Shown piece by piece: positions 1 through 64,000 of a DNA stretch of 64,000 nucleotides (position 1 is the first letter of the stretch; each line of letters opens with the position of its first letter). Made by a program: the position numbers and the translations under genes. The stretch spans positions 3,754,660 through 3,818,659 of the forward strand of contig OY969922.1 in assembly GCA_963704595.1 (NCBI GenBank), written 5' to 3'. This DNA comes from an uncultured Alphaproteobacteria bacterium. Its GTDB lineage: Bacteria; Pseudomonadota; Alphaproteobacteria; Rhizobiales; Amorphaceae. The notes below the pieces were generated by a model that saw only the letters and a program-made list of their open reading frames with translations, had not been told where the DNA came from and ran no database searches.

Positions 1-70
1 GCCGCTGCGGGCGTCAGCGGACCGCACGGGGGCCTAGCAACCAGCCGCCGCCGTTTGCTACAACCGGTCC

Positions 71-769
71 ATGACCGAGCCCCTGTTCCGCGACGACCCC
101 TATCTCACCACCGCCACCGCGACCGTCGTCAGCGCAGGCGACGGCACGCTGGTCCTCGATCGCTCGCTGTTCTACGCCGCGGGCGGCGGCCAGCCGGGCG
201 ACACCGGCCGGCTCGAGACCGAAGACGGCGCGATGCTGACGGTGAGCGACGCGCGCTACACCGAGGACCGCAGCGCCATCGCGCTCACCGTCGACGGCAC
301 CCTCGCCCCCGGCACGGCCGTCACCCAGCACCTCGACTGGGAGCGCCGCTACGGCATCATGCGGATGCACACCGCGCTGCACCTCCTCTCCGTCGCGCTC
401 CCCTACCCCGTCACGGGCGGCCAGATCGGCCCCGCCGAAAGCCGGCTCGATTTCGACATTCCGGACGAGACGCTCGACAAGGACAGCGTCGCCGCCGCCG
501 TTCAGGCGCTGATCGACGGCGACCACGGCGTCAGCACCGAATGGATTACCGACGCCGAGCTCGATGCGCAGCCCGACCTCGTCAAGACGATGTCGGTCAA
601 GCCGCCGCGCGGGTCGGGCAAGGTGCGTCTGGTGCGCATCGGCGAGATCGACCTTCAGCCCTGCGGCGGCACCCATGTCGCCGCCACCTCCGAGATCGGC
701 AGGATCAACGTGACCAAGATCGAGAAAAAGGGCCGGCAGAACCGCCGCGTCCGGATCGCCCTCGCATGA
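71..769 (+). CDS. alaX: Alanyl-tRNA editing protein AlaX-like (Thr/Ala-tRNA synthetase second additional domain)
   Basis: 232-aa ORF with the HxxxH (MHTALHLL) and CGGTH zinc-binding motifs typical of AlaRS editing-domain homologues. Confidence 0.8.
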   Translation: MTEPLFRDDPYLTTATATVVSAGDGTLVLDRSLFYAAGGGQPGDTGRLETEDGAMLTVSDARYTEDRSAIALTVDGTLAPGTAVTQHLDWERRYGIMRMHTALHLLSVALPYPVTGGQIGPAESRLDFDIPDETLDKDSVAAAVQALIDGDHGVSTEWITDAELDAQPDLVKTMSVKPPRGSGKVRLVRIGEIDLQPCGGTHVAATSEIGRINVTKIEKKGRQNRRVRIALA

Positions 770-1620
770 CGCTCGTGGACCCCGCCTGGCTCGGCGAACG
801 GCTCGGCCGCGTCGTGGTGCTCGATGCCTCGTGGCACATGCCCGACACCGGCCGCGACCCCGACGCCGAGTTCCTCGAAGCCCACATCCCGGGCGCCCGC
901 CGGTTCGACATCGACACCATCGCCGACACCGACAGCGGCCTGCCGCATACGCTCCCCTCGCCCGAGCGCTTCGCGGAAATGGTCGGCGCGCTCGGCATCG
1001 ACAACACGACCGAGGTCGTCGTCTACGAGGCCGGCCCCGTATTCTCCGCCCCCCGCGCCTGGTGGATGTTCCGCGTGATGGGACACGACGCGAAGATCCT
1101 CGACGGCGGCTTCGCCCGCTGGCGCGCCGAAGGCTTCCCGGTCGAGTCCGGCGCGGCGGCGCCGGCCACTCCCGCCCGGTTCACCGCCCGTTTCGACCCC
1201 AGCCTCTACGCCGACGCCGACACCGTCGCGAGGACGCTGGAAAAGGGCGGCAACGTGCTCGACGCGCGCGGCGCCCCCCGCTTCACCGGCTCCGTGCCCG
1301 AGCCGCGCGCGGGCCTGCGCGCCGGCCACATGCCCGGCGCCCGCAACCTCCCCTACGCCTCGCTCGTCGCCGAAGACGGAACGCTGAAAAAGGGCGACGC
1401 GCTGAAGTCCGCCATCGCAGCCTCCGGCATGAACCCCGCGCGGCCGGTCGTGACGAGCTGCGGCTCGGGCGTCACCGCCGCGATCATCGCGCTCGCGCTC
1501 GACGAGATCGGCGTGCCGGCCCGCGTCTACGACGGCTCGTGGACCGAATGGGGTGGCGACCCGTCCCGCCCCGTCGCCACCGGCCCTGCCGACAACGAGA
1601 CCTCTGCAAGCCAAAGTTAA
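766..1620 (+). CDS. sseA: 3-mercaptopyruvate sulfurtransferase (tandem rhodanese domains)
   Basis: Internal ATG of ORF 55..1620; two rhodanese domains; active-site SCGSGVTA; overlaps alaX stop by 4 nt. Confidence 0.85.
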   Translation: MTLVDPAWLGERLGRVVVLDASWHMPDTGRDPDAEFLEAHIPGARRFDIDTIADTDSGLPHTLPSPERFAEMVGALGIDNTTEVVVYEAGPVFSAPRAWWMFRVMGHDAKILDGGFARWRAEGFPVESGAAAPATPARFTARFDPSLYADADTVARTLEKGGNVLDARGAPRFTGSVPEPRAGLRAGHMPGARNLPYASLVAEDGTLKKGDALKSAIAASGMNPARPVVTSCGSGVTAAIIALALDEIGVPARVYDGSWTEWGGDPSRPVATGPADNETSASQS

Positions 1621-1664
1621 CCATCTTCGGTCATCATCCGGGCGGTCCTGATGGAGTTCGGGTG

Positions 1665-2271
1665 ATGAACAATCCTTCGCTTTGTTTCGCGGTGATCGAC
1701 GCCGAGCCGCCGCGCGCCGTCGCCGCCTGGGGCACCGTTTCGGAGCGCGAGACCTGGGAGCGGCACTACCTCGTCGGCGGCGACCACAGCCTGTGCCTGT
1801 CGCAGGCCCGCCGCGTCTTCCTCACCGCTCACGGCAGCCACGACGGGTTCCGCACCCAAACCATCATGCTCGACGCCGCCTTCCCGCTCGACTGGATGGC
1901 GCTCAACGTGATCGAACGGACACTGCCCCGTCGCCTGCGCGGCCTCGAGATCGACGGCACCGACGCGCAGTCCTTCGTCGATGCGCTCGCCGTCCCCGAC
2001 CTCGTGCAGGCGAGCGTCCACCGCGTCGCGCGCACCGCCGTCGTCGGCGCCACCACGGTCGAGACCAGCACACTCACCGTGCCGCAATGGAATGCGACCG
2101 CGGTCGCCACCACCTTCGAAAGCCGCAATCCCCATGCGCTTGCGCGCTGTGGTCGCCAGCGCGGGCCTCGGCGCCCGCCAGCACCAGGATCTGCGCGACT
2201 GGCTGCAGGCGATCGCCGCGGCGCAGACCCCCGCCCCGGTGCCGCGCCAGCGGTTCGCCATCGCGAGCTGA
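1665..2271 (+). CDS. Hypothetical protein, apparently frame-shifted (N-terminal part in the frame of ORF 831..2288, C-terminal part in ORF 1981..2271)
   Basis: ATG at 1665 follows the sseA stop. Both frames read like real protein in their own segment; the last ~40 codons of the first frame look like GC noise. No family recognised. Confidence 0.4.
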
Positions 2272-2368
2272 GCCGCCGGTCCGGCTGACCGCCGGAGCCA
2301 TGCAAAACTGCAATGGCGGTCGCCATCGCCGCCCTTGCGCCCGCCAGGGCGCCGGGCGATAGCGGCAT

Positions 2369-3283
2369 ATGGAACATCACCCGACCGTCCCCGTCACTGC
2401 GTCCGCGGCGAGCAACAACACGCTGCGCGGCGTCGCCTTCATCGTGACCGCGATGGTCATCTTCTCGGCTCAGGACGGCCTGTCGAAGGCGCTGGCGGAC
2501 AATCACTCCGCCATCTTCGTGACCATGTGGCGCTACTGGGCCTTCGGCGCGGTGTGTTTCGTCCTCCTCTGGCGCAAGGGCTTTCGCACCGGCCTTGCAT
2601 CCGGCCAGCCACGGCTGCAGGTCGCGCGCAGCGTCACGCTGGCGCTCGAGATCATCGTCGCCATTGCCGCATTCGCCCTTCTCGGCCTTGCCCCCAGCCA
2701 CGCGATCTTCGCGTTCATGCCGCTTCTGGTGGTGGCGCTGTCGGGGCCGGTGCTCGGCGAAAAGGTCGGCTGGCGGCGCTGGTCTGCCGTCGGCGTCGGC
2801 CTCATCGGCATGCTCCTCATCATCCGGCCCGGCACGCGCGCGCTGACGCCCGAGATCGGCGTCGCGCTGGTCGCGGTGTTCATGTTTGCCGCCTACCAGC
2901 TGATGACCCGCCGCGTCTCCCGCACCGACACCGCGATGACGAGCTTCTACTACACCGGCATCATCGGCGCGGTGACGATGACGCTGATCGGCCCGTGGTT
3001 CTGGTCGTGGATGACGCCCTGGGAAGCCGTCATGATGGCGACCCTGTGCGTCACCGGGATGACCGGGCACTACCTGATGATCAAGGCGTTCGAGGCCGCG
3101 GAGGCGTCCGCGATCCAGCCGTTCATGTACCTGCAGACGGTGATGGCGACCGGCATCGGCGTCACGGTCTTCGGCGAGGTGCTGAGCCCGTGGACGGTCC
3201 TCGGCGGCGCCATCGTCATCGGCGCCGGCCTCTTCGCCTTCTGGCGCGAACGCGTCCGCGCCAAGGCCGCCCTCCGCCGCTGA
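2369..3283 (+). CDS. DMT superfamily transporter (EamA family, 10 TM)
   Basis: 304-aa polytopic membrane protein with two EamA-like halves. Confidence 0.8.
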   Translation: MEHHPTVPVTASAASNNTLRGVAFIVTAMVIFSAQDGLSKALADNHSAIFVTMWRYWAFGAVCFVLLWRKGFRTGLASGQPRLQVARSVTLALEIIVAIAAFALLGLAPSHAIFAFMPLLVVALSGPVLGEKVGWRRWSAVGVGLIGMLLIIRPGTRALTPEIGVALVAVFMFAAYQLMTRRVSRTDTAMTSFYYTGIIGAVTMTLIGPWFWSWMTPWEAVMMATLCVTGMTGHYLMIKAFEAAEASAIQPFMYLQTVMATGIGVTVFGEVLSPWTVLGGAIVIGAGLFAFWRERVRAKAALRR

Positions 3284-3790
3284 CGGCGGCCCGGCCCGGG
3301 GGCGTGCGGGGCTCTGGCGGCTGCGGGACGCTGGCGGTTGCGGGACGCTGGCGGTTGCGGGACGCTGGCGCCGTCTCCACGGTGCAACGTGGCGACCGGC
3401 ATCGGCGTTACGGTTTTCGACGAAGTCCTGAGCCAGTGGATGGCCTAGGCGGCGCCACCGCGTCATCGGCGCAGGCCTCTTCACCTTCTGGCGCGAACGC
3501 GTCCGCGCCAAGGCCGCCCTCCGCCGCTGACGGCGGACCGGCCCGCCGGCTTGCGGGGCTATGGCGCCGCCTCACTATACCAACATGGCGACCGGCATCG
3601 GCGTCACGGTCTTCGGCGAAGTGCTGAACCCCTGGATGGTCCTGGGCGGCGCCATCGTCATAGGCGCAGGCCTCTTCGCCTTCTGGCGCGAACGCGTCCG
3701 CGCCAAGGCCTCCCTCCGCCGCTGGCGGAGGACCGGCCCGGCCACTGCGGGGCTCTTGCGCTGTCTGACGATGCCAACGCGGCGCGTTTA
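3143..3790 (+). repeat. Three tandem, diverging copies (~200-250 bp each; starts ~3143, ~3389, ~3585) of the last ~145 bp of the DMT gene plus its 3' flank
   Basis: Direct reading: the segment encoding MATGIGVTVFGEVL..FWRERVRAKAALRR* recurs twice downstream with ~10% divergence. Copy 2 contains in-frame stops; copy 3 keeps an ORF (3561..3836). Confidence 0.85.
3316..3373 (+). repeat. 17-bp microsatellite (gcgggacgctggcggtt) x3 inside copy 1 of the tandem array
   Basis: Read directly from the sequence. Confidence 0.85.
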
Positions 3791-3997
3791 TCGGAGCGTT
3801 GGCGACGGGTGGCGCGAACGAGCGGGTGCGGGGTGAATGCCACGACGTGGAAGAAGGCAGTCCCGTGGGCGGCGCGGTGTGCTGCACATGATGGCTGTTC
3901 ATTGCCAGAAGACGATGCCAAATACGGCTCGTCCGCCCGCAACCTCGTACTTGCATGGAGCTGTGAGCGAACGCGCGTGTTCGAGCGGGGAACGCGG

Positions 3998-4453
3998 TCA
4001 GGTCGTGCCGTAGACCTTGTCGGCGCGCTCCTCGAAGGCGGAGGCGAAGCGGCGGAACGCCCGGTCGAAGACCGAGCCCATCACCGTGGCCAGCGTCCGG
4101 CTCTTGAACTCGTAGCGAATGTCGAAGTTGACGTCGCAGGAGTGCTCGTCGACCGGAGTGAAGGTCCAGCGATTCTTCAGCTCCTGGAACGGGCCGTCGA
4201 GATACTCCACATCGATGATGTCGTTGGCCCGGTCGAGGACGACGCGTGAGGTGAACGTCTCGCGGATGAACTTGTAGGCGACGGTCATCTCCGCGACCAG
4301 CACCTCGCGCCCGTCGGCCAGCGTGTCGCGGCGGCGCACGGTGAGCGAGCGGCACAGCGGCACGAACCGCGGGTAGGACTTCACGTCCGCCACGAGGTCG
4401 AACATGTTGGGCGCGGCGTGCTTGACGCGGCGGGTCGTCTCAAACTGCGGCAT
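3998..4453 (-). CDS. ratA: SRPBCC-family protein (RatA/YfjG-like, CoQ-binding/polyketide-cyclase fold)
   Basis: 151 aa; family-level match; overlaps the 3' end of lipA by 14 nt, the usual alphaproteobacterial arrangement. Confidence 0.75.
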
Positions 4454-5426
4454 TGGCCGCCGCCGTCGTTCCCTTCTGCGCGAACCGCTCCTGCCTTGCG
4501 GCCTTCAGCTTCGCGAAGTCCTCGCCCGCATGATAGGACGAGCGGGTCAGCGGCGAGGCCGAAACCATCAGGAAGCCCTTGGCGTAGGCGATGGTCTGGT
4601 AGGCCGCGAAGCTCTTCGGCGGCACGTATTCGGCCACCGCGTAGTGCTTGCGGGTCGGCTGCAGGTACTGGCCGATGGTCAGGAAGTCGACGTCGGCGGA
4701 GCGCAGGTCGTCCATCAGCTGGAGCACCTCGTTCCGCGTCTCGCCGAGACCGATCATGATGCCGGACTTGGTGAAGATCGTGGGATCCAGCATCTTCACC
4801 TGATCGAGCAGACGCAGCGAATGGAAGTAGCGCGCGCCCGGGCGGACGTTGAGGTAGAGCGACGGCACGGTCTCGAGGTTGTGGTTGAAGACGTCCGGCC
4901 GCGCCTCGACGACGCGCTCCATGGCGCCCGGCTTGCGCAGGAAGTCCGGCGTCAGCACCTCGATCGTCGTGCCGGGGGATGCGTCGCGGATCGCGCGGAT
5001 GGTCTCCGCCATGTGGTTGGCGCCGCCGTCGTCGAGGTCGTCACGGTCGACGGAGGTGACGACAACGTGCTCGAGGCCCAGCGTCGCGACTGCTTCGGCG
5101 ACCTTGCGCGGCTCGGCAGGATCGAGCGGCTGCGGGCGCCCGGTCCGCACGTTGCAGAAGGCGCAGGCGCGTGTGCAGGTGTCGCCCATGATCATGAACG
5201 TGGCGTGGCGCTTCGACCAGCACTCGCCGATATTGGGGCAGCCAGCTTCCTCGCAGACGGTGACGAGACCCTTCTCGCGCACGAGGTCGCGCGTTTCACG
5301 CCATACGGGGGACGTCGGCGCCTTGACCCTGATCCAGTCGGGCTTGCGTGCCACAGGGCTTTCCGCCCGGCCCACCTTTTCCGGGTGCCGCGGCTGTACG
5401 TTTACCCTGTCGACCACAGTGACCAT
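4440..5426 (-). CDS. lipA: Lipoyl synthase
   Basis: Radical-SAM motifs [12 protein letters not shown] and [10 protein letters not shown]. Start taken at MVTVVDR (5426); the ORF track extends to 5528 with an unlikely N-terminal extension. Confidence 0.92.
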
Positions 5427-5573
5427 AGGTTCGGATCCCCCTTCGCGTGCCCGCAACATAGGGGCTTTTCCGCCATGACGCGAGGGTCTTGGAAGCTGCG
5501 TCGCACCCCGCGCATGGCACCGATGCAACTGCCGCGGCCAGCAGGCGGCTACGGATCAGCGAAGCGAAGCCGG

Positions 5574-6050
5574 TCAGAAGACGAAATCGTCTTCCTCCGC
5601 GGGTTCGAACGCGTTCTCAAGATAGTCGACGCGGCCGCCGGCCCAGACAAGCGCGATATCGAAGCGGATGTTGTAGCCGGCATAGCGTTCGTTTTCGGCG
5701 AGCCATGCATTGGCGGCACGGGTGATCCTGCGGATCTTGCGCGCGTCCACCGATTCGAGGCCGCCCCAGCCACTGCGGCGCGCCTTGACCTCGACGAAGG
5801 CGACGGTGTCGCCGCGGATCGCCACCAGATCGAGTTCGGCGCGTCCGACGAGGACACGCGTGCCTAGAACCGTGTAGTCACCCGCCCGAAGGAACTGACG
5901 GATCGAACGCTCGCTTTCCACGCCGAAGCGGAACGCGCTGCGGCGCGACGCGGCCTTGCGCTCAAGAGGGCGTGTGAGTGCGAGCGGCCAGTTGAAGGAC
6001 GGGACGACGTCCGCCGCCGCGAATTGCACGCTCATCGCCACACCTCTCAC
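5574..6050 (-). CDS. yraN: YraN family protein (UPF0102, endonuclease-like)
   Basis: 158 aa; contains the conserved VEVKAR block. True start may be MSVQF at ~6035. Confidence 0.7.
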   Translation of the reverse strand: MRGVAMSVQFAAADVVPSFNWPLALTRPLERKAASRRSAFRFGVESERSIRQFLRAGDYTVLGTRVLVGRAELDLVAIRGDTVAFVEVKARRSGWGGLESVDARKIRRITRAANAWLAENERYAGYNIRFDIALVWAGGRVDYLENAFEPAEEDDFVF

Positions 6051-6107
6051 CAGACAACGACCCGCACCCTACAACCGGAGAGAGAATATTGCAACCGTCC
6101 TTGGTCG

Positions 6108-8111
6108 TCAGCGTGCTTCGGTGGCAGCCTCGCGCACCTCGATCGCGGTCTCGGTGATGGAAGGTTCGATCGGTGTGAAGGATACCGCACCGACATCCAC
6201 CGGAACCTGCGGTCTTGGCGGCGGCAGTGGTGCGCGGCCGCCGCCGATGATCGTGCCTGAAAGCGGATCGGGGCGGGTCTCGTCGGCGCCGCCTATGGCG
6301 ATATCGACCATCTCGAGGTTGCGGACCGGCTCCAGGTACGTGAGCGGCAGCGCCTCGGGCTGTGGCCGCAGCGGGAGCCGGAGGTCTTCGGGAAGCGGGT
6401 TGGACTTCGGGCTGGCCCGGGACGGGAGCCAGTCGTCCGGGGCGAATTCGGCGCGTGCCATCAGGGGCGCAGGCTGAGCTGGCTGCGATGGGGGCTGGCC
6501 GGGGCGTGCGAGGGGGAACGTGACGGGCGAGGTGCTCGTCCAGGAGGCGGGCACGAGCTCGGCGCCGGCGAATTCGCGCGGGGCGGCGTCCTTCGGCGGC
6601 GCAGGGCGCTCGGGCGCTTCCTCGGCGGCTGTTTCTTCGTCCCGGGCGTCGTCCCGTTCCGCGGGCGCTGCATCGCCGGCGTCCGGAGCAGCTTCGTCTG
6701 CCGAAGCGGGACCCTCGGCTGACACGGTTTCTCCCTCCGGCGGATCGGATGCGTCAGGGTTGGGCGCCACGATGGGGTCTTCCTGGGCCGCCACATAATT
6801 GGATTCGGATGTGCCGGGTGTCTGCGCCGCATCGGCTACAGGCGCATCGGCACTCGCAACCTCTGTAGTCTCAGCGGCGGGTTGCGCCTCTTCGGTGGGG
6901 CTCGCCGCCTCGGCTGCGGCGGGCTCGGTGGGAGCGTCGCGGGGGGTGGCGAGGGCGGCGCGGACCGCGTCGTCGCGGGCGTTGCGAGCCTTCTGCCACG
7001 CGAGCAACGCCTCGCGCTGGGCCTCGAAGGCGGCAAGGCCGGTGTTGACGCCGTTGTCGTAGCGGGTCACCGGGCGGCGCGCTCCGCAGACTGTGCTGCG
7101 GATGTCGGCGACCGGCTCGTCGGCGGCGGGAAGCTCGGCGACGGTGCCCATCTCAGGCCGCTCTCCGGTCACGGGGGCGTAGGCGAAAAGGGCGTCGGGC
7201 TCGTCGAAGCCGTCGAGGGCGATGGCGCCGCCGCTCTCGAGCGCCTCGAACCCCTTGGCGAGGAGCTCGGCGGTCCGCTCGTCGCGTTCGCGCGAGGTGG
7301 TGCCACCGAGAACCACGGCGCCGAGGCGCACGCCGTCGCGGGTGACCGTTGCCGCAAGGTTGAAGCCGGAAGCGCAGATGAAACCGGTCTTCATCCCGTC
7401 GGTGCCGCGGAACTTGCGCATCAGGTTGTTGTGGTTGCGCATCACCTGCTTGCCGAGCCGCACGCCGCCCATGTCGAAATAGTCCGCGAACTGCGGAAAG
7501 TCGTTCTGGATCGCCATCATCAGGAGCGCCATGTCGCGCGCGGTGATGATCTGGCGCGAGTTGGGGAGCCCGTGCGGGTTGTCGAACGAGGAAGAGCTCA
7601 TCCCGAGGTCGGCGGCCGTCTTGTTCATCGCGTCGATGAAGCGGCCCGAAGTGCCGCTGACGGCCTCCGCCAGCGCGACCGAGACGTCGTTGGCGGACTT
7701 GGTGAGGATGATCCTGAGCGCGGTTTCGACCGTTATGACGGTGCCGACCTTGAAGCCCATCCGGCTCGGCGGCTGCTGGCTCGCCTGCGGCGAGATCCGC
7801 ACCGGCGACGTCATCGCCAGCGTCTCGGCCTCAATCGCCTTGAAGGTGACGTAGGCCGTCATCAGCTTGGTGAGCGAGGCGGGATACCACGGCGTCGACG
7901 CCCGGTGCTTGGCGAGGACCTTGCCGTTCGCCATGTCGAACAGGAGGTAGGCGCCGATCTCCGCCCGCGCCGACGCCAGCGGCACGAGGCAGACCGCGAG
8001 CACCAGGACGAGCCGTGCGATCGCCCCGCGGCTTGCGGCGCAAGCGGCGCACCGGAAGGCGCCGCGCGCCAGTCCCGTCCGCAAGATCGCACTGCCGCTG
8101 AGCCGCTTCAC
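6108..8111 (-). CDS. dacA: D-alanyl-D-alanine carboxypeptidase (peptidase S11, PBP5/6-like) with a ~330-aa Pro/Ala/Glu-rich C-terminal tail
   Basis: Signal peptide; SxxK (SLTKLM) active-site motif plus SAN and KTG; residues ~330-667 are low complexity. Confidence 0.85.
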   Translation of the reverse strand: MKRLSGSAILRTGLARGAFRCAACAASRGAIARLVLVLAVCLVPLASARAEIGAYLLFDMANGKVLAKHRASTPWYPASLTKLMTAYVTFKAIEAETLAMTSPVRISPQASQQPPSRMGFKVGTVITVETALRIILTKSANDVSVALAEAVSGTSGRFIDAMNKTAADLGMSSSSFDNPHGLPNSRQIITARDMALLMMAIQNDFPQFADYFDMGGVRLGKQVMRNHNNLMRKFRGTDGMKTGFICASGFNLAATVTRDGVRLGAVVLGGTTSRERDERTAELLAKGFEALESGGAIALDGFDEPDALFAYAPVTGERPEMGTVAELPAADEPVADIRSTVCGARRPVTRYDNGVNTGLAAFEAQREALLAWQKARNARDDAVRAALATPRDAPTEPAAAEAASPTEEAQPAAETTEVASADAPVADAAQTPGTSESNYVAAQEDPIVAPNPDASDPPEGETVSAEGPASADEAAPDAGDAAPAERDDARDEETAAEEAPERPAPPKDAAPREFAGAELVPASWTSTSPVTFPLARPGQPPSQPAQPAPLMARAEFAPDDWLPSRASPKSNPLPEDLRLPLRPQPEALPLTYLEPVRNLEMVDIAIGGADETRPDPLSGTIIGGGRAPLPPPRPQVPVDVGAVSFTPIEPSITETAIEVREAATEAR

Positions 8112-8228
8112 GCCATATCCCCGATCGTTCTCGCAGGCGGGCGGACCGGACGAGGGTCCCCTATGCCGGCTGCGCGCTTGTGAGTATCACTCACCTGCGG
8201 CCGGACATCGACCGCACAGTTCAAGTTT

Positions 8229-8513
8229 ATGGGAAAGCGTTCGATCATGGGAACCGTCAGAGACAGGATCATTGCGCGGTTGAGTGACGAATTCTCACCG
8301 CAGGCCCTCGAGGTGATCGACGAATCGCACCTCCATGCGGGCCATTCCGGCGCCCGGCCCGAGGGCGAAACGCACTTTCGCGTCATTTTGACCGCGGACG
8401 CCTTTCGCGGCACCAGCCGGCTAGAGCGGCACCGGATGGTGAACGCAGCGCTGGCCTCCGAGCTCGCAGGTCCGGTCCACGCGCTTGCCGTGAAGGCCGA
8501 CGCCCCGGCCTGA
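8229..8513 (+). CDS. bolA: BolA family transcriptional regulator
   Basis: 94 aa; BolA-like helix-turn-helix region (SHLHAGH ... FRV). Confidence 0.75.
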   Translation: MGKRSIMGTVRDRIIARLSDEFSPQALEVIDESHLHAGHSGARPEGETHFRVILTADAFRGTSRLERHRMVNAALASELAGPVHALAVKADAPA

Positions 8514-8537
8514 ACGGGCGCGGCCGCCCGCCGCGGC

Positions 8538-9236
8538 TCAGGCTTCCGGGAGCGCCTCGATGCCGCCGCGTGCCGCGCTCCAGGCGAGCGGTGCGCGCAG
8601 GAACTCGTCGACCTCGTCGAGCTCGGCCGCGGGGAGCGCTTCGGTGTCGCGCGCGGCCGCGAGGACGTCGGCCCACCTTGCGAGCGAGTGGATCGCGATG
8701 CCGTGCTCGGCGAGGCGGTCGCGGCTTCCGGGGAAGACGTCGTGGTGGAAAACCACGAAGCAGTGCGAGACGGTGGCCCCCGCCTCCCGCAGCGCCTCGA
8801 CGAATCGCACCTTGCTGCCACCGTCGGTGGCGAGATCCTCGACGAGAAGCACCCGCTGGCCGGGCGTGAGATCGCCCTCGATCTGCGCCAGCCGGCCGAA
8901 GCCCTTGGGCTTCTTGCGCACGTACTGCATGGGGAGCGCCAGGCGGTCGGCAATCCAGGCCGCGAACGGAATGCCTGCCGTTTCGCCGCCCGCCACCGCG
9001 TCGAACGCCTCAAGCCCCGCAACGTCGGCCATCGCCGTCAGCGACAGGTCGATGAGGCGCGAGCGCACCCGCGGAAAGCCGATGATCTTGCGGCAATCGA
9101 CGTACACCGGGCTTTTCAGGCCGCTCGTGTAGGTGAAGGGCTCGCTCGGGGAAAGATGGACGGCGCCGATCTCGAGCAGCGCACGGGCAGTGATTGCCGC
9201 GATCTCCTCGCGGGTCGCAACGGGAAATGAAATCAT
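8538..9236 (-). CDS. pyrE: Orotate phosphoribosyltransferase
   Basis: PRPP-binding motif VLLVEDLATDGGS. Start at MISFPV (9236); the ORF track N-terminus up to 9389 is spurious. Confidence 0.9.
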   Translation of the reverse strand: MISFPVATREEIAAITARALLEIGAVHLSPSEPFTYTSGLKSPVYVDCRKIIGFPRVRSRLIDLSLTAMADVAGLEAFDAVAGGETAGIPFAAWIADRLALPMQYVRKKPKGFGRLAQIEGDLTPGQRVLLVEDLATDGGSKVRFVEALREAGATVSHCFVVFHHDVFPGSRDRLAEHGIAIHSLARWADVLAAARDTEALPAAELDEVDEFLRAPLAWSAARGGIEALPEA

Positions 9237-9306
9237 TGAGGCCTCCAGCGGCTGACATCTGCCACGCCGGGGGCGCTTTGCGCAATCGGGCCGTGCGGGG
9301 ACGGGC

Positions 9307-10218
9307 TCAGCGCCGGGTCGCCGCCGCGCGAAGGCCCGCCTTCCAGTCCGCCAGCGTGGTGCCCTCGCGGTCGAGCGTGGCGGCGACATCGTCGATCAGG
9401 CGCACCATCGTCGCCGGCCGGTGGAGCGTCCCCGTGCCGACCGCGACCGCCGCGGCGCCGGCTGCGAAATAGTCCCGCATATCGGCGAGCGTCAGGACGC
9501 CGCCGCAGCCGACGATGGGGATCGCGACGCGGGCGACCATGTCGTCGACGATGCGCAGGCCGACGGGCTTCAGCGGCGGACCGGAGAGGCCGCCTGTGCG
9601 GTTGGACACACGCGGGGCGCCGGTTTCGCCCAGCGCCATCGCCGGCATGGTGTTGCTTGCGATCAGCGCGTCCGCCCCTGCGGCCTCGCAGGCCAGCGCG
9701 ACGGCGCCGGGCGCCGTGGCGGCGGGGGTGAGCTTGCACCACAGCGGCTTGGTGCTGACGGCGCGGCAGCCGGCGACGACGGCCTCCGCGTCCCTCGGGT
9801 CGGCGGCGAAGATCCGCCCGCCCGCCTCGAGGTTGGGGCAGGAAAGGTTGAGCTCCACCGCGTCGGCGTCGGTGGCCGACAGGCGCTCGGCGAGTTCGGC
9901 GAACTCGGCGGCGGTGTCGGCCGAAACCGAGACGATCACGGGCGGCCGGTGCGCCTTGTAGAGGGGCAGCACGTCGCGGATGAAGGCCTCGACGCCGTCC
10001 GACGGGATGCCGATGGCGTTGATGATGCCCCCGGCCGCCTCCGCAAGGCGCGGCGCGGGATGGCCGCGGCGTGCGCCGGGCGTGATCGTCTTGGGCACCA
10101 GTGCGCCGAGCCGGTCGATGTCGAACACGCGGGCGTGCTGGAGGCCGAACGTGCCCGACGCGGGAATGACGGGGCACGCCAGCGCGACCCCGCCGAGGGT
10201 GAGCGAGAGGTCGGCCAT
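9307..10218 (-). CDS. pyrD: Dihydroorotate dehydrogenase, catalytic subunit (class 1B)
   Basis: Start at MADLSLTL; DHOD motifs IGIPSDG and NLSCPN; follows the pyrK electron-transfer subunit gene. Confidence 0.9.
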   Translation of the reverse strand: MADLSLTLGGVALACPVIPASGTFGLQHARVFDIDRLGALVPKTITPGARRGHPAPRLAEAAGGIINAIGIPSDGVEAFIRDVLPLYKAHRPPVIVSVSADTAAEFAELAERLSATDADAVELNLSCPNLEAGGRIFAADPRDAEAVVAGCRAVSTKPLWCKLTPAATAPGAVALACEAAGADALIASNTMPAMALGETGAPRVSNRTGGLSGPPLKPVGLRIVDDMVARVAIPIVGCGGVLTLADMRDYFAAGAAAVAVGTGTLHRPATMVRLIDDVAATLDREGTTLADWKAGLRAAATRR

Positions 10219-10992
10219 CAGCCGCGCCCCCCGAAATCGGGCTGGCCCAGCGGGAAGATCGGCCCCTCGCAGACGAGGAGCTGCGGTCCCGCGCGGGTGT
10301 CGTGGATGCACACCTTGCAGACGCCGAGGCCGCACGCCATCGCCGCCTGCAGCGACGCCTCGCCTGGAATGCCGGCGCGCGCGGCGTAGGCCTGCGCGAT
10401 TCCCATCGCCGCGTTGCCCGCCCCGGCGGCGACGAAGCCCGGCTTCTGCGCAGAGAGCGCGGCGTCGAGACCGCCGAGCGGCACGTAATCGACGGCGGCT
10501 CCGGTTGCCTTGAAGGCAGCGAGCAGCGGGCCGTCGGACGGGTTTTTCCCGTCCTCGACCATCAGGACGCGGTCATCGTGACCCGCGGCGCGGCGCTCGT
10601 GGCAAAGTGCCAGCATCGTTCCGGCGTGGAAGGCGTCGGCGACGATGGCGATCGGCGCGTCAGGCGCAGAAAAGGTGTTGCCGAGGGGGCCGATGAGCGC
10701 GACGCGGTCGCCGGGCCGGGCAGCCGCCAGCATCTGCGTCCCGGCGCGCTTGATGTTGAAGGCGATGGCGAGTTGCTCCGTCCATCCGCGGCACGAGGCT
10801 GAGCGGCCGGGGCAGGATCGGCGCGCCCGGCGCAAGGCTCGCCAGCATCGCGAACTGCCCTGCGCGCGCACCGCGGAACGCGTCCGGCCAGTCGAGCCTC
10901 AGCTCGCAGACCGTGCCGTCGACGGTGATGGAAGTGACGGTGCAGTCGACGTCGACGACATCGCGCACGGTGGGGGCGGCGGCTTCGCTCAT
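10218..10992 (-). CDS. pyrK: Dihydroorotate dehydrogenase electron-transfer subunit (FAD/2Fe-2S), interrupted by a 1-nt frame shift near 10778
   Basis: N-terminal half is ORF 10660..10992 (FAD-binding region, RPLSLVPRMDG); C-terminal half is ORF 10218..10871 (TEQLAIAFNIKRAG ... CGLGVCKVC, the 2Fe-2S cysteines); the two are in different frames. Confidence 0.8.
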
Positions 10993-12015
10993 CGGGCGTC
11001 CATGAAGGCGGAGAGGAAGGCTGCGGCGTTGTCGGTGAGTGCTGGCGCGAGGTAGCCGCCCTCCTGCACGAGCGCGACCGGCAGCCCCGACGCACCGATC
11101 AACGCCCCTGCCCTGCGCATTCCTTCAGTGGTGACCGCCATGCCGCCGAGCGGGTCGCTTTCGTGCGCGTCGAACCCGAGGGCGAGGACGATGCGTATCC
11201 GCGCCGAAGCGGGCGATGTCGCCGAGCCCCGCCTCGAGGGCTGCGAGCCAGGCGTCGTCGCGGCTTCTCATCGGGAGCGGCCGGTTGACGTTGTAGCCCT
11301 CGCCGGGGCCGGCGCCGGTCTCCGCCGCATGACCGACGAACCAGGGATAGAAGTTGTGCGGGTCGGCGTGGATCGACACCGTCAACACGTCCCGCCGCTC
11401 GTAGAAGATCGCCTGCGTGCCGTTGCCGTGGTGGACGTCGATGTCGAGGATCGCGGGGCGCGCGCCTTTTGCCGCGAGGTGCGCGGCGCAGATGGCGGCA
11501 TTGTTGAGGAAGCAGTGGCCGCCGGCGACTTCGGCGCTCGCGTGGTGGCCGGGCGGGCGCGTCAGCGCGTAGGCCTCGCGCGCGCCGTCCGCCAGAGCGT
11601 TCGCGGCGGCGACGGCGCACTCCGCGGCACGGCGCGCGGCATGGCCGGTGTGCGGGCCGACCGGGCAGGCAAGGTCGCTCATGTGCCACCCGGCGCGGCC
11701 GACGAGCCCGTCCGGATAGGTCGCCTCGGCGCGGCGCGGCTGGGCGTTGCCCACCACCTCCGCCCCGGCGCCGGTGATCGCCTGCCAACCTTCGAAGGCG
11801 TGCTCCAGGAATGCCAGGTAGCGGGGGGTGTGCACCGCGGCGAGCGGCGCGATGCCGGCGTCCGGCGGGGACTCGTGGGTGAGGCCGACTTCGCCGAGCG
11901 CCGCGAGGAGGCGCTTTGCCCGTTCGGCGCGCTCCTCGTTGGCGGCGACCCGGCCGCGCAGAAGGAAGAACTCCGGCGCGTGCGCCTCTGTCTCCGGGGC
12001 ATAGAATACGCGCAT
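10989..12015 (-). CDS. Histone-deacetylase-family protein (acetoin utilisation AcuC / acetylpolyamine amidohydrolase-like), 1-nt frame shift near 11215
   Basis: Start at MRVFYAPETEAH; motifs PPGHHA, DIDVHHGNGTQ. After FGADT the annotated frame degenerates, while the +1 frame gives the canonical IVLALGFDAHESDPLGGM ... EGGY and ends at ~10989. Confidence 0.8.
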
Positions 12016-12151
12016 GGGGCCTCCACGGTCGCGGGCGGCGGGGATGATCGCCGGCACCGCGGCAACGCCGGAGGCAGGCAATAGCGCGCGCATTCGGCGC
12101 GGCGCAAGCGCCGGCGGGGGATCGGGCCAGCCATTGGAAGACGAAGGGGGA

Positions 12152-12226
12152 TGGAGCGGGCGATGGGGATCGAACCCACGACATCAAGCTTGGGAAGCTT
12201 GCGTTCTACCGCTGAACTACACCCGC
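12152..12226 (-). tRNA. tRNA-Gly (anticodon CCC), CCA encoded
   Basis: Reverse complement GCGGGTGTAGTTCAGCGGTAGAACG...CUUCCCAAG...GGTTCGATCCCCATCGCCCGCTCCA folds as a cloverleaf: 7-bp acceptor stem with one G-U pair, anticodon loop UUCCCAA, T-loop GGTTCGATCC. Confidence 0.9.
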
Positions 12227-12373
12227 ATGACGCGCACATCAGTCCGAACGGTGGGCGATGTCAAGCCGGGTTCAGGCGGTTCCGGCTAACCGTCGGAGCG
12301 CTTGACCGTCATGCCGCGCCGCAGCATGAGGAGCCGGCCCTATCACCCCCATGCCAACCGGAGTTGCCCCGTG

Positions 12374-13189
12374 CTCGAGCGTATCCGCAAACTGGTGACG
12401 TCCCGCGCCTGGGAAGGGATGATCATCACCATCATCCTCATCAACGCCGCGATCCTCGGGCTGATGACCTCGGACAGTGCGATGGCCGCCGCGGGGCCGG
12501 TTCTGGTCGCGCTCGACCAGATCATCATTGCCATCTTCATCATCGAGATCGTCCTGCGGATCGCGGTGTTTCGCGTCCGCTTCTTCACCGACCCATGGAG
12601 CTTGTTCGACCTCCTGGTCGTGCTGATCGCGGTCGCGCCGGCGACGCGCGAGTTCTCCGTGCTGCGCTCGCTGCGGATCCTTCGGGTGCTGCGGCTGATC
12701 TCGGTCGTTCCGTCGCTCAAGCGGGTGGTCGGCGGGCTGATCGCGGCGCTCCCCGGCATGGCCTCGATCATGTTCCTGATGGCCCTGATCTTCTACGTCT
12801 TTGCAGTGATGGCGACGTCGCTCTACGGCGACAGCTTCCCGGACTGGTTCGGCACGGTGGGCGAGTCCTTCTATTCGCTGTTCCAGATCATGACGCTGGA
12901 ATCGTGGTCGATGGGGATCGTGCGCCCGGTGATGGAGGCGCACCCCTATGCGTGGGTCTTCTTCGTTCCGTTCATCATGGTGACCTCGTTCGCTGTCCTG
13001 AACCTTTTCATCGGTATCATCGTCTCCGGGATGCAGCAGGACGTGGAGGCGGAGGCTGCCGCCAGCCGCGACGCGATGATGGAGGAGCAGTCCTCCATGC
13101 ACGACGACATCAAGGCCCTGCGACGCGACGTCGGGGCCTTGCGCGAGGCTCTCGCGCGGCAGGGAACGACCGGCCCCGGCGCGGGCTGA
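12374..13189 (+). CDS. Voltage-gated sodium channel, single-domain bacterial type (BacNav / NaChBac / NavAb family)
   Basis: GTG start 7 nt after GGAG. S4 reads LRSLRILRVLRLISVVPSLKRV (Arg every third residue). Selectivity filter FQIMTLESWSMGIVRPV and S6 are near-identical to NavAb. C-terminal coiled coil DDIKALRRDVGALREALARQG. Confidence 0.9.
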   Translation, partial: LERIRKLVTSRAWEGMIITIILINAAILGLMTSDSAMAAAGPVLVALDQIIIAIFIIEIVLRIAVFRVRFFTDPWSLFDLLVVLIAVAPATREFSVLRSLRILRVLRLISVVPSLKRVVGGLIAALPGMASIMFLMALIFYVFAVMATSLYGDSFPDWFGTVGESFYSLFQIMTLESWSMGIVRPVMEAHPYAWVFFVPFIMVTSFAVLNLFIGIIVSGMQQDVEAEAAASRDAMMEEQSSMHDDIKALRRDVGALREALARQGTTGPGAG

Positions 13190-13324
13190 GGGGCGCGGCG
13201 CCGGCACCGGCACCCTGTCGGCGAAAGCCCCAGGCGACCATCGCATGAGATGAAGCGGACTGCCTCGGCGCGCGGAAAGCCCTTCGCGCGCCACGAGGTC
13301 CAATTCGTAGATGGAGGTTCGCCA

Positions 13325-13930
13325 ATGCGTGCCCGTGCATTCGCTGCAGCGCTCTGCGGTGCGGCAATCGCCCTCCAGGCGCAAGCGTCTGAGGTTCCGC
13401 CCAACCCGAAGCAGCTGATCAACGCGGAGGTCATTGCCGAGGTTCAGGAGATGCTTGCGCGCGAGGTGGTCTCCTATGCACTCAGGAACTACAACCGCTC
13501 GCGCGCCGGGCTGACGCAGGACGACATCCTCGCGCTCGACGCCAGGTGGAAGGACGAGCGCGAACGCGAACGCAAGCCGCTCATCGTGGGGACGCTGTCC
13601 AACCCCCTCTCCTCCTACCTGACGCGGATACAGGCGCGTTCGGCCGGCCTCTACGCGGAGATCTTCGTGACCGACGAGAACGGCCTCAACGCCGGGCAGA
13701 GCAGCGTCACCAGCGACATGTGGCAGGGCGACGAGGCGAAGTTCCAGGAAACCTTCGACAAGGGCTCCGGCGCCGTCTTCATCGACGAGGCCGAGTGGAA
13801 CGACGAGAGCAAGACCTGGCGCGCCCAGCTCAACCTGACGATCGACGATCCGGCGAGCGGGGAACCGATCGGCGCTGCCACCTTCGAGATCAATCTGACC
13901 GAACTCCAGAGGCGGGCCGCCCAGTCATGA
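13325..13930 (+). CDS. Periplasmic single Cache/PDC-like domain protein (stand-alone, signal peptide)
   Basis: GGAGG ribosome-binding site; signal peptide MRARAFAAALCGAAIALQAQA; alpha/beta sensor-like domain; stop overlaps the chemoreceptor start (ATGA). Confidence 0.6.
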   Translation: MRARAFAAALCGAAIALQAQASEVPPNPKQLINAEVIAEVQEMLAREVVSYALRNYNRSRAGLTQDDILALDARWKDERERERKPLIVGTLSNPLSSYLTRIQARSAGLYAEIFVTDENGLNAGQSSVTSDMWQGDEAKFQETFDKGSGAVFIDEAEWNDESKTWRAQLNLTIDDPASGEPIGAATFEINLTELQRRAAQS

Positions 13931-15619
13931 AAAATCTCTCGATCGCCAACAAGGGCACGCTCGCCTGCGGCGCCATCGCGCTGATCTCGATCGCCGCATT
14001 CGGCATCGTGATCTGGTCGACGATGATGCAGTCGCGCACCACCGAGCAGGTGCTCCAGACCTACCGGCTCGCCGTTGCGACGGTGGAATATCGCGACGCC
14101 ATGGAGAAAGGGCACGCCTACCTCCTGCAGAAGCTCGTCCTCGGCGAAGATGTCGAGGAAGAGGAGGTGCGCGCGGCGTTCGACGATTCGCGCAGGCAGC
14201 TGGAATCCATCCGCGACTATGTGGACGGCCTCGATGGCGACGACGCGTTCATCGCCCGTCTCGACACGATCGCGGCCCTGCGGGATGAATGGTTCCGCGA
14301 CATCGCTCTCCTCCAGATCCGCGACATGGGCGACCCCTTCCGCGTCGATCTCGCCAGGCTTCGCGAGAACGACGTGCGTGGCCGCGAGATCTGGGTGATC
14401 CTCGACGAGGAGATGAAAGCGCTGATCGCCGAGTTGCGGAATTCTCCGGCAGGTGTATACGAAGCATCTCGAGCAGGAGCAGACCATACTCCTCACCAGC
14501 GGCATCGTGGGCGGCGTCATCGTCACCCTCCTGTCCATGTTCGTTACGATATTCGTGCGCCGCCAGATCGCAGCTCCGCTGCGCGATCACACCGGCGTCG
14601 CGCTGGCGCTGCGCTCCCACGACTGGTCGGTCGCGATCCCGCACCTCAAGCGGCAGGACGAGATCGGCGAACTCGGCCGCGCCCTCCAGACCCTGCGCGA
14701 CGAGGGCAAGATCGCGGAGGAAAACGACGCCAAGTACCGCGTCGAATTGGAGGCTCAGATCAAGCAGGCCGCCGCGATGAAGCGTGCCTCGGACGAGTTC
14801 AAGACGACGTCGGCCGCCGTGCTCGACGAACTGGAATCGGCCGGTCTCGCCCTTGCGGAGGCTGCGCACTCGCTCGGCCTGCGCGCCGGCGAGGGCCACG
14901 CGCTCACCAGCAGCGTCGCGGAGGCTGCATCGTCTTCCGGCTCCAACATGCAGAGCGTCGCCGCCGCGATCGAGGAGATGTCGATCTCGGTCGACGAGAT
15001 CAGCCGTCAGGTCCAGGCCGCGACGCAGCTGACGCAGCAGACCACGCAGGCCTCGCAGGCGGCGATCGAGCAGGTCTCGGGCCTGCTCGAAAAGTCCAAG
15101 AAGATCAACGATGTCATCCAGATCATCGACAACATCGCAGAGCAGATCAACCTTCTCGCCCTCAACGCGACCATCGAATCGGCGCGTGCCGGCGAGGCCG
15201 GCAAGGGATTTGCGGTGGTGGCCCAGCAGGTGAAGGAGCTCGCGGACCAGACCGGCAGCGCGACGGAGGAAATCTCCAAGGTCATCAACGACGTGCGCAA
15301 GGAGATCTCGGACGTTGTGCTCGCCATCGAGGGCATCGGCACCTCGATCAACGCGGTGAACGACAACTCGTCCACCGTCGCCGCTGCGGTCGAGCAGCAG
15401 AGCGCCGCGATCAACGAGATCTCTTCCAACGTCGGCGCGGTATCGACCCAGACCAACACGGTCGCCAGCAACGTCAAGGGCGTCGCCAAGCAGATCGGCG
15501 AGACGCACAGCCTCGCCGAGAACGTCCGCGGCCTCTCCTCCCGCGTGAAGGACAACGGCGCGAAGATGCAGAAGGAGATCGCGTCCTTCTTCGAAGCGAT
15601 CCGCAACCGCGCCGCCTGA
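13927..15619 (+). CDS. Methyl-accepting chemotaxis protein (4HB periplasmic domain, HAMP, MCP signalling domain), 1-nt frame shift near 14450
   Basis: N-terminal part (TM1 plus helical periplasmic domain) lies in the frame of ORF 13546..15687. TM2, HAMP and the signalling domain ([24 protein letters not shown]) lie in ORF 14453..15619. Confidence 0.85.
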
Positions 15620-15874
15620 CCCGGCCGCGGGCCTCCCCGGCCCGCGCGCCATCGCTCTCCGTGCCGCTGCATGACGTGAGAACCTAGCGCTAGCCGCCGG
15701 GCACGGTCCCGCTCACGGGCAGCCCGACGGCACGCCGGTCGGACGGCACCGGGGAACGGAGGCTCCGCCCGAGCCGGTGGCACCCCGGTGCTCGGGCCTG
15801 ACCAGCACTGAAGGCATAGGTGCGCCGCGCATAAACGCCTTCCTCAGAAAGTCCGAGCGGCCTAATGCGGTTCG

Positions 15875-16747
15875 ATGACAACTGTCACGATGCTCCACGC
15901 GGTCACCAGAGACCGGCATGATTTCGCGCCATTCGCCGCCCTCCTCGGCCGGCTGAACCCGCGCCCCATCGACCTCTTGGGCCACGGCGATGCGCCGCGG
16001 TCCGCAAGCTACCGCCTCAGAGACTTCGCCGCCGCCGTCCCCTGGCCCGGCCCTCCCGGCGCACCTTTCGCCAGCAGCGCCTCTCCCGCTCCATACGCAG
16101 CGGACCCCGCGACCAGCGGCATTTTGCAACCGAACGCCCCTCGTCGTCCCGAAGCGAACGCGGACGACGCACCCCTTTTCTACGGTCATTCCCTCGGAGG
16201 ACTGGTGGCGCTCGCGGTGGCGGCTGCCCACCCCGGCGGGTTGCGCGGTCTGGTGCTGGAAGATCCGCCGCTGTTCGAATTGCGCCAGCCGCGCCTCGAC
16301 ACGACGCCGTGGGCGAGCGGCTTTCGCGCCCTGAAGCGCATCATCACCGGCAAGGGCCGGGACTGGACGCTGGCCGAGTGGCAGGAGGCCGTCGCCGCGT
16401 GGCCCTCTGGGCACGGCGAGCAGACCATCCTCGAGTTCGGCGGCACCGAAGCCGTCGCCCGCCGCGCCCGCCAGATCGCGGCGCTCGACCCCGCCGTGCT
16501 CGACGCGATGGTCGCCCCCGACCTCCACGAGGACTTCGACCCGGTCGCGGCGATCCGGGCCGCACGCTGCCCCGTCACCATCCTCGTCGGCGCGCGCGAC
16601 GCCGGCAGCGCCCTCAGCGCGGACGACGTCGCGATTCTTGCCGCCGAACCCAGCGTGACCCTTGTGCGGATCCGGGCGGGAGGCCACTACCTCCACGAGG
16701 CAAGGCCAGACCTGTGCGTCAGCGCGCTGAAGGCCCTCGCCCCCTGA
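15875..16747 (+). CDS. Alpha/beta hydrolase fold protein
   Basis: GHSLGG nucleophile elbow; Pro/Ala-rich insertion before it. Confidence 0.7.
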   Translation: MTTVTMLHAVTRDRHDFAPFAALLGRLNPRPIDLLGHGDAPRSASYRLRDFAAAVPWPGPPGAPFASSASPAPYAADPATSGILQPNAPRRPEANADDAPLFYGHSLGGLVALAVAAAHPGGLRGLVLEDPPLFELRQPRLDTTPWASGFRALKRIITGKGRDWTLAEWQEAVAAWPSGHGEQTILEFGGTEAVARRARQIAALDPAVLDAMVAPDLHEDFDPVAAIRAARCPVTILVGARDAGSALSADDVAILAAEPSVTLVRIRAGGHYLHEARPDLCVSALKALAP

Positions 16748-16811
16748 AACAACCGCCACCGCGCCCGGCGAGCCGACCCACGCGATCGCGAGCCCGCCAC
16801 CTGGAGCCCCG

Positions 16812-17850
16812 ATGACAGACGAGCCCGCCACGGCCGCGCGGCAAGGAGCCCGCGGCCCAGCCGCGCCGGCCGGCGCGACCGGCGCCTCCGCAATGTCCGC
16901 GGCGCCCACCGTCCTCGCCACCGCCGCCGTCCCGAAATTCTCGGCGCGGATGGACGGGACGTCGTGGGCGATGCTGACGGCGCTTTCGGCGCTATGGGGC
17001 TGCTCGTTCGTCTTCGTCGAGGTCATCCTCACCGCGATCCCGGTGCTGACGCTGGTCGCGCTGCGCGTCCTCATCGCAGCGCTCACCCTGTGGATTGCCG
17101 TGGGACATCACGCGCACGCCGCTGCCCCGACCGCCGCGGATCTGGGGCGCGTTTCTCGTCCTCGGCGTCATCAACAACGCGATCCCGTTCTCGCTCATCG
17201 TCTACGGGCAGACCGAGATCACGGCCGGGCTCGCCGCGATCCTCAACGCAACCACCCCGCTCTTCACAGGCCTCATCGCCGGCATCGCCCTCACCGATGA
17301 GAAGCTGACGCCGGCCAAGCTCGGCGGCATGGCGCTCGGCTTCGTGGGCGTCGTGGTGATGATCGGCCCCGGCGCGATCCTGACCCTCGGCGGCGACATC
17401 CTCCCCGAGCTCGCGATTATCGGCGCCGCGCTCTCCTATGGCTTCGCCGCGGTGTACGGCCGCCGCTTTCGCCGGTTCGGGGTGCGGCCTGTCGTCATTG
17501 CCGCAGGACAGACGACGGCGTCCGCCTCGATCATGGTGCCGCTCGCGCTCCTTGTGGACGGGCCGGCGGTGTTCTCCGTCGACAGCCCGCTGATCTGGAC
17601 CGCGATGGTCGCCAACGCCTGCCTTTCCACTGCGTTGGCGTACATCCTTTATTTCAGCGTCCTTGCCCGTGCCGGGGCCACCAACGCCAGCCTCGTCACG
17701 GTGCTGGTGCCGGTGTTTGCCGTCATCATCGGCACGCTTCTCCTCGATGAATCGCTCGCAATCGAACAGATCTGCGGAATGGGCTTGATCTTCGCGGGAC
17801 TTGCCGTGATTGACGGAAGGCTGTTCAAGAGAACGGTCGAACGTCCATAA
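16812..17850 (+). CDS. DMT superfamily transporter (EamA), 1-nt frame shift near 17100-17150
   Basis: ORFs 16812..17300 and 17095..17850 each encode one half of a 10-TM EamA protein in different frames. The true start may be MSAAP (16893) or MDGTSW. Confidence 0.75.
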
Positions 17851-17946
17851 GCAGGCAGGCAGCGTTGCGCGCTCAAAAACGCTATGCTATCGCCCGCCCG
17901 AAACGTGAGGCCGCCGCGCCGCCCTTTCAGAAAGAGACGACACGCT

Positions 17947-18501
17947 TTGGCCAGACCGACAACATCCGGCGTTGAATTGCGCTACGGCTCCGCCCTCTTC
18001 GAACTCGCCCGCGATGCCAATTCGCTGGAGAGCGTGGAGAAGGACGTCAATTCCCTGCGCACCATGCTCGGCGAGAGCGCCGACCTGAAGCGCCTCATCA
18101 AGAGCCCGCTGTTCTCGGCGGAGGTTCAGGGCAAGGCCCTGTCCGCCATCATGGACAAGGCCGAGATCACCGGGCTGACCGCCAATTTCGTCAAGCTGGT
18201 CGCCAAGAACCGCCGCATCTTCGCCCTGCCGGGGATGCTGAAGGCGTTCGGTGAGCTCCTGGCCGACCACCGCGGCGAGACCATCGCCGTCATCACATCC
18301 GCGGAGCCGCTCAGCGAGAGCCAGGTGGCCGCACTCAAGGAAGCGCTGGCCGAGAAGGCCGGCGGAACAATCAAGCTCGAGACCCACGTGGACCCGACCC
18401 TCATCGGCGGTCTGATCGTGCGTCTGGGCAGCCAGATGATCGACACCAGCGTTCGGACCCGCCTCCAGGGTCTGCGCGCCGCCATGAAGGAAGCCGCATA
18501 A
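17947..18501 (+). CDS. atpH: F0F1 ATP synthase subunit delta
   Basis: OSCP/delta family (GRYASALFELA-type N-terminus). Likely TTG start at 17947; the ORF track extends to 17884. Confidence 0.88.
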   Translation: MARPTTSGVELRYGSALFELARDANSLESVEKDVNSLRTMLGESADLKRLIKSPLFSAEVQGKALSAIMDKAEITGLTANFVKLVAKNRRIFALPGMLKAFGELLADHRGETIAVITSAEPLSESQVAALKEALAEKAGGTIKLETHVDPTLIGGLIVRLGSQMIDTSVRTRLQGLRAAMKEAA

Positions 18502-20055
<1,554 letters not shown>

Positions 20056-20076
20056 GCGCGCTTTCTGGCAAATCAC

Positions 20077-20985
20077 ATGGCATCACTGAAGGATCTCAAG
20101 AATCGCATCGCCTCCGTGAAGGCGACGCAGAAGATCACCAAGGCGATGCAGCTCGTCGCTGCGGCGAAGCTGCGCCGGGCGCAGGAGGCCGCCGAGGCCT
20201 CCCGCCCCTACGCGGAGCGGATGGCCCACGTCCTGGCCAACCTCGCCGCCTCCACGGTGAACGACCCCGACGCGCCCCTCCTCCTGACCGGGCGCGGCGA
20301 TGACAAGGTGCACCTCCTCGTGGTGTGCACCGCCGACCGCGGCCTCTGCGGCGGCTTCAACACCTCCATCGTCCGCAAGGCGGTGCAGGATGCGCTGAAG
20401 CTGCAGGCGGCGGGCAAGACGGTCCGCTTCCTGTGCGTCGGCCGCAAGGGCTACGACGTTCTGCGCCGTGCGTTCCGCGAGCAGATCATCGGCCTCATCG
20501 AGTTCCGCAACGTGCGCCGCATCGGCTATGCGCAGGCGCAGGAAGTGGGCGAGAAGATCGTCGGCCTGTTCGAGACCGCCGACTTCGACGTCGCGACCCT
20601 CTACTACGCCGAGTTCAAGTCGGTCATCAGCCAGAAGCCGTCCGCGCTTCAGCTGATCCCGGCGGCCCCCGCTGCCGTCACCGGCACCGAGGAAGACGAC
20701 AAGGCGCCGGACGACGCAGCGACCGGCCCCGCGGTCTACGAATACGAGCCGGAGCCCGCGGAAATCCTCGACGTTCTGGTGCCGAAGAACATCACGGTGC
20801 AGATCTTCCGGGCGCTGCTCGAGAACGCCGCCTCCGAGCAGGGCGCGCGGATGACCGCGATGGACAACGCCACCCGCAACGCCGGCGAAATGATCGACAA
20901 GCTGTCGATGCAGTACAACCGGACCCGCCAGGCGCAGATCACCAAGGAGCTGATCGAGATCATCTCCGGTGCCGAAGCGCTCTAG
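20077..20985 (+). CDS. atpG: F0F1 ATP synthase subunit gamma
   Basis: 302 aa; canonical gamma N- and C-terminal helices. Confidence 0.95.
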
Positions 20986-21016
20986 CGTCCCGGCAACACG
21001 CCACGGCAAAGTTTTA

Positions 21017-21049
21017 CGCGCGGCCCCTCGGGCCGCGCGTTTTCGTTTG
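21017..21049 (+). terminator. Rho-independent terminator after atpG
   Basis: cgcgcggccc-ctc-gggccgcgcg hairpin followed by ttttcgtttg. Confidence 0.7.
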
Positions 21050-21201
21050 TGCAGGCGCCGCGGGGTCATTCAATAGGGCGTTGATTGCGCCGCTCTTTGC
21101 GCGCAGAACAGCGTGGATTGCGTCGAACCGCTCGCCCGATTGCCCGTCCCGGCCCAGCGGCACAGGTTCACGCACCCGCGTATGCGTTGGAGATCGACCA
21201 C

Positions 21202-22209
21202 ATGAAGACGACGGAGCTGGTGCGGCCGAACCTCACCACCCTGCTCGACGAAACCGCCGCGACGCAGGAACAGGCCATCGGCGCCATCCGCCAGGCCCTC
21301 GCCGGCCCCCTCGGCAAGCGGTTCGACGATGCCATCGCCCTCATCACCGATGCGGACGCGGACGGTCCCCGCCCCTCGCGCCGCCGCGTCGTCGTCAGCG
21401 GCCTCGGCAAGTCCGGCCACATCGGCCGCAAGATCGCAGCGACGCTCGCCTCCACCGGCACCCCCGCGCACTTCGTCCACGCGGCCGAAGCCAGCCACGG
21501 CGACCTCGGCATGGTGACGCCGCAGGACGTGATCCTGCTCCTGTCCAACTCCGGCGAGACCGCCGAGCTGCGCGACATCCTCACCTACGCCAAGCGCTTC
21601 TCGATCCCGCTGATCGCGATCACCGGCAACGCCAAGTCCACGCTCGCGCGGGTCGCGACCGTCGCGCTCGTCTACCCCAAGGTGCGCGAGGCGTGCCCGC
21701 TGCGGCTGGCGCCGACCACCTCCACGCTCCAGCAGCTCGTGCTCGGCGACATGCTCGCCATCGGCCTGATGAGCGACGCGGAATTCTCCGCGACCGACTT
21801 CGGCCTCTACCACCCCGGCGGCAAGCTCGGCGCGCAGCTCGCCCGCGTCGATTCCATCATGCACAAGGGCACTGCCCTGCCGCTGGTGGAGCATGACGCG
21901 CCGATGGGCGAGGCGCTGATCGAGATGAGTTCGAAGGCGTTCGGCTGCGTCGGCGTCACGAAGAACGGCGCGCTGATCGGCATCGTCACCGACGGCGACC
22001 TCCGCCGCCACATGTCCGCCGGCCTCATCACCGAGAACGCGGCCGGCGTGATGACGCCCAACCCCGCCACCATCGAGGGCGGGATGCTCGCCGTCGAGGC
22101 GCTGGCGGAGATGAACGCCAAGGCGATCACCAGCCTCTTCGTCACCCGCGACCAGAAGCCCGTCGGCATCGTCCACGTCCACGATCTCCTGCGCTACGGC
22201 GTGCGCTGA
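21202..22209 (+). CDS. kdsD: Arabinose-5-phosphate isomerase (KpsF/GutQ family; SIS + 2 CBS)
   Basis: Start at MKTTELVRPN; SIS motif VVVSGLGKSGHIG; tandem CBS domains. Confidence 0.9.
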   Translation: MKTTELVRPNLTTLLDETAATQEQAIGAIRQALAGPLGKRFDDAIALITDADADGPRPSRRRVVVSGLGKSGHIGRKIAATLASTGTPAHFVHAAEASHGDLGMVTPQDVILLLSNSGETAELRDILTYAKRFSIPLIAITGNAKSTLARVATVALVYPKVREACPLRLAPTTSTLQQLVLGDMLAIGLMSDAEFSATDFGLYHPGGKLGAQLARVDSIMHKGTALPLVEHDAPMGEALIEMSSKAFGCVGVTKNGALIGIVTDGDLRRHMSAGLITENAAGVMTPNPATIEGGMLAVEALAEMNAKAITSLFVTRDQKPVGIVHVHDLLRYGVR

Positions 22210-22212
22210 TCC

Positions 22213-23058
22213 ATGAACGGCCCCAACGCCGCCGTCCGCCTCGGCAACGTCACCTTCTCCAACACCGGCCCGCTGACGCTGATCGCAGGCCCCTGCCAGA
22301 TGGAAAGCCGCGACCATGCGTTCGACATGGCCGGCGCCCTCACCGAGCTTGCCGCCGACCTCGGCATCGGCTTCGTCTACAAGTCGAGCTTCGACAAGGC
22401 CAACCGCACCTCCCTTTCCGGCAAGCGCGGCATGGGCCTCGAAAAGGCGCTCCCGGTGTTCGCCGACGTGCGCGAGGAGTTCGGTGTCCCGGTCCTGACA
22501 GATATCCACACCGCCGAGCAGTGCGAGGTGGTCGCCGAAGTCTGCGACATCCTGCAGATCCCGGCCTTCCTCTGCCGCCAGACCGACCTTCTGATCGCCG
22601 CCGCGAAGACCGGCCGCGTCATCAACGTGAAGAAGGGCCAGTTCCTGGCGCCGTGGGACATGCAGAACGTCCTCACCAAGATCACCGAGAGCGGCAATTC
22701 CAACGTGCTCCTCACCGAGCGGGGCGCCTCGTTCGGCTACAACACGCTGGTGTCCGACATGCGGGCGCTGCCGATCATGGCCGCGATGGGCGCACCCGTG
22801 GTGTTCGACGCGACGCATTCGGTGCAGCAGCCGGGCGGGCTCGGCGGCTCCTCCGGCGGCGACCGGCGCTTCGTGCCGCCGCTGGCGCGCGCCGCGGTCG
22901 CGGTCGGCGTCGCCGCGGTGTTCGTCGAGACCCACCAGGACCCGGACAACGCCCCCTCCGACGGCCCCAACATGGTCCCGCTGGGGGAAATGCGCCCGCT
23001 TCTCGAAACGCTGATGGCCCTCGACGGCATCGCCAAGGGCGCCGGCGCCGCAGGGTGA
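22213..23058 (+). CDS. kdsA: 3-deoxy-8-phosphooctulonate synthase
   Basis: 281 aa; canonical KdsA ([15 protein letters not shown] ... ); 3 nt after kdsD. Confidence 0.93.
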
Positions 23059-23160
23059 ACCGCAACAAGGGTTGAGCGGCGCGCGACTTGCAGAAACAAT
23101 GCGCGCGACCGATCCTCCTCCGCGCGGGGACGGTCCCCACGCGAGCGAGGCGCCAGCCCG

Positions 23161-24549
23161 ATGAACCTTGAGGCCCTGAAGTCCGATCTTGCCGGCATCG
23201 CGCTGGAAGACAACCCGCGCCTCGTTCAGCAGAAGAGCCGGGACTTCTACTGGTACTCCCCGGTCCTCAAGCGCCAGCTCGAACACATCACCGCAGACCT
23301 GGTGGCCGCTCCCGCCGACGAGGACGAACTCCTCCTCATCCTCGGCGCGTGTTTTCGCAACAACGTCCCCGTCACCGTGCGCGGCGCCGGGACGGGCAAT
23401 TACGGGCAGGCGATGCCGCTCGCGGGCGGGCTGATCCTCGACCTCTCGCGCATGAACAGGGTGCGGCGGATCGGCCAGGGCTTCGTCGTCGCCGAACCCG
23501 GTGCCATCCTCGCCGACATCGACAGGGAGACGCGCCCGAGCGGACAGGAGCTGCGCCTGTCGCCCTCCACCTATCACACAGCCTCGATCGGCGGCTTCAT
23601 CGCCGGCGGCTCGGGCGGCGTCGGCTCGATCCGCTGGGGCGGCCTGCGCGACGCGGGCAACATCATCCGGGTGCGCCTCGCAGCGATGGACGGGTCGGCC
23701 CCGTCGGTGATCGACCTCACCGGCGCGGAGCTTGCCAAGGCGAGCCACGCCTACGGTACCACCGGCGTGATCACCGAGGTCGAGATGCCCCTCGCGCCCG
23801 CCTACGACTGGGTGGACATGCTGGCCTCCTTCCCCACCCTCGCCGGCGCGATCGACTGTGCCGAGCGTCTCGCCGGCGCCGACGGGCTCCTCCTGAAGAA
23901 CGTCTCGGTGGTCGACAGGTGGGTGACGCCGTACTTCCGCCGCCACGCCAGGTATCTGCGCGACGGCGAGGCGCTGCTGATGGTGATGGCCGCGCCTTTC
24001 GCGGCCGGCGACGTCGCGGGCATCGCACACCGCGCCGGCGGCACGCTCACCATGCGCTCGGACGCGCTGTCCGAGGAGGAACGCCGCGGCCTCCCCGCCG
24101 CGTTCGAGCTCGGCTGGAACCACACGACGCTGCGCGCCCTCCGGGTCGATCCGGCGATCACCTACCTCCAGGTGCTCTACCCCCAGCCCGGCATCGGCCC
24201 GAAGGTGCTCCGGCTCGCCGAGCGCTTCGGCGAGGAGCTGCCGACCCACCTCGAGTTCGTCCGCTTCGACGGTGCGGTCGGCTGCTTCGGCCTGCCGCTG
24301 GTGCGCTACACCACCGAGGAGCGTCTCGACGAGATCGTCAGGATCCACGAGGACGAGGGTTGCCCGATCTTCAACCCGCACCGCTACACGCTGGAGGAAG
24401 GCGGGATGAAGCAGACCGACGAGGTGCAGCTCTCGTTCAAGCGCCGGGCCGACCCCAAGGGCCTCCTCAACCCCGGCAAGATGGTCGCGTGGGACGACCC
24501 GTCCTACGACTACGGCAAGCCCTACCTCTTCCCGACCCTACAGGCCTGA
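23161..24549 (+). CDS. FAD-binding oxidoreductase (FAD_binding_4 / FAD-linked oxidase family)
   Basis: 462 aa; PCMH-type FAD-binding domain (VTVRGAGTGNYGQA). Confidence 0.75.
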   Translation: MNLEALKSDLAGIALEDNPRLVQQKSRDFYWYSPVLKRQLEHITADLVAAPADEDELLLILGACFRNNVPVTVRGAGTGNYGQAMPLAGGLILDLSRMNRVRRIGQGFVVAEPGAILADIDRETRPSGQELRLSPSTYHTASIGGFIAGGSGGVGSIRWGGLRDAGNIIRVRLAAMDGSAPSVIDLTGAELAKASHAYGTTGVITEVEMPLAPAYDWVDMLASFPTLAGAIDCAERLAGADGLLLKNVSVVDRWVTPYFRRHARYLRDGEALLMVMAAPFAAGDVAGIAHRAGGTLTMRSDALSEEERRGLPAAFELGWNHTTLRALRVDPAITYLQVLYPQPGIGPKVLRLAERFGEELPTHLEFVRFDGAVGCFGLPLVRYTTEERLDEIVRIHEDEGCPIFNPHRYTLEEGGMKQTDEVQLSFKRRADPKGLLNPGKMVAWDDPSYDYGKPYLFPTLQA

Positions 24550-25136
24550 TGAAAGCACTCGTCGTCTACTGCCACCCGAACCCGGAGAGCTTTACGGCCC
24601 ATCTCCGGGACCGCGTGCTGGCCTCTCTCACGGCGCGTGGCGCCGAAATCCGCGTGCGTGACCTCTACGGCGAGGGCTTCGACCCTGTGATGGACCGTGC
24701 CGAGCGCGAGGGCTACCACACCCCCGGCGACAACGAGCGCCCGGTCGCCTCGGAGCTTGCCGACCTCAAGTGGTGCGACACGCTGATTTTCGTCTACCCG
24801 ACCTGGTGGTTCGGCCTCCCAGCCATGCTGAAAGGCTGGCTCGACCGCGTGCTCGTCCCCTACGCCACGTTCTCGATGCCCTCCGAGGACGCGCCGATCC
24901 GCGGCCAGCTCGACAACATCAGGACGCTCACGGTGGTCACCACCTGCGGCGCGCGCTGGTTCCAGTCAAAGATCATCGGCGAGCCCGGCCGCCGGACCAT
25001 CCTGCGCGGGATGCGCTTCATCTGCCATCCGCGCTGCAAAACGCGCTACGCAGCGCTCTACAGGATCGACACGTCGACGCATGAAAAGCGCACCGCCTAC
25101 GCCGATCATGTCGCGCGGCTTGTCACAAACCTCTGA
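24549..25136 (+). CDS. NAD(P)H-dependent (quinone) oxidoreductase, flavodoxin-like fold
   Basis: MKALVVYCHPNPESF ... VYPTWWFGLPAMLKGWLDRV; start overlaps the upstream stop by 1 nt. Confidence 0.8.
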   Translation: MKALVVYCHPNPESFTAHLRDRVLASLTARGAEIRVRDLYGEGFDPVMDRAEREGYHTPGDNERPVASELADLKWCDTLIFVYPTWWFGLPAMLKGWLDRVLVPYATFSMPSEDAPIRGQLDNIRTLTVVTTCGARWFQSKIIGEPGRRTILRGMRFICHPRCKTRYAALYRIDTSTHEKRTAYADHVARLVTNL

Positions 25137-25234
25137 GGGCCTTGCGGGTTTATGACCGGCGGCCTATGCAGCGAGGAGGGTTTCGACCTGCCTTCGGCAC
25201 GATCCGCGCCGCCGGGCGGGCATCCTGTGAGGTG

Positions 25235-25735
25235 CCGATGCCGTTCCAGTATTCCAAGACCACCGTCTACCGCCTGACGCAGGCCGCCAAGGCGCAGCGC
25301 GCGCGTTTCGGGGTTCACCTCGCGGCGATCGCGCTCCATCCCGGGCAGGAAGGCGTCCTCAAGGCGCTCGCCGTGCAGGACGGGATGACGATGAGCGAGC
25401 TCGCCGCCGAACTTGGTGTCCAGCCCCCCACCGTCACCAAGATGGTCACCCGCCTCGCCGCCTACGGCTTCGTGATGCGGCAGACCTCGCCGGACGACGG
25501 CCGCCTCTCCCGCGTCTATCTCACCGAGCCGGGCCGCGCCCTGATCGGCGACGTCGACAAGGTGTGCAAGCGGCTGGAGAAGGAAGCGCTCGCCGGGTTC
25601 GACGAGAAGGACCGCAAGCGCCTGCGCAAGTATCTGCGCCGGATGGAAAAGAACCTCCTCAAGGCGAGCGGCGCACCGGCGGCTGACGACATCGACGACG
25701 ACGAGGACGACAGCGCCGAAGACGTGACCGCATAA
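25235..25735 (+). CDS. MarR family transcriptional regulator
   Basis: Winged helix-turn-helix region (MSELAAELGVQPPTVTKMVTRLAAYGFVMR). Start taken at MPFQYSK. Confidence 0.8.
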   Translation, partial: PMPFQYSKTTVYRLTQAAKAQRARFGVHLAAIALHPGQEGVLKALAVQDGMTMSELAAELGVQPPTVTKMVTRLAAYGFVMRQTSPDDGRLSRVYLTEPGRALIGDVDKVCKRLEKEALAGFDEKDRKRLRKYLRRMEKNLLKASGAPAADDIDDDEDDSAEDVTA

Positions 25736-26653
25736 GTGCCGATCGCGACGCAATTCTCCGACACGGGCAATCTGCGCGCGATTCTCCTGATGCTGGGCGC
25801 GGCGGGGATGTTCTCCTGCCTCGACACAACGGCGAAGTTCCTCGGCGAGGCCGGTCTCGCACCGTTCGACGTCGTCTGGCTGCGCTACGTCACGCACATC
25901 ATCCTGCTCGGCATCTTCCTGCGGGTCTGGACGCACCGCGAGGCGTTCCGTGCGCACCGCCCGTGGATGCATGTCCTTCGCGGCCTCCACCTTCTCGCCG
26001 CGACCTTCTTCAATTTCTGGGCGCTCAAATATCTTCAGCTCGCCGAAGCGAGCGCGATCATGTTCTGCGCGCCGCTGATCGTGACCGCGCTGGCGGGGCC
26101 GATCCTGGGCGAAACTGTCGGCCTCCGCCGCTGGATCGCCGTCGGCGTCGGCTTCGCGGGTGTCCTCATCGTCACCCGGCCCGGGATGGGCGCGATGCAC
26201 TGGGCGATCATCCTGTCGTTCATCTCGGTCTTCAACTACGCGATGTATTCCCTCCTGACGCGCAAGATGAACCGGACCGAGTCCGCCGAGAGCCTCATGA
26301 TGCTGGGCGCGGTGGTCGGTGCTGCCGCGCTCTCGCCGGTCGCCTACAGTGCCGTCTCGAGCCTCACGACGCCCAGCCTTTGGGCGCTCGCCTTCATGAT
26401 GGGCTTCTTCGGCGCGGTGGGGCACTACGCTCTCGTGGTGGCGCACCGGATCGCCAACGCGTCGACGCTCGCCCCATTCATCTACACGCAGATGGTCTGG
26501 ATGATTCTGTTCGGCTTCGTCATCTTCGGCGACGTGCCGGACGCGATGACCCTCGTCGGCACGGCGATCATCGCGGCGGCCGGCCTCTACATCCTCCACC
26601 GCGAGCGGGTGCGCGGGCAGGTCATCGCCTCGCAGGAAGCGGGCGTGCAGTAG
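25736..26653 (+). CDS. DMT superfamily transporter (EamA)
   Basis: GTG start abuts the marR stop; 10-TM EamA duplication. Confidence 0.8.
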   Translation: MPIATQFSDTGNLRAILLMLGAAGMFSCLDTTAKFLGEAGLAPFDVVWLRYVTHIILLGIFLRVWTHREAFRAHRPWMHVLRGLHLLAATFFNFWALKYLQLAEASAIMFCAPLIVTALAGPILGETVGLRRWIAVGVGFAGVLIVTRPGMGAMHWAIILSFISVFNYAMYSLLTRKMNRTESAESLMMLGAVVGAAALSPVAYSAVSSLTTPSLWALAFMMGFFGAVGHYALVVAHRIANASTLAPFIYTQMVWMILFGFVIFGDVPDAMTLVGTAIIAAAGLYILHRERVRGQVIASQEAGVQ

Positions 26654-26714
26654 CGCGCGGCCTCTGGCGGCGGCCCCGCGCGTGGGGTAAACCGCCGCAC
26701 CGGAGGAGATCTTG

Positions 26715-27896
26715 ATGCTGCACACAATTTCGGGCTTCGACCGCATCGGCGAGGAAAACGCGTTCGCCGTACTGGCGCGGGCCAACGCGCTCGCCGCCAA
26801 GGGGATGGACGTCATCAACCTCGGCATCGGCCAGCCGGACTTTCCGACCCCGCCTCACATCGTCGAGGCCGCAGTAAAGGCGCTGCGCGACGGCCACCAC
26901 GGCTACACGCCCGCCCCCGGCATTCCGGCGCTGCGCGAGGCCGTGGCCGCCGACATCACGATGCGCACCGGCGTCGAGACCTCGCCCGAGAACATCCTCA
27001 TCGTGCCCGGCGGCAAGGTGACGATGTACATGGCGATCGGCATGTTCGGCGAGCCGGGCGCCGAGATCCTCTACCCCGACCCCGGCTTCCCGATCTACCG
27101 CTCGATGATCGAGTTCACCGGCGCGACGCCGGTGCCGCTGCCGATCCGCGAAGAGAACGGCTTCGCCTTCTCCCCCGCCGACGTGGAAGCGCGGATCACC
27201 GACAAGACGCGGCTCGTCATCATCAACTCCCCCGCCAACCCCACAGGCGGCGTCAGCACGCCGGACGACGTGCGCGCGCTGGCAAAGATCCTCGAGCGCT
27301 ACCCCAACGTCGCGGTGATGTCCGACGAGATCTACAGCCGGATGACCTACGACGGGCTGGAGCACCTGTCGCTGGGCTCCTTCCCCGAACTGCGCGACCG
27401 GCTCATCCTCCTCGACGGTTTTTCCAAGACCTACGCGATGACCGGCTGGCGGCTCGGCTGGTCGCTGTGGCCGGACGCGCTGTTCGACAAGGCGCGCAAG
27501 CTCGCCGTCAACGCATGGTCCTGCGTCAACGCCCCGGCGCAGTATGCGGGCGTTGCGGCGCTGACCGGCCCGCAGGACGCGGCGGAAGCGATGGTCGAGG
27601 CGTTCGACGAGCGGCGGCAGGCGGTGACGGCTGCGCTGAACGCGCTGCCGGGTGTGACCTGCGCGGTGCCGAAGGGCGCGTTCTACGCCTTCCCCAATAT
27701 CAGCGCGACGGGCTGGAAGGCGAAGCCGCTGGCCGACGCGCTGCTGGCGTCGACCGGCGTCGCCCTCATCGGCGGACCGGACTTCGGCACGCTCGGCGAA
27801 GGCTACGTCCGCCTCTCCTACGCCGCCGCCAAGGACCGCATCCTCGAAGGCGTCACGCGGATGGGCAATTTCCTGGCGGACAACCCGCCGAAATGA
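26715..27896 (+). CDS. Pyridoxal-phosphate-dependent aminotransferase (class I, aspartate-aminotransferase-like)
   Basis: GGAGG ribosome-binding site; PLP lysine motif SFSKTYAMTGWRLG. Confidence 0.88.
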   Translation: MLHTISGFDRIGEENAFAVLARANALAAKGMDVINLGIGQPDFPTPPHIVEAAVKALRDGHHGYTPAPGIPALREAVAADITMRTGVETSPENILIVPGGKVTMYMAIGMFGEPGAEILYPDPGFPIYRSMIEFTGATPVPLPIREENGFAFSPADVEARITDKTRLVIINSPANPTGGVSTPDDVRALAKILERYPNVAVMSDEIYSRMTYDGLEHLSLGSFPELRDRLILLDGFSKTYAMTGWRLGWSLWPDALFDKARKLAVNAWSCVNAPAQYAGVAALTGPQDAAEAMVEAFDERRQAVTAALNALPGVTCAVPKGAFYAFPNISATGWKAKPLADALLASTGVALIGGPDFGTLGEGYVRLSYAAAKDRILEGVTRMGNFLADNPPK

Positions 27897-28045
27897 CGCT
27901 CGGAGGCCAGCCCGCGCGGCCGGCCTCCGCCGCAGCCGCATGACCGGCCCGAGCGCAACTTCCTGGCGGACAACCCGCCGAAATCACGCTCTGAAGCCAG
28001 CCCGCGCGGCTGGCCTCCGTCGCGGCCGCATGGCCGGTCCCAGCT
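27865..28045 (+). repeat. ~90-bp tandem duplication of the aminotransferase 3' end plus its terminator hairpin (copy A 27865..27954, copy B 27955..~28045)
   Basis: Direct reading: gcaa(t/c)ttcctggcggacaacccgccgaaat(g/c)acgct...agcccgcgcgg...cctcc...gcatg(a/g)ccgg occurs twice, with the hairpin ggaggcc-N13-ggcctcc at 27902..27928. Confidence 0.85.
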
Positions 28046-28368
28046 TCGGCGGGGCCTTGTTGCACGCCGCCCGCGCTATGCCGACGGTAATGGCCGCCGG
28101 CCGTCTCTCCAAAAGAATTGCTGGGGTTGGTTGGTCATAAGTCCCCCGCCGCAGTATCGAGTCACGCTGTTGAGGGCTGCAAAGCGTGCAACGCCCCCGC
28201 CCCGCGCTCCTGAGCTGATGCAGCGCAAAGGCGGCGACGTTGCGGAAAGTGAACCTTCGCACCGAGCTGGACGCTTAGATCCGGATTGGGCGCTTTTCAC
28301 GGACGGCAGGCGGGCAAGCCGCACCATTTCGTGCGCCGCTTCACCCGTCGGGCGGCCGGCGCAGCGGC

Positions 28369-28815
28369 TCAGCCGATGTAGGTGAGGTCGACTTCGCGCG
28401 GGCGGCCGTGGGCGCGGTGTTCGACGAGGTAGATGCCCTGCCATGTGCCGAGGCGCATCGACCCGTTGGCGCAGGGGATCGCAAGGCTCACGTCGCACAG
28501 CATCGACTTGATGTGGCCCGGCATGTCGTCGGCCCCCTCGTCGTTGTGGCGGTAGCCGGCGTTCGGCGGCGCAAGCTTGACGAGGCTGTCGACAAGGTCG
28601 GCCTGAACGTCGTCGTCGGCATTTTCCTGGATGACCAGCGAGGCCGTGGTGTGCCGGACGAAGAGGGTGACTAGGCCCGCAGAGGCACCGATTTCGCGCA
28701 GCCAGCCGCTGACCTCGCGCGTGATGTCGGCGAAGCCCGGGCCGCGGGTCGGGACCGCGAGCCGGCCGCTGACGACGCGGCTGACCGCGCCGTCCGACAG
28801 CGTCTCGACGGGCAT
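28369..28815 (-). CDS. yjbQ: YjbQ family protein (UPF0047, secondary thiamine-phosphate synthase-like)
   Basis: 148 aa; family-level similarity across the whole length. Confidence 0.8.
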   Translation of the reverse strand: MPVETLSDGAVSRVVSGRLAVPTRGPGFADITREVSGWLREIGASAGLVTLFVRHTTASLVIQENADDDVQADLVDSLVKLAPPNAGYRHNDEGADDMPGHIKSMLCDVSLAIPCANGSMRLGTWQGIYLVEHRAHGRPREVDLTYIG

Positions 28816-28855
28816 CAGACTGCGTCCCGCAAGACGCGCGGATTCGGGGCCGCCG

Positions 28856-29448
28856 TCATCGACTGGCCTCCTCGTCGTCGCTCAGGGATTTGACGAGGTC
28901 GCGGAAGCGGCGGAAGGCGTAGTCCGTGACGTCGATGGCTTCCTCGATGTCGCGGCGGGTGCCGGCCCAGTCACGCTCGCCGCCCCGCGTCGCTGCGCCG
29001 AGTTCATCGGCGGATGCGGCCTCGACGTCCTCGAGCAGCGCCTTCACCATCGCAAGACGCTCCTTCAGCGCCTCGTTCTCCGCCTTCAGCGCGCGGTTTT
29101 CGGCGAGGAGCTCGCCGGATGCGGGAAATTCCGTGTCGTCCGCGGAGCGATTGCCGATCACCACGGTCCGGCAGGCGAACATCGGCTGGGACTCTGCGCA
29201 GAGCCGGACCTCGCCGGTCTCGCGGTCGAGGCGGAGGAGGTCGTCGCCCACGCGCTCGATCTGGTAGCGCGCATCGTCTGCTTCCCGCTCGCGGGTGTCG
29301 AAGCGGTCCCGGGCGTCCTGCGGGGCGGGGGCTGCGCGCAGGCCGGAGTCAGGCCGTCGTCTGCGCGGCTGGCGGGGTATGCGGCGCCGGCACAGAGCGC
29401 TGCCGCCACGGCGAGCGCGGCGAAGTGCTTGGTCATGATGTCCTCCAC
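28856..29448 (-). CDS. Hypothetical periplasmic protein with a C-terminal coiled coil, 1-nt frame shift near 29334 (CCCCC run)
   Basis: Signal peptide MTKHFAALAVAAALCAGAAYPA in ORF 29158..29448; the mature part continues in ORF 28856..29251 (LLAENRALKAENEALKERLAM). Confidence 0.55.
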
Positions 29449-29500
29449 GTCTTTGGGGACTGAACGGCCCGCAGGACGATCGGGTTCGACCGGCCGCCGA

Positions 29501-30985
29501 TCAGTCTTCCAGCCGCAGGGCGGTGAAGCGGAGGTCGCCCTCGTTGCTGGACAGCGTGAGGAGCGCGGTCTTGCGGCCGTCCTCCTTGAGCTTGGCGATC
29601 CGCTCCTGGACCTCCTGCGGGGTGCTGACTTCGCGCTGGCCGACCTCGAGGATCACGTCCCCCGGGACGATGCGCTTCTCGGCGGCGCTGCCGTCCGCCT
29701 CGACGGCGGTGACGACGACGCCCTCGATCTCCGGGTCGATCTCGAACGTGCTGCGCTGCCCTTCCGACATCGCCTTCAGCTCCATGCCGAGGATCGTGAT
29801 GCCCTCCTCGGTGTCGGCGGCGGGCACATCGGCTTCGTCTTCCTCGGTGGCGACCGCAGCGCGGGCCTCGCTCTCCTCGAGCTGGCCGACGTCGACCGCG
29901 AGCTCGACGGGCTTGCCCTCGCGCAGGACCGTGACCGCGACGCGCTTGCCGATGGCGGTGCCGGCGACGATCCGCGGCAGTTCGCGCATCGATTCCACTT
30001 CCTTGCCGTCGAACAGGGTGACGACGTCGCCGGCCTGGATGCCGCCGGACGCGGCCGGGCCGTCTTCCTCGACGCCGGCGATCAGCGCACCGGTGGGCTT
30101 CTCCATGCCGAGATTCTCGGCAATGTCGTCGCTCACCTCCTGGATGCGGACGCCGAGCCAGCCGCGCCGCGTCTCGCCATATTCCAGAAGCTGCGTGATG
30201 ACGGAGGTCGCGATCTCGGACGGGATCGCGAAGCCGATGCCGATCGACCCGCCGCTCGGCGAGATGATGGCGGTGTTGATGCCGACGACGTTGCCGTCCA
30301 TGTCGAACAGCGGGCCGCCGGAGTTGCCGCGGTTGATCGCGGCATCGGTCTGCAGGAAGTCGTCGTAGGGGCCGCTCTGCAGGTTGCGGTTGCGGGCGGA
30401 GATGATGCCGACCGTCACCGTGCCGCCGAGGCCGAACGGATTGCCGATGGCCATCACCCAGTCGCCGACGCGAAGGTCGTCGGACGCGGCGAAGTCGAGC
30501 GGTTTCAGCGGCGCGTCGGGGGTGACGCGCAGGACCGCGAGGTCGGTCTTCGGGTCGCGGCCGACGATCTCGGCCTCGAGCTTGCGGCCGTCGGCGAAGT
30601 TCACGATGACCTCGTCGGCGTCCTTGATGACGTGGTTGTTGGTGATGACCACGCCGTCTGCCGAGATGATGAAGCCGGAGCCCAGCGACTGGACGCGGCG
30701 CGGATCGGGCGCGCCGTCCTCACTGTCGAAGAACTCGTCGAAGAATTCCTGGAAGGGGGTGTCTTCGCTCTCGCCTTCCTCGTCGGTGCTGGGGGCGGCC
30801 GGTCGGCGGCCCTCCACGCGCTGCGAGGTGGAGATGTTGACCACCGAGTCGAGCAGGCCTTCCGCAAGGTCGGCGACCGAGCGCGGGCCCACTTCCTGGG
30901 CGAGGACAGGGGCCGGTACGGCGGCCGACAGGATCAACAGGCCGGTTGCCGCTGCAGCCGCCATGCTTCTCATCGTTCTCGTCAT
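29501..30985 (-). CDS. degP: Do/DegP/DegQ family periplasmic serine endoprotease (trypsin domain + 2 PDZ)
   Basis: Catalytic triad context (NNHVI, D, GNSGGPL); two PDZ domains; signal peptide from MTRTMRS. Confidence 0.92.
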   Translation of the reverse strand: MTRTMRSMAAAAATGLLILSAAVPAPVLAQEVGPRSVADLAEGLLDSVVNISTSQRVEGRRPAAPSTDEEGESEDTPFQEFFDEFFDSEDGAPDPRRVQSLGSGFIISADGVVITNNHVIKDADEVIVNFADGRKLEAEIVGRDPKTDLAVLRVTPDAPLKPLDFAASDDLRVGDWVMAIGNPFGLGGTVTVGIISARNRNLQSGPYDDFLQTDAAINRGNSGGPLFDMDGNVVGINTAIISPSGGSIGIGFAIPSEIATSVITQLLEYGETRRGWLGVRIQEVSDDIAENLGMEKPTGALIAGVEEDGPAASGGIQAGDVVTLFDGKEVESMRELPRIVAGTAIGKRVAVTVLREGKPVELAVDVGQLEESEARAAVATEEDEADVPAADTEEGITILGMELKAMSEGQRSTFEIDPEIEGVVVTAVEADGSAAEKRIVPGDVILEVGQREVSTPQEVQERIAKLKEDGRKTALLTLSSNEGDLRFTALRLED

Positions 30986-31080
30986 AAAACCCCCTTGCGC
31001 CGTCGGTGGCAGCATAGCCGTTATTCGGGATCTTTGCGTTAGCATCCCGTAACGTTCGTCGCCGATTTGTAAGCTTCGGG

Positions 31081-31266
31081 TCAGCTACGTGCGAGCCAGA
31101 CGATAGCAACGCCGGCGGCAAGCGCAACGACGCCGCCGACACGCATGGTGTCCGGCGGCGTCTCAAGCATCCGCTCCATCAGGCCGTGCATGGCCTTCGG
31201 AAACAGTGCGTAAACAGTGCCTTCGACGGCGAGCACGAGGCCCGCCGCCAGGAGGAGTTCGTTCAT
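31081..31266 (-). CDS. DUF2065 small membrane protein
   Basis: 61 aa with two TM segments; conserved partner downstream of hflC; 4-nt overlap with hflC. Confidence 0.6.
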   Translation of the reverse strand: MNELLLAAGLVLAVEGTVYALFPKAMHGLMERMLETPPDTMRVGGVVALAAGVAIVWLARS

Positions 31267-32738
31267 TCCGTCCGCTGCTCGGGCCGGACGATGGTCACGT
31301 TGCCGCGCTGCGTCGCGTTGACGCCGGAGGCGCGCGCGGGCGCCGCGGTGCCTTCTGCCGCGGGGGCCGCGGCCGGGAGCTGGCCTCGGTCGCCGCGCCG
31401 TCCGCCGCCGCGCCGTTGCCGGCGTTGACGTCGTTGTTGGCGGCGCGGTTGGCTGCCGGGAGCGGAGCCGGATCGGCGCTCTCGACCGCCTCTTCGGTGC
31501 TCTCCTCGGCCGGGGTCGGCTCCCGGTAGCGTCCGCGGCGGGGTCGGCTCGGCCGGGGCCACGGTCGTCTCGGGCGCGGCAGCGCCTTCGCCGGCAGGCG
31601 CCGGCTCGTCGCCGTCGAGGTCGACGTTCAGCGCATCCTCGAGGCCCTGCTGGGCTGCGGCCTTGGCTTCCTCGACAACCGCGTCGAGGTTGGCCTGGGC
31701 TTCCGCAACGCTTTCGGCCGCGGTCGCCCTGGTGACCTCGTCGGTCGGACGCACGATCGGCGCGTTCGGGTCGGCTGCCGCCGGCAGTTCCGGCGCCGGG
31801 AGGCCTGCATCACCCGTCTGCTCGCGGGACGCGAGACCATCGGCACGCTCGCCGGTGGCACGGGCCGAACGGGAGAGCCCGGCCGGGTCGTTGAAGTAGC
31901 GGAAGAAGTCCGCGTCCGGCGACAGCACGAGGCGCGTGTCGGAGGCTGCCAGCAATTCCACGTAGGCCTGCATCGCGCGGTAGAACGCGAAGAACTGCGG
32001 GTCCTGCGTGTAGGCCTCGGCGAAGATGGCGTTCTTGCGCGCATCACCCTGACCGCGGACCTGCTCGGCTTCCCGCTGGGCTTCGGCGCGAAGCACCGTT
32101 GCCGTGCGGTCGGCGGCCGCGCGGACACGCTGCGAGGCTTCACGGCCCTGTGCGCGGATCTGCGTGGCTTCCTGCTCGCGCTCGGTCTGCATCCGCTGGA
32201 AGATGGCTTCGGAGTTGGCTTCCGGCAGGTCGGCGCGGCGGATCTTCACGTCCACCACCTCGACGCCGATGTCACGCGCACGGGTCGCCACGTCCTGCTG
32301 GATGCGCCGCATCAGCTCGGGCCGGTTGTCGCGCACGATGTCCTGGAAGGTGGCGTCGGCGAGCACCGCACGCAGCGAAGACTGCGCGAAGGTGGACAGG
32401 CGCGACGCGCCTTCGCGCACGTTGTTCACCGTCTGGTAGAAGCGCACCGGGTTGGCGATCTGGTAGCGCACGAACGCGTCCACCACGAGCCGCTTCTGGT
32501 CCGCCGCGATGATTTCCTGCGCCGGAACGTTGAGGTCGAGCAGCCGCTTGTCGAGGTACTGGACGTCCTGGACGAACGGGATCTTGGCATTGATGCCCGG
32601 ATCGCGGACGGCCTGACGGACTTCACCGAACTGCAGGACGAGCGCCTGCTGGGTCGGGTTGACGATGAAGAAGGAGTTGAGGGCGGCGACCACTGCGGCC
32701 GCCAGGATCACGAGAAAGGCGATGAGGCCGACGCGCAT
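31263..32738 (-). CDS. hflC: Protease modulator HflC (SPFH/band-7) with a long low-complexity C-terminal extension (possibly frame-shifted near the end)
   Basis: N-terminal ~300 aa is canonical HflC; residues >300 are Ala/Pro/Glu-rich, and the last ~60 aa look like GC noise. Confidence 0.85.
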   Translation of the reverse strand: MRVGLIAFLVILAAAVVAALNSFFIVNPTQQALVLQFGEVRQAVRDPGINAKIPFVQDVQYLDKRLLDLNVPAQEIIAADQKRLVVDAFVRYQIANPVRFYQTVNNVREGASRLSTFAQSSLRAVLADATFQDIVRDNRPELMRRIQQDVATRARDIGVEVVDVKIRRADLPEANSEAIFQRMQTEREQEATQIRAQGREASQRVRAAADRTATVLRAEAQREAEQVRGQGDARKNAIFAEAYTQDPQFFAFYRAMQAYVELLAASDTRLVLSPDADFFRYFNDPAGLSRSARATGERADGLASREQTGDAGLPAPELPAAADPNAPIVRPTDEVTRATAAESVAEAQANLDAVVEEAKAAAQQGLEDALNVDLDGDEPAPAGEGAAAPETTVAPAEPTPPRTLPGADPGRGEHRRGGRERRSGSAPGSQPRRQQRRQRRQRRGGGRRGDRGQLPAAAPAAEGTAAPARASGVNATQRGNVTIVRPEQRTE

Positions 32739-33950
32739 TATCGGGCTCCCTGGGTCTGGGTGGCTGCAGGCCGGGCTTCGTTCAGCCGGTCAAGCGGGAG
32801 GTAGGGGACGACGCCCGAGCCGCCGCCGCTCTGGTCGATGATGATCTTGTCGGTGCCGGCCAGAACACGCTCCATGGTTTCAAGATAGATGCGCTGGCGG
32901 GTGACTTCCGGCGCCTTGCGGTACTCTTCGAAGACCGACAGGAAGCGGTCCGCCTCACCGGTTGCCTCGGCAACCACCTGGTCGCGGTATGCGCTGGCGT
33001 TTTCCACGATCCGGGCCGCCTCACCGCGTGCCTGGGGCACGATGTCGTTGGCGTAGGCGTCGGCCTCGTTCTGGAAGCGCTCCTGGTCGGCGCGGGCGGT
33101 CTGCACGTCACGGAACGCGCCGATGACGGCCTGCGGGCGGGTCGACCTTCTGGGTCTGCACCTGGCTGACTTCGATGCCGGCGCCGTAGTTGTTCAGCGT
33201 CGTCTGCATCAGCGCCTGCACGTCCTGTTCGACCTGCTGGCGCTCCTGCGTCAGGATCGGCTGGATGTTCTTGCGACCGACCACCTCACGCATCGCGCTC
33301 TCGGCAACCTGCTTCACGGTAGAGGCAGGGTCCTCGACGTTGAAGAGGTAGTTGGCCGGGTCGGAGATGCGCCACTGCACCTTGAAGTCGACGTCGACGA
33401 TGTTCTCGTCGCCGGTCAGCATCAGGCTTTCCTGCGGCACGTCGGCCCCGCGGCCCTCGCCGGTCGAGCCGATGTTGACTTCGCGGATACGCAGGACGTC
33501 GGGCGTGTAGACCTCGCCGAACGGGTAGGGCCAGTTGTAGTTGAGGCCCGGCTGCGTGGTGCTCTGATACTTGCCGAGCACCAGCTCGACGCCGAGTTCG
33601 CCCGGGCCGACGCGGTAGAAGCCGGTGAGGCCGTAGACCACCGCCGCCGCGATGACGGCCAGAAGGACGCCGCGCGCGCCGATGGCACCCGCCGACGGGC
33701 CGCCGCCGCCACCGCTGCCATTGCCGCCGCCACCGCCCTTGCGGGGCAGCACGCGCTTCAGCTTGTCCTGGCTCCGGCGCAGAAGGTCTTCCAGATCGGG
33801 CGAGCCCTGATCCTTGCCGCCGCGCTGGGGCCCCTGCCCCCACGGATTCGGCTTGTTCGGCCCGTTGCTGTTGCCGCCACCGCCCCAAGGGCCGTCACCG
33901 CCGCCCCATGGGCCGCCACCTTTACCGCCCGACTGGTTGTTCCAGGGCAT
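32738..33950 (-). CDS. hflK: Protease modulator HflK (SPFH/band-7), 1-nt frame shift near 33125
   Basis: ORF 33108..33965 (Gly-rich N-terminus, TM, SPFH) ends ...QKVDPPAGRHRRVP*; the next frame continues the canonical VDPPQAVIGAFRDVQTARADQ in ORF 32738..33106. Confidence 0.85.
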
Positions 33951-34082
33951 TCCCGCTCCCCTCAAAGTCCGAAATTTATCGCGCTACGCACAATTTCAGT
34001 TGTGCACATAGGCACCCGCTGTCGGAGCGCAAACGCGGCCAAACGCGCAACGCATATAGGCTGACGCGGCCCGATGTTTCAA

Positions 34083-34577
34083 TCAGTGACCGCGCGGGGC
34101 GCGCCGAAAGGTCATATAGGTGAAGTCGTGATCGTCGTTCGGACCGCGGATTCCGGGTTGCCGATCGGCCAGCGTGAACGCGGCCTCGTCGATCTCGGGG
34201 AAGCGCGTGTCCCCCTCGGGTGCGGCATGAACGCGGGTGAGGTGGATCGTGTCCGCCAGCGCCATTCCCTCGCGGTAGATCGCCTCGCCGCCCGCGAGGA
34301 ACACCGGCCCCTCGGCCATCCGGACGGCCTCCGCGAGGCTCCGGGCCGTCTCCACGCCGTCGATGCTGCGGCTGGTCACAACGATGGTGCGGCGGCCGGG
34401 AAGCGGCCTTCCGATGGATTCGTGCGTCCGGCGCCCGATGACGACGGTGTGGCCCAGCGTCAGCGCCTTGAAGTGCTTGAGGTCGCTGGAGAGGCGCCAC
34501 GGGATCTGGCCGTCGCGGCCGATCACGCCGTTCTCGGCCGCTGCGACAATCAGCGCGATGTCGGGATCAGACGGCAA
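34083..34577 (-). CDS. folA: Dihydrofolate reductase
   Basis: [23 protein letters not shown] ... VIGRRT ... LAGGEAIY. Confidence 0.93.
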
Positions 34578-35358
34578 TGGGCGCCTTGATGGTCGGGTGC
34601 GGATCGTAGCCCTTCACCACGATGTGCTCGGCCTCGATCGCGAACAGGTCGCGCGGCGCGCCTTCCAGGACGAGTGTCGGCAGCGGGCGCGGCTCGCGCG
34701 TCAGCTGCAGGCGCGCCTGCTCGAGATGGTTGAGGTAAAGGTGCGCGTCGCCCAGCGTGTGGACGAGCGTGCCCGGCTGAAGGCCGGTCGCGTGCGCCAT
34801 CATGTGCGTCATGATCGCGTAGCTCGCGATGTTGAACGGCACGCCGAGGAACACGTCCGCCGAGCGCTGGTAGACCTGACACGAGAGTTTGCCGGCCGCC
34901 ACGTGGAACTGGAAGAGAAGGTGGCAGGGCGGCAGCGCCATCTTGTCGAGGTCGCCGACATTCCAGGCCGACACGATGTGCCGGCGTGACGCGGGATCGC
35001 TCTTTATGGATTCCACCACGCGGGCGAGTTGGTCGACCGGGCCCTCCGCCGTCGGCCACGCGCGCCACTGGCGGCCGTAGATGGGCCCAAGCTCGCCGTC
35101 GGCGTCCGCCCATTCGTCCCAGATGGTCGCCCCGCGCTCGCGCAGCTGGCCGGCGTTGGTCTCCCCGGCGATGAACCACAGGAGCTCGGCCACCACGGAT
35201 TTGAGGTGCACCTTCTTGGTGGTGACGAGCGGAAAGCCCTTGGAGAGGTCGTACCGGTCCTGATGGCCGAAGACGGAGAGCGTGCCGACGCCGGTGCGAT
35301 CCGCCTGGCGGACGCCCTCGTCGAGTATGAGCCGTATCAAACGGTGATACTGGTCCAT
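34567..35358 (-). CDS. thyA: Thymidylate synthase
   Basis: Canonical ThyA ([11 protein letters not shown] ... PPCHLLFQF ... DAHLYLNH). Confidence 0.95.
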
Positions 35359-35589
35359 GAGCCTACTCCGTTTCCCATTGCCGCAACCCCTCGGTTAACG
35401 CGCGAAGGGCGAGGAACCAACGCTCGTTTTCCGGGCAAAACTTCCGGGGATAGGGAGGACAACGGTTTCGCACCTCTTTTCAGGCGGGCGCGCACGCAGC
35501 TGGCGCAGGAGACGGGCGCGGGACAATGCCGGCCGAAGAACCCTTCTCATCGCGGCCCGGCTCCCCTATATTCGGGTCTGCCAGCGACG

Positions 35590-35940
35590 GTTGGCTATGG
35601 CGATAAACGGGCAGCGTAATAAGCTCTTCGGACCCGGGGGCGGTACCCGGCGCCTCCACCCAAGCCGCGAGCCTTGAACAGGGCGCGCGGTTTCGGCGGG
35701 GGCGAAATAGGATCGACGAGGGTGTAAAGGCTCTTCTTTCGCTCGGTATGGTACCACCGTCATCGGACCAAAACTGTAGTTGCGAATGACAACTATGCTG
35801 AGGCTCGTCTCGCTGCGTAACGCAGCGCGATAACCTCGTTTAAGTCCTTTCCCTTAGCCGGGCGAGGCGGGGTTCGGAGGCACCTGGCAACAGAAGCCTC
35901 CACTTCATCCTGCCCATACACATCCGGTTCAGCCGCAGCG
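35590..35940 (+). ncRNA. ssrA: tmRNA (ssrA), circularly permuted two-piece alphaproteobacterial form; acceptor piece ends at ~35660, coding piece starts at ~35698
   Basis: Tag frame GCG AAT GAC AAC TAT GCT GAG GCT CGT CTC GCT GCG TAA (ANDNYAEARLAA*), preceded by UAGUU, with the stop codon inside a cgctgcg/cgcagcg hairpin. T-arm ccggg-ggcggta-cccgg followed by the acceptor 3' strand cgccucc-A-CC. Coding-piece 5' end GGGGGCG..GGAUCGACGAGGG gives a 7-bp acceptor stem with a G3.U70 pair. Outer gene ends are approximate. Confidence 0.85.
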
Positions 35941-36161
35941 CGCGTCGCGACGGCCACCGAGGCGATGGGCGAACACAGCGTCACACCGGACAAACCAGCT
36001 ATTTCAGGCCGCGGCCCCCGCAAACGACTTGTCACGCCGTTTGCAAAGGCCGAAAAGACGCGACTGCTGAAAACATCCGTACCGTGAGAAAAACCGCCAG
36101 CATGGCCCGTTGGAATGATGGGGCGGACACGCTACCTATGCCGCAATGAAGGAGGTGGATC

Positions 36162-36710
36162 GTGGTTGACGACCTCATCCGTTACGACGTTCTGGTGCAA
36201 GACGCCCTGCGCGGGGTCGTGCGCAAGGTGATGCGCGAGGTGGCCGACGGCGGTCTCCCCGGCGAGCATCACTTCTATATCGCGTTCGACACGACCGCGC
36301 CCGGCGTTCGCATGTCCTCCCGGCTGCGCCAGCAGCACCCGGAAGAGATGACGGTCGTCCTGCAGCACCAGTTCTGGGATCTGTCGGTGACCGACCACAC
36401 CTTCGAGGTGGGGCTGTCCTTCGGCGGTGTGCCGGAGCGGCTTCTGGTGCCGTTCGCTGCGGTAAAGGGCTTCTTCGACCCCTCAGTCCAGTTCGGCCTG
36501 CAGTTCGACCCGGCCAACAACGCCCCCGAGGCGCAGAAACCTGCCGGTCCCACCGCCGTCCCTGCGCCGACGCTCGCCACGCCCGCACACGTCCCCGCCC
36601 CGGCGCAGGACGATGACGCCGGCAGCGACGAGGACGCCGAGCACGAAACCACACCCCCGAGCGAGGGCGCGCAGGTCGTCTCCCTGGACGCCTTCCGCAA
36701 GAAGCCCTGA
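36162..36710 (+). CDS. sspB: ClpXP adaptor SspB (stringent starvation protein B)
   Basis: N-terminal SspB fold sequence (FYIAFDT ... VVLQHQFWDL) followed by an acidic disordered tail. Confidence 0.8.
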   Translation: MVDDLIRYDVLVQDALRGVVRKVMREVADGGLPGEHHFYIAFDTTAPGVRMSSRLRQQHPEEMTVVLQHQFWDLSVTDHTFEVGLSFGGVPERLLVPFAAVKGFFDPSVQFGLQFDPANNAPEAQKPAGPTAVPAPTLATPAHVPAPAQDDDAGSDEDAEHETTPPSEGAQVVSLDAFRKKP

Positions 36711-37168
36711 TGGAGGGGCAGAAGCGCATCGGCTTCGCCGCGCACGACGCGGTCAAGGCGCAGCTCGGCGCCTGGGCGTTCGCCAACGAGGCGGCGCTTG
36801 CCGACCATGTGCTGACCGCGACCGGCAACACCGGCCGCGTCCTCCTCGAGGCCACCGGCCTCGACGTGACGTGCCTGCGCTCCGGCACGCTGGGCGGCGA
36901 CATGGAGCTCGGCGCGCTGATCGCCGACAACCAGATCGACATCCTGATCCTGTTCGCCGACCCGCTGACCCGCCAGCCGCACGACGTCGACCCCGCCCCG
37001 CTCCTGCGCATGGCGACGATCGCGCAGATCGCCGTCGCGACGACGGAGACGACGGCCGACTTCATCATCCGCTCGGAGCTGATGAGCAAACCCTATTTCC
37101 GCCGGGCGCATGAGGCCTCGCGCCTGCAGCCCGCGCAGCGCAGCATCACCCAGCGCGAGCGAACCTGA
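36710..37168 (+). CDS. mgsA: Methylglyoxal synthase
   Basis: IGFAAHD ... LTATGNTG ... GGDMELGA ... DPLTRQPHDVD ... ATTETTADF. Confidence 0.88.
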   Translation: MEGQKRIGFAAHDAVKAQLGAWAFANEAALADHVLTATGNTGRVLLEATGLDVTCLRSGTLGGDMELGALIADNQIDILILFADPLTRQPHDVDPAPLLRMATIAQIAVATTETTADFIIRSELMSKPYFRRAHEASRLQPAQRSITQRERT

Positions 37169-37319
37169 GCCACGCCTGCCACCTCCCCGCACGCACCGCC
37201 CTGCACTGCCTGCGGCACAGTGCGCCGCCTTGTCACGCCGGCGTGACTTGCGGCGCGGCATGGTTGGCACAACGCTAGCCTTCGAACTCCCGTTCAACCC
37301 GACGAGGAAGGACCGTTCG

Positions 37320-38136
37320 ATGCATGCGACCCTCAAGGCATTGGCTTTCGCGGGGCTTGCGCTCGCGCTCTTCGCCCCTCCCGCCGCCGCACAGGTCTCC
37401 AACTGTCAGGCGATTGCCGAGCGGCTGCCCGGCGCCAAGCTGTGGCGCGCCGCGACGGGGGGCGCCGACGCCTACTCGGTCGACATCACCTACGTCGGGC
37501 ACTCCACCTTCCGCATCGTGGCGCCGGACGGCACCACCATCGCGACCGACTATTCGGGCACCCACGGCGGCGACCGCCTCCCCGACGTCGTCACCATGAA
37601 CCACGCCCACTCCAGCCACTGGACGCCGGTGCCGGACCCCGGCATCCCCCACGCGCTGAAGGGCTGGAACCCCGAAGGGGGCCGCGCCAACCACTTCCTC
37701 AACGTCGGCGAGGTGCTTGATCCGCAGCGTCCCCAGCGACATCCGCACCTGGGGCGGCCAGGTGGAGGCAAACGGCAACTCCATCTTCGTGTTCGAGATC
37801 GCGGGCCTGTGCATCGGCCACCTCGGCCACCTCCACCAGGAACTCAATGATTCCCAGATCGCCGAAATCGGCCGGCTCGACATCGTGTTCGTGCCGATCG
37901 ATGGCGGGCGGACCATGCGCCATGGCGAGATGATGAACGTCATCAGCCGCCTGCGCGCCTCGCTGGCGATCCCGATGCACTGGTTCAGCAACTACAACCT
38001 GAACGAATTCGCTGCCCGGACGCGGGACGACGGGTTCGCGGTCTCTATGAACCCCTCCCCCACCGTCACGGTGTCGCTGAACACCCTGCCCGACACGCCG
38101 ACGCTCCTGGTGATGCCGCGCGAGGTGCCGTTCTAG
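37320..38136 (+). CDS. MBL-fold metallo-hydrolase, secreted, 1-nt frame shift near 37715
   Basis: Signal peptide MHATLKALAFAGLALALFAPPAAAQ; N-terminal part in ORF 37110..37850; C-terminal part (HLGHLHQE ... ) in ORF 37717..38136. Confidence 0.7.
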
Positions 38137-38750
38137 GCGCCGTCGCCGCCGCCGCGGGGCCGGCTCATCTGGAACACCGTCGTCGCGGCGGTGTAATCGC
38201 GGTAGCCGCACCGGGCGATGGGCTGGAGGCGGGTGAGGTCCACCATGCCGTCCACCAGCACGCTCTCGTCGATGTGGATCATCACCACCTCGCCGATGAG
38301 CATCGTGTAGCGCCCGCGCACCCCCGAAGCGCTCTTCAGCGGCACGGTCTCGACGTAGACGCACTCCATCGAAACCGGCGTGGCGGCGACGCGCGGCGGC
38401 TTCACGAGCACCGATGGCGCCGTCTCCAGCCCGGCGAACTCGAACTCGGACTTGCCGTGCTCCAGCGGCGCGGACGACTGGTTCATCGCATCGCGCAGGT
38501 CGAACGTCGCGAGGTTGCAGACGAACTCGCCCGTCGCCTCGATGTTGGACTGGCTGTCCTTCACCCCGAACGAGGAGAACATCACGAGATGCGGGTGGTC
38601 GCACACAGCGTTGAAGAAGCTATAGGGCGCAAGGTTGGGCCGCCCCTCGGCGTCGAGCGAGGAGATCCAGCCGATCGGCCGCGGGGCGACCAGCGCCTTG
38701 AACGGGTCGTGCGGCAGGCCGTGGTCGTTCACGCGCGGGTCGTAATGCAT
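38133..38750 (-). CDS. Flavin reductase family protein (NADH:FMN oxidoreductase RutF-like)
   Basis: 205 aa; flavin-reductase-like fold (GWISSLDAEGRPNLAPYSFF). Confidence 0.8.
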   Translation of the reverse strand: MHYDPRVNDHGLPHDPFKALVAPRPIGWISSLDAEGRPNLAPYSFFNAVCDHPHLVMFSSFGVKDSQSNIEATGEFVCNLATFDLRDAMNQSSAPLEHGKSEFEFAGLETAPSVLVKPPRVAATPVSMECVYVETVPLKSASGVRGRYTMLIGEVVMIHIDESVLVDGMVDLTRLQPIARCGYRDYTAATTVFQMSRPRGGGDGA

Positions 38751-38760
38751 GGCAACTACC

Positions 38761-39339
38761 TCAATCGGCCTGATCGGCAGGGGGTACGAATCGAGTCGTG
38801 ATCGCGTCGATGTCCGGCCGGTCGCGGTCGGCGGGTTTGAAATCGGGCGTGCCGATGTGGATAAACCCCGCCACCCGCTCCTCCGGGGCGATCCCGATCG
38901 CGGCCTTGGCGGCGTCGTCGTAGGCGATCCACTCGGTCAGCCATTGGCCTGAAAATCCGTGCGCCGCCGCAGCATGAAGAAGGTTAAGACACACGGCGCC
39001 TGCGGAAAGGATCTGTTCCCACTCCGGAATCTTCGGATGGATGCCCGCGGTGCTCACCACCGCAACAACGACCGGTGCGCGCGTAAAGCGCGTCAGTTCA
39101 GCTTCGCGCCGTGCAGGATTATCGTCCGCTTGCGCGATTGCAGAAAACCGTTTGCCAGCGTACACACGCGCATCGTCCGCAAAGACGATGAACCGCCAAG
39201 GCGCCAGTTTGCCATGGTCCGGGACACGAGCTGCCAGCGTCAGCATCGCGTCGAGCGTTTCCCTGTCCGGCCCCGGCTCGATGAGCTGGACCGACGGAAC
39301 TGTCCGCCGCGTTGCCAAATAGTCACGCAGAATGCTCAT
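38761..39339 (-). CDS. Nitroreductase family protein
   Basis: 192 aa; nitroreductase fold signatures. Confidence 0.75.
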   Translation of the reverse strand: MSILRDYLATRRTVPSVQLIEPGPDRETLDAMLTLAARVPDHGKLAPWRFIVFADDARVYAGKRFSAIAQADDNPARREAELTRFTRAPVVVAVVSTAGIHPKIPEWEQILSAGAVCLNLLHAAAAHGFSGQWLTEWIAYDDAAKAAIGIAPEERVAGFIHIGTPDFKPADRDRPDIDAITTRFVPPADQAD

Positions 39340-39493
39340 CGTCCGGGTCCCTGGTTCGTGAAGTGCACTTTTGGTGTCAAACCGGTGCGATCGTTGAAAT
39401 ACAGTGATCGCTCAGGCAATCTGAATTCGCACATGACGTGCGCTTTCGCTGTGCGGCGTTTTTGCAACAGCGAGGGGAACGACGAGGTACACG

Positions 39494-40471
39494 ATGAACC
39501 GCTGGGCAACCTGCTTCTTCCTTTCGTGTGTCGTTGTGCCGCCGGCCGCCGCCAACGCGGCAGCGCCGATCCCCAAGCCTAAACCCATTCAGTCCGCCGG
39601 GGCCGATCCCCAGTCTGCAATTACCCGCATGGTTAATGGCGGCGAAACGATGGACGGCTCCTACGTCGCCTACGCCCCCGCCAACGGTCCTTCGCTCGAG
39701 CGGTCCGGCACCACCCAGTCTTCTCTCTATGTGGTCGGCAAGCTCGCGGAAGATGGCGGCCCCATCGGCGACGGTCTGGTCTGGCGCGTCTTCCGCGACT
39801 TTCCGGACGCCAACGGCGAGCTTCCCCTCGTCCACAAGGGCCGCGGCGGCGACCTCGAAGTCCGCCTGCAACCCGGCCGCTACATCGTCCACGTCTCCTA
39901 CGGCCGCGCCGCCATCTCCCGCATCGTCAACGTCCAGGGTTCCGCCACCAGCGAGACGTTCGTCCTCAACGCCGGCGGCCTCCAGCTCAACGCCCAGGTG
40001 GACGGCATCGAGACCGAAGCCACCAAGCAGGCGACCAAGTTCGAGCTCTACGCGATCGAGAACGAAGAGAAGCGCCTGATCGGCAACGTGAACCCCGGCG
40101 CGATCGCCCGCCTTCCGGCCGGCAACTACCACATCGTCAGCAAGTACGGGACGGTCAACGCGGTGCGCACCGCGGACGTCCTGGTCGAGGCCGGCAAGCT
40201 CACCCGCGTGTCCTTGCGCCACCAGGCCGGCGAGATCCGTCTCAAGCTCGTCCGCAACGAAGGCGGCGAGGCCATCGCCGACACCGCGTGGACCGTCTAC
40301 AACGGCGACGGCGAGGAAATCTTCGAACGGGTCGGCGCCCACGCCAACGTGACTCTGGCCGCCGGCGAGTACGCCGTGGTCGCCAAGCACCGCGACGCCG
40401 AATTCCGCCAGTCCTTCACCGTATCCTCCGGCCAGGCGTCCGACGTGACGGTCCTCGCCCGCCAGCTCTAG
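39494..40471 (+). CDS. Secreted hypothetical protein built from three ~80-aa internal repeats
   Basis: Signal peptide; repeats centred on LQPGRYIVHVSYG / LPAGNYHIVSKYG / LAAGEYAVVAKHR. Confidence 0.6.
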   Translation: MNRWATCFFLSCVVVPPAAANAAAPIPKPKPIQSAGADPQSAITRMVNGGETMDGSYVAYAPANGPSLERSGTTQSSLYVVGKLAEDGGPIGDGLVWRVFRDFPDANGELPLVHKGRGGDLEVRLQPGRYIVHVSYGRAAISRIVNVQGSATSETFVLNAGGLQLNAQVDGIETEATKQATKFELYAIENEEKRLIGNVNPGAIARLPAGNYHIVSKYGTVNAVRTADVLVEAGKLTRVSLRHQAGEIRLKLVRNEGGEAIADTAWTVYNGDGEEIFERVGAHANVTLAAGEYAVVAKHRDAEFRQSFTVSSGQASDVTVLARQL

Positions 40472-40585
40472 GCCACCGCTCCGGGCTCGCCCGGACGATC
40501 ACCGGCCTCACCCGCGCGCACAGCGCCCTTACGGCCCGAGCCGCCGTCCTCTCCCCACCATTCCGCTCGGCCCTGTCCGCAAGCC

Positions 40586-41272
40586 TCATTCACCGTCGAT
40601 GTAGCGCTGTTCGATCGCGGCCCAGTTGACGAGGCTCAGCGCCACTTCGCGCAGGTAGTCCTCGACCTTGGTCTCATAGTCGAACACGTAGGCGTGCTCC
40701 CACAGATCGATGCCCATGAGGAGCTGCCGGCCGGTGGCGAACGGGCTGTCGGCGTCCGGCCATCCCTCCAGATAGAGCGCCTCCCCTTCCGCGCTCAGCC
40801 ACACCCAGCCCGTGCCGAACACCGCGTCGGACGCGAGGACGAGTTCGTCGGCGAGCCCGTCGAGGCCGCCGTACTCGCGGTTGATCGCCTCTTCCAGGAC
40901 AGGCCCCGGCAGGGTCGCACCGCCGGCGAACTGATTGAAGTAGAGCGTGTGGTTGTGATGCTCGGACGCGCTCTCGTACACCGCGAGGTCGCCGGCATCG
41001 CCCGCCGTGCGGATCACGTCCTCCAGCGACATGTCGGCATAGTCGGTGCCCTCGACGAGGAGGTTCAGCCGGTCGACGTGGTTCTGGTGAATGACGTTGG
41101 CGTGGAGCGCCACGGTGCGGGCGGAGATGTGAGGCGCCAGAGCGTCCTCAGCATACGGCAGCGGCGCACGTGTAAAGGGCGCCGCAGCGCGGGCGATGTG
41201 CGGCCGCGCCAGCGCAGCGGATGCGACCACCCCGCCGAGGCCGATAAGGGCTGAACGCCGCGTGAGAGCCAT
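40586..41272 (-). CDS. sod: Fe/Mn-family superoxide dismutase with an N-terminal twin-arginine (Tat) signal
   Basis: MALTRRSALIGLGGVVASAALA Tat-like leader; Fe/Mn-SOD metal ligands in context (H..HH, DLWEHAY). Confidence 0.85.
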   Translation of the reverse strand: MALTRRSALIGLGGVVASAALARPHIARAAAPFTRAPLPYAEDALAPHISARTVALHANVIHQNHVDRLNLLVEGTDYADMSLEDVIRTAGDAGDLAVYESASEHHNHTLYFNQFAGGATLPGPVLEEAINREYGGLDGLADELVLASDAVFGTGWVWLSAEGEALYLEGWPDADSPFATGRQLLMGIDLWEHAYVFDYETKVEDYLREVALSLVNWAAIEQRYIDGE

Positions 41273-41396
41273 TGGAAGCCTCCCGGCAGCGCCGCGCTGC
41301 CCAACTTGATCTGACGCGTCAACATTTGCCAGTCGGCGCCGTCCGGTCAAGCGGAGCGTATCGTCCGAACTTCGCCCCGGGCTTGGGGCGAAGCGG

Positions 41397-42242
41397 TCAG
41401 CCCCCTGTGCGCTGCTTCTCAGTGTTGCGGCGGATCATCTCCATGGTGGCGAGGAGGAGGACCGACAGCGCCACGAGGATCGACGCCAGCGCGAGGATGG
41501 TCGGGCTGATTTCCTCGCGCAGGCCGGAGAACATGCGCACCGTCATCGGTGTCTGCTCGGGACCTGCGAGGAAGAGGACCACCACCACCTCGTCGAGCGA
41601 GGTGATGAAGGCGAACAGCCCGCCCGCGATGATGCCGGGGAGAAGCAGCGGCAAAATGACCTTGAAGAACGTCGTCGTCTGGTTCGCCCCCAGCGACTGC
41701 GAGGCCCGGATGAGCTGGTTGTCGAAGCCCGACAGCGCGGCGGTCACCGTGATCACCACGAACGGTGCGCCGAGAACGACGTGGCTCATGATGATCGCGA
41801 AGTAGGTCTGCGACAGGTTTACGCGGGCGTAGAAGGCGAAGAGCGCCGCCGCGGTGATGATGAGCGGCACGATCATCGGCGAGATCAGGAACGCGGTGAT
41901 CAGGGCGCGGAACGGCATCTCGCGGCGCGACAGGCCGAGCGCGGCGAGCGTGCCCAGCGTGGTCGCGATGATGGTCGAGGTGATCGCGATGAAGAAGGAG
42001 TTGCCGATGGACGACATCCACTCGTCGCTGCCCAGCAGCGCCTCGTACCAGCGCAGCGAGTAGCCCGCCGGGTCGAACGTCAGCATCTCCTTGGTGAAGG
42101 TGAAGTACGGCTCGGCGTTGAACGACAGCGGGATGATCACCACGATCGGCGCGACGAGGAAGAAGAAGATCAGGCCGCAGATGACGAGATACGTCCAGTG
42201 CCAGACCTTCTCCAGGCGGCTCGCATGTTGGGGAAGCGCCAT
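41397..42242 (-). CDS. ABC transporter permease (polyamine/PotC-like)
   Basis: 281 aa, 6 TM; EAA-like loop. Confidence 0.85.
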   Translation of the reverse strand: MALPQHASRLEKVWHWTYLVICGLIFFFLVAPIVVIIPLSFNAEPYFTFTKEMLTFDPAGYSLRWYEALLGSDEWMSSIGNSFFIAITSTIIATTLGTLAALGLSRREMPFRALITAFLISPMIVPLIITAAALFAFYARVNLSQTYFAIIMSHVVLGAPFVVITVTAALSGFDNQLIRASQSLGANQTTTFFKVILPLLLPGIIAGGLFAFITSLDEVVVVLFLAGPEQTPMTVRMFSGLREEISPTILALASILVALSVLLLATMEMIRRNTEKQRTGG

Positions 42243-42248
42243 GATGGT

Positions 42249-43515
42249 TTACCCGAACTTCAGCCGGTCGACGCCGACGAGCTTGTTGAACAGCCAGTAG
42301 AAGACGAGGACGCCCACGAGGAGCAGCGTTGCCAGCGCGAGCGCGAGGCGGAGCTGCGAGAGGGAGCCTGTCATCCGGTCGGCGATGAGGTTGGAGATGA
42401 ACACGCCGGACTCGCCGCCCACCAGCGCCGGGGTAATGTAGTACCCGATCGCGAGGATGAAGACGAGGAGCACGCCGGCCGCAAGCCCCGGAACGGTCAG
42501 CGGGAAGTAGACCGTGAGGTGGGCGCGCAGCGGCGTCGCGCCCATGGAGCGGGCGGCGCGCGTCAGGCTCGGCGGGATGGTCTTCATGACCGAGTAGAGC
42601 GGCAGGATCATGAACGGCAGGAGGATGTGCGTCATCGCGATGATGGTGCCGATCCGGTTGTAGATCAGCCGCACGCGCCCGTCGTCGCCGACGATGTTGA
42701 AGAGGACGAGAAGGTCGTTGACCACCCCCTCCTGCTGCAGGAGCACGATCCACGCCGAGGTCCGGACCAGAAGCGAGGTCCAGAACGGCAGGAGGACGAG
42801 GATCATCAGAAGGTTGGCCTTCTTGGCCGGAAGGTTCGCCAGAAGGTACGAGACCGGGTAGCCGAGGAGAATGGTGAGCGAGGTGATGAGAAGGCTCATC
42901 CACGCCGTCTGCCAGAAGATCCCGCGGTAGACTTGGAGGTTCTCAGGCCGCTCCACGATCTCGCCGTCTGCGTTGTACTCGTAGTCGAGCGCGCGGAGGT
43001 AGTAGGCCGGGGTGATCGTGCGGGTCTCGCGCTGGATCAGCTTCCAGATCCGCGGGTTGGCCCAGTCGTCATCGTCCGCGATCAGCCCTTCCTTGAAGGG
43101 CGCGGTCAATTCCTCGGCGGCGCGCATGGAGCCCATCATGGTGGAGCGGGCGCCCGGCAGCTCGGCGTTGAGGCGGGCGGCAGCGCGCCCGATGGTCGAG
43201 CGGCCACCGTCGTTGAGGTCCTGGACCATCGCGGCATAGACCGCTTCGGAGGGCAGGCCCTCCTTGTCCCAGTCGGCGATCGCCTCGGCAGTGTTCGGGC
43301 AGATAGGCCGAAATCTCGGGGTTCTGCACCGAGCGCGTCATCATCTGCACGATGGGGATGGTGTAGGTGAACAGCAGGAACGCGAACAGCGGGAGCACCA
43401 GAAGGGCCGCGTTGCGGCGGGCTCGACCGTTGGCGGCGCGCAGCGCCTGCTTGAGGGGTTTGCCGTCCGCCGTGGTGAGCGGTTGGCCGGAATGGGTCGC
43501 TGTCGCTTGGCTCAT
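42249..43515 (-). CDS. ABC transporter permease (PotB-like), 1-nt frame shift near 43300
   Basis: TM1 in ORF 43069..43515 (MSQATATHSG ... VQNPEI); the rest is in ORF 42249..43229. Removing one g restores LPNTAEAIADW. Confidence 0.8.
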
Positions 43516-43678
43516 CGGGGACGAACGCTTGTGCGACGGGTCTGGGCGGAGGCGTGGCTCAACGCGGTCATGGTCGGTCCCCGGTCACGGGCGGCGGAGG
43601 GCGGTGCCGCAGGCAGGCAGTCGGTCGGCAGGCAGGAAAACGCCCGCCGGAGTGATCCGGCGGGCGCTGGTCGCTGGC

Positions 43679-44791
43679 TTACGAGGAGAGCCAGGCGTTG
43701 AAGCGCTCTTCAAGCGAGTCGCCGTAGTCGGCCCAGAACTGGGTGTCGAACTGGATGGCGTTCTTGAAGTTGTCTTCCTGGGTCGGCATGTGCGGCTTCA
43801 TGTCGATGTCGGTCTCGACCCACTTGCCGCCTTCTTCCTTCCACATGTTGCCCACGAGATCGACCGAGGACTTCCGCGCCGGAGCGTAGGAGATGTACTT
43901 GGCCTGGTCGGCGAGACGCTGCGTGTCGGTGGCGAAGAACAGGTAGTCCTTCACCTGCTCGAGCGCGTCTTCATTGTCGGCGGGGACAACCCAGCCGTCG
44001 ACCTCGAACATCTGGCCGTCCCACATGATCTCGAACGGCTGGTTCTCGTTGACCTGCGCGTTGAAGATGCGGCCGTTGTAGGCGGTCGCGATCGCGGCCT
44101 CTCCGTCGGCAAGGAGCTGCGGCGGCTGTGCGCCGGCGTCCCACCAGATCACGTTGTCCTTGATCTCGTCGAGCTTGGCGAAGGCGCGGTCCTGGCCTTC
44201 CTTGGTGGCAAGCACCTCGTAGACCTCATCCGGCGCGACGCCGTCGGCGATCAGAGCCCACTCGAGGTTCTTCTGCGGGATCTTCTCCAGCGAGCGGGTG
44301 CCGGGGAACTTCTCGAGGTCCCAGATGTCCGCGATGGTCTGCGGGCCGCCGTCCGGGAAGGCTTCCTTGTTGTAGGCGAACATGGTCGCGTACAGGATCT
44401 GCGGGATGAAGCAGTCACCCGTAGTGCCTTCGATGAAGTCTTCGCTGGCCGGGGTGCCGTCGGGCGCCTTGGCGAGCCACTCGTCGAACGGGATCTCGAG
44501 GACGAGACCCTCGTCGCAGGCGCGCTGCGCATCGGACTGCAGCATGTCGACGACGTCCCAGGAGACGTTGCCCGCCTCGACCTGGGAGCGGATGCCGGCG
44601 AGCGCCTGGTTGGACTTGTCCTCTTCCAGGATCTTCACGCCGGTCTTTTCGGTGTAGGGCGCGTGGTAAGCGTTGCGCTGCGAGCCGGAGTAGGCGCCGC
44701 CCCATGACACGATCGTCAGCGGGTCCTGCGCCATTGCGCCGGTCATCACCATCACAGAGGCAGCGGTTCCGAGTGCGATCCGTTTAATCAA
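43679..44791 (-). CDS. ABC transporter periplasmic substrate-binding protein (PotD/PotF polyamine family)
   Basis: 370 aa; signal peptide; PotD-family fold. Confidence 0.85.
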   Translation of the reverse strand: MIKRIALGTAASVMVMTGAMAQDPLTIVSWGGAYSGSQRNAYHAPYTEKTGVKILEEDKSNQALAGIRSQVEAGNVSWDVVDMLQSDAQRACDEGLVLEIPFDEWLAKAPDGTPASEDFIEGTTGDCFIPQILYATMFAYNKEAFPDGGPQTIADIWDLEKFPGTRSLEKIPQKNLEWALIADGVAPDEVYEVLATKEGQDRAFAKLDEIKDNVIWWDAGAQPPQLLADGEAAIATAYNGRIFNAQVNENQPFEIMWDGQMFEVDGWVVPADNEDALEQVKDYLFFATDTQRLADQAKYISYAPARKSSVDLVGNMWKEEGGKWVETDIDMKPHMPTQEDNFKNAIQFDTQFWADYGDSLEERFNAWLSS

Positions 44792-44914
44792 GTTTGTGCT
44801 CCTTCAGTTGTTTCTGTTCCGGCCGTCGGCATCTGCCGCGCGGTCCGGTCCGGGCCTGGCGCTGTTCCGCGGCGGACCGATCGAGATCGCTCCTCCCCGC
44901 GCATCAGCAAGACT

Positions 44915-45946
44915 TCAGGCCCCTGCCGTATCGATCGGGTCGAGTGCGTGACAGTCGCTGGTACGCCAGCCGACCGTCACGGTCTCCCCTTCGGTCAGGT
45001 CACGCTCATCGCCATGGTTGGGCACCTTGACGATGAACTGGTCGTTCCCGGCCACGTTGAGCCGGGCACGAATCGTATCGCCGAGATAGATCAACTCCTC
45101 GATCCGGCCGGACAAGGAATTATCCTCGTTCGCCTCGTTGATCGAGATCCTCTCGGGCCTCAGGGACAACGTAGTGCGCGAGCCAGTGCCGTCAATATTG
45201 ACAGCCTGCGCAGTGACTTCGCCGCCCTGGTCGAGTTCTATCTTGCACGTGTCGCCACTCACTTCGAGAACCTTGCCCGAAAGCTTGTTGTTCTCGCCGA
45301 TGAACTGCGCGACGAACGAATTCTTCGGGTGCTCGTACAGCTCCACCGGGGGCGAAAGCTGCTGGATCACGCCGTCGTTGAACACCGCGACGCGGTCCGA
45401 CATGGTCAGCGCCTCGGTCTGATCGTGCGTCACGTAGACGACGGTGACGCCGATATTGTCGTGGATGTGCTTGATCTCGTACTGCATCTGCTCGCGCAGC
45501 TGCTTGTCGAGCGCACCGAGCGGCTCGTCCATCAGGACGAGATTGGGCTCGAACACGAGGGCACGGGCGACCGCGACGCGCTGCTGCTGGCCGCCGGAGA
45601 GCTGCGCCGGGCGCCGCCCGCCGAAGCCCGAAAGCTCAACCATCGCGAGCGCACGGTCGACGCGGGTCTTGATCTCGTCCTTCCCCATGCCGCGCACCTT
45701 GAGCGGATAGGCGAGATTCTCGCCGACCGTCATGTGCGGGAACAGCGCGTAGTTCTGGAACACCATGCCGATACCGCGCTTGTGCGGCGGGAGCTGTCCG
45801 ATCGCCTTGCCGTCGAGATAGATCTCGCCATGGGTCGGCGGCTCGAAGCCCGCCAGCATCATCAAGCAAGTCGTCTTGCCCGAGCCCGATGGCCCAAGCA
45901 TCGTGAGAAACTCGCCGGGGGCGATGTCGAGGTTAAGGTCTTTCAC
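44915..45946 (-). CDS. ABC transporter ATP-binding protein (PotA-like); the true N-terminus probably extends to ~46006
   Basis: Walker [10 protein letters not shown], signature [10 protein letters not shown], Walker B LVLMDEP. The in-frame upstream peptide TSNGADTVGANVKFDGVQKSYDG lacks an obvious start codon. Confidence 0.88.
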
Positions 45947-46162
45947 GACCAGCGTTTCGCCGTCGTAACTTTTCTGAACGCCGTCGAATTTGACGTTCGC
46001 GCCTACAGTATCTGCGCCGTTGCTCGTCAGGGTGCCGCTCCCTCAAATTTGTGCCTCGCAATACGGCATGCCCAGCCGGCGGGCGTCAAGACCCCGCCCC
46101 GCCGGCTTTCCGCCATAATCTGACGGATTAATAACCTAAAACCAGCCGTCCGTCGCGTGCAA

Positions 46163-46534
46163 TCAGCGCGTGTGGCGCGGCGCGGGGCTCTTGGCGCGAG
46201 GGGATTTCAGTGCGTTGCCGGCGGCGGCGAGCGCGCTTCGTGCCTCGAGCTTGCGCTTCAACGGGCGGGTCCGCTTGAGCATCGTCGCCATGCTGCGGTT
46301 CGCCCGCGTCTCGACGAAGGCGACGCCGCGGTCGAGCCGGCCGGACTTCAGGCGTGCGCGCCGCATCAGCCTGCGGGCGGTCGGCGACACGCTGACGAGG
46401 ATCACAATCCCAATTGCGAGGAGAGGAACGCCGGTCGGCAGCGGCGTCCACACGGTGATTAGACCGGCAATGAGGCAGACAAATGCCGCCGCGAGCAGTC
46501 CGATCTTACGCGCCCGGTCCGTCAACGCCTTCAT
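46163..46534 (-). CDS. Hypothetical small membrane protein
   Basis: Start at MKALTDRARK; two TM helices; basic C-terminus. Confidence 0.45.
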   Translation of the reverse strand: MKALTDRARKIGLLAAAFVCLIAGLITVWTPLPTGVPLLAIGIVILVSVSPTARRLMRRARLKSGRLDRGVAFVETRANRSMATMLKRTRPLKRKLEARSALAAAGNALKSPRAKSPAPRHTR

Positions 46535-46610
46535 TCTGGCCTTTCGCACGGCGCATCGTCGCCGTGCAGAATTTACCAAGTCGGCTAAACAAAACCTTCG
46601 TGTCGCAAGG

Positions 46611-47669
46611 TTAAACCTTGCGCAGAACAAACACCTTGGACACGAACGCAGGCCAACTCGCTTCCAACTCAAGTCCTGCAGAAGCAAATACCCGATCGAA
46701 ATCTGTGGTCAAGTAAGATCGGTAGTATGGTTCGTGAAAGATTTGTGGAAACAGCTCCAGCAGCCCGTCGAGCGCGGGTGTGTCGCCGGTCTGCAGCGAG
46801 TCCACGACCACGGCCCGTCCGCCGGGTTTCAGCACCCGTGCAAACTCGGCGGCCACCAGAGGCCGCACCTTCGGCGGCAGTTCGTGGAAGAGGTAGATGT
46901 TGGTGAGAAGGTCGAACGAACCGTCCGCGAACGGCAGCCCCTCCGCCGGCGCCACCACCGCCCCGCCGCCGGCCGCCGGATTGAGCCGCGTGCGCGCAAG
47001 CTCGACGTAAGGCTCGGACAGGTCGCTTGCGATCACCGGGAGCCGCGGGAAGGCGTTCGCGAGGTCGCGCAGGAACGCGCCCGATCCACTCGCCACGTCG
47101 AGAAGCCGGAGCGAGCGCTGGTCGACCTCGGCGGCCCGTTCGGCGACCGGCACCAGCGCCTGCCGCCGCATCGCCGCCGCCGCGCCGAAGAACAGCGTCT
47201 CCACCTGCGTCTCGTAGAGGCGCGCGGACTCCTCGCTCATCCAGCCGTCGGTCTGGAAGTGGAAGTTCTGCATGTAGTAGCGCGGGCGCTTGGCGTCGGT
47301 GCGGTCGACCTCCTGGTGCGACCCCTCGGCCCTGCGGCGGACGATCTCGGGCACGTCGCGCAGGTACATCGACCGCCGTTCCAAGAGGCCGGAAAGACCG
47401 TCCGGCTCGTCGTGCGGCATCGGGTAGAGGCCGGCCTCGACGTTGGCGAGGTCGCGCGCCAGCAGCGCCCGGACATGGCGCAGCAGCACCGCACGGGGCG
47501 GCACGCCGCCGGGCGCCTCGATCACCGGCTTGGGCGGCGGCGGAAGGGTCCGGCCGACCTTCTTCGCAAGGCGCGTCGCGGCCATGCTCTGGCTTGCGTA
47601 CCAGCCGACGCGGGCGGCCTGCGCAACGCTGAAGCGGGCCCTCAGGGCAAGGCGTTCGACCGGGGTCAT
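46611..47669 (-). CDS. Class I SAM-dependent methyltransferase
   Basis: Motif I LLDVASGSGAF; 352 aa. Confidence 0.8.
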   Translation of the reverse strand: MTPVERLALRARFSVAQAARVGWYASQSMAATRLAKKVGRTLPPPPKPVIEAPGGVPPRAVLLRHVRALLARDLANVEAGLYPMPHDEPDGLSGLLERRSMYLRDVPEIVRRRAEGSHQEVDRTDAKRPRYYMQNFHFQTDGWMSEESARLYETQVETLFFGAAAAMRRQALVPVAERAAEVDQRSLRLLDVASGSGAFLRDLANAFPRLPVIASDLSEPYVELARTRLNPAAGGGAVVAPAEGLPFADGSFDLLTNIYLFHELPPKVRPLVAAEFARVLKPGGRAVVVDSLQTGDTPALDGLLELFPQIFHEPYYRSYLTTDFDRVFASAGLELEASWPAFVSKVFVLRKV

Positions 47670-48912
47670 CTAGTCTCTCCGCAGGACGGCGACGGCCTCC
47701 ACATGAGCGGTCGCCACAAACTGATCGACGGGCGTGACGGTCTCGATCCGGTAGCCCGCGGCGGTGAGGATCGCGCAATCGCGGGCCAAGGTCGACGGCT
47801 CGCACGACACCGCGACGATGCGCGCAACCTCCGACGCCCGCCAGCGCCTCGGCGAGCGCCTTGGCGCCGGCACGCGGCGGGTCGAACACCACCGCATCGA
47901 AGACGTTGAGCTCGGCGGCATTGAGCGGATGGCGCATCAGGTCGCGCCGTGCGGCCTCGACGGGCTTGCGGCCACTCGTCCGGCGCACGGCCGATTCCAG
48001 CGCCGCGATGGCGGGCGCGTCGCCGTCGATCGCCCGCACGGCGGCCCGGCGCGACAGCGGCAGCGTGAACGTGCCGAGGCCGCAGAACGCGTCGAACACC
48101 CGGCCCGCGTCGCCGACGCCGGCGAGCACCGCCTCGGTCAGCGCCGCCTCCCCCTCGCGCGTCGCCTGCAGGAACGCGCCGGGCGGCAGGGGCACGAACA
48201 CACCGTCGAACTCCACCTGCGGCGTCTCGCGGGCGAACAGGATCTCGTCACCCTCCGCAATGCGCAGGATCGCCGGGTCGTCCGCACTGATGCGCAGGGA
48301 TTCCTTGGCGCGCGGGCGCTTGCCCCGCCGGCCGGGCTTCTGCGGCTTCTGCGCTTTGGGCGAAGAGAGCGCGACGTCGACGCCGTTGGCGCAGAGCGTC
48401 GCGACCAGCCGGGCCTCGCCGCGCTGTCCTGCCGCCGAGCGGGCGATGTCGCGCAGGACCGGGAGGAGCGCGTTGAGCCGCGGCTCCAGCGCCGGGCAAT
48501 CCGGCACGTCGATGATGTCGTGGGTGCTGCGGGCGAAGTAGCCGACCTTGCCGTCCTTCGACGTCAGCGTCAGCCGGCGGCGGCTCGCGAGCGGGGAGCG
48601 CGCCATCGGGCCGACCGGCGCCTCGAGCCCGTGCCGGGCGAGCGCGTTGACCACGCGGCCACGCTTCCACTCGGCGTAGAGCCCATCGCCGAGGTGCTGG
48701 AGCCGGCAGCCGCCGCAGATGCCGAACAGCGGACAGGGCGGCACCGCACGATCCCGCGAGAGCGGCTCGATGATCGCGCTCCCCTCCCCGCGGCGGACGC
48801 GGTCGCCGGGGATGGCGAGCGGCACCGGCCGGCCGCCGTGCTCCAGCACACCGTCGCCGGCATCGTCGAGCCCGACGACCGCCTCGTCCGGGGCGGGTCC
48901 GGATGAACTCAT
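47670..48912 (-). CDS. rlmD: 23S rRNA (uracil-5)-methyltransferase RlmD/RumA-like (TRAM + [4Fe-4S] + MTase), 1-nt frame shift near 47840
   Basis: [14 protein letters not shown] and DVPDCP cluster cysteines; [17 protein letters not shown] then a shift into [17 protein letters not shown]...[11 protein letters not shown] (ORF 47670..47921). Confidence 0.85.
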
Positions 48913-49628
48913 GTCGCCTGTGCTGCAATCAGCCATTCGCGGTTGCCGTCGCCCCCTTCGATGGGCGACGCGGTGCGCCCCATAATTGAAAATCCGGCCG
49001 CCGCGACGGCCGCCTCGACGCGGTCGACCGCGGAGAGCGCGGCGCCCTCGTCCCGCACGATGCCGCCCTTGCCGATCTCGGCCCGCCCCACCTCGAACTG
49101 CGGCTTGACCAGCGCCACCATGCGCGCCGCCGGCGCCGCTGTCGCCAGAACCGCGGGCAGCACCAGCGTCAGCGAGATGAAGCTGACGTCGAAGGTGAGG
49201 AAATCAGGCCGGTAGGCGAGATCTGCGGCCGTCAGCGTCCGCGCGTTCGTGCCGTCCATCACGGTGACCCGCGGGTCGTCCGCGATCACCGGCGCAAGCT
49301 GGCCGTGGCCGACGTCCAGTGCGATCACATGGGCAGCGCCGCGGCGCAAGAGGACTTCGGTGAAGCCGCCGGTGGAGGCCCCGGTGTCGAGCGCCCTCGC
49401 CCCCGCCGGATCGAGGCCGAAATGGTCCAGCGCATGGACGAGCTTGTGCGCGCCGCGGCCGACATAAGGGTCGGCCTCCGCGGTTAGCACGGCGCCGTGC
49501 GCAACGTTCTGGCCGGGTCGTTTCGCGGGCGCGCCGTCGACCGTGACGGCACCGCGCAGGATCGCCTCGCGCGCCTGGCTGCGGGTGCGGGCAAGGCCGC
49601 GTTCGACGAGGAGCTGGTCGAGGCGCAC
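48909..49628 (-). CDS. tlyA: TlyA family rRNA (cytidine-2'-O)-methyltransferase
   Basis: S4 domain followed by FtsJ-like MTase (LDTGASTGGFTEVLL). Confidence 0.88.
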   Translation of the reverse strand: MRLDQLLVERGLARTRSQAREAILRGAVTVDGAPAKRPGQNVAHGAVLTAEADPYVGRGAHKLVHALDHFGLDPAGARALDTGASTGGFTEVLLRRGAAHVIALDVGHGQLAPVIADDPRVTVMDGTNARTLTAADLAYRPDFLTFDVSFISLTLVLPAVLATAAPAARMVALVKPQFEVGRAEIGKGGIVRDEGAALSAVDRVEAAVAAAGFSIMGRTASPIEGGDGNREWLIAAQAT

Positions 49629-49677
49629 GCCGTCAGCGCGCGGCGGCGGCAGGCGCTTCCATGCGGCCGCTCAAGCG

Positions 49678-49801
49678 CAGATCAGCTGGCCGAACGCGGT
49701 GATCGCGGTGAACACCGCATCTCCGGCGAAGTACCAGAGCGCACCGCCCAGCGCGAGGACGAACGTGCCCGCCGCGAGCCCGAGGGACGTCTCCAGCGTC
49801 A
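49678..49801 (-). CDS. Candidate 40-aa single-TM protein (MTLETSLGLAAGTFVLALGGALWYFAGDAVFTAITAFGQLICA)
   Basis: Read directly; start overlaps the sco stop (ATGA); below the ORF-track length cut-off. Confidence 0.3.
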
Positions 49802-50467
49802 TCCGCTGACGAGGTTGCGCAGCGTCTGCATCGTTTGCGCCTCCTGTGCCTCCAGCACATCCGCGTTCTGCCGCATCTGCGGCGACAGGAACGGAACATA
49901 GTCCACAAACTTGCCGTCCGCATCAAACAGAAGCGTGTCGGACGTGTGGTTCATTGTGTAGCCGCCGCTCTGGAGCGGCACCTTCTCGAATTTCACGTTG
50001 TAGCGGTCGGCGACCTCGCGGATCTCCTCCGGCGTCTTCGCGGTGAGGCCGATGATGCGCTGGTCGAAGGCCTTCACGTACTGGCCGAGGACTTCGGGCG
50101 TGTCCTGCTCGGGGTCGACGGAGACGAACACGATGTTGATCCTGTCGCCGTCATCGCCCAGCGCCTTCAGCCAGTTGGCGGCATCGAGGAGCGCGGTGGG
50201 GCACACGTCCGGGCAGTGGGTGAAGCCGAAGAAGAAGGCGGCCGGCTTGCCGCGGAGGTCGTCGGCGGTGACCGTCTCGCCGTTGGTGTCGGTCAGGCTG
50301 AACGGGCCGCCTGCCTCGGCGTAGCGCGAGCGGGAGAAGGCGGCGGCGATGTTGTTGCTGGCGGCCGGGGTCTCGGGCGAGAAGTAGGTCTTGCCGACCC
50401 AGACGCCCGCCGTTGTCGCGCCGACCACGATGACGAGCGCCCAAAGCACCATCCGAACGATACGCAT
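49799..50467 (-). CDS. sco: SCO1/SenC family copper chaperone
   Basis: TM anchor; thioredoxin fold with CPDVC and conserved His. Confidence 0.88.
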   Translation of the reverse strand: MRIVRMVLWALVIVVGATTAGVWVGKTYFSPETPAASNNIAAAFSRSRYAEAGGPFSLTDTNGETVTADDLRGKPAAFFFGFTHCPDVCPTALLDAANWLKALGDDGDRINIVFVSVDPEQDTPEVLGQYVKAFDQRIIGLTAKTPEEIREVADRYNVKFEKVPLQSGGYTMNHTSDTLLFDADGKFVDYVPFLSPQMRQNADVLEAQEAQTMQTLRNLVSG

Positions 50468-51822
50468 CAGTTCACCTCTTCCGTCTGCCGCTCGGTATCG
50501 GCCCCGGCGGCGCCGCTGTCCACCGTGCCGGCTGCGGCGTCATCGCCCACCGGCTCGTCGGTGCTGGTGACCAGCTCCTCGATCTCGGCCGGCACCACCG
50601 CGCCGATCGGGGCGGTGGCGTAGAGGTCGAAGTCGCTGCGGATGGCTTCGGCCGGACGGCGGCGCACGAGGATGCGCAGCGCGATGAAGGCGCAGAGGCC
50701 GCCCGAGGCGAGCGCCGCGACGAGGAACAGGCCGCCCGGGCCGAACAGCATCATGGCGAGCGAGGCGAGGATCGGGCCGATGGTGGAGCCGACGCCGAAG
50801 AGGAGGTTCATGCTGGCGCTGGTCTCGACGAGATCGTCGGGCTCGGTCCAGTCGTAGGCGTGGGCGGCGGCGAGCGAGTAGCTCGGCAGCGTCACGAAGC
50901 CGAAGCCGAAGCCGAGCGCGAGCACCATCGGGAACGCCATCGCCGAGGCGGCCATGAGGAAGACCGCTAGGGCGACGGAGGCCGCGGCGCTGACGAGGAG
51001 GACGAGGCGCCGGTCGAGGAAGTCCGACGTGCGGCCGAAGGGGTACTGGCCGAGCGCGCCGCCCAGAACGATGGACGAGGCGAACAGCGCCGCCTCGCCG
51101 GTGGTGAAGCCGGAGCCGACCGCGAACACCGCGCTCAGCGAGAGCACCGAGCCAACCATCAGCCCGGACGCGAAGCCGCCGACGAAGGCCGCGGGGGCAA
51201 GGTCCCACAGGCGCCGTGGCCGGAACTGCACGTGCGGGATCGGCGCCGGCTGCGTCGCGCGGGTGAGCGCGACGGGGACCGCGGCGACCGAGAGCAGGAT
51301 CGAGCACAGCGAGAACAGGCCGAACCCGTCGAGCGGGCGGGCGGTGACGCCGAGCTGGCCGATGGTGATCGCGCCGTAGGTGATGATGATGTAGGTGCTC
51401 ATCACCGCGCCGCGGGTCTCGGAGCTCGATTTCTCGTTGAGCCAGCTCTCCACGATCACGAGAACGATCGAGATGCACACGCCGATCAGGAAGCGGAAGA
51501 CGAGCCACTCGACCTCACCCACCGCAAGCGGGAAGATCAGCGCCGCCGCCGAAACGCACGACACCATCGCAGCAAAGGCGCGGATGTGGCCCGAGCGCAT
51601 GATGATGCGCGGCGCGACGAGGCAGCCGAGAACGAACCCGCCATAGTAGCTCGCACCGAGAAGACCGATGGTGAGCTGGCTGAAGCCCTCGGATTCGGCA
51701 CGCAGCGGGACGAGCGTCGTCTGCAGTCCGTAGCCGAGGTACAGCAGCGCCGTGCCGATAAGCAGCGCCGTTACAGGCGCCAGCGCACCCCTGAGGGAGA
51801 CCTTGTTTGTGGCGGTCGTCAC
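50467..51822 (-). CDS. MFS transporter
   Basis: 451 aa; 12 predicted TM segments. Confidence 0.8.
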   Translation of the reverse strand: MTTATNKVSLRGALAPVTALLIGTALLYLGYGLQTTLVPLRAESEGFSQLTIGLLGASYYGGFVLGCLVAPRIIMRSGHIRAFAAMVSCVSAAALIFPLAVGEVEWLVFRFLIGVCISIVLVIVESWLNEKSSSETRGAVMSTYIIITYGAITIGQLGVTARPLDGFGLFSLCSILLSVAAVPVALTRATQPAPIPHVQFRPRRLWDLAPAAFVGGFASGLMVGSVLSLSAVFAVGSGFTTGEAALFASSIVLGGALGQYPFGRTSDFLDRRLVLLVSAAASVALAVFLMAASAMAFPMVLALGFGFGFVTLPSYSLAAAHAYDWTEPDDLVETSASMNLLFGVGSTIGPILASLAMMLFGPGGLFLVAALASGGLCAFIALRILVRRRPAEAIRSDFDLYATAPIGAVVPAEIEELVTSTDEPVGDDAAAGTVDSGAAGADTERQTEEVN

Positions 51823-51963
51823 AATGGAGCTCCGAGGCTGGCTTTGCCTGCCCGGTTACGCGTCATGTGGCGCGATGTCGACCCGCAAACGCACTGGCAG
51901 ACATGCGCAAACATAGTCTTGTGCAAGCTTGCGCGGCAGACGGCCGCAAAAAGCGGCTGGCCG

Positions 51964-52233
51964 TCAGAAGGGGATGTCGTCCAGCGGCTCGACGGGGCGC
52001 GCGGCATCGGGCGTTCCGTCCGCCTTCAGGCGCACCTTTTCCACGCGCATCTCGGCATTCTTGAGGAGCGCATCGCAGCGGGCCTTCAGCGCCTCGCCGC
52101 GCTCGTAGAAGGCGATGCTCTGCTCCAGCGGAACGTCGCCGCGCTCCAGCTTGTCGACAATGGCTTCGAGTTCGCCCATCGCCGCCTCGAAGGTGAGCTC
52201 TTCGACCGGGGTGCTTGTGTCTTCGTTGGCCAT
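51964..52233 (-). CDS. xseB: Exodeoxyribonuclease VII small subunit
   Basis: Start at MANEDTS; LTFEAAMGELEAIVDKLERGDVPLEQSIAFYERGEAL. Confidence 0.88.
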   Translation of the reverse strand: MANEDTSTPVEELTFEAAMGELEAIVDKLERGDVPLEQSIAFYERGEALKARCDALLKNAEMRVEKVRLKADGTPDAARPVEPLDDIPF

Positions 52234-52241
52234 TGGTCCTC

Positions 52242-53162
52242 CTAGACGCCCGCCAGCGCGCCGACATGGGCCGCGGCACTCCGGCCGAGCGCACCGAGAT
52301 CGTAGCCGCCCTCCAGCACCGAAACGACCCGCCCGTGCGCGGTTTGCGCGGCGAGGTCCATCATCTGGTGCGTGATCCACACATAATCATCCTCCACCAG
52401 CGCCATCCCGCCGAGAGGATCGTCCGCATGGGCGTCGAACCCGGCCGAGAGGATGACGAGTTCGGGCCGGAACGCCGCAACCGCCTCGACCACCGCCTCG
52501 AAGAGTGGCCGGTATTGCGCGCCGTCCGTCCCGGCCGCGACCGGGATGTTGAGGATGTTGCCGGCACCCGTTTCGGCCGCAGAGCCAGTCCCCGGATAGA
52601 GCGGCGACTGGTGGGTCGACGCGTAAAGCACCGACGGGTCGTCCCAGAAGATGTCCTGCGTGCCGTTGCCGTGATGAACGTCGAAGTCGACGATGGCGAC
52701 GCGCTCGATGCCGTGGACCGCCTGCGCGTGCCGCGCCGCGATGGCGACATGGTTGATAAGGCAGAAGCCCATGGCGGTGGTGCGCTCGGCATGGTGGCCG
52801 GGCGGGCGCGCCACGACGAACGCGTTGTGCGCCTCGAGGCCGACCACGGCGTCGACCGCCGCGATGGCGGCGCCGCTGGCGAGCCGCGCCGCGCGCCAGG
52901 ATTCGGGACCGATGTGGGTGTCGGGGTCGAGCGCGATCATGCCGGATTCGGGGATCGAGGCGGTGAGCCGCTCCAGATAGGACGAGGGGTGGCACCGGGC
53001 GATGGCCTCGTAGGAGGCGGGCTCGGCGGTGCGCCGCTCCAGCCCGTCGAACCGGCGGTCGCCGAGCGCCTGGAGCACGGCGCCCATGCGGGCGGAGCGC
53101 TCCGGGTGGCGCGGCGGCGTCTGGTGCCGTGCGAACAGCGGGTCGGTGTAGATCAGCGTCAT
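52242..53162 (-). CDS. Histone-deacetylase-family protein (second paralogue in this window)
   Basis: MTLIYTDPLF...; PPGHHA, DFDVHHGNGTQ, SAGFDAHADDPLGGM, EGGY. Confidence 0.88.
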   Translation of the reverse strand: MTLIYTDPLFARHQTPPRHPERSARMGAVLQALGDRRFDGLERRTAEPASYEAIARCHPSSYLERLTASIPESGMIALDPDTHIGPESWRAARLASGAAIAAVDAVVGLEAHNAFVVARPPGHHAERTTAMGFCLINHVAIAARHAQAVHGIERVAIVDFDVHHGNGTQDIFWDDPSVLYASTHQSPLYPGTGSAAETGAGNILNIPVAAGTDGAQYRPLFEAVVEAVAAFRPELVILSAGFDAHADDPLGGMALVEDDYVWITHQMMDLAAQTAHGRVVSVLEGGYDLGALGRSAAAHVGALAGV

Positions 53163-54178
53163 CCGGTCTCTTTCGCCTCTGTTCGGTCGGTCCCGCCGGG
53201 GTCGCTGTCCTCCGGCCGCGGGGCGGCGGCCCGGCGCAGCCTGTCGGCAATGGCGATGCCGATGCCCTCCGCCGGGATCGGCGAGACGGCGATGGTGCCG
53301 ACGCCCGCCCGGTCGAGGAGCCGGAGCCCGGCATAGAGGCTGCGCGCCGCTTCGTCGAGGTTGCCGCTGGGCGAAAGGCGCACGGTGTGCTCTTCGGCTG
53401 CGGCGCTGTCCGCCTCGCCGAACGCCAGCCACCCCTCCCCCGCCCGCACGTCCGCCGCCACCACGTCGAGCCGCAGGCGCGCGCGAGGCGCGTAATGCGA
53501 TGCGAGGAGCCCCGGCGAGCGGAGCGGGCCCTCCGCGGCGGCACCGTCGGCGAGCGGCCCGACGACTGCCTCGATCTCCGCGCGGCCGATGGCGCCCGGC
53601 CGCAGGACACGCGGCGCCCCGGTGACGTCGACAACGGTCGATTCCACGCCGATGGGCGACGGCCCGCCGTCGACGATGAGGTCGACCGCATCGCCCAGTT
53701 CCTCGGCGACCGCCTTGGCGCTGGTCGCGCTCACCCGGCCGGAGCGGTTGGCGCTCGGCGCGACAAGCGGCCCGGTCCGCGCGATGATGTCGCGCATCAG
53801 GGGTGCGGCGGGCATCCGCAGCGCCACCGTCAGCCCCCCGGCGGCTGCGGCAGGGGCGACCCCGGCGTCCTCCCGCCGAGTCGCGACGAGGGTGAGCGGC
53901 CCAGGCCAGAACGCTGCGGCCAGCGCCTCGCCGGCCTCGCCGAGCATCCCGATCCTGCGCGCCATCGCGGCGTCCGCAACGTGCACGATCAGGGGGTTGT
54001 GAGAGGGGCGGCCCTTGGCGGCGAAGATGCGCGCGACGGCGTCCGGGTTCGCGGCGACCGCGGCGAGGCCGTACACCGTTTCCGTCGGCAGCGCGACGAG
54101 CCCACCCGCGGTTAGGCACTCCACCGCCCGCGCCACGGTGTCCTCGCCCGCGTCCACAATGCGCCCGCTGTTCCCCAC
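53159..54178 (-). CDS. tsaC: L-threonylcarbamoyladenylate synthase (Sua5/YciO/YrdC + Sua5 C-terminal domain)
   Basis: GTG start after AAGGAG; LPTETVYGLAA ... SANRSG; Sua5 C-terminal domain. Confidence 0.85.
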   Translation of the reverse strand: MGNSGRIVDAGEDTVARAVECLTAGGLVALPTETVYGLAAVAANPDAVARIFAAKGRPSHNPLIVHVADAAMARRIGMLGEAGEALAAAFWPGPLTLVATRREDAGVAPAAAAGGLTVALRMPAAPLMRDIIARTGPLVAPSANRSGRVSATSAKAVAEELGDAVDLIVDGGPSPIGVESTVVDVTGAPRVLRPGAIGRAEIEAVVGPLADGAAAEGPLRSPGLLASHYAPRARLRLDVVAADVRAGEGWLAFGEADSAAAEEHTVRLSPSGNLDEAARSLYAGLRLLDRAGVGTIAVSPIPAEGIGIAIADRLRRAAAPRPEDSDPGGTDRTEAKETG

Positions 54179-54280
54179 CGCCGTTCCTGCTCCTTGCAAC
54201 CGGACACTTATGCCATGATCCTCCCGCCTTTCGGCAAGCAATGCCTTCCCGCCACTCCAACAACAAGGCAAGCGGACACC

Positions 54281-56017
54281 ATGGCCTACACCGCCCCCAT
54301 CGCCGAACTCGTCTTCACGCTGGAGGAGGTGGCAGGCCTTGCCGAAGCGCGCGACGCCGGTGCCGCGGGCGACCTTTCGGCCGACGACACGCTGGCGATC
54401 CTCACCGAAGCCGGCCGGTTCGCAGAAGACGCGCTCGCCCCCCTCAACGCCGCCGGCGACCGCACCCATTCCCGCCGCGACGGCCGCGAGGTCACCACCC
54501 CGCCCGGCTGGCGCGAGGCTTACGCTGCGTGGATCGAGGGCGGCTGGGGCTCGCTCACCGGCGACCCGGAATTCGGCGGACAAGGCCTGCCGATGGCGCT
54601 GCAGGTCGCGGCGACCGACATCTGGAACCAGGCCAACGCCGCGTTCGCGCTCAATCCGCTCCTCACCATCGGCGCAGTCGAAGCCCTGCAGGCCCACGCC
54701 AGCGAGGCGCTGAAGAAGACATACCTGCCCAAACTGGTCGCCGGCACATGGACCGGCACGATGAACCTCACCGAACCGCACGCGGGGTCCGACCTCGGCG
54801 ACCTCAAGACCCGCGCCGAGCCGCAGGACGACGGCAGCCACCGCCTGTTCGGCCAGAAGATCTACATCACCTACGGCGAGCACGACCTTGCCGAGAACAT
54901 CATCCACATGGTGCTCGCCCGCCTGCCGGACGCCCCCGCCGGCACCCGTGGCATCTCGCTCTTCCTCGTGCCGAAATTCATGGTGGAGGCGGACGGCTCG
55001 CTTGGCGCCCGCAACGACGTCGCGTGCGTCGGCATCGAACAGAAGCTCGGCATCAACGCCTCGCCCACCTGCACCATGGTTTTCGGCGCGGACGGCGAGG
55101 GGGCGACAGGCTACCTCGTGGGCGAGCCCAACAAGGGCCTCGCCGCGATGTTCACCATGATGAACAATGCCAGGGTGCAGGTCGGCACGCAGGGCGCGGC
55201 CATCGGCGAGCGCGCCTTCCAGCAGGCGCTCGAGTACGCCGGCGAGCGGCGGCAGGGGCGCGCCACGGGGCAGGACGGGCCCGCCGCCATCGTCCACCAT
55301 CCGGACGTGAAGCGGATGCTCCTCACCATGCGCGCGCTTACCAGAGCCGCCCGCGCAATCTGCTACGCCTGCGCCGTCGCCATCGACCGCGGCCGCACCG
55401 ACCCCGCGTGGAAGGCGCGGGCCGACCTTCTCACCCCCGTCGCCAAGGCGTTCGCGACCGACATCGGCGTGGAGGTCGCCTCGCTCGGCGTGCAGGTCCA
55501 CGGCGGCATGGGCTTCATCGAGGAGACGGGCGCCGCGCAGCACTACCGCGACGCGCGGATCTTCCCGATCTACGAGGGCACCAACGGCATCCAGGCGATC
55601 GACCTCGTCCGCCGCAAGATCACGCTCGACGACGGCGCGGTGCTCGCCGCGTACCTCGCCGAACTGCGCGCCATCGCCGGGGATGCAAGGCGCGACAACA
55701 CGCTGGGCCTCGCAGGCGCCGCGGCAGCGCTCGAAACCGCCATCGACGCCGTTGCAGGCGCCGCCGATACACTGCGCGAGCGCCTCGGCACCGACCTCGA
55801 CGCAGCGCTCGCCGGCGCCACGCCGTTCCTGCGGGCGCTGGGGCTCACCGCGGGCGGCGCGTACCTCATCAAGGCCGCGCTGAAGGATGCCGACGGCGGA
55901 CCGGCCCGCGCGGGTCTCGCCCGCTTCTTCGCCGATGGCCCGCTCGCCGCCGTCACCGCGTATACCCATGCCGCGACCGAGGGCGCGGCGGACGTGATGG
56001 ACGCCATCTTCGCCTGA
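54281..56017 (+). CDS. Acyl-CoA dehydrogenase family protein (long form with C-terminal extension)
   Basis: ACAD N-terminal, middle and C-terminal domains (YITYGEHD, IYEGTNGIQA). Confidence 0.88.
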   Translation: MAYTAPIAELVFTLEEVAGLAEARDAGAAGDLSADDTLAILTEAGRFAEDALAPLNAAGDRTHSRRDGREVTTPPGWREAYAAWIEGGWGSLTGDPEFGGQGLPMALQVAATDIWNQANAAFALNPLLTIGAVEALQAHASEALKKTYLPKLVAGTWTGTMNLTEPHAGSDLGDLKTRAEPQDDGSHRLFGQKIYITYGEHDLAENIIHMVLARLPDAPAGTRGISLFLVPKFMVEADGSLGARNDVACVGIEQKLGINASPTCTMVFGADGEGATGYLVGEPNKGLAAMFTMMNNARVQVGTQGAAIGERAFQQALEYAGERRQGRATGQDGPAAIVHHPDVKRMLLTMRALTRAARAICYACAVAIDRGRTDPAWKARADLLTPVAKAFATDIGVEVASLGVQVHGGMGFIEETGAAQHYRDARIFPIYEGTNGIQAIDLVRRKITLDDGAVLAAYLAELRAIAGDARRDNTLGLAGAAAALETAIDAVAGAADTLRERLGTDLDAALAGATPFLRALGLTAGGAYLIKAALKDADGGPARAGLARFFADGPLAAVTAYTHAATEGAADVMDAIFA

Positions 56018-56091
56018 CCGCCCGGCCGCATTGACGCTGCTCGGGCCTTGTCCTTAATGCGGGCAACCAGAATTCCAGGAGGAGCGAGACC

Positions 56092-57369
56092 ATGGCGGAC
56101 CAACCCGGTTTCAACACGCGCGCGATCCACGCCGGCGCACAGCCCGACCCGACGACGGGCGCGCGGGCGACCCCGATCTACCAGACCACCTCCTTCGTGT
56201 TCGACGACGTCGACCACGCCGCGTCCCTCTTCGGCCTGCAGGCGTTCGGCAACATCTATACGCGCATCACCAACCCCACCAACGCTGTGCTGGAAGAGCG
56301 CGTCGCGGCGCTTGAGGGCGGCACCGCAGCGCTCGCAGTCGCCTCCGGCCATGCCGCGCAGATGATCGTGATGCACACGCTGATGCAGCCCGGCGACGAG
56401 TTCGTCGCGTCCTCCAAGCTTTATGGCGGGTCCATCAACCAGTTCACCCACGCCTTCAAGAACTACGGCTGGACCGTGAAGTGGGCCGACGCGGACGACC
56501 CCTCCTCCTTCGCCGCCGCTATCACGCCGAAGACCAAGGCAATCTTTGTCGAATCCATCGCCAACCCCGGCGGCGTCATCACCGACCTCGACGCCATCGC
56601 CAAGGTCGCCAAGGACGCCAACGTCCCGCTGATCGTAGACAGCACCATGGCGACGCCCTACCTCATCCGCCCGTTCGAGCATGGCGCGGACATTGTGGTC
56701 CATTCGGCGACCAAGTTCCTCGGCGGGCACGGCAATTCAATCGCGGGCGTGATCGTCGACGGCGGGACGTTCAACTGGGCGGGCGACAAGCGCTACCCCA
56801 TGCTGTCCGAGCCGCGGCCGGAATATGACGGGATGGTGCTGGCCGAGACCTTCGGCAACTTCGCGTTCGCCATTGCCTGCCGCGTCCTCGGCCTGCGCGA
56901 TCTCGGCCCCGCCCTGTCGCCGATGAACGCGTTCCTGGTGCTGACGGGCATCGAGACGCTGCCGCTCAGAATGCAGCGCCACTGCGAGAACGCGCTCGCC
57001 GTCGCACAGTACCTCGACGCGCACGAAAAGGTCTCGTGGGTGAGCTACCCCGGCCTGCCGGGCGACAAATACCACAACCTTGCCCGCAAATACTGCCCGA
57101 ACGGCGCGGGTGCGGTGTTCACCTTCGGCCTGAAGGACGGATACGACGCCGGCGTCTCGCTGGTCTCGAACCTCAAGCTGTTCTCGCACCTCGCCAACAT
57201 CGGCGACACGCGCAGCCTGGTGATCCACCCCGCCTCCACAACCCACCGCCAGCTTGCCGACGAGGCCAAGAAGTCCGCCGGCGCAGGGCCGGACGTGGTG
57301 CGCATCTCTGTCGGCATCGAGGATGTCGCCGACATCATCGCCGACCTCGAGCAGGCTCTGGCAGTCTGA
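56092..57369 (+). CDS. metY: O-acetylhomoserine aminocarboxypropyltransferase (sulfhydrylase), PLP-dependent
   Basis: Cys/Met-metabolism PLP family; [13 protein letters not shown] lysine motif. Confidence 0.92.
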
Positions 57370-57373
57370 TATC

Positions 57374-57398
57374 ATCGGCCCGCGTGCACCGCACGCGG
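57374..57398 (+). terminator. Perfect 11-bp GC hairpin (ggcccgcgtgc-acc-gcacgcgggcc) after metY, without a T-run
   Basis: Read directly. Confidence 0.45.
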
Positions 57399-57465
57399 GC
57401 CGTTACGGCTTCGGCGCGCAGACAATAACGCCATCACGTAATATTATGACGAAATTCGGTCGTAA

Positions 57466-57502
57466 AAATATCATCTCTTGCTTGCCGCACAACCAGTGAG
57501 CG
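57466..57502 (+). promoter_or_regulatory. Candidate sigma-70 promoter (TTGCCG - 18 nt - TAGAAT) in an AT-rich spacer
   Basis: The only markedly AT-rich stretch in this neighbourhood; near-consensus hexamers upstream of the secreted-protein gene. Confidence 0.4.
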
Positions 57503-57539
57503 CGCTAGAATCGTGAAAACACCGCAAGAGGTTTTCCCG

Positions 57540-58340
57540 ATGATCGATATTGGCAAGTTGTTGTCCCTCGCCGCAGTGGGGGCTATGCTTACCGTTGCCG
57601 CCCCCGCTTTCGCGCAGGACCTTTGCACCGGCTACGGCCCGCAGACCCCGCGGGACATTTCGAGCGCCGCCGGCTCGAACATGAGCGCGCTTCCGACCGC
57701 GCCCGACTCCACCGCCATGAACCTTTGCAACATCCACTTCCACGTCAACGCCGAGCACAAGGGCCCCGGCTTCAACGTCGCGTCCGCCAGCGCCGACAAG
57801 CCCGGCTTCAACTGCGCGGGCGCAGAAACGCTGACCGAGGCCGAGCTTGCCGCCGCCGAGGCAGGATCGGGGGCCGAAGCCTGCCACGGCGTCGGCCCCG
57901 GCGACACGCTGGAGGTCCACTGGGTCTACACCTCGTGTGACGTGCAGCCCGGCGAAGGCCTCGGCGCCTGCTCGTCGGCGGCATGCGTGAACCCGACCCT
58001 GCGCGTCGAGAGCCAGATCTTCCTCGCGGTCAACGGCGGCGACGGCCTCGACTTCTCGGCGTTCGACTACCAGGGCGGCGGCGACCGGCCCCAGCCGGCG
58101 AGCCTTCCCGCCGACACCGGCACTCCGGTTGTATTCGCTGGCTCCACAACCGGCCCGTCGTACACCGAGGCGCAGTGCTCCCCCCTCAACGTCACCTGGA
58201 GCGTCCGGCCGCAGTGCGCCAAGGTCGACATCAACAGCCTCAACGCCTGGTGCAGCGACAACGTCTTCAACGAAGACCACGCCCACGGCGTGCGCGAGCT
58301 GGTCACCGCCCCCGAGCTCCTAGCCCCGATCTCCAACTGA
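57540..58340 (+). CDS. Secreted cysteine-rich hypothetical protein (HFHVNAEH motif; possible delta-class carbonic-anhydrase-like)
   Basis: Signal peptide MIDIGKLLSLAAVGAMLTVAAPAFAQ; about 10 Cys; family assignment tentative. Confidence 0.55.
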   Translation: MIDIGKLLSLAAVGAMLTVAAPAFAQDLCTGYGPQTPRDISSAAGSNMSALPTAPDSTAMNLCNIHFHVNAEHKGPGFNVASASADKPGFNCAGAETLTEAELAAAEAGSGAEACHGVGPGDTLEVHWVYTSCDVQPGEGLGACSSAACVNPTLRVESQIFLAVNGGDGLDFSAFDYQGGGDRPQPASLPADTGTPVVFAGSTTGPSYTEAQCSPLNVTWSVRPQCAKVDINSLNAWCSDNVFNEDHAHGVRELVTAPELLAPISN

Positions 58341-58361
58341 TCCAGCCGGGGTCTCGAACGC

Positions 58362-58397
58362 AAAACGCCGCCCCGGGCAACCGAGGCGGCGTTTTTT
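58362..58397 (+). terminator. Rho-independent terminator (aaaacgccgcc-ccgggcaaccga-ggcggcgtttttt), bidirectional, between the secreted-protein gene and typA
   Basis: Read directly. Confidence 0.8.
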
Positions 58398-58446
58398 GTA
58401 TGGGCGGAAGGACCGCGCCGGACAGGCGCGACCGGCCGGGTCTTTG

Positions 58447-60316
58447 CTACGCTGCGTTCTCGGAAACGGCGCTGCGCTCGGCGCGCTTGCGGTCGTTCGG
58501 GTCGAGGTGGATCTTGCGCAGGCGGATGTTCTTCGGCGTCACTTCGACGAGCTCGAAGTCGTTGATGTAGCTCAGCGCACGCTCGAGGCTCATGCGGATC
58601 GGCGGGGTCAGCTTCACCGCGTCGTCCTTGCCGGACGCGCGCATGTTGGTGAGCTGCTTGCCCTTGATCACGTTGACCTCGAGGTCGTTGCCGCGGGTGT
58701 GCTCGCCCACGATCATCCCGCGATAGACCGTCGTGCCGGGCTCGATGAACATCGGCCCGCGGTCTTCGAGGTTGAACATCGCGAACGCAACCGCGTCGCC
58801 GTCCGCGTTGGCGATCAGGACGCCTGTGTGGCGGGTCGGGATCGCGCCCTTGTGCGGCACGTATTCGTGGAACACGCGGTTCATGATGCCGGTGCCGCGC
58901 GTGTCGGACAGGAGCTCGCCCTGGTAGCCGATGAGCCCGCGCGTCGGCGCGTGGAGAACGATGCGGGTGCGGCCCGCGCCGGACGGCTTCATCTCGACGA
59001 GATCAGCCTTGCGCTCGGACAGCTTCTGGATGACGGAGCCCGAATGCTCGTCGTCCACGTCGATGGTGACTTCCTCGATCGGCTCCAGCAGCGAGCCGTC
59101 CTCGGCCTTCTGCATCACCACCTCGGGGCGCGACACGCCGACCTCGAAACCCTCGCGGCGCATGGTCTCGATCAGGATGCCGAGCTGCAGTTCGCCGCGG
59201 CCGGCGACCACGAACGCCTCGCCGCGAGTCGGTGTCCGTGACGCGGAGCGCGACGTTGCCTTCCGCCTCACGGATGAGGCGGTTGCGGATGACGCGGCTC
59301 TGCACCTTGTCGCCCTCGGTGCCCGCCAGCGGCGAATCGTTGACGCGGAAGGTCATCGCCAGCGTCGGCGGGTCGATCGGCTGCGCCGGGATCGCCTCGG
59401 TGACGGAAGTCGCGACGATGGTGTCGGCCACGGTCGCCTTGGTGAGGCCGGTCAGCGAGACGATATCGCCCGCGCGGCCTTCCTCGACCGGAACGCGTTC
59501 GAGCCCGCGGAACGCCAGCACCTTGGACACGCGGCCCATCTCGACCACGTCGCCGTTGCGCGCCAGAGCCTTGACGCTCTGGTTCGGCTTCACGGTGCCC
59601 GACGTGATGCGGCCGGTCAGCATCCGGCCGAGGAACGGGTCGGCCGCGATGGTGGTGGTGAGCATGCGGAACTCGCCCTCTTCCACCGTCGGCTCCGGCA
59701 GGTGCTCGACGATGAGGTCGAGCAGCGGAGCGGTGCCGCGCGAGGTGTCTTCCGGCTTGTCCTTCGGGTCGAGCGCCATCCAGCCCTGCTTGGCGCTGCC
59801 GTACAGGATCGGAAAGTCGAGCTGCTCGTCGGTGGCGCCGAGGGCGTCGAACAGCTCGAACACCTCGTCGATCACTTCCTCGTGCCGCTCTTCCGGCTTG
59901 TCGATCTTGTTGATCGCGACGATCGGCCGGAGGCCCATCTTGAGCGCCTTGCCGACCACGAACTTGGTCTGCGGCATGGGGCCTTCGGCGGCATCCACCA
60001 GGACGACAGCGCCGTCGACCATGGAGAGGATGCGCTCGACCTCGCCGCCGAAGTCGGCGTGGCCGGGGGTGTCGACGATGTTGATGCGGGTCGGCGGGGT
60101 CTTGTCGCTTTCCCACTCGATGCTGGTGACCTTGGCCAGGATCGTGATGCCACGCTCCTTCTCAAGGTCGTTGGAGTCCATCGCGCGCTCAGCGACCCGC
60201 TGGTTGTCACGGAACGAACCGGACTGGCGCAGGAGAACGTCGATCAGCGAAGTCTTGCCATGGTCAACGTGCGCGATAATGGCGACGTTGCGCAGAGCGC
60301 GGCGTGCGGAATTCAT
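58447..60316 (-). CDS. typA: Translational GTPase TypA/BipA, 1-nt frame shift near 59240
   Basis: G1-G4 motifs AHVDHGKT, DTPGH, NKID; ORF 59003..60316 shifts after RVTDTDS into ORF 58447..59271 (GEAFVVAGRGELQLGILIE). Confidence 0.9.
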
Positions 60317-60405
60317 GAAGCGTGTGCCAACAATATTTTGGATAGGCCCGCGTTGCCACGGACCGGGCCGAAAAGCCAGCGTTATTTCCGCAAGGCAGCT
60401 ACGCG

Positions 60406-61290
60406 TCAGCGCAGAAGAGCCCGGATCTCGGCAACGATGTCACCCGCGTGGCTCCACGGCAAGGCCCCGCCGCCGTCCTCGGCCACGACGTGCCGCGCGC
60501 CCCGGATCCTCGCGGCAAGCCCCGCCCCCGCGCCCGCGGCATGCACCGGGCTGGTGTCCCCCCGCCCCGCCAACACGGTGACGGGCACCGCAATCGCGGC
60601 GAGGTCGAACGGCCAGCGCGTCATCGCGACGCGCGTGTCTCGCGCGTAGCCCGCCCCGCCGGCGGCAAACCCTTCGCGGATCGCCGTGCGCAACATGCTC
60701 GCGAACGGCTCGGCATCATAGAGCGCGCGGTCGGCCGCGGCCGCGGTCCGCGCGATGATCGCGGCGAGGCCGGCGGGATCGGCAGCACCGGCGAGGAAGG
60801 CCTCGGTCTCGTCCGGCGTCTCGCTCATCGCGGCGGCGAATGCGGCGACCTCCTGCGGCAGCGCGGCGCGAACGTCCTCGCGCGCAACCTCGTCCTGCGG
60901 CGCCACCAGAAGCGCGGCGCGGGCGACGCCTTGCGCCGCGAGCGCCAGCGCGAACGGCGCCCCTTGCGAATAGCCCACCGCCACCGGGCGGACGTCGCCA
61001 TAGAGCGCGGCAACGTCGGCCGCGACGCTGGCGAGTGACTTGGCGGGATCGTGGGAGGAAAGGCCGAGCCCCGGCCGGTCGATGGCGCGGACTGCGAGCC
61101 CGCCCGCCTCCAGCGCGCCCTCGGGCAGGCAGAGCGAACCGCTCATCCCCGCGCCGGGAAGGAAGACCACCGGCGTGCCGCCAGAGGGGCCGAACGCGGC
61201 AAAGGCGAGCGTCCGCCCGTCCGGCAGGACGACCGTGCTGCGGCGCGGATCGCCGAACGGGACGAAGGAGGCTGTCTCGGCTGCGTTCAT
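60406..61290 (-). CDS. Alpha/beta hydrolase
   Basis: GYSQG nucleophile elbow; start at MNAAET. Confidence 0.75.
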   Translation of the reverse strand: MNAAETASFVPFGDPRRSTVVLPDGRTLAFAAFGPSGGTPVVFLPGAGMSGSLCLPEGALEAGGLAVRAIDRPGLGLSSHDPAKSLASVAADVAALYGDVRPVAVGYSQGAPFALALAAQGVARAALLVAPQDEVAREDVRAALPQEVAAFAAAMSETPDETEAFLAGAADPAGLAAIIARTAAAADRALYDAEPFASMLRTAIREGFAAGGAGYARDTRVAMTRWPFDLAAIAVPVTVLAGRGDTSPVHAAGAGAGLAARIRGARHVVAEDGGGALPWSHAGDIVAEIRALLR

Positions 61291-61438
61291 GGCGCTGCGC
61301 ATGCCGCGAAAGGCGCTTCCGTTGCAACAGCATTTTGCACGGTGGGTGGCAGCCGAAGGGGCCGCAGGCGGCCCCTTTTGCGAACCAAAGGCGCTGCGGG
61401 CCGTTCTTTCTCAATTGAACAACAGATGGAGCTTCGCA

Positions 61439-61942
61439 ATGCAGGCTACCCGTACGCTCATTCTCGGCGCCCTGATGACCTCGCTCGCCGCCCCGGCGCT
61501 GGCGCAGACCAACGTCGAGGTCGTGGCGCCGGAGGGCGTCGAGGTCGCGGCGCCCGAAGGCGTCGAGGTCGTGTCCCCCGGCGAGACCGTCGCAGCCAAT
61601 TCCGGCGACATCGGCCAGGCGCCTGTCGTCGACGCCGAGAACCTCGTCGAGCTCGACGGCGACTTCGTGCTGCCGGGGCTCAATGTCCCGGTGAGGGCCC
61701 TCGACGACTACGACCTCGTCGACCGCAACGGCGAAGACCTCGGCGAAGTCGAGGAAGTGCTGGGGCCGAACGAGATGACCGCGACTGCCGTCGCGATTGA
61801 GTTCGACGGTCCCGGCTGGTTCTTCAACGACGCCGACGTGACCCGGGTGGTCGACATCGACATGCTGTCGATCGAAGGCGACAAGCTCGTCCTCGACATC
61901 ACCGAGGACAACGTGCGCGCGCTGCCGGTCTACCGGGACTAG
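61439..61942 (+). CDS. Secreted PRC-barrel-like domain protein with an N-terminal (V/A)PEGVEV triple repeat
   Basis: Signal peptide MQATRTLILGALMTSLAAPALAQ; 21-bp x3 DNA repeat at 61513..61585; C-terminal part resembles a PRC barrel. Confidence 0.55.
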   Translation: MQATRTLILGALMTSLAAPALAQTNVEVVAPEGVEVAAPEGVEVVSPGETVAANSGDIGQAPVVDAENLVELDGDFVLPGLNVPVRALDDYDLVDRNGEDLGEVEEVLGPNEMTATAVAIEFDGPGWFFNDADVTRVVDIDMLSIEGDKLVLDITEDNVRALPVYRD

Positions 61943-62995
61943 CGGGCGGGCACGGCCTCCACGGCAATTGCACGCGGCGCGCCCGACAAGGCGCGCCGCA
62001 AGCACGACAGCGGCCCAGAGCGTGATCGCCGCAGTCACCTGATGCGCCCCGGCAAGCACCGGCGGCACCTGATGAAGCACCACCATGATCCCCGACAGCG
62101 CCTGCACGGCGATCAGCGCAAGCACCAGGCTCGCCTGCCGCCTTGGGCTGCCGGGCGCGCCGCTGACGGGTGCGCGCCATGCGAGCACGGCATGGACCAG
62201 GGCAAGCAGCAGCACAGCGTAGCCGACCATCCGGTGGTCGAACTGCACCGTCAGCGGGTTTTCGAAGATGTTGAGCCATGCCGGGGTGATGGCGAGGAGC
62301 CCGTCCGGCACGAGCTTTCCGCCCATCGTCGGCCACGTGTCGCTGGCAAGCCCCGCGTCGAGGCCGGCGACCAGCGCGCCGAGCGCGATCTGGGCGAGGA
62401 GCGCGAACGGCAGCGCGACACCCGTTGCCCGCACCGCACGCGGCACCACGCTGCGCCCCGCACGGCCCGCGAGCCGCTCCGACAGCCACACCGTGAACGA
62501 GAGGATGATGCAGGCGATGCTGAGGTGAACCGCGAGCCGGTAGTGGCTCACGTCGACGCGCTCCGTCAGCCCCGACGTCACCATCCACCAGCCGACGAAG
62601 CCCTGCAGGCCGCCAAGCGCGAGGAGGAGCACGCCCCACGGCTTGAACCAGCCCGGCAGCATCCCGCGCAGCCAGAACACGATGAACGGCAGGAGAAAGA
62701 CGAGGCCGATGGTCCGCGCCACCAGCCGGTGCGCCCATTCCCACAGATAGATCGTCTGGAATTCGCCGAGGCTCATGCCCTTGTTGATGAGCTGGTACTC
62801 GGGGATCTGCCGGTACATCTCGAGCGCATCCTGCCAGCCCTTCTCGGTCAGCGGCGGAATGACGCCGAGCAGCGGCTTCCACTCGGTGATCGAGAGGCCC
62901 GAAATCGGTGATGCGCGTGGCGCCCCCCACGACGAGGGTCGCCACAACGAAAAGGGCCACGATCCGCAGCCACCAGACAATCGCAGGATTTTCAC
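61940..62995 (-). CDS. ctaA: Heme A synthase (COX15/CtaA), 1-nt frame shift near 62905 (TTT run); C-terminal end uncertain
   Basis: MSENPAIVWWLRIVALFVVATLVVGGATRIT then a shift into SGLSITEWKPLLGVIPPL ... EWAHRL ...; conserved His in TM helices. Confidence 0.85.
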
Positions 62996-63180
62996 TCATG
63001 GGGATGGCTCTACTCCCGATCCGCGCGGAAAACCAAGCGGGCGGTGCGCGGAAAAAGTGTCGCGCGGCAGGCGGGCGGTGGCAGCCCCGGCACCTTCTGA
63101 GCTAAGGACGCTGGTGCGCCACGGTGGCGGGCCGGCGCCACTGTGTTAGGCGGCGGCGATCAAGCGGGGACTGACAGGCA

Positions 63181-63411
63181 ATGAATGTGCGGCTGAAGAA
63201 GCTGATCGGCACGCTGGTGACGGTCGTTTTCCTAATTGTCTACTGCTTTGCCGTGATGCTTCTGGCGGTGCGTCTCCTCCCCGGCACCAATGGCTGGACA
63301 CAGCTTCTCTACTACACCGTGACGGGCCTCATCTGGATCGTGCCCGTCGGCGCGCTCATCAAGTGGATGCAGACGCCGCCCTCCCGCGTGGGGCGCCCTC
63401 CTCGCGCATGA
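63181..63411 (+). CDS. DUF2842 small membrane protein
   Basis: 76 aa, two TM helices; typical ctaA neighbour in alphaproteobacteria. Confidence 0.6.
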   Translation: MNVRLKKLIGTLVTVVFLIVYCFAVMLLAVRLLPGTNGWTQLLYYTVTGLIWIVPVGALIKWMQTPPSRVGRPPRA

Positions 63412-63844
63412 GCGCAGCGGTTGCCCTGATCGCCGCCGCGAGCAGCATCATCACGAGACCGGAAAGAAGCGTCGCCGCGACCGCTGTTGCCACATAGACG
63501 GCGGCGCCACCGGACGCGCGGCTTTCCACAGCCAGGCGCGGCAGCAGGCCGGCGTGCTCGAGGTTGGTGCGGACCGCGCCGGCCACGCTGCGCCCGGCAG
63601 CGCCGTCGGCGGTGAAGACGCGCAGCCTCAGCCCCTGCGGGATCTCGGTGAGGGAGATGGAAACCGCGTGGCCTGCGGCGCTCGTGGCGTCGCGTACGGC
63701 GGCCTCGCGTGCCGCGTCACTCAGGGTGTGTGCGGCGTAGAGGTCGATCTGGAGTGCGGGGGTGGCGCCCATGCGCAGCGTCGCCGCCGTCAGGCAGACG
63801 GCGAGGGTCAGCACGACGTAGAGGGTGAAACGGAGGGTCATCAT
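63359..63844 (-). CDS. Hypothetical membrane/secreted protein
   Basis: 161-aa ORF with N- and C-terminal hydrophobic segments; converges on and overlaps DUF2842 by ~50 nt; could be a GC artefact. Confidence 0.3.
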   Translation of the reverse strand: MMTLRFTLYVVLTLAVCLTAATLRMGATPALQIDLYAAHTLSDAAREAAVRDATSAAGHAVSISLTEIPQGLRLRVFTADGAAGRSVAGAVRTNLEHAGLLPRLAVESRASGGAAVYVATAVAATLLSGLVMMLLAAAIRATAALMREEGAPRGRAASAST

Positions 63845-64000
63845 CGTGGTCGTCCCGTCGGTTGGTTTCCCGACGGTGCATCATGATGGTTAATCCGGCC
63901 TTGCCACGATCCGCTTCTTTGAAAAGATCGACCGGCACCCCGTTTTTAAGCGCTTGCAGCGAGGACCATTAGGCGCTAGCTACGGCCCCAGCGTCGGAGC

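Follow-up and report, generated by a model that had tools for sequence, protein, structure and literature searches.

A permuted two-piece tmRNA gene with sspB downstream in an uncultured alphaproteobacterium

Introduction

Keiler, Shapiro and Williams (PNAS, 2000; cited in PMC8119881) reportedly gave the first description of two-piece tmRNA, in Caulobacter crescentus, and the primary papers on the alphaproteobacterial adaptor SspB-alpha are said to be those of Lessner et al. and of Chien et al., both from 2007. SspB-alpha has been listed as an alpha-proteobacterial signature protein (PMC1182365, PMC2241609). Clustering of trans-translation partners is known from the smpB-ssrA and smpB-rnr neighborhoods; in that survey, which was centered on smpB, sspB was not reported as a neighbor (Hudson, Lau and Williams, 2014, PMC4131195).

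Here, we analyze a locus within a 64,000-nucleotide stretch of an uncultured alphaproteobacterium (contig OY969922.1), hereafter the window, in which an earlier note made from the letters alone had described a permuted tmRNA gene (ssrA) followed by sspB and mgsA. We conclude, with a probability of roughly 0.93, that the locus is a canonical two-piece ssrA with sspB-alpha downstream in an ancient gene order, and that sspB and mgsA most likely have a weak promoter of their own. Both ssrA and sspB are of known kinds, textbook components that standard pipelines would annotate. Any novelty could lie in their adjacency alone; this gene order was not found stated in full-text literature searches, which had the primary SspB-alpha papers outside their scope.

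Results

ARAGORN called a permuted tmRNA at 35566-35911 (+) with the tag ANDNYAEARLAA, encoded together with its stop codon at 35782-35820. The same locus matched two Rfam families, alpha_tmRNA (RF01849) at 35540-35904 (+) with 293.1 bits (E 1.9e-84) over model positions 1-355 of 355, and tmRNA_permuted (RF04321) with 149.7 bits against a threshold of 47. The 3' end is placed at 35904 by Rfam and at 35911 by ARAGORN, and together the two calls cover ~35540-35911 (+). The earlier note had offered the absence of a covariance-model match as a refutation; this refutation failed, since the RF01849 score is about six times the gathering score of 50 bits. Among the related loci, ARAGORN alone was unreliable on permuted tmRNAs, missing those of L056, L082 and L084 as well as genes cut off by the end of a contig. 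Rfam detected every one of these, and for this reason each ARAGORN negative was run through Rfam as well.

The permuted order can also be read directly in the letters (Table 1), where the T-arm and CGCCUCC-ACC (35634-35660) precede GGGGGCG, which in turn precedes the tag frame. The acceptor stem GGGGGCG/CGCCUCC has 7 bp; its third G faces U35655 (T35655 in the DNA), giving G3.U70, the AlaRS identity pair, and the discriminator is A35658. Neither the acceptor stem nor the T-arm contains a non-canonical pair in the Rfam alignment. Thus the claim of a permuted two-piece ssrA is borne out by ARAGORN, by both Rfam families and by direct reading, and its details hold as well: the acceptor piece ending at ~35660 and the coding piece starting at ~35698 agree base for base, the intervening segment put at ~37 nt measures 37 nt, and the G3.U70 pair, the UAGUU before the tag frame and the stop codon in a hairpin loop are all visible.

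Table 1. Features of the ssrA-sspB-mgsA locus, with positions in the window.
Feature	Position	Strand	Description and basis
Predicted ssrA promoter	35544..35572	+	-35 TTCTCA 35544-35549, 17-nt spacer, -10 TATATT 35567-35572
Acceptor piece	35579..35660	+	5' hairpin, strands pairing with the coding piece, T-arm, acceptor 3' strand, discriminator, CC; Rfam alignment and letters, 5' end predicted from promoter, 3' end from ACC
T-arm	35634-35650	+	Direct reading
Acceptor 3' strand	35651-35657	+	CGCCTCC (RNA CGCCUCC); direct reading
Discriminator and CC	35658; 35659-35660	+	A; CC; direct reading
Intervening segment	35661..35697	+	37 nt; low-confidence insert region of Rfam alignment
Coding piece	35698..35904	+	Acceptor 5' strand, pairing strands, tag frame, 3' hairpin
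Acceptor 5' strand	35698-35704	+	GGGGGCG; direct reading
Tag reading frame	35782..35820	+	ARAGORN peptide and direct reading
Coding-piece 3' hairpin	35876-35881 / 35896-35901	+	GGAGGC / GCCUCC
ssrA-sspB spacer	35905..36161	+	Putative sspB promoter and ribosome-binding site
Putative sspB promoter	36110-36115; 36131-36138	+	-35 TTGGAA; -10-like GCTACCTA; predicted
sspB ribosome-binding site	36150-36155	+	AGGAGG
sspB, alpha-proteobacterial type	36162..36710	+	182 aa; PF04386, PDB matches
mgsA, methylglyoxal synthase	36710..37168	+	152 aa; NF003559, PF02142
Mechanical ORF	35029-35619	+	No Pfam match
Mechanical ORF	35566-35763	-	No Pfam match
Mechanical ORF	35793-36035	-	No Pfam match

The acceptor end is incomplete in the DNA. 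The genome reads ACC-C at 35658-35661, so that a full CCA is not encoded, and the terminal A must be added after transcription. Because a full CCA is encoded in just 35 of 78 related tmRNA genes, it is not a defining feature in practice. Between the two pieces, AAGCCGCG (35662-35669) pairs with CGCGGUUU (35686-35693) to form a hairpin whose sequence varies among Acuticoccus species; its stem is kept by compensatory changes, with CCGCG/CGCGG here and CCCAC/GTGGG in A. kandeliae.

The predicted ssrA promoter is the sole sigma-70-like site in 35200-36900, where shuffled sequences average 0.2 such sites, and would place the transcription start site (TSS) at ~35579-35581. Two elements of the promoter region, CCCTTC-C and CCTATATTC, show no variation across three Acuticoccus loci, and the -10 box is included in the RF01849 consensus. 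The promoter layout is the same in Caulobacter, where the TSS has been mapped. In Caulobacter NA1000, an internal 5' end was mapped 113 nt past the ssrA TSS (PMC4287350 dataset S1); by offset estimate, it falls at the equivalent GGGG start, and the corresponding distance in the window is ~119 nt.

The tag frame reads GCG AAU GAC AAC UAU GCU GAG GCU CGU CUC GCU GCG UAA, that is (A)NDNYAEARLAA and a stop. UAGUU lies directly 5' of the resume codon GCG (35782), which encodes Ala, and the stop TAA (35818-35820) sits in a hairpin loop closed by a 7-bp stem, CGCTGCG/CGCAGCG (35811-35827). Since the identical tag occurs in Aureimonas, Mesorhizobium, Pseudoxanthobacter, Cucumibacter, Rhodobium and Acuticoccus mangrovi, several of the Hyphomicrobiales genera, the earlier label of a 'Rhizobiales-type' tag is fair. 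Among the surveyed tmRNAs, the N-terminal motif ANDN[YF]A hardly varies, in keeping with a conserved adaptor-binding site.

The region 35359..36160 had been described as blank in the ORF track. The tmRNA does lie there; the blank itself does not hold, as mechanical ORFs occur in it (Table 1). A hidden protein gene in this region was rejected, the three mechanical ORFs having no Pfam match. The 800-nt 'empty' stretch is fully accounted for by a structured RNA gene that is probably highly expressed, and ORF-based tracks miss ssrA. Within the 64-kb window, no duplicated tmRNA fragment marking an integrated island was found.

The sspB product matched PF04386 with 176.4 bits (cut-off 27) and solved SspB structures from Agrobacterium (2nys_A, 4.3e-49) and Caulobacter (2qas_A, 2e-36; 2qaz_A, 3.8e-36). 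It is 100% identical to one NCBI protein, and its nearest named relatives are from Acuticoccus. With the gamma/beta-type equivalog NF008770 it scored 23.5 bits, below the cut-off of 198; by these sequence matches the protein is assigned to the alpha branch and not to the E. coli-type family. A predicted tag-binding domain at the N-terminus (~residues 1-118) leads into an acidic linker rich in Pro and Ala, and the C-terminus is formed by a tail, VVSLDAFRKKP, predicted from the SspB family to bind ClpX. DAFRKK is kept in every full-length relative of the alignment, and the Caulobacter counterpart is IVSLDQFRKK.

The ATG of mgsA overlaps the sspB stop by one base (TGATG), as it does in the Acuticoccus loci L205 and L206. 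Its product scored 150 bits with NF003559 (cut-off 84) and 42 bits with PF02142, and 121.5 bits with TIGR00160, under the cut-off of 146.9. The order sspB then mgsA on the ssrA strand was therefore correctly read in the earlier note; its figure of 200 bp for the ssrA-sspB gap was too small, the actual distance being ~250-257 nt. mgsA was absent 3' of sspB in the A. kandeliae, Rhizobiaceae and Caulobacter loci examined.

When the ssrA-sspB spacer was compared with the diverged spacer of A. kandeliae, only a TTGGA[AT]T..CGCTA block was kept besides the ribosome-binding site and start codon. This promoter-like block sits 24-52 nt 5' of the sspB start codon, and its -10 is of the GCTA type also present ahead of the Caulobacter sspB TSS, which was mapped by experiment. 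The idea of an additional RNA element in the spacer was rejected, with no Rfam family matching and a folding z of -0.6 against shuffles. No clear intrinsic terminator was found 3' of ssrA in the window, where ACTTCATCC follows the 3' hairpin; a degree of read-through into sspB is thus conceivable. We also rejected the 3' hairpin and U-tract as a strong intrinsic terminator, as the U-tract is short in most species (a T-run of at least 4 in only 21 of 80) and weak in the window.

Transcript data are available for Caulobacter NA1000, in which the ssrA TSS is at 2338502 and sspB has a primary TSS at 2339064, 26 nt 5' of its start codon (PMC4287350 dataset S1, PMC4117421). RNA-seq coverage there is ~1e5 within the tmRNA, 27 before the sspB TSS and 384 after it, indicating almost no read-through from ssrA into sspB (PMC4287350, PMC4117421). 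The supplementary data published with the Sinorhizobium meliloti TSSs list neither ssrA nor sspB. By analogy with Caulobacter, a weak promoter serving sspB (with mgsA) most likely lies directly 5' of it in the window.

Gene order was surveyed as the earlier note had suggested for Rhizobiales, using 80 sspB loci from species-representative Hyphomicrobiales genomes, ranked by similarity to the query and thus a non-random sample of the class. A permuted tmRNA lies 5' of sspB on the same strand in 74 of these 80 similarity-ranked loci, and within 400 nt in 68 of the 79 that were informative. Adjacent pairs are separated by a median of ~105 nt and are invariably on the same strand. Adjacency was likewise seen in 3/3 Rhizobiaceae loci (gaps 120-149 nt) and in 3/3 Caulobacterales loci, one of them a C. 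vibrioides locus whose SspB is that of PDB 2qas. When metagenomes were scanned for a 14-base tmRNA motif, most matches were due to chance, only 28 of 120 being alpha-type tmRNA loci; sspB was adjacent in 16 of the 26 informative loci and within 3.5 kb in 3 more. A Rhodospirillaceae MAG and a MarineAlpha10 MAG have the adjacent order. In two Rhodobacterales (Sulfitobacter, Yoonia), sspB lies ~2.8-2.9 kb 3' of ssrA on the same strand. Judged from these loci, the same-strand order of ssrA and then sspB is ancient and widely retained in Alphaproteobacteria. Spacers of only 25-36 nt occur in Microvirga, Alsobacter and some Beijerinckiaceae-like MAGs.

Discussion

A single ssrA-sspB transcription unit, in which read-through of the weak ssrA 3' hairpin would be followed by processing of a tmRNA-sspB precursor, would mechanically couple adaptor synthesis to tmRNA synthesis. 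Such a unit would be in keeping with the shared strand of all linked loci and with the lack of a canonical terminator found after ssrA in the window. It is further favored by Microvirga (L038, L070), Alsobacter (L008) and L057, in which sspB starts just ~25-36 nt past the tmRNA 3' hairpin, leaving no room for a separate promoter; in L038 and L008, no promoter-like site was found besides the ssrA promoter. We nevertheless consider it unlikely. Caulobacter sspB has its own primary TSS, just 5' of which coverage is a minute fraction of that in the tmRNA, and the 257-nt spacer of the window carries a conserved promoter-like block. Spacers of Xanthobacteraceae and Bradyrhizobiaceae conserve a GCTAGCAT -10-like box, and in several lineages the pair is interrupted by entire genes of opposite orientation. 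Given the separate Caulobacter TSS, the scant read-through there and the conserved block here, the linkage is best regarded as ancient synteny and not as a demonstrated operon. The 'functional linkage' of tag RNA and adaptor proposed earlier is accordingly real as conserved synteny, and should not be read as an operon.

That the adjacency is neutral, a frozen accident with rearrangement between two short essential or near-essential genes being rare, has in our estimate a little less than an even chance. The independent transcription units of Caulobacter agree with this, as do insertions between the pair (an MFS transporter and TetR in Brucella and Mesorhizobium types, MarR and ABM in A. mangrovi and A. 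sediminis) and loss of the linkage in some Methylobacterium, Phyllobacterium and Aquamicrobium loci and several metagenomic alpha lineages. A wider block, thyA-folA-hflKC / ssrA-sspB, is also common to Acuticoccus and Rhizobiaceae, which points to general stability of the region. However, the linkage is kept over at least three or four orders though flanking genes differ, with ilvBH or an Atu4866-like gene upstream in Caulobacter versus thyA in Hyphomicrobiales and mgsA, DUF4169 or a PaaI thioesterase downstream, and orientation is always preserved, insertions notwithstanding. It is conceivable, if rather doubtful, that selection and not inertia keeps the two genes paired and that lineages with spacers of 25-36 nt make adaptor mRNA through read-through and processing of the tmRNA precursor, in which case tag-reading capacity would be set directly by tmRNA transcription. 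As the permuted tmRNA and SspB-alpha are both alpha-specific variants, the pair may have diverged from ancestral forms while linked. tmRNA genes are frequent integration sites, and in the Caulobacter locus L082 part of the tmRNA 3' hairpin is found a second time, 3' of ssrA (1504-1530), so the sequence here could be imagined as a decayed or secondary copy, for example the remnant of a genomic island integrated at ssrA. This is highly improbable given a full-length model match of 293 bits with all helices intact, a tag frame that is intact and the same as in relatives, a conserved promoter, no duplicated tmRNA fragment in the window and a syntenic position shared by all relatives.

For the canonical reading, family knowledge applied to the gene identities, sequence features and synteny observed here suggests how processing, charging, tagging and the binding of the tag and of ClpX would proceed. 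A single precursor would be transcribed from the sigma-70-type promoter, and the 37-nt hairpin between the halves excised; RNase P is expected to cut so that the coding piece begins at G35698, and the 3' end of the acceptor piece would be trimmed to ACC and finished by the CCA-adding enzyme. Indirect support for processing into two RNAs comes from the intervening segment, which keeps its hairpin though its sequence varies, and from the internal 5' end in Caulobacter. The two RNAs would remain base-paired as a tRNA-Ala-like domain with G3.U70. Charged with alanine and together with SmpB, this domain would enter stalled ribosomes, translation would move to the internal frame and the nascent chain would gain the tag ANDNYAEARLAA. 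The conserved N-terminal stretch of the tag (ANDN-aromatic-A) is the expected ligand of the N-terminal domain of SspB, whose VVSLDAFRKK tail is expected to tether the adaptor to ClpX, which would recognize the C-terminal LAA and lead to degradation by ClpXP.

The gene order offers a positional rule for finding either gene, as sspB-alpha can be expected just 3' of ssrA. Neighborhood tools that consider only proteins are blind to this pairing of tag RNA and adaptor in most Hyphomicrobiales and Caulobacterales, as well as in certain other alphaproteobacteria. The species whose spacers are very short form a set in which co-transcription of a tmRNA with a protein-coding gene could be tested.

Compared with known systems, the RNA shares with the alphaproteobacterial two-piece tmRNA (RF01849) the order of acceptor piece, intervening segment and coding piece, T-arm and acceptor letters that match the family consensus almost exactly, G3.U70, an ANDN... 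tag ending in AA, a stop in a hairpin and a conserved upstream -10 box. Relative to that family, the intervening segment is species-specific, and the terminal A of CCA is unencoded, as in about half of the examples examined. The tag is an EARLAA variant where Caulobacter has FAEEFAVAA, and none of these differences is one of kind.

The adaptor compares in a similar manner with SspB-alpha of Caulobacter (CC2102 / CCNA_02187; structures PDB 2qas, 2qaz), to whose substrate-binding domain it is ~51% identical. Both have a folded domain, an acidic linker and a C-terminal [VI]VSLD.FRKK tail, and both are encoded directly 3' of ssrA. The linker is longer here, and the next gene is mgsA, overlapping sspB by 1 nt; in Caulobacter, that place is taken by genes for a PaaI thioesterase and a C13 peptidase. 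Similarity to the E. coli SspB is weak (E 0.004 to 8et3_Y). Like the smpB-ssrA clusters, the locus places a tmRNA gene beside a protein gene of the same pathway; unlike SmpB, SspB would come into play once the tag has been added, at the stage of proteolysis instead of ribosome rescue. In Caulobacter, smpB (CCNA_01254) lies ~1 Mb away and is not adjacent to the ssrA-sspB pair.

The tmRNA gene in the window

A circularly permuted tmRNA gene was found between thyA and the next plus-strand gene by both ARAGORN and Rfam. ARAGORN called a 'tmRNA*' at 35566-35911 with the tag peptide ANDNYAEARLAA*, while Rfam matched RF01849 (alpha_tmRNA) at 35540-35904 across the whole model length (293.1 bits, E 1.9e-84, gathering score 50) and RF04321 (tmRNA_permuted) at 149.7 bits. 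These calls bear out the two-piece permuted tmRNA with a tag frame described in the earlier note, whose coordinates were reproduced by direct reading of the sequence. The ORF track over ssrA, which the note had called blank, holds three mechanical ORFs that overlap the region, though none has a Pfam match. The 3' CCA is incompletely encoded, the genome reading ACC-C; its A is encoded in 35 of 78 related genes and absent in roughly half. Beyond this locus, ARAGORN and Rfam detected a single structured RNA gene in the window, a tRNA-Gly (CCC) at 12152-12226 on the minus strand.

Features of the ssrA-sspB locus, in window positions
Feature	Position	Strand	Basis
thyA	34567-35358	minus	
T-arm CCGGG-GGCGGTA-CCCGG	35634-35650		direct reading
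Acceptor 3' strand CGCCTCC	35651-35657		direct reading
Discriminator A	35658		direct reading
CC	35659-35660		direct reading
Intervening segment, 37 nt	35661-35697		direct reading
Acceptor 5' strand GGGGGCG; third G faces T35655, giving G3.U70	35698-35704		direct reading
UAGUU, then resume codon GCG	GCG at 35782		direct reading
Tag frame including stop	35782-35820		direct reading
Hairpin CGCTGCG / CGCAGCG, TAA in loop	35811-35827		direct reading
sspB	36162-36710	plus	PF04386, 176 bits
mgsA	36710-37168		NF003559, 150 bits vs 84

A single sigma-70-like site is present within 35200-36900: TTCTCA-17-TATATT, at 35544-35572. Both of its hexamer regions are invariant in three Acuticoccus loci, and the -10 box is included in the Rfam consensus. 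The intervening segment varies in sequence by species, yet compensatory changes preserve its hairpin (AAGCCGCG/CGCGGTTT in the window versus AAATCCCAC/GTGGGGTTT in A. kandeliae), as expected of a spacer needed only to close the acceptor stem of the precursor before removal. At the end of the gene stands a conserved hairpin, GGAGGC-ACCUGGCAACAGAA-GCCUCC (35876-35901). The T-rich tail that follows it in many relatives is weak in the window (ACTTCATCC), and a terminator scan found none after ssrA there. In a Caulobacter vibrioides contig (L082, 1438-1455 and 1504-1530), a stretch of about 25 nt from the 3' hairpin of the tmRNA (GGGAGCCTGCCAACAGAATCCC) recurs downstream of ssrA, at a distance of about 65 nt, and resembles a scar left by an earlier integration or excision event at the 3' end of ssrA; the window has no such repeat.

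SspB and other neighboring genes

The next gene is sspB, followed by mgsA, as the earlier note had it, although the sspB start lies about 250-257 nt after the tmRNA rather than the 200 bp proposed. The ORF has a GTG start with AGGAGG six bases upstream. Its product aligns with Agrobacterium 2nys at E 4e-49 and with the solved structures of Caulobacter SspB, 2qas and 2qaz, at E 2e-36. E. coli SspB is matched at only E 0.004, and the gamma-type NCBIfam equivalog scores 23.5 bits, below its cut-off of 198. The protein therefore belongs to the alphaproteobacterial branch of the SspB family. Its C-terminal VVSLDAFRKKP corresponds to the Caulobacter IVSLDQFRKK and is conserved across all aligned full-length relatives. 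The protein is 100% identical to one NCBI protein, and its nearest named relatives, at 75-86% identity, are from Acuticoccus species, which places the source of the window as an Acuticoccus-like Hyphomicrobiales bacterium.

The start codon of mgsA has one base in common with the stop codon of sspB (TGATG, 36708-36712), an arrangement implying that the two genes are translationally coupled. This pairing is common to the window, Acuticoccus sp. MNP-M23 and A. sediminis, and is absent from A. kandeliae, from Rhizobiaceae (DUF4169 after sspB) and from Caulobacter (PaaI thioesterase after sspB). Upstream of ssrA, thyA, folA and hflK/hflC are divergent.

Downstream of mgsA, a Lactamase_B_3 (metallo-hydrolase) gene at 37320-38136 on the plus strand is disrupted by a frameshift: of its intact homologue in Acuticoccus sp. 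MNP-M23, residues 1-139 align in frame 3 (37320-37736) and 107-272 in frame 1 (37639-38136), so that it is either a pseudogene or the product of an assembly indel. In the hflK-hflC region (31263-33965, minus strand), hflK seems split into ORFs of 285 aa (33108-33965) and 122 aa (32738-33106), whereas HflK of relatives is single and 360-403 aa long, and the adjoining hflC ORF, which carries a tail rich in Arg, Gln and Gly, reaches 491 aa, compared with about 312-320 aa in relatives. Together, these features suggest several indel errors or recent pseudogenization across this stretch.

Conservation of the ssrA-sspB order

To see whether the pairing extends beyond a local coincidence, 80 sspB loci were fetched from species-representative genomes, all Hyphomicrobiales from many families. 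ARAGORN found an upstream, same-strand permuted tmRNA in 70 of the 80, and a further four came from Rfam (L056, plus L032, L073 and L074, which are truncated by their contigs). With one locus (L006) left out as uninformative for its short upstream DNA, the tmRNA lay within 400 nt of sspB in 68 of 79 informative loci (86%), with a median gap of 105 nt among ARAGORN calls. Six other loci had it 1.1-3.2 kb upstream, and five of the 79 (three Methylobacterium, one Phyllobacterium, one Aquamicrobium) had none within 4 kb. Because Rhizobiaceae were absent from this top-80 list, three loci (Agrobacterium/Rhizobium group, R. leguminosarum and Neorhizobium galegae) were checked apart; in all three, a gap of 120-149 nt separates ssrA from the sspB downstream of it, with the thyA-folA-hflKC block likewise divergent.

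Wider gaps contain small inserted gene pairs: an MFS transporter (minus) and a TetR regulator (plus), sometimes with an AAA-like ATPase, in Brucella and Mesorhizobium-type loci, and a MarR regulator (minus) with an ABM-domain protein gene (plus) in A. mangrovi and A. sediminis. The orientation of ssrA and sspB is unchanged by these lineage-specific inserts (L001 2873-4000; L206, an Acuticoccus locus, 1938-3000; L028, L061, L065, L076). In Aquamicrobium, where no ssrA occurs within 4 kb, the Rhizobiales sRNA Atu_C8 (RF02502) sits on the strand opposite to sspB, about 180 nt upstream of it (L077 3698-3820, minus); in an Agrobacterium/Rhizobium locus (L208 15334-15453, plus), it is located about 5 kb downstream of sspB.

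Outside Hyphomicrobiales, the pair occurs in Caulobacter sp. 1776, a C. vibrioides contig with the SspB of PDB 2qas, and a Phenylobacterium MAG (gaps of about 439, 178 and 98 nt). Metagenome contigs scanned with a tmRNA motif gave 28 alpha-type loci, 26 of them informative: sspB was directly downstream in 16; in three it lay further downstream along the same strand, at 2.8-3.5 kb; and in seven it was absent from the 0.8-5.9 kb of available sequence. Exact sequence matches named some of these loci: the genes adjoin in a Rhodospirillaceae MAG and a MarineAlpha10 MAG, and sspB lies about 2.8-2.9 kb downstream of ssrA in the Rhodobacterales Sulfitobacter and Yoonia and about 3.5 kb downstream in Rhizomicrobium. 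The Sulfitobacter and Yoonia loci, with a separation of about 2.8 kb, carry a chrB-a RNA motif (RF03078) between the two genes (L092 5435-5513, minus; L151 2922-3001, plus). The two genes are always co-oriented when linked, and the linkage has been loosened or lost in some lineages; its occurrence inside and outside Hyphomicrobiales marks the arrangement as an old one, widespread across the class.

ARAGORN missed the full-length permuted tmRNAs of L056, L082, L084 and others, which score 170-242 bits against RF01849. Surveys of two-piece tmRNAs relying on ARAGORN alone will undercount.

Operon or separate units

Whether ssrA and sspB form an operon or are simply neighbors is settled by published data for the model organism Caulobacter NA1000. 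The tmRNA (CCNA_R0049) has a TSS at 2338502 and further 5' ends inside the gene, at 2338615 and 2338692, and CCNA_02187, the annotated SspB adaptor (start 2339090), has a separate primary TSS at 2339064 (PMC4287350, Dataset S1). An offset estimate against the related L082 locus places 2338615 at the GGGG with which the coding piece begins. Coverage by RNA-seq amounts to 27 over the 38 nt preceding the sspB TSS, rises to 384 after it and is about 1e5 inside the tmRNA (PMC4287350), and sspB and the two genes downstream of it are grouped into one operon beginning at sspB (PMC4117421).

The 257-nt spacer of the window gave no match to any Rfam family, and its folding does not exceed that of shuffled controls. 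Set against the diverged A. kandeliae spacer, it retains a single conserved block apart from the RBS and the start codon: TTGGA[AT]T...CGCTA, lying 24-52 nt ahead of the sspB start. The block is similar to the GCTA-type -10 that precedes the sspB TSS in Caulobacter, and we therefore think that sspB-mgsA probably has its own promoter in the window. In some relatives, the sspB start codon follows the tmRNA hairpin by about 25-36 nt and no other promoter-like site was detected; in these short-spacer species, co-transcription of ssrA and sspB is a reasonable possibility. The spacer also holds one copy (36025-36039) of a 15-nt direct repeat, CG[AC]CTTGTCACGCCG, whose second copy (37226-37240) precedes the frameshifted lactamase-like gene by about 90 nt; the two copies may represent a common -35 or operator-like site, or have arisen by chance.

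Relation to known systems

In trans-translation with a two-piece tmRNA, the tmRNA precursor is cut into two RNAs that remain paired, and its tRNA-like domain is charged by AlaRS via G3.U70. Stalled ribosomes are then rescued by SmpB-tmRNA, which appends the tag; the N-terminal part of the tag is bound by SspB-alpha, the alphaproteobacterial adaptor that is tethered to ClpX via its C-terminal tail, while ClpX recognizes the C-terminal tag residues. The mechanism of two-piece tmRNA and SspB-alpha was reportedly established for these families by Keiler et al. in 2000, Lessner et al. in 2007 and Chien et al. in 2007. Gene identities, sequence features and synteny are the direct observations of our analysis. 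Among the surveyed tags, hardly any variation affects the N-terminal ANDN[YF]A or the terminal AA, while the middle does vary, consistent with SspB-alpha acting at the N-terminal part and ClpX at the C-terminal residues.

SspB-alpha is CC2102, an alphaproteobacterial signature protein missing only in Pelagibacter (PMC1182365, PMC2241609). Automatic annotation would find both genes, and their adjacency is visible in annotated genomes, such as CCNA_R0049 beside CCNA_02187. A survey of trans-translation neighborhoods was centered on smpB and did not list sspB (PMC4131195), and no statement of the ssrA-sspB order was found in the literature searched, the likeliest sources lying outside that search. 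The functional linkage raised in the earlier note stands as conserved synteny but not as a new mechanism; the observation is confirmed and its interpretation supported. The conserved order is a tidy regularity, possibly under-reported, and the feature is known in kind: the RNA of the window is a standard RF01849 member and the protein a standard SspB-alpha.
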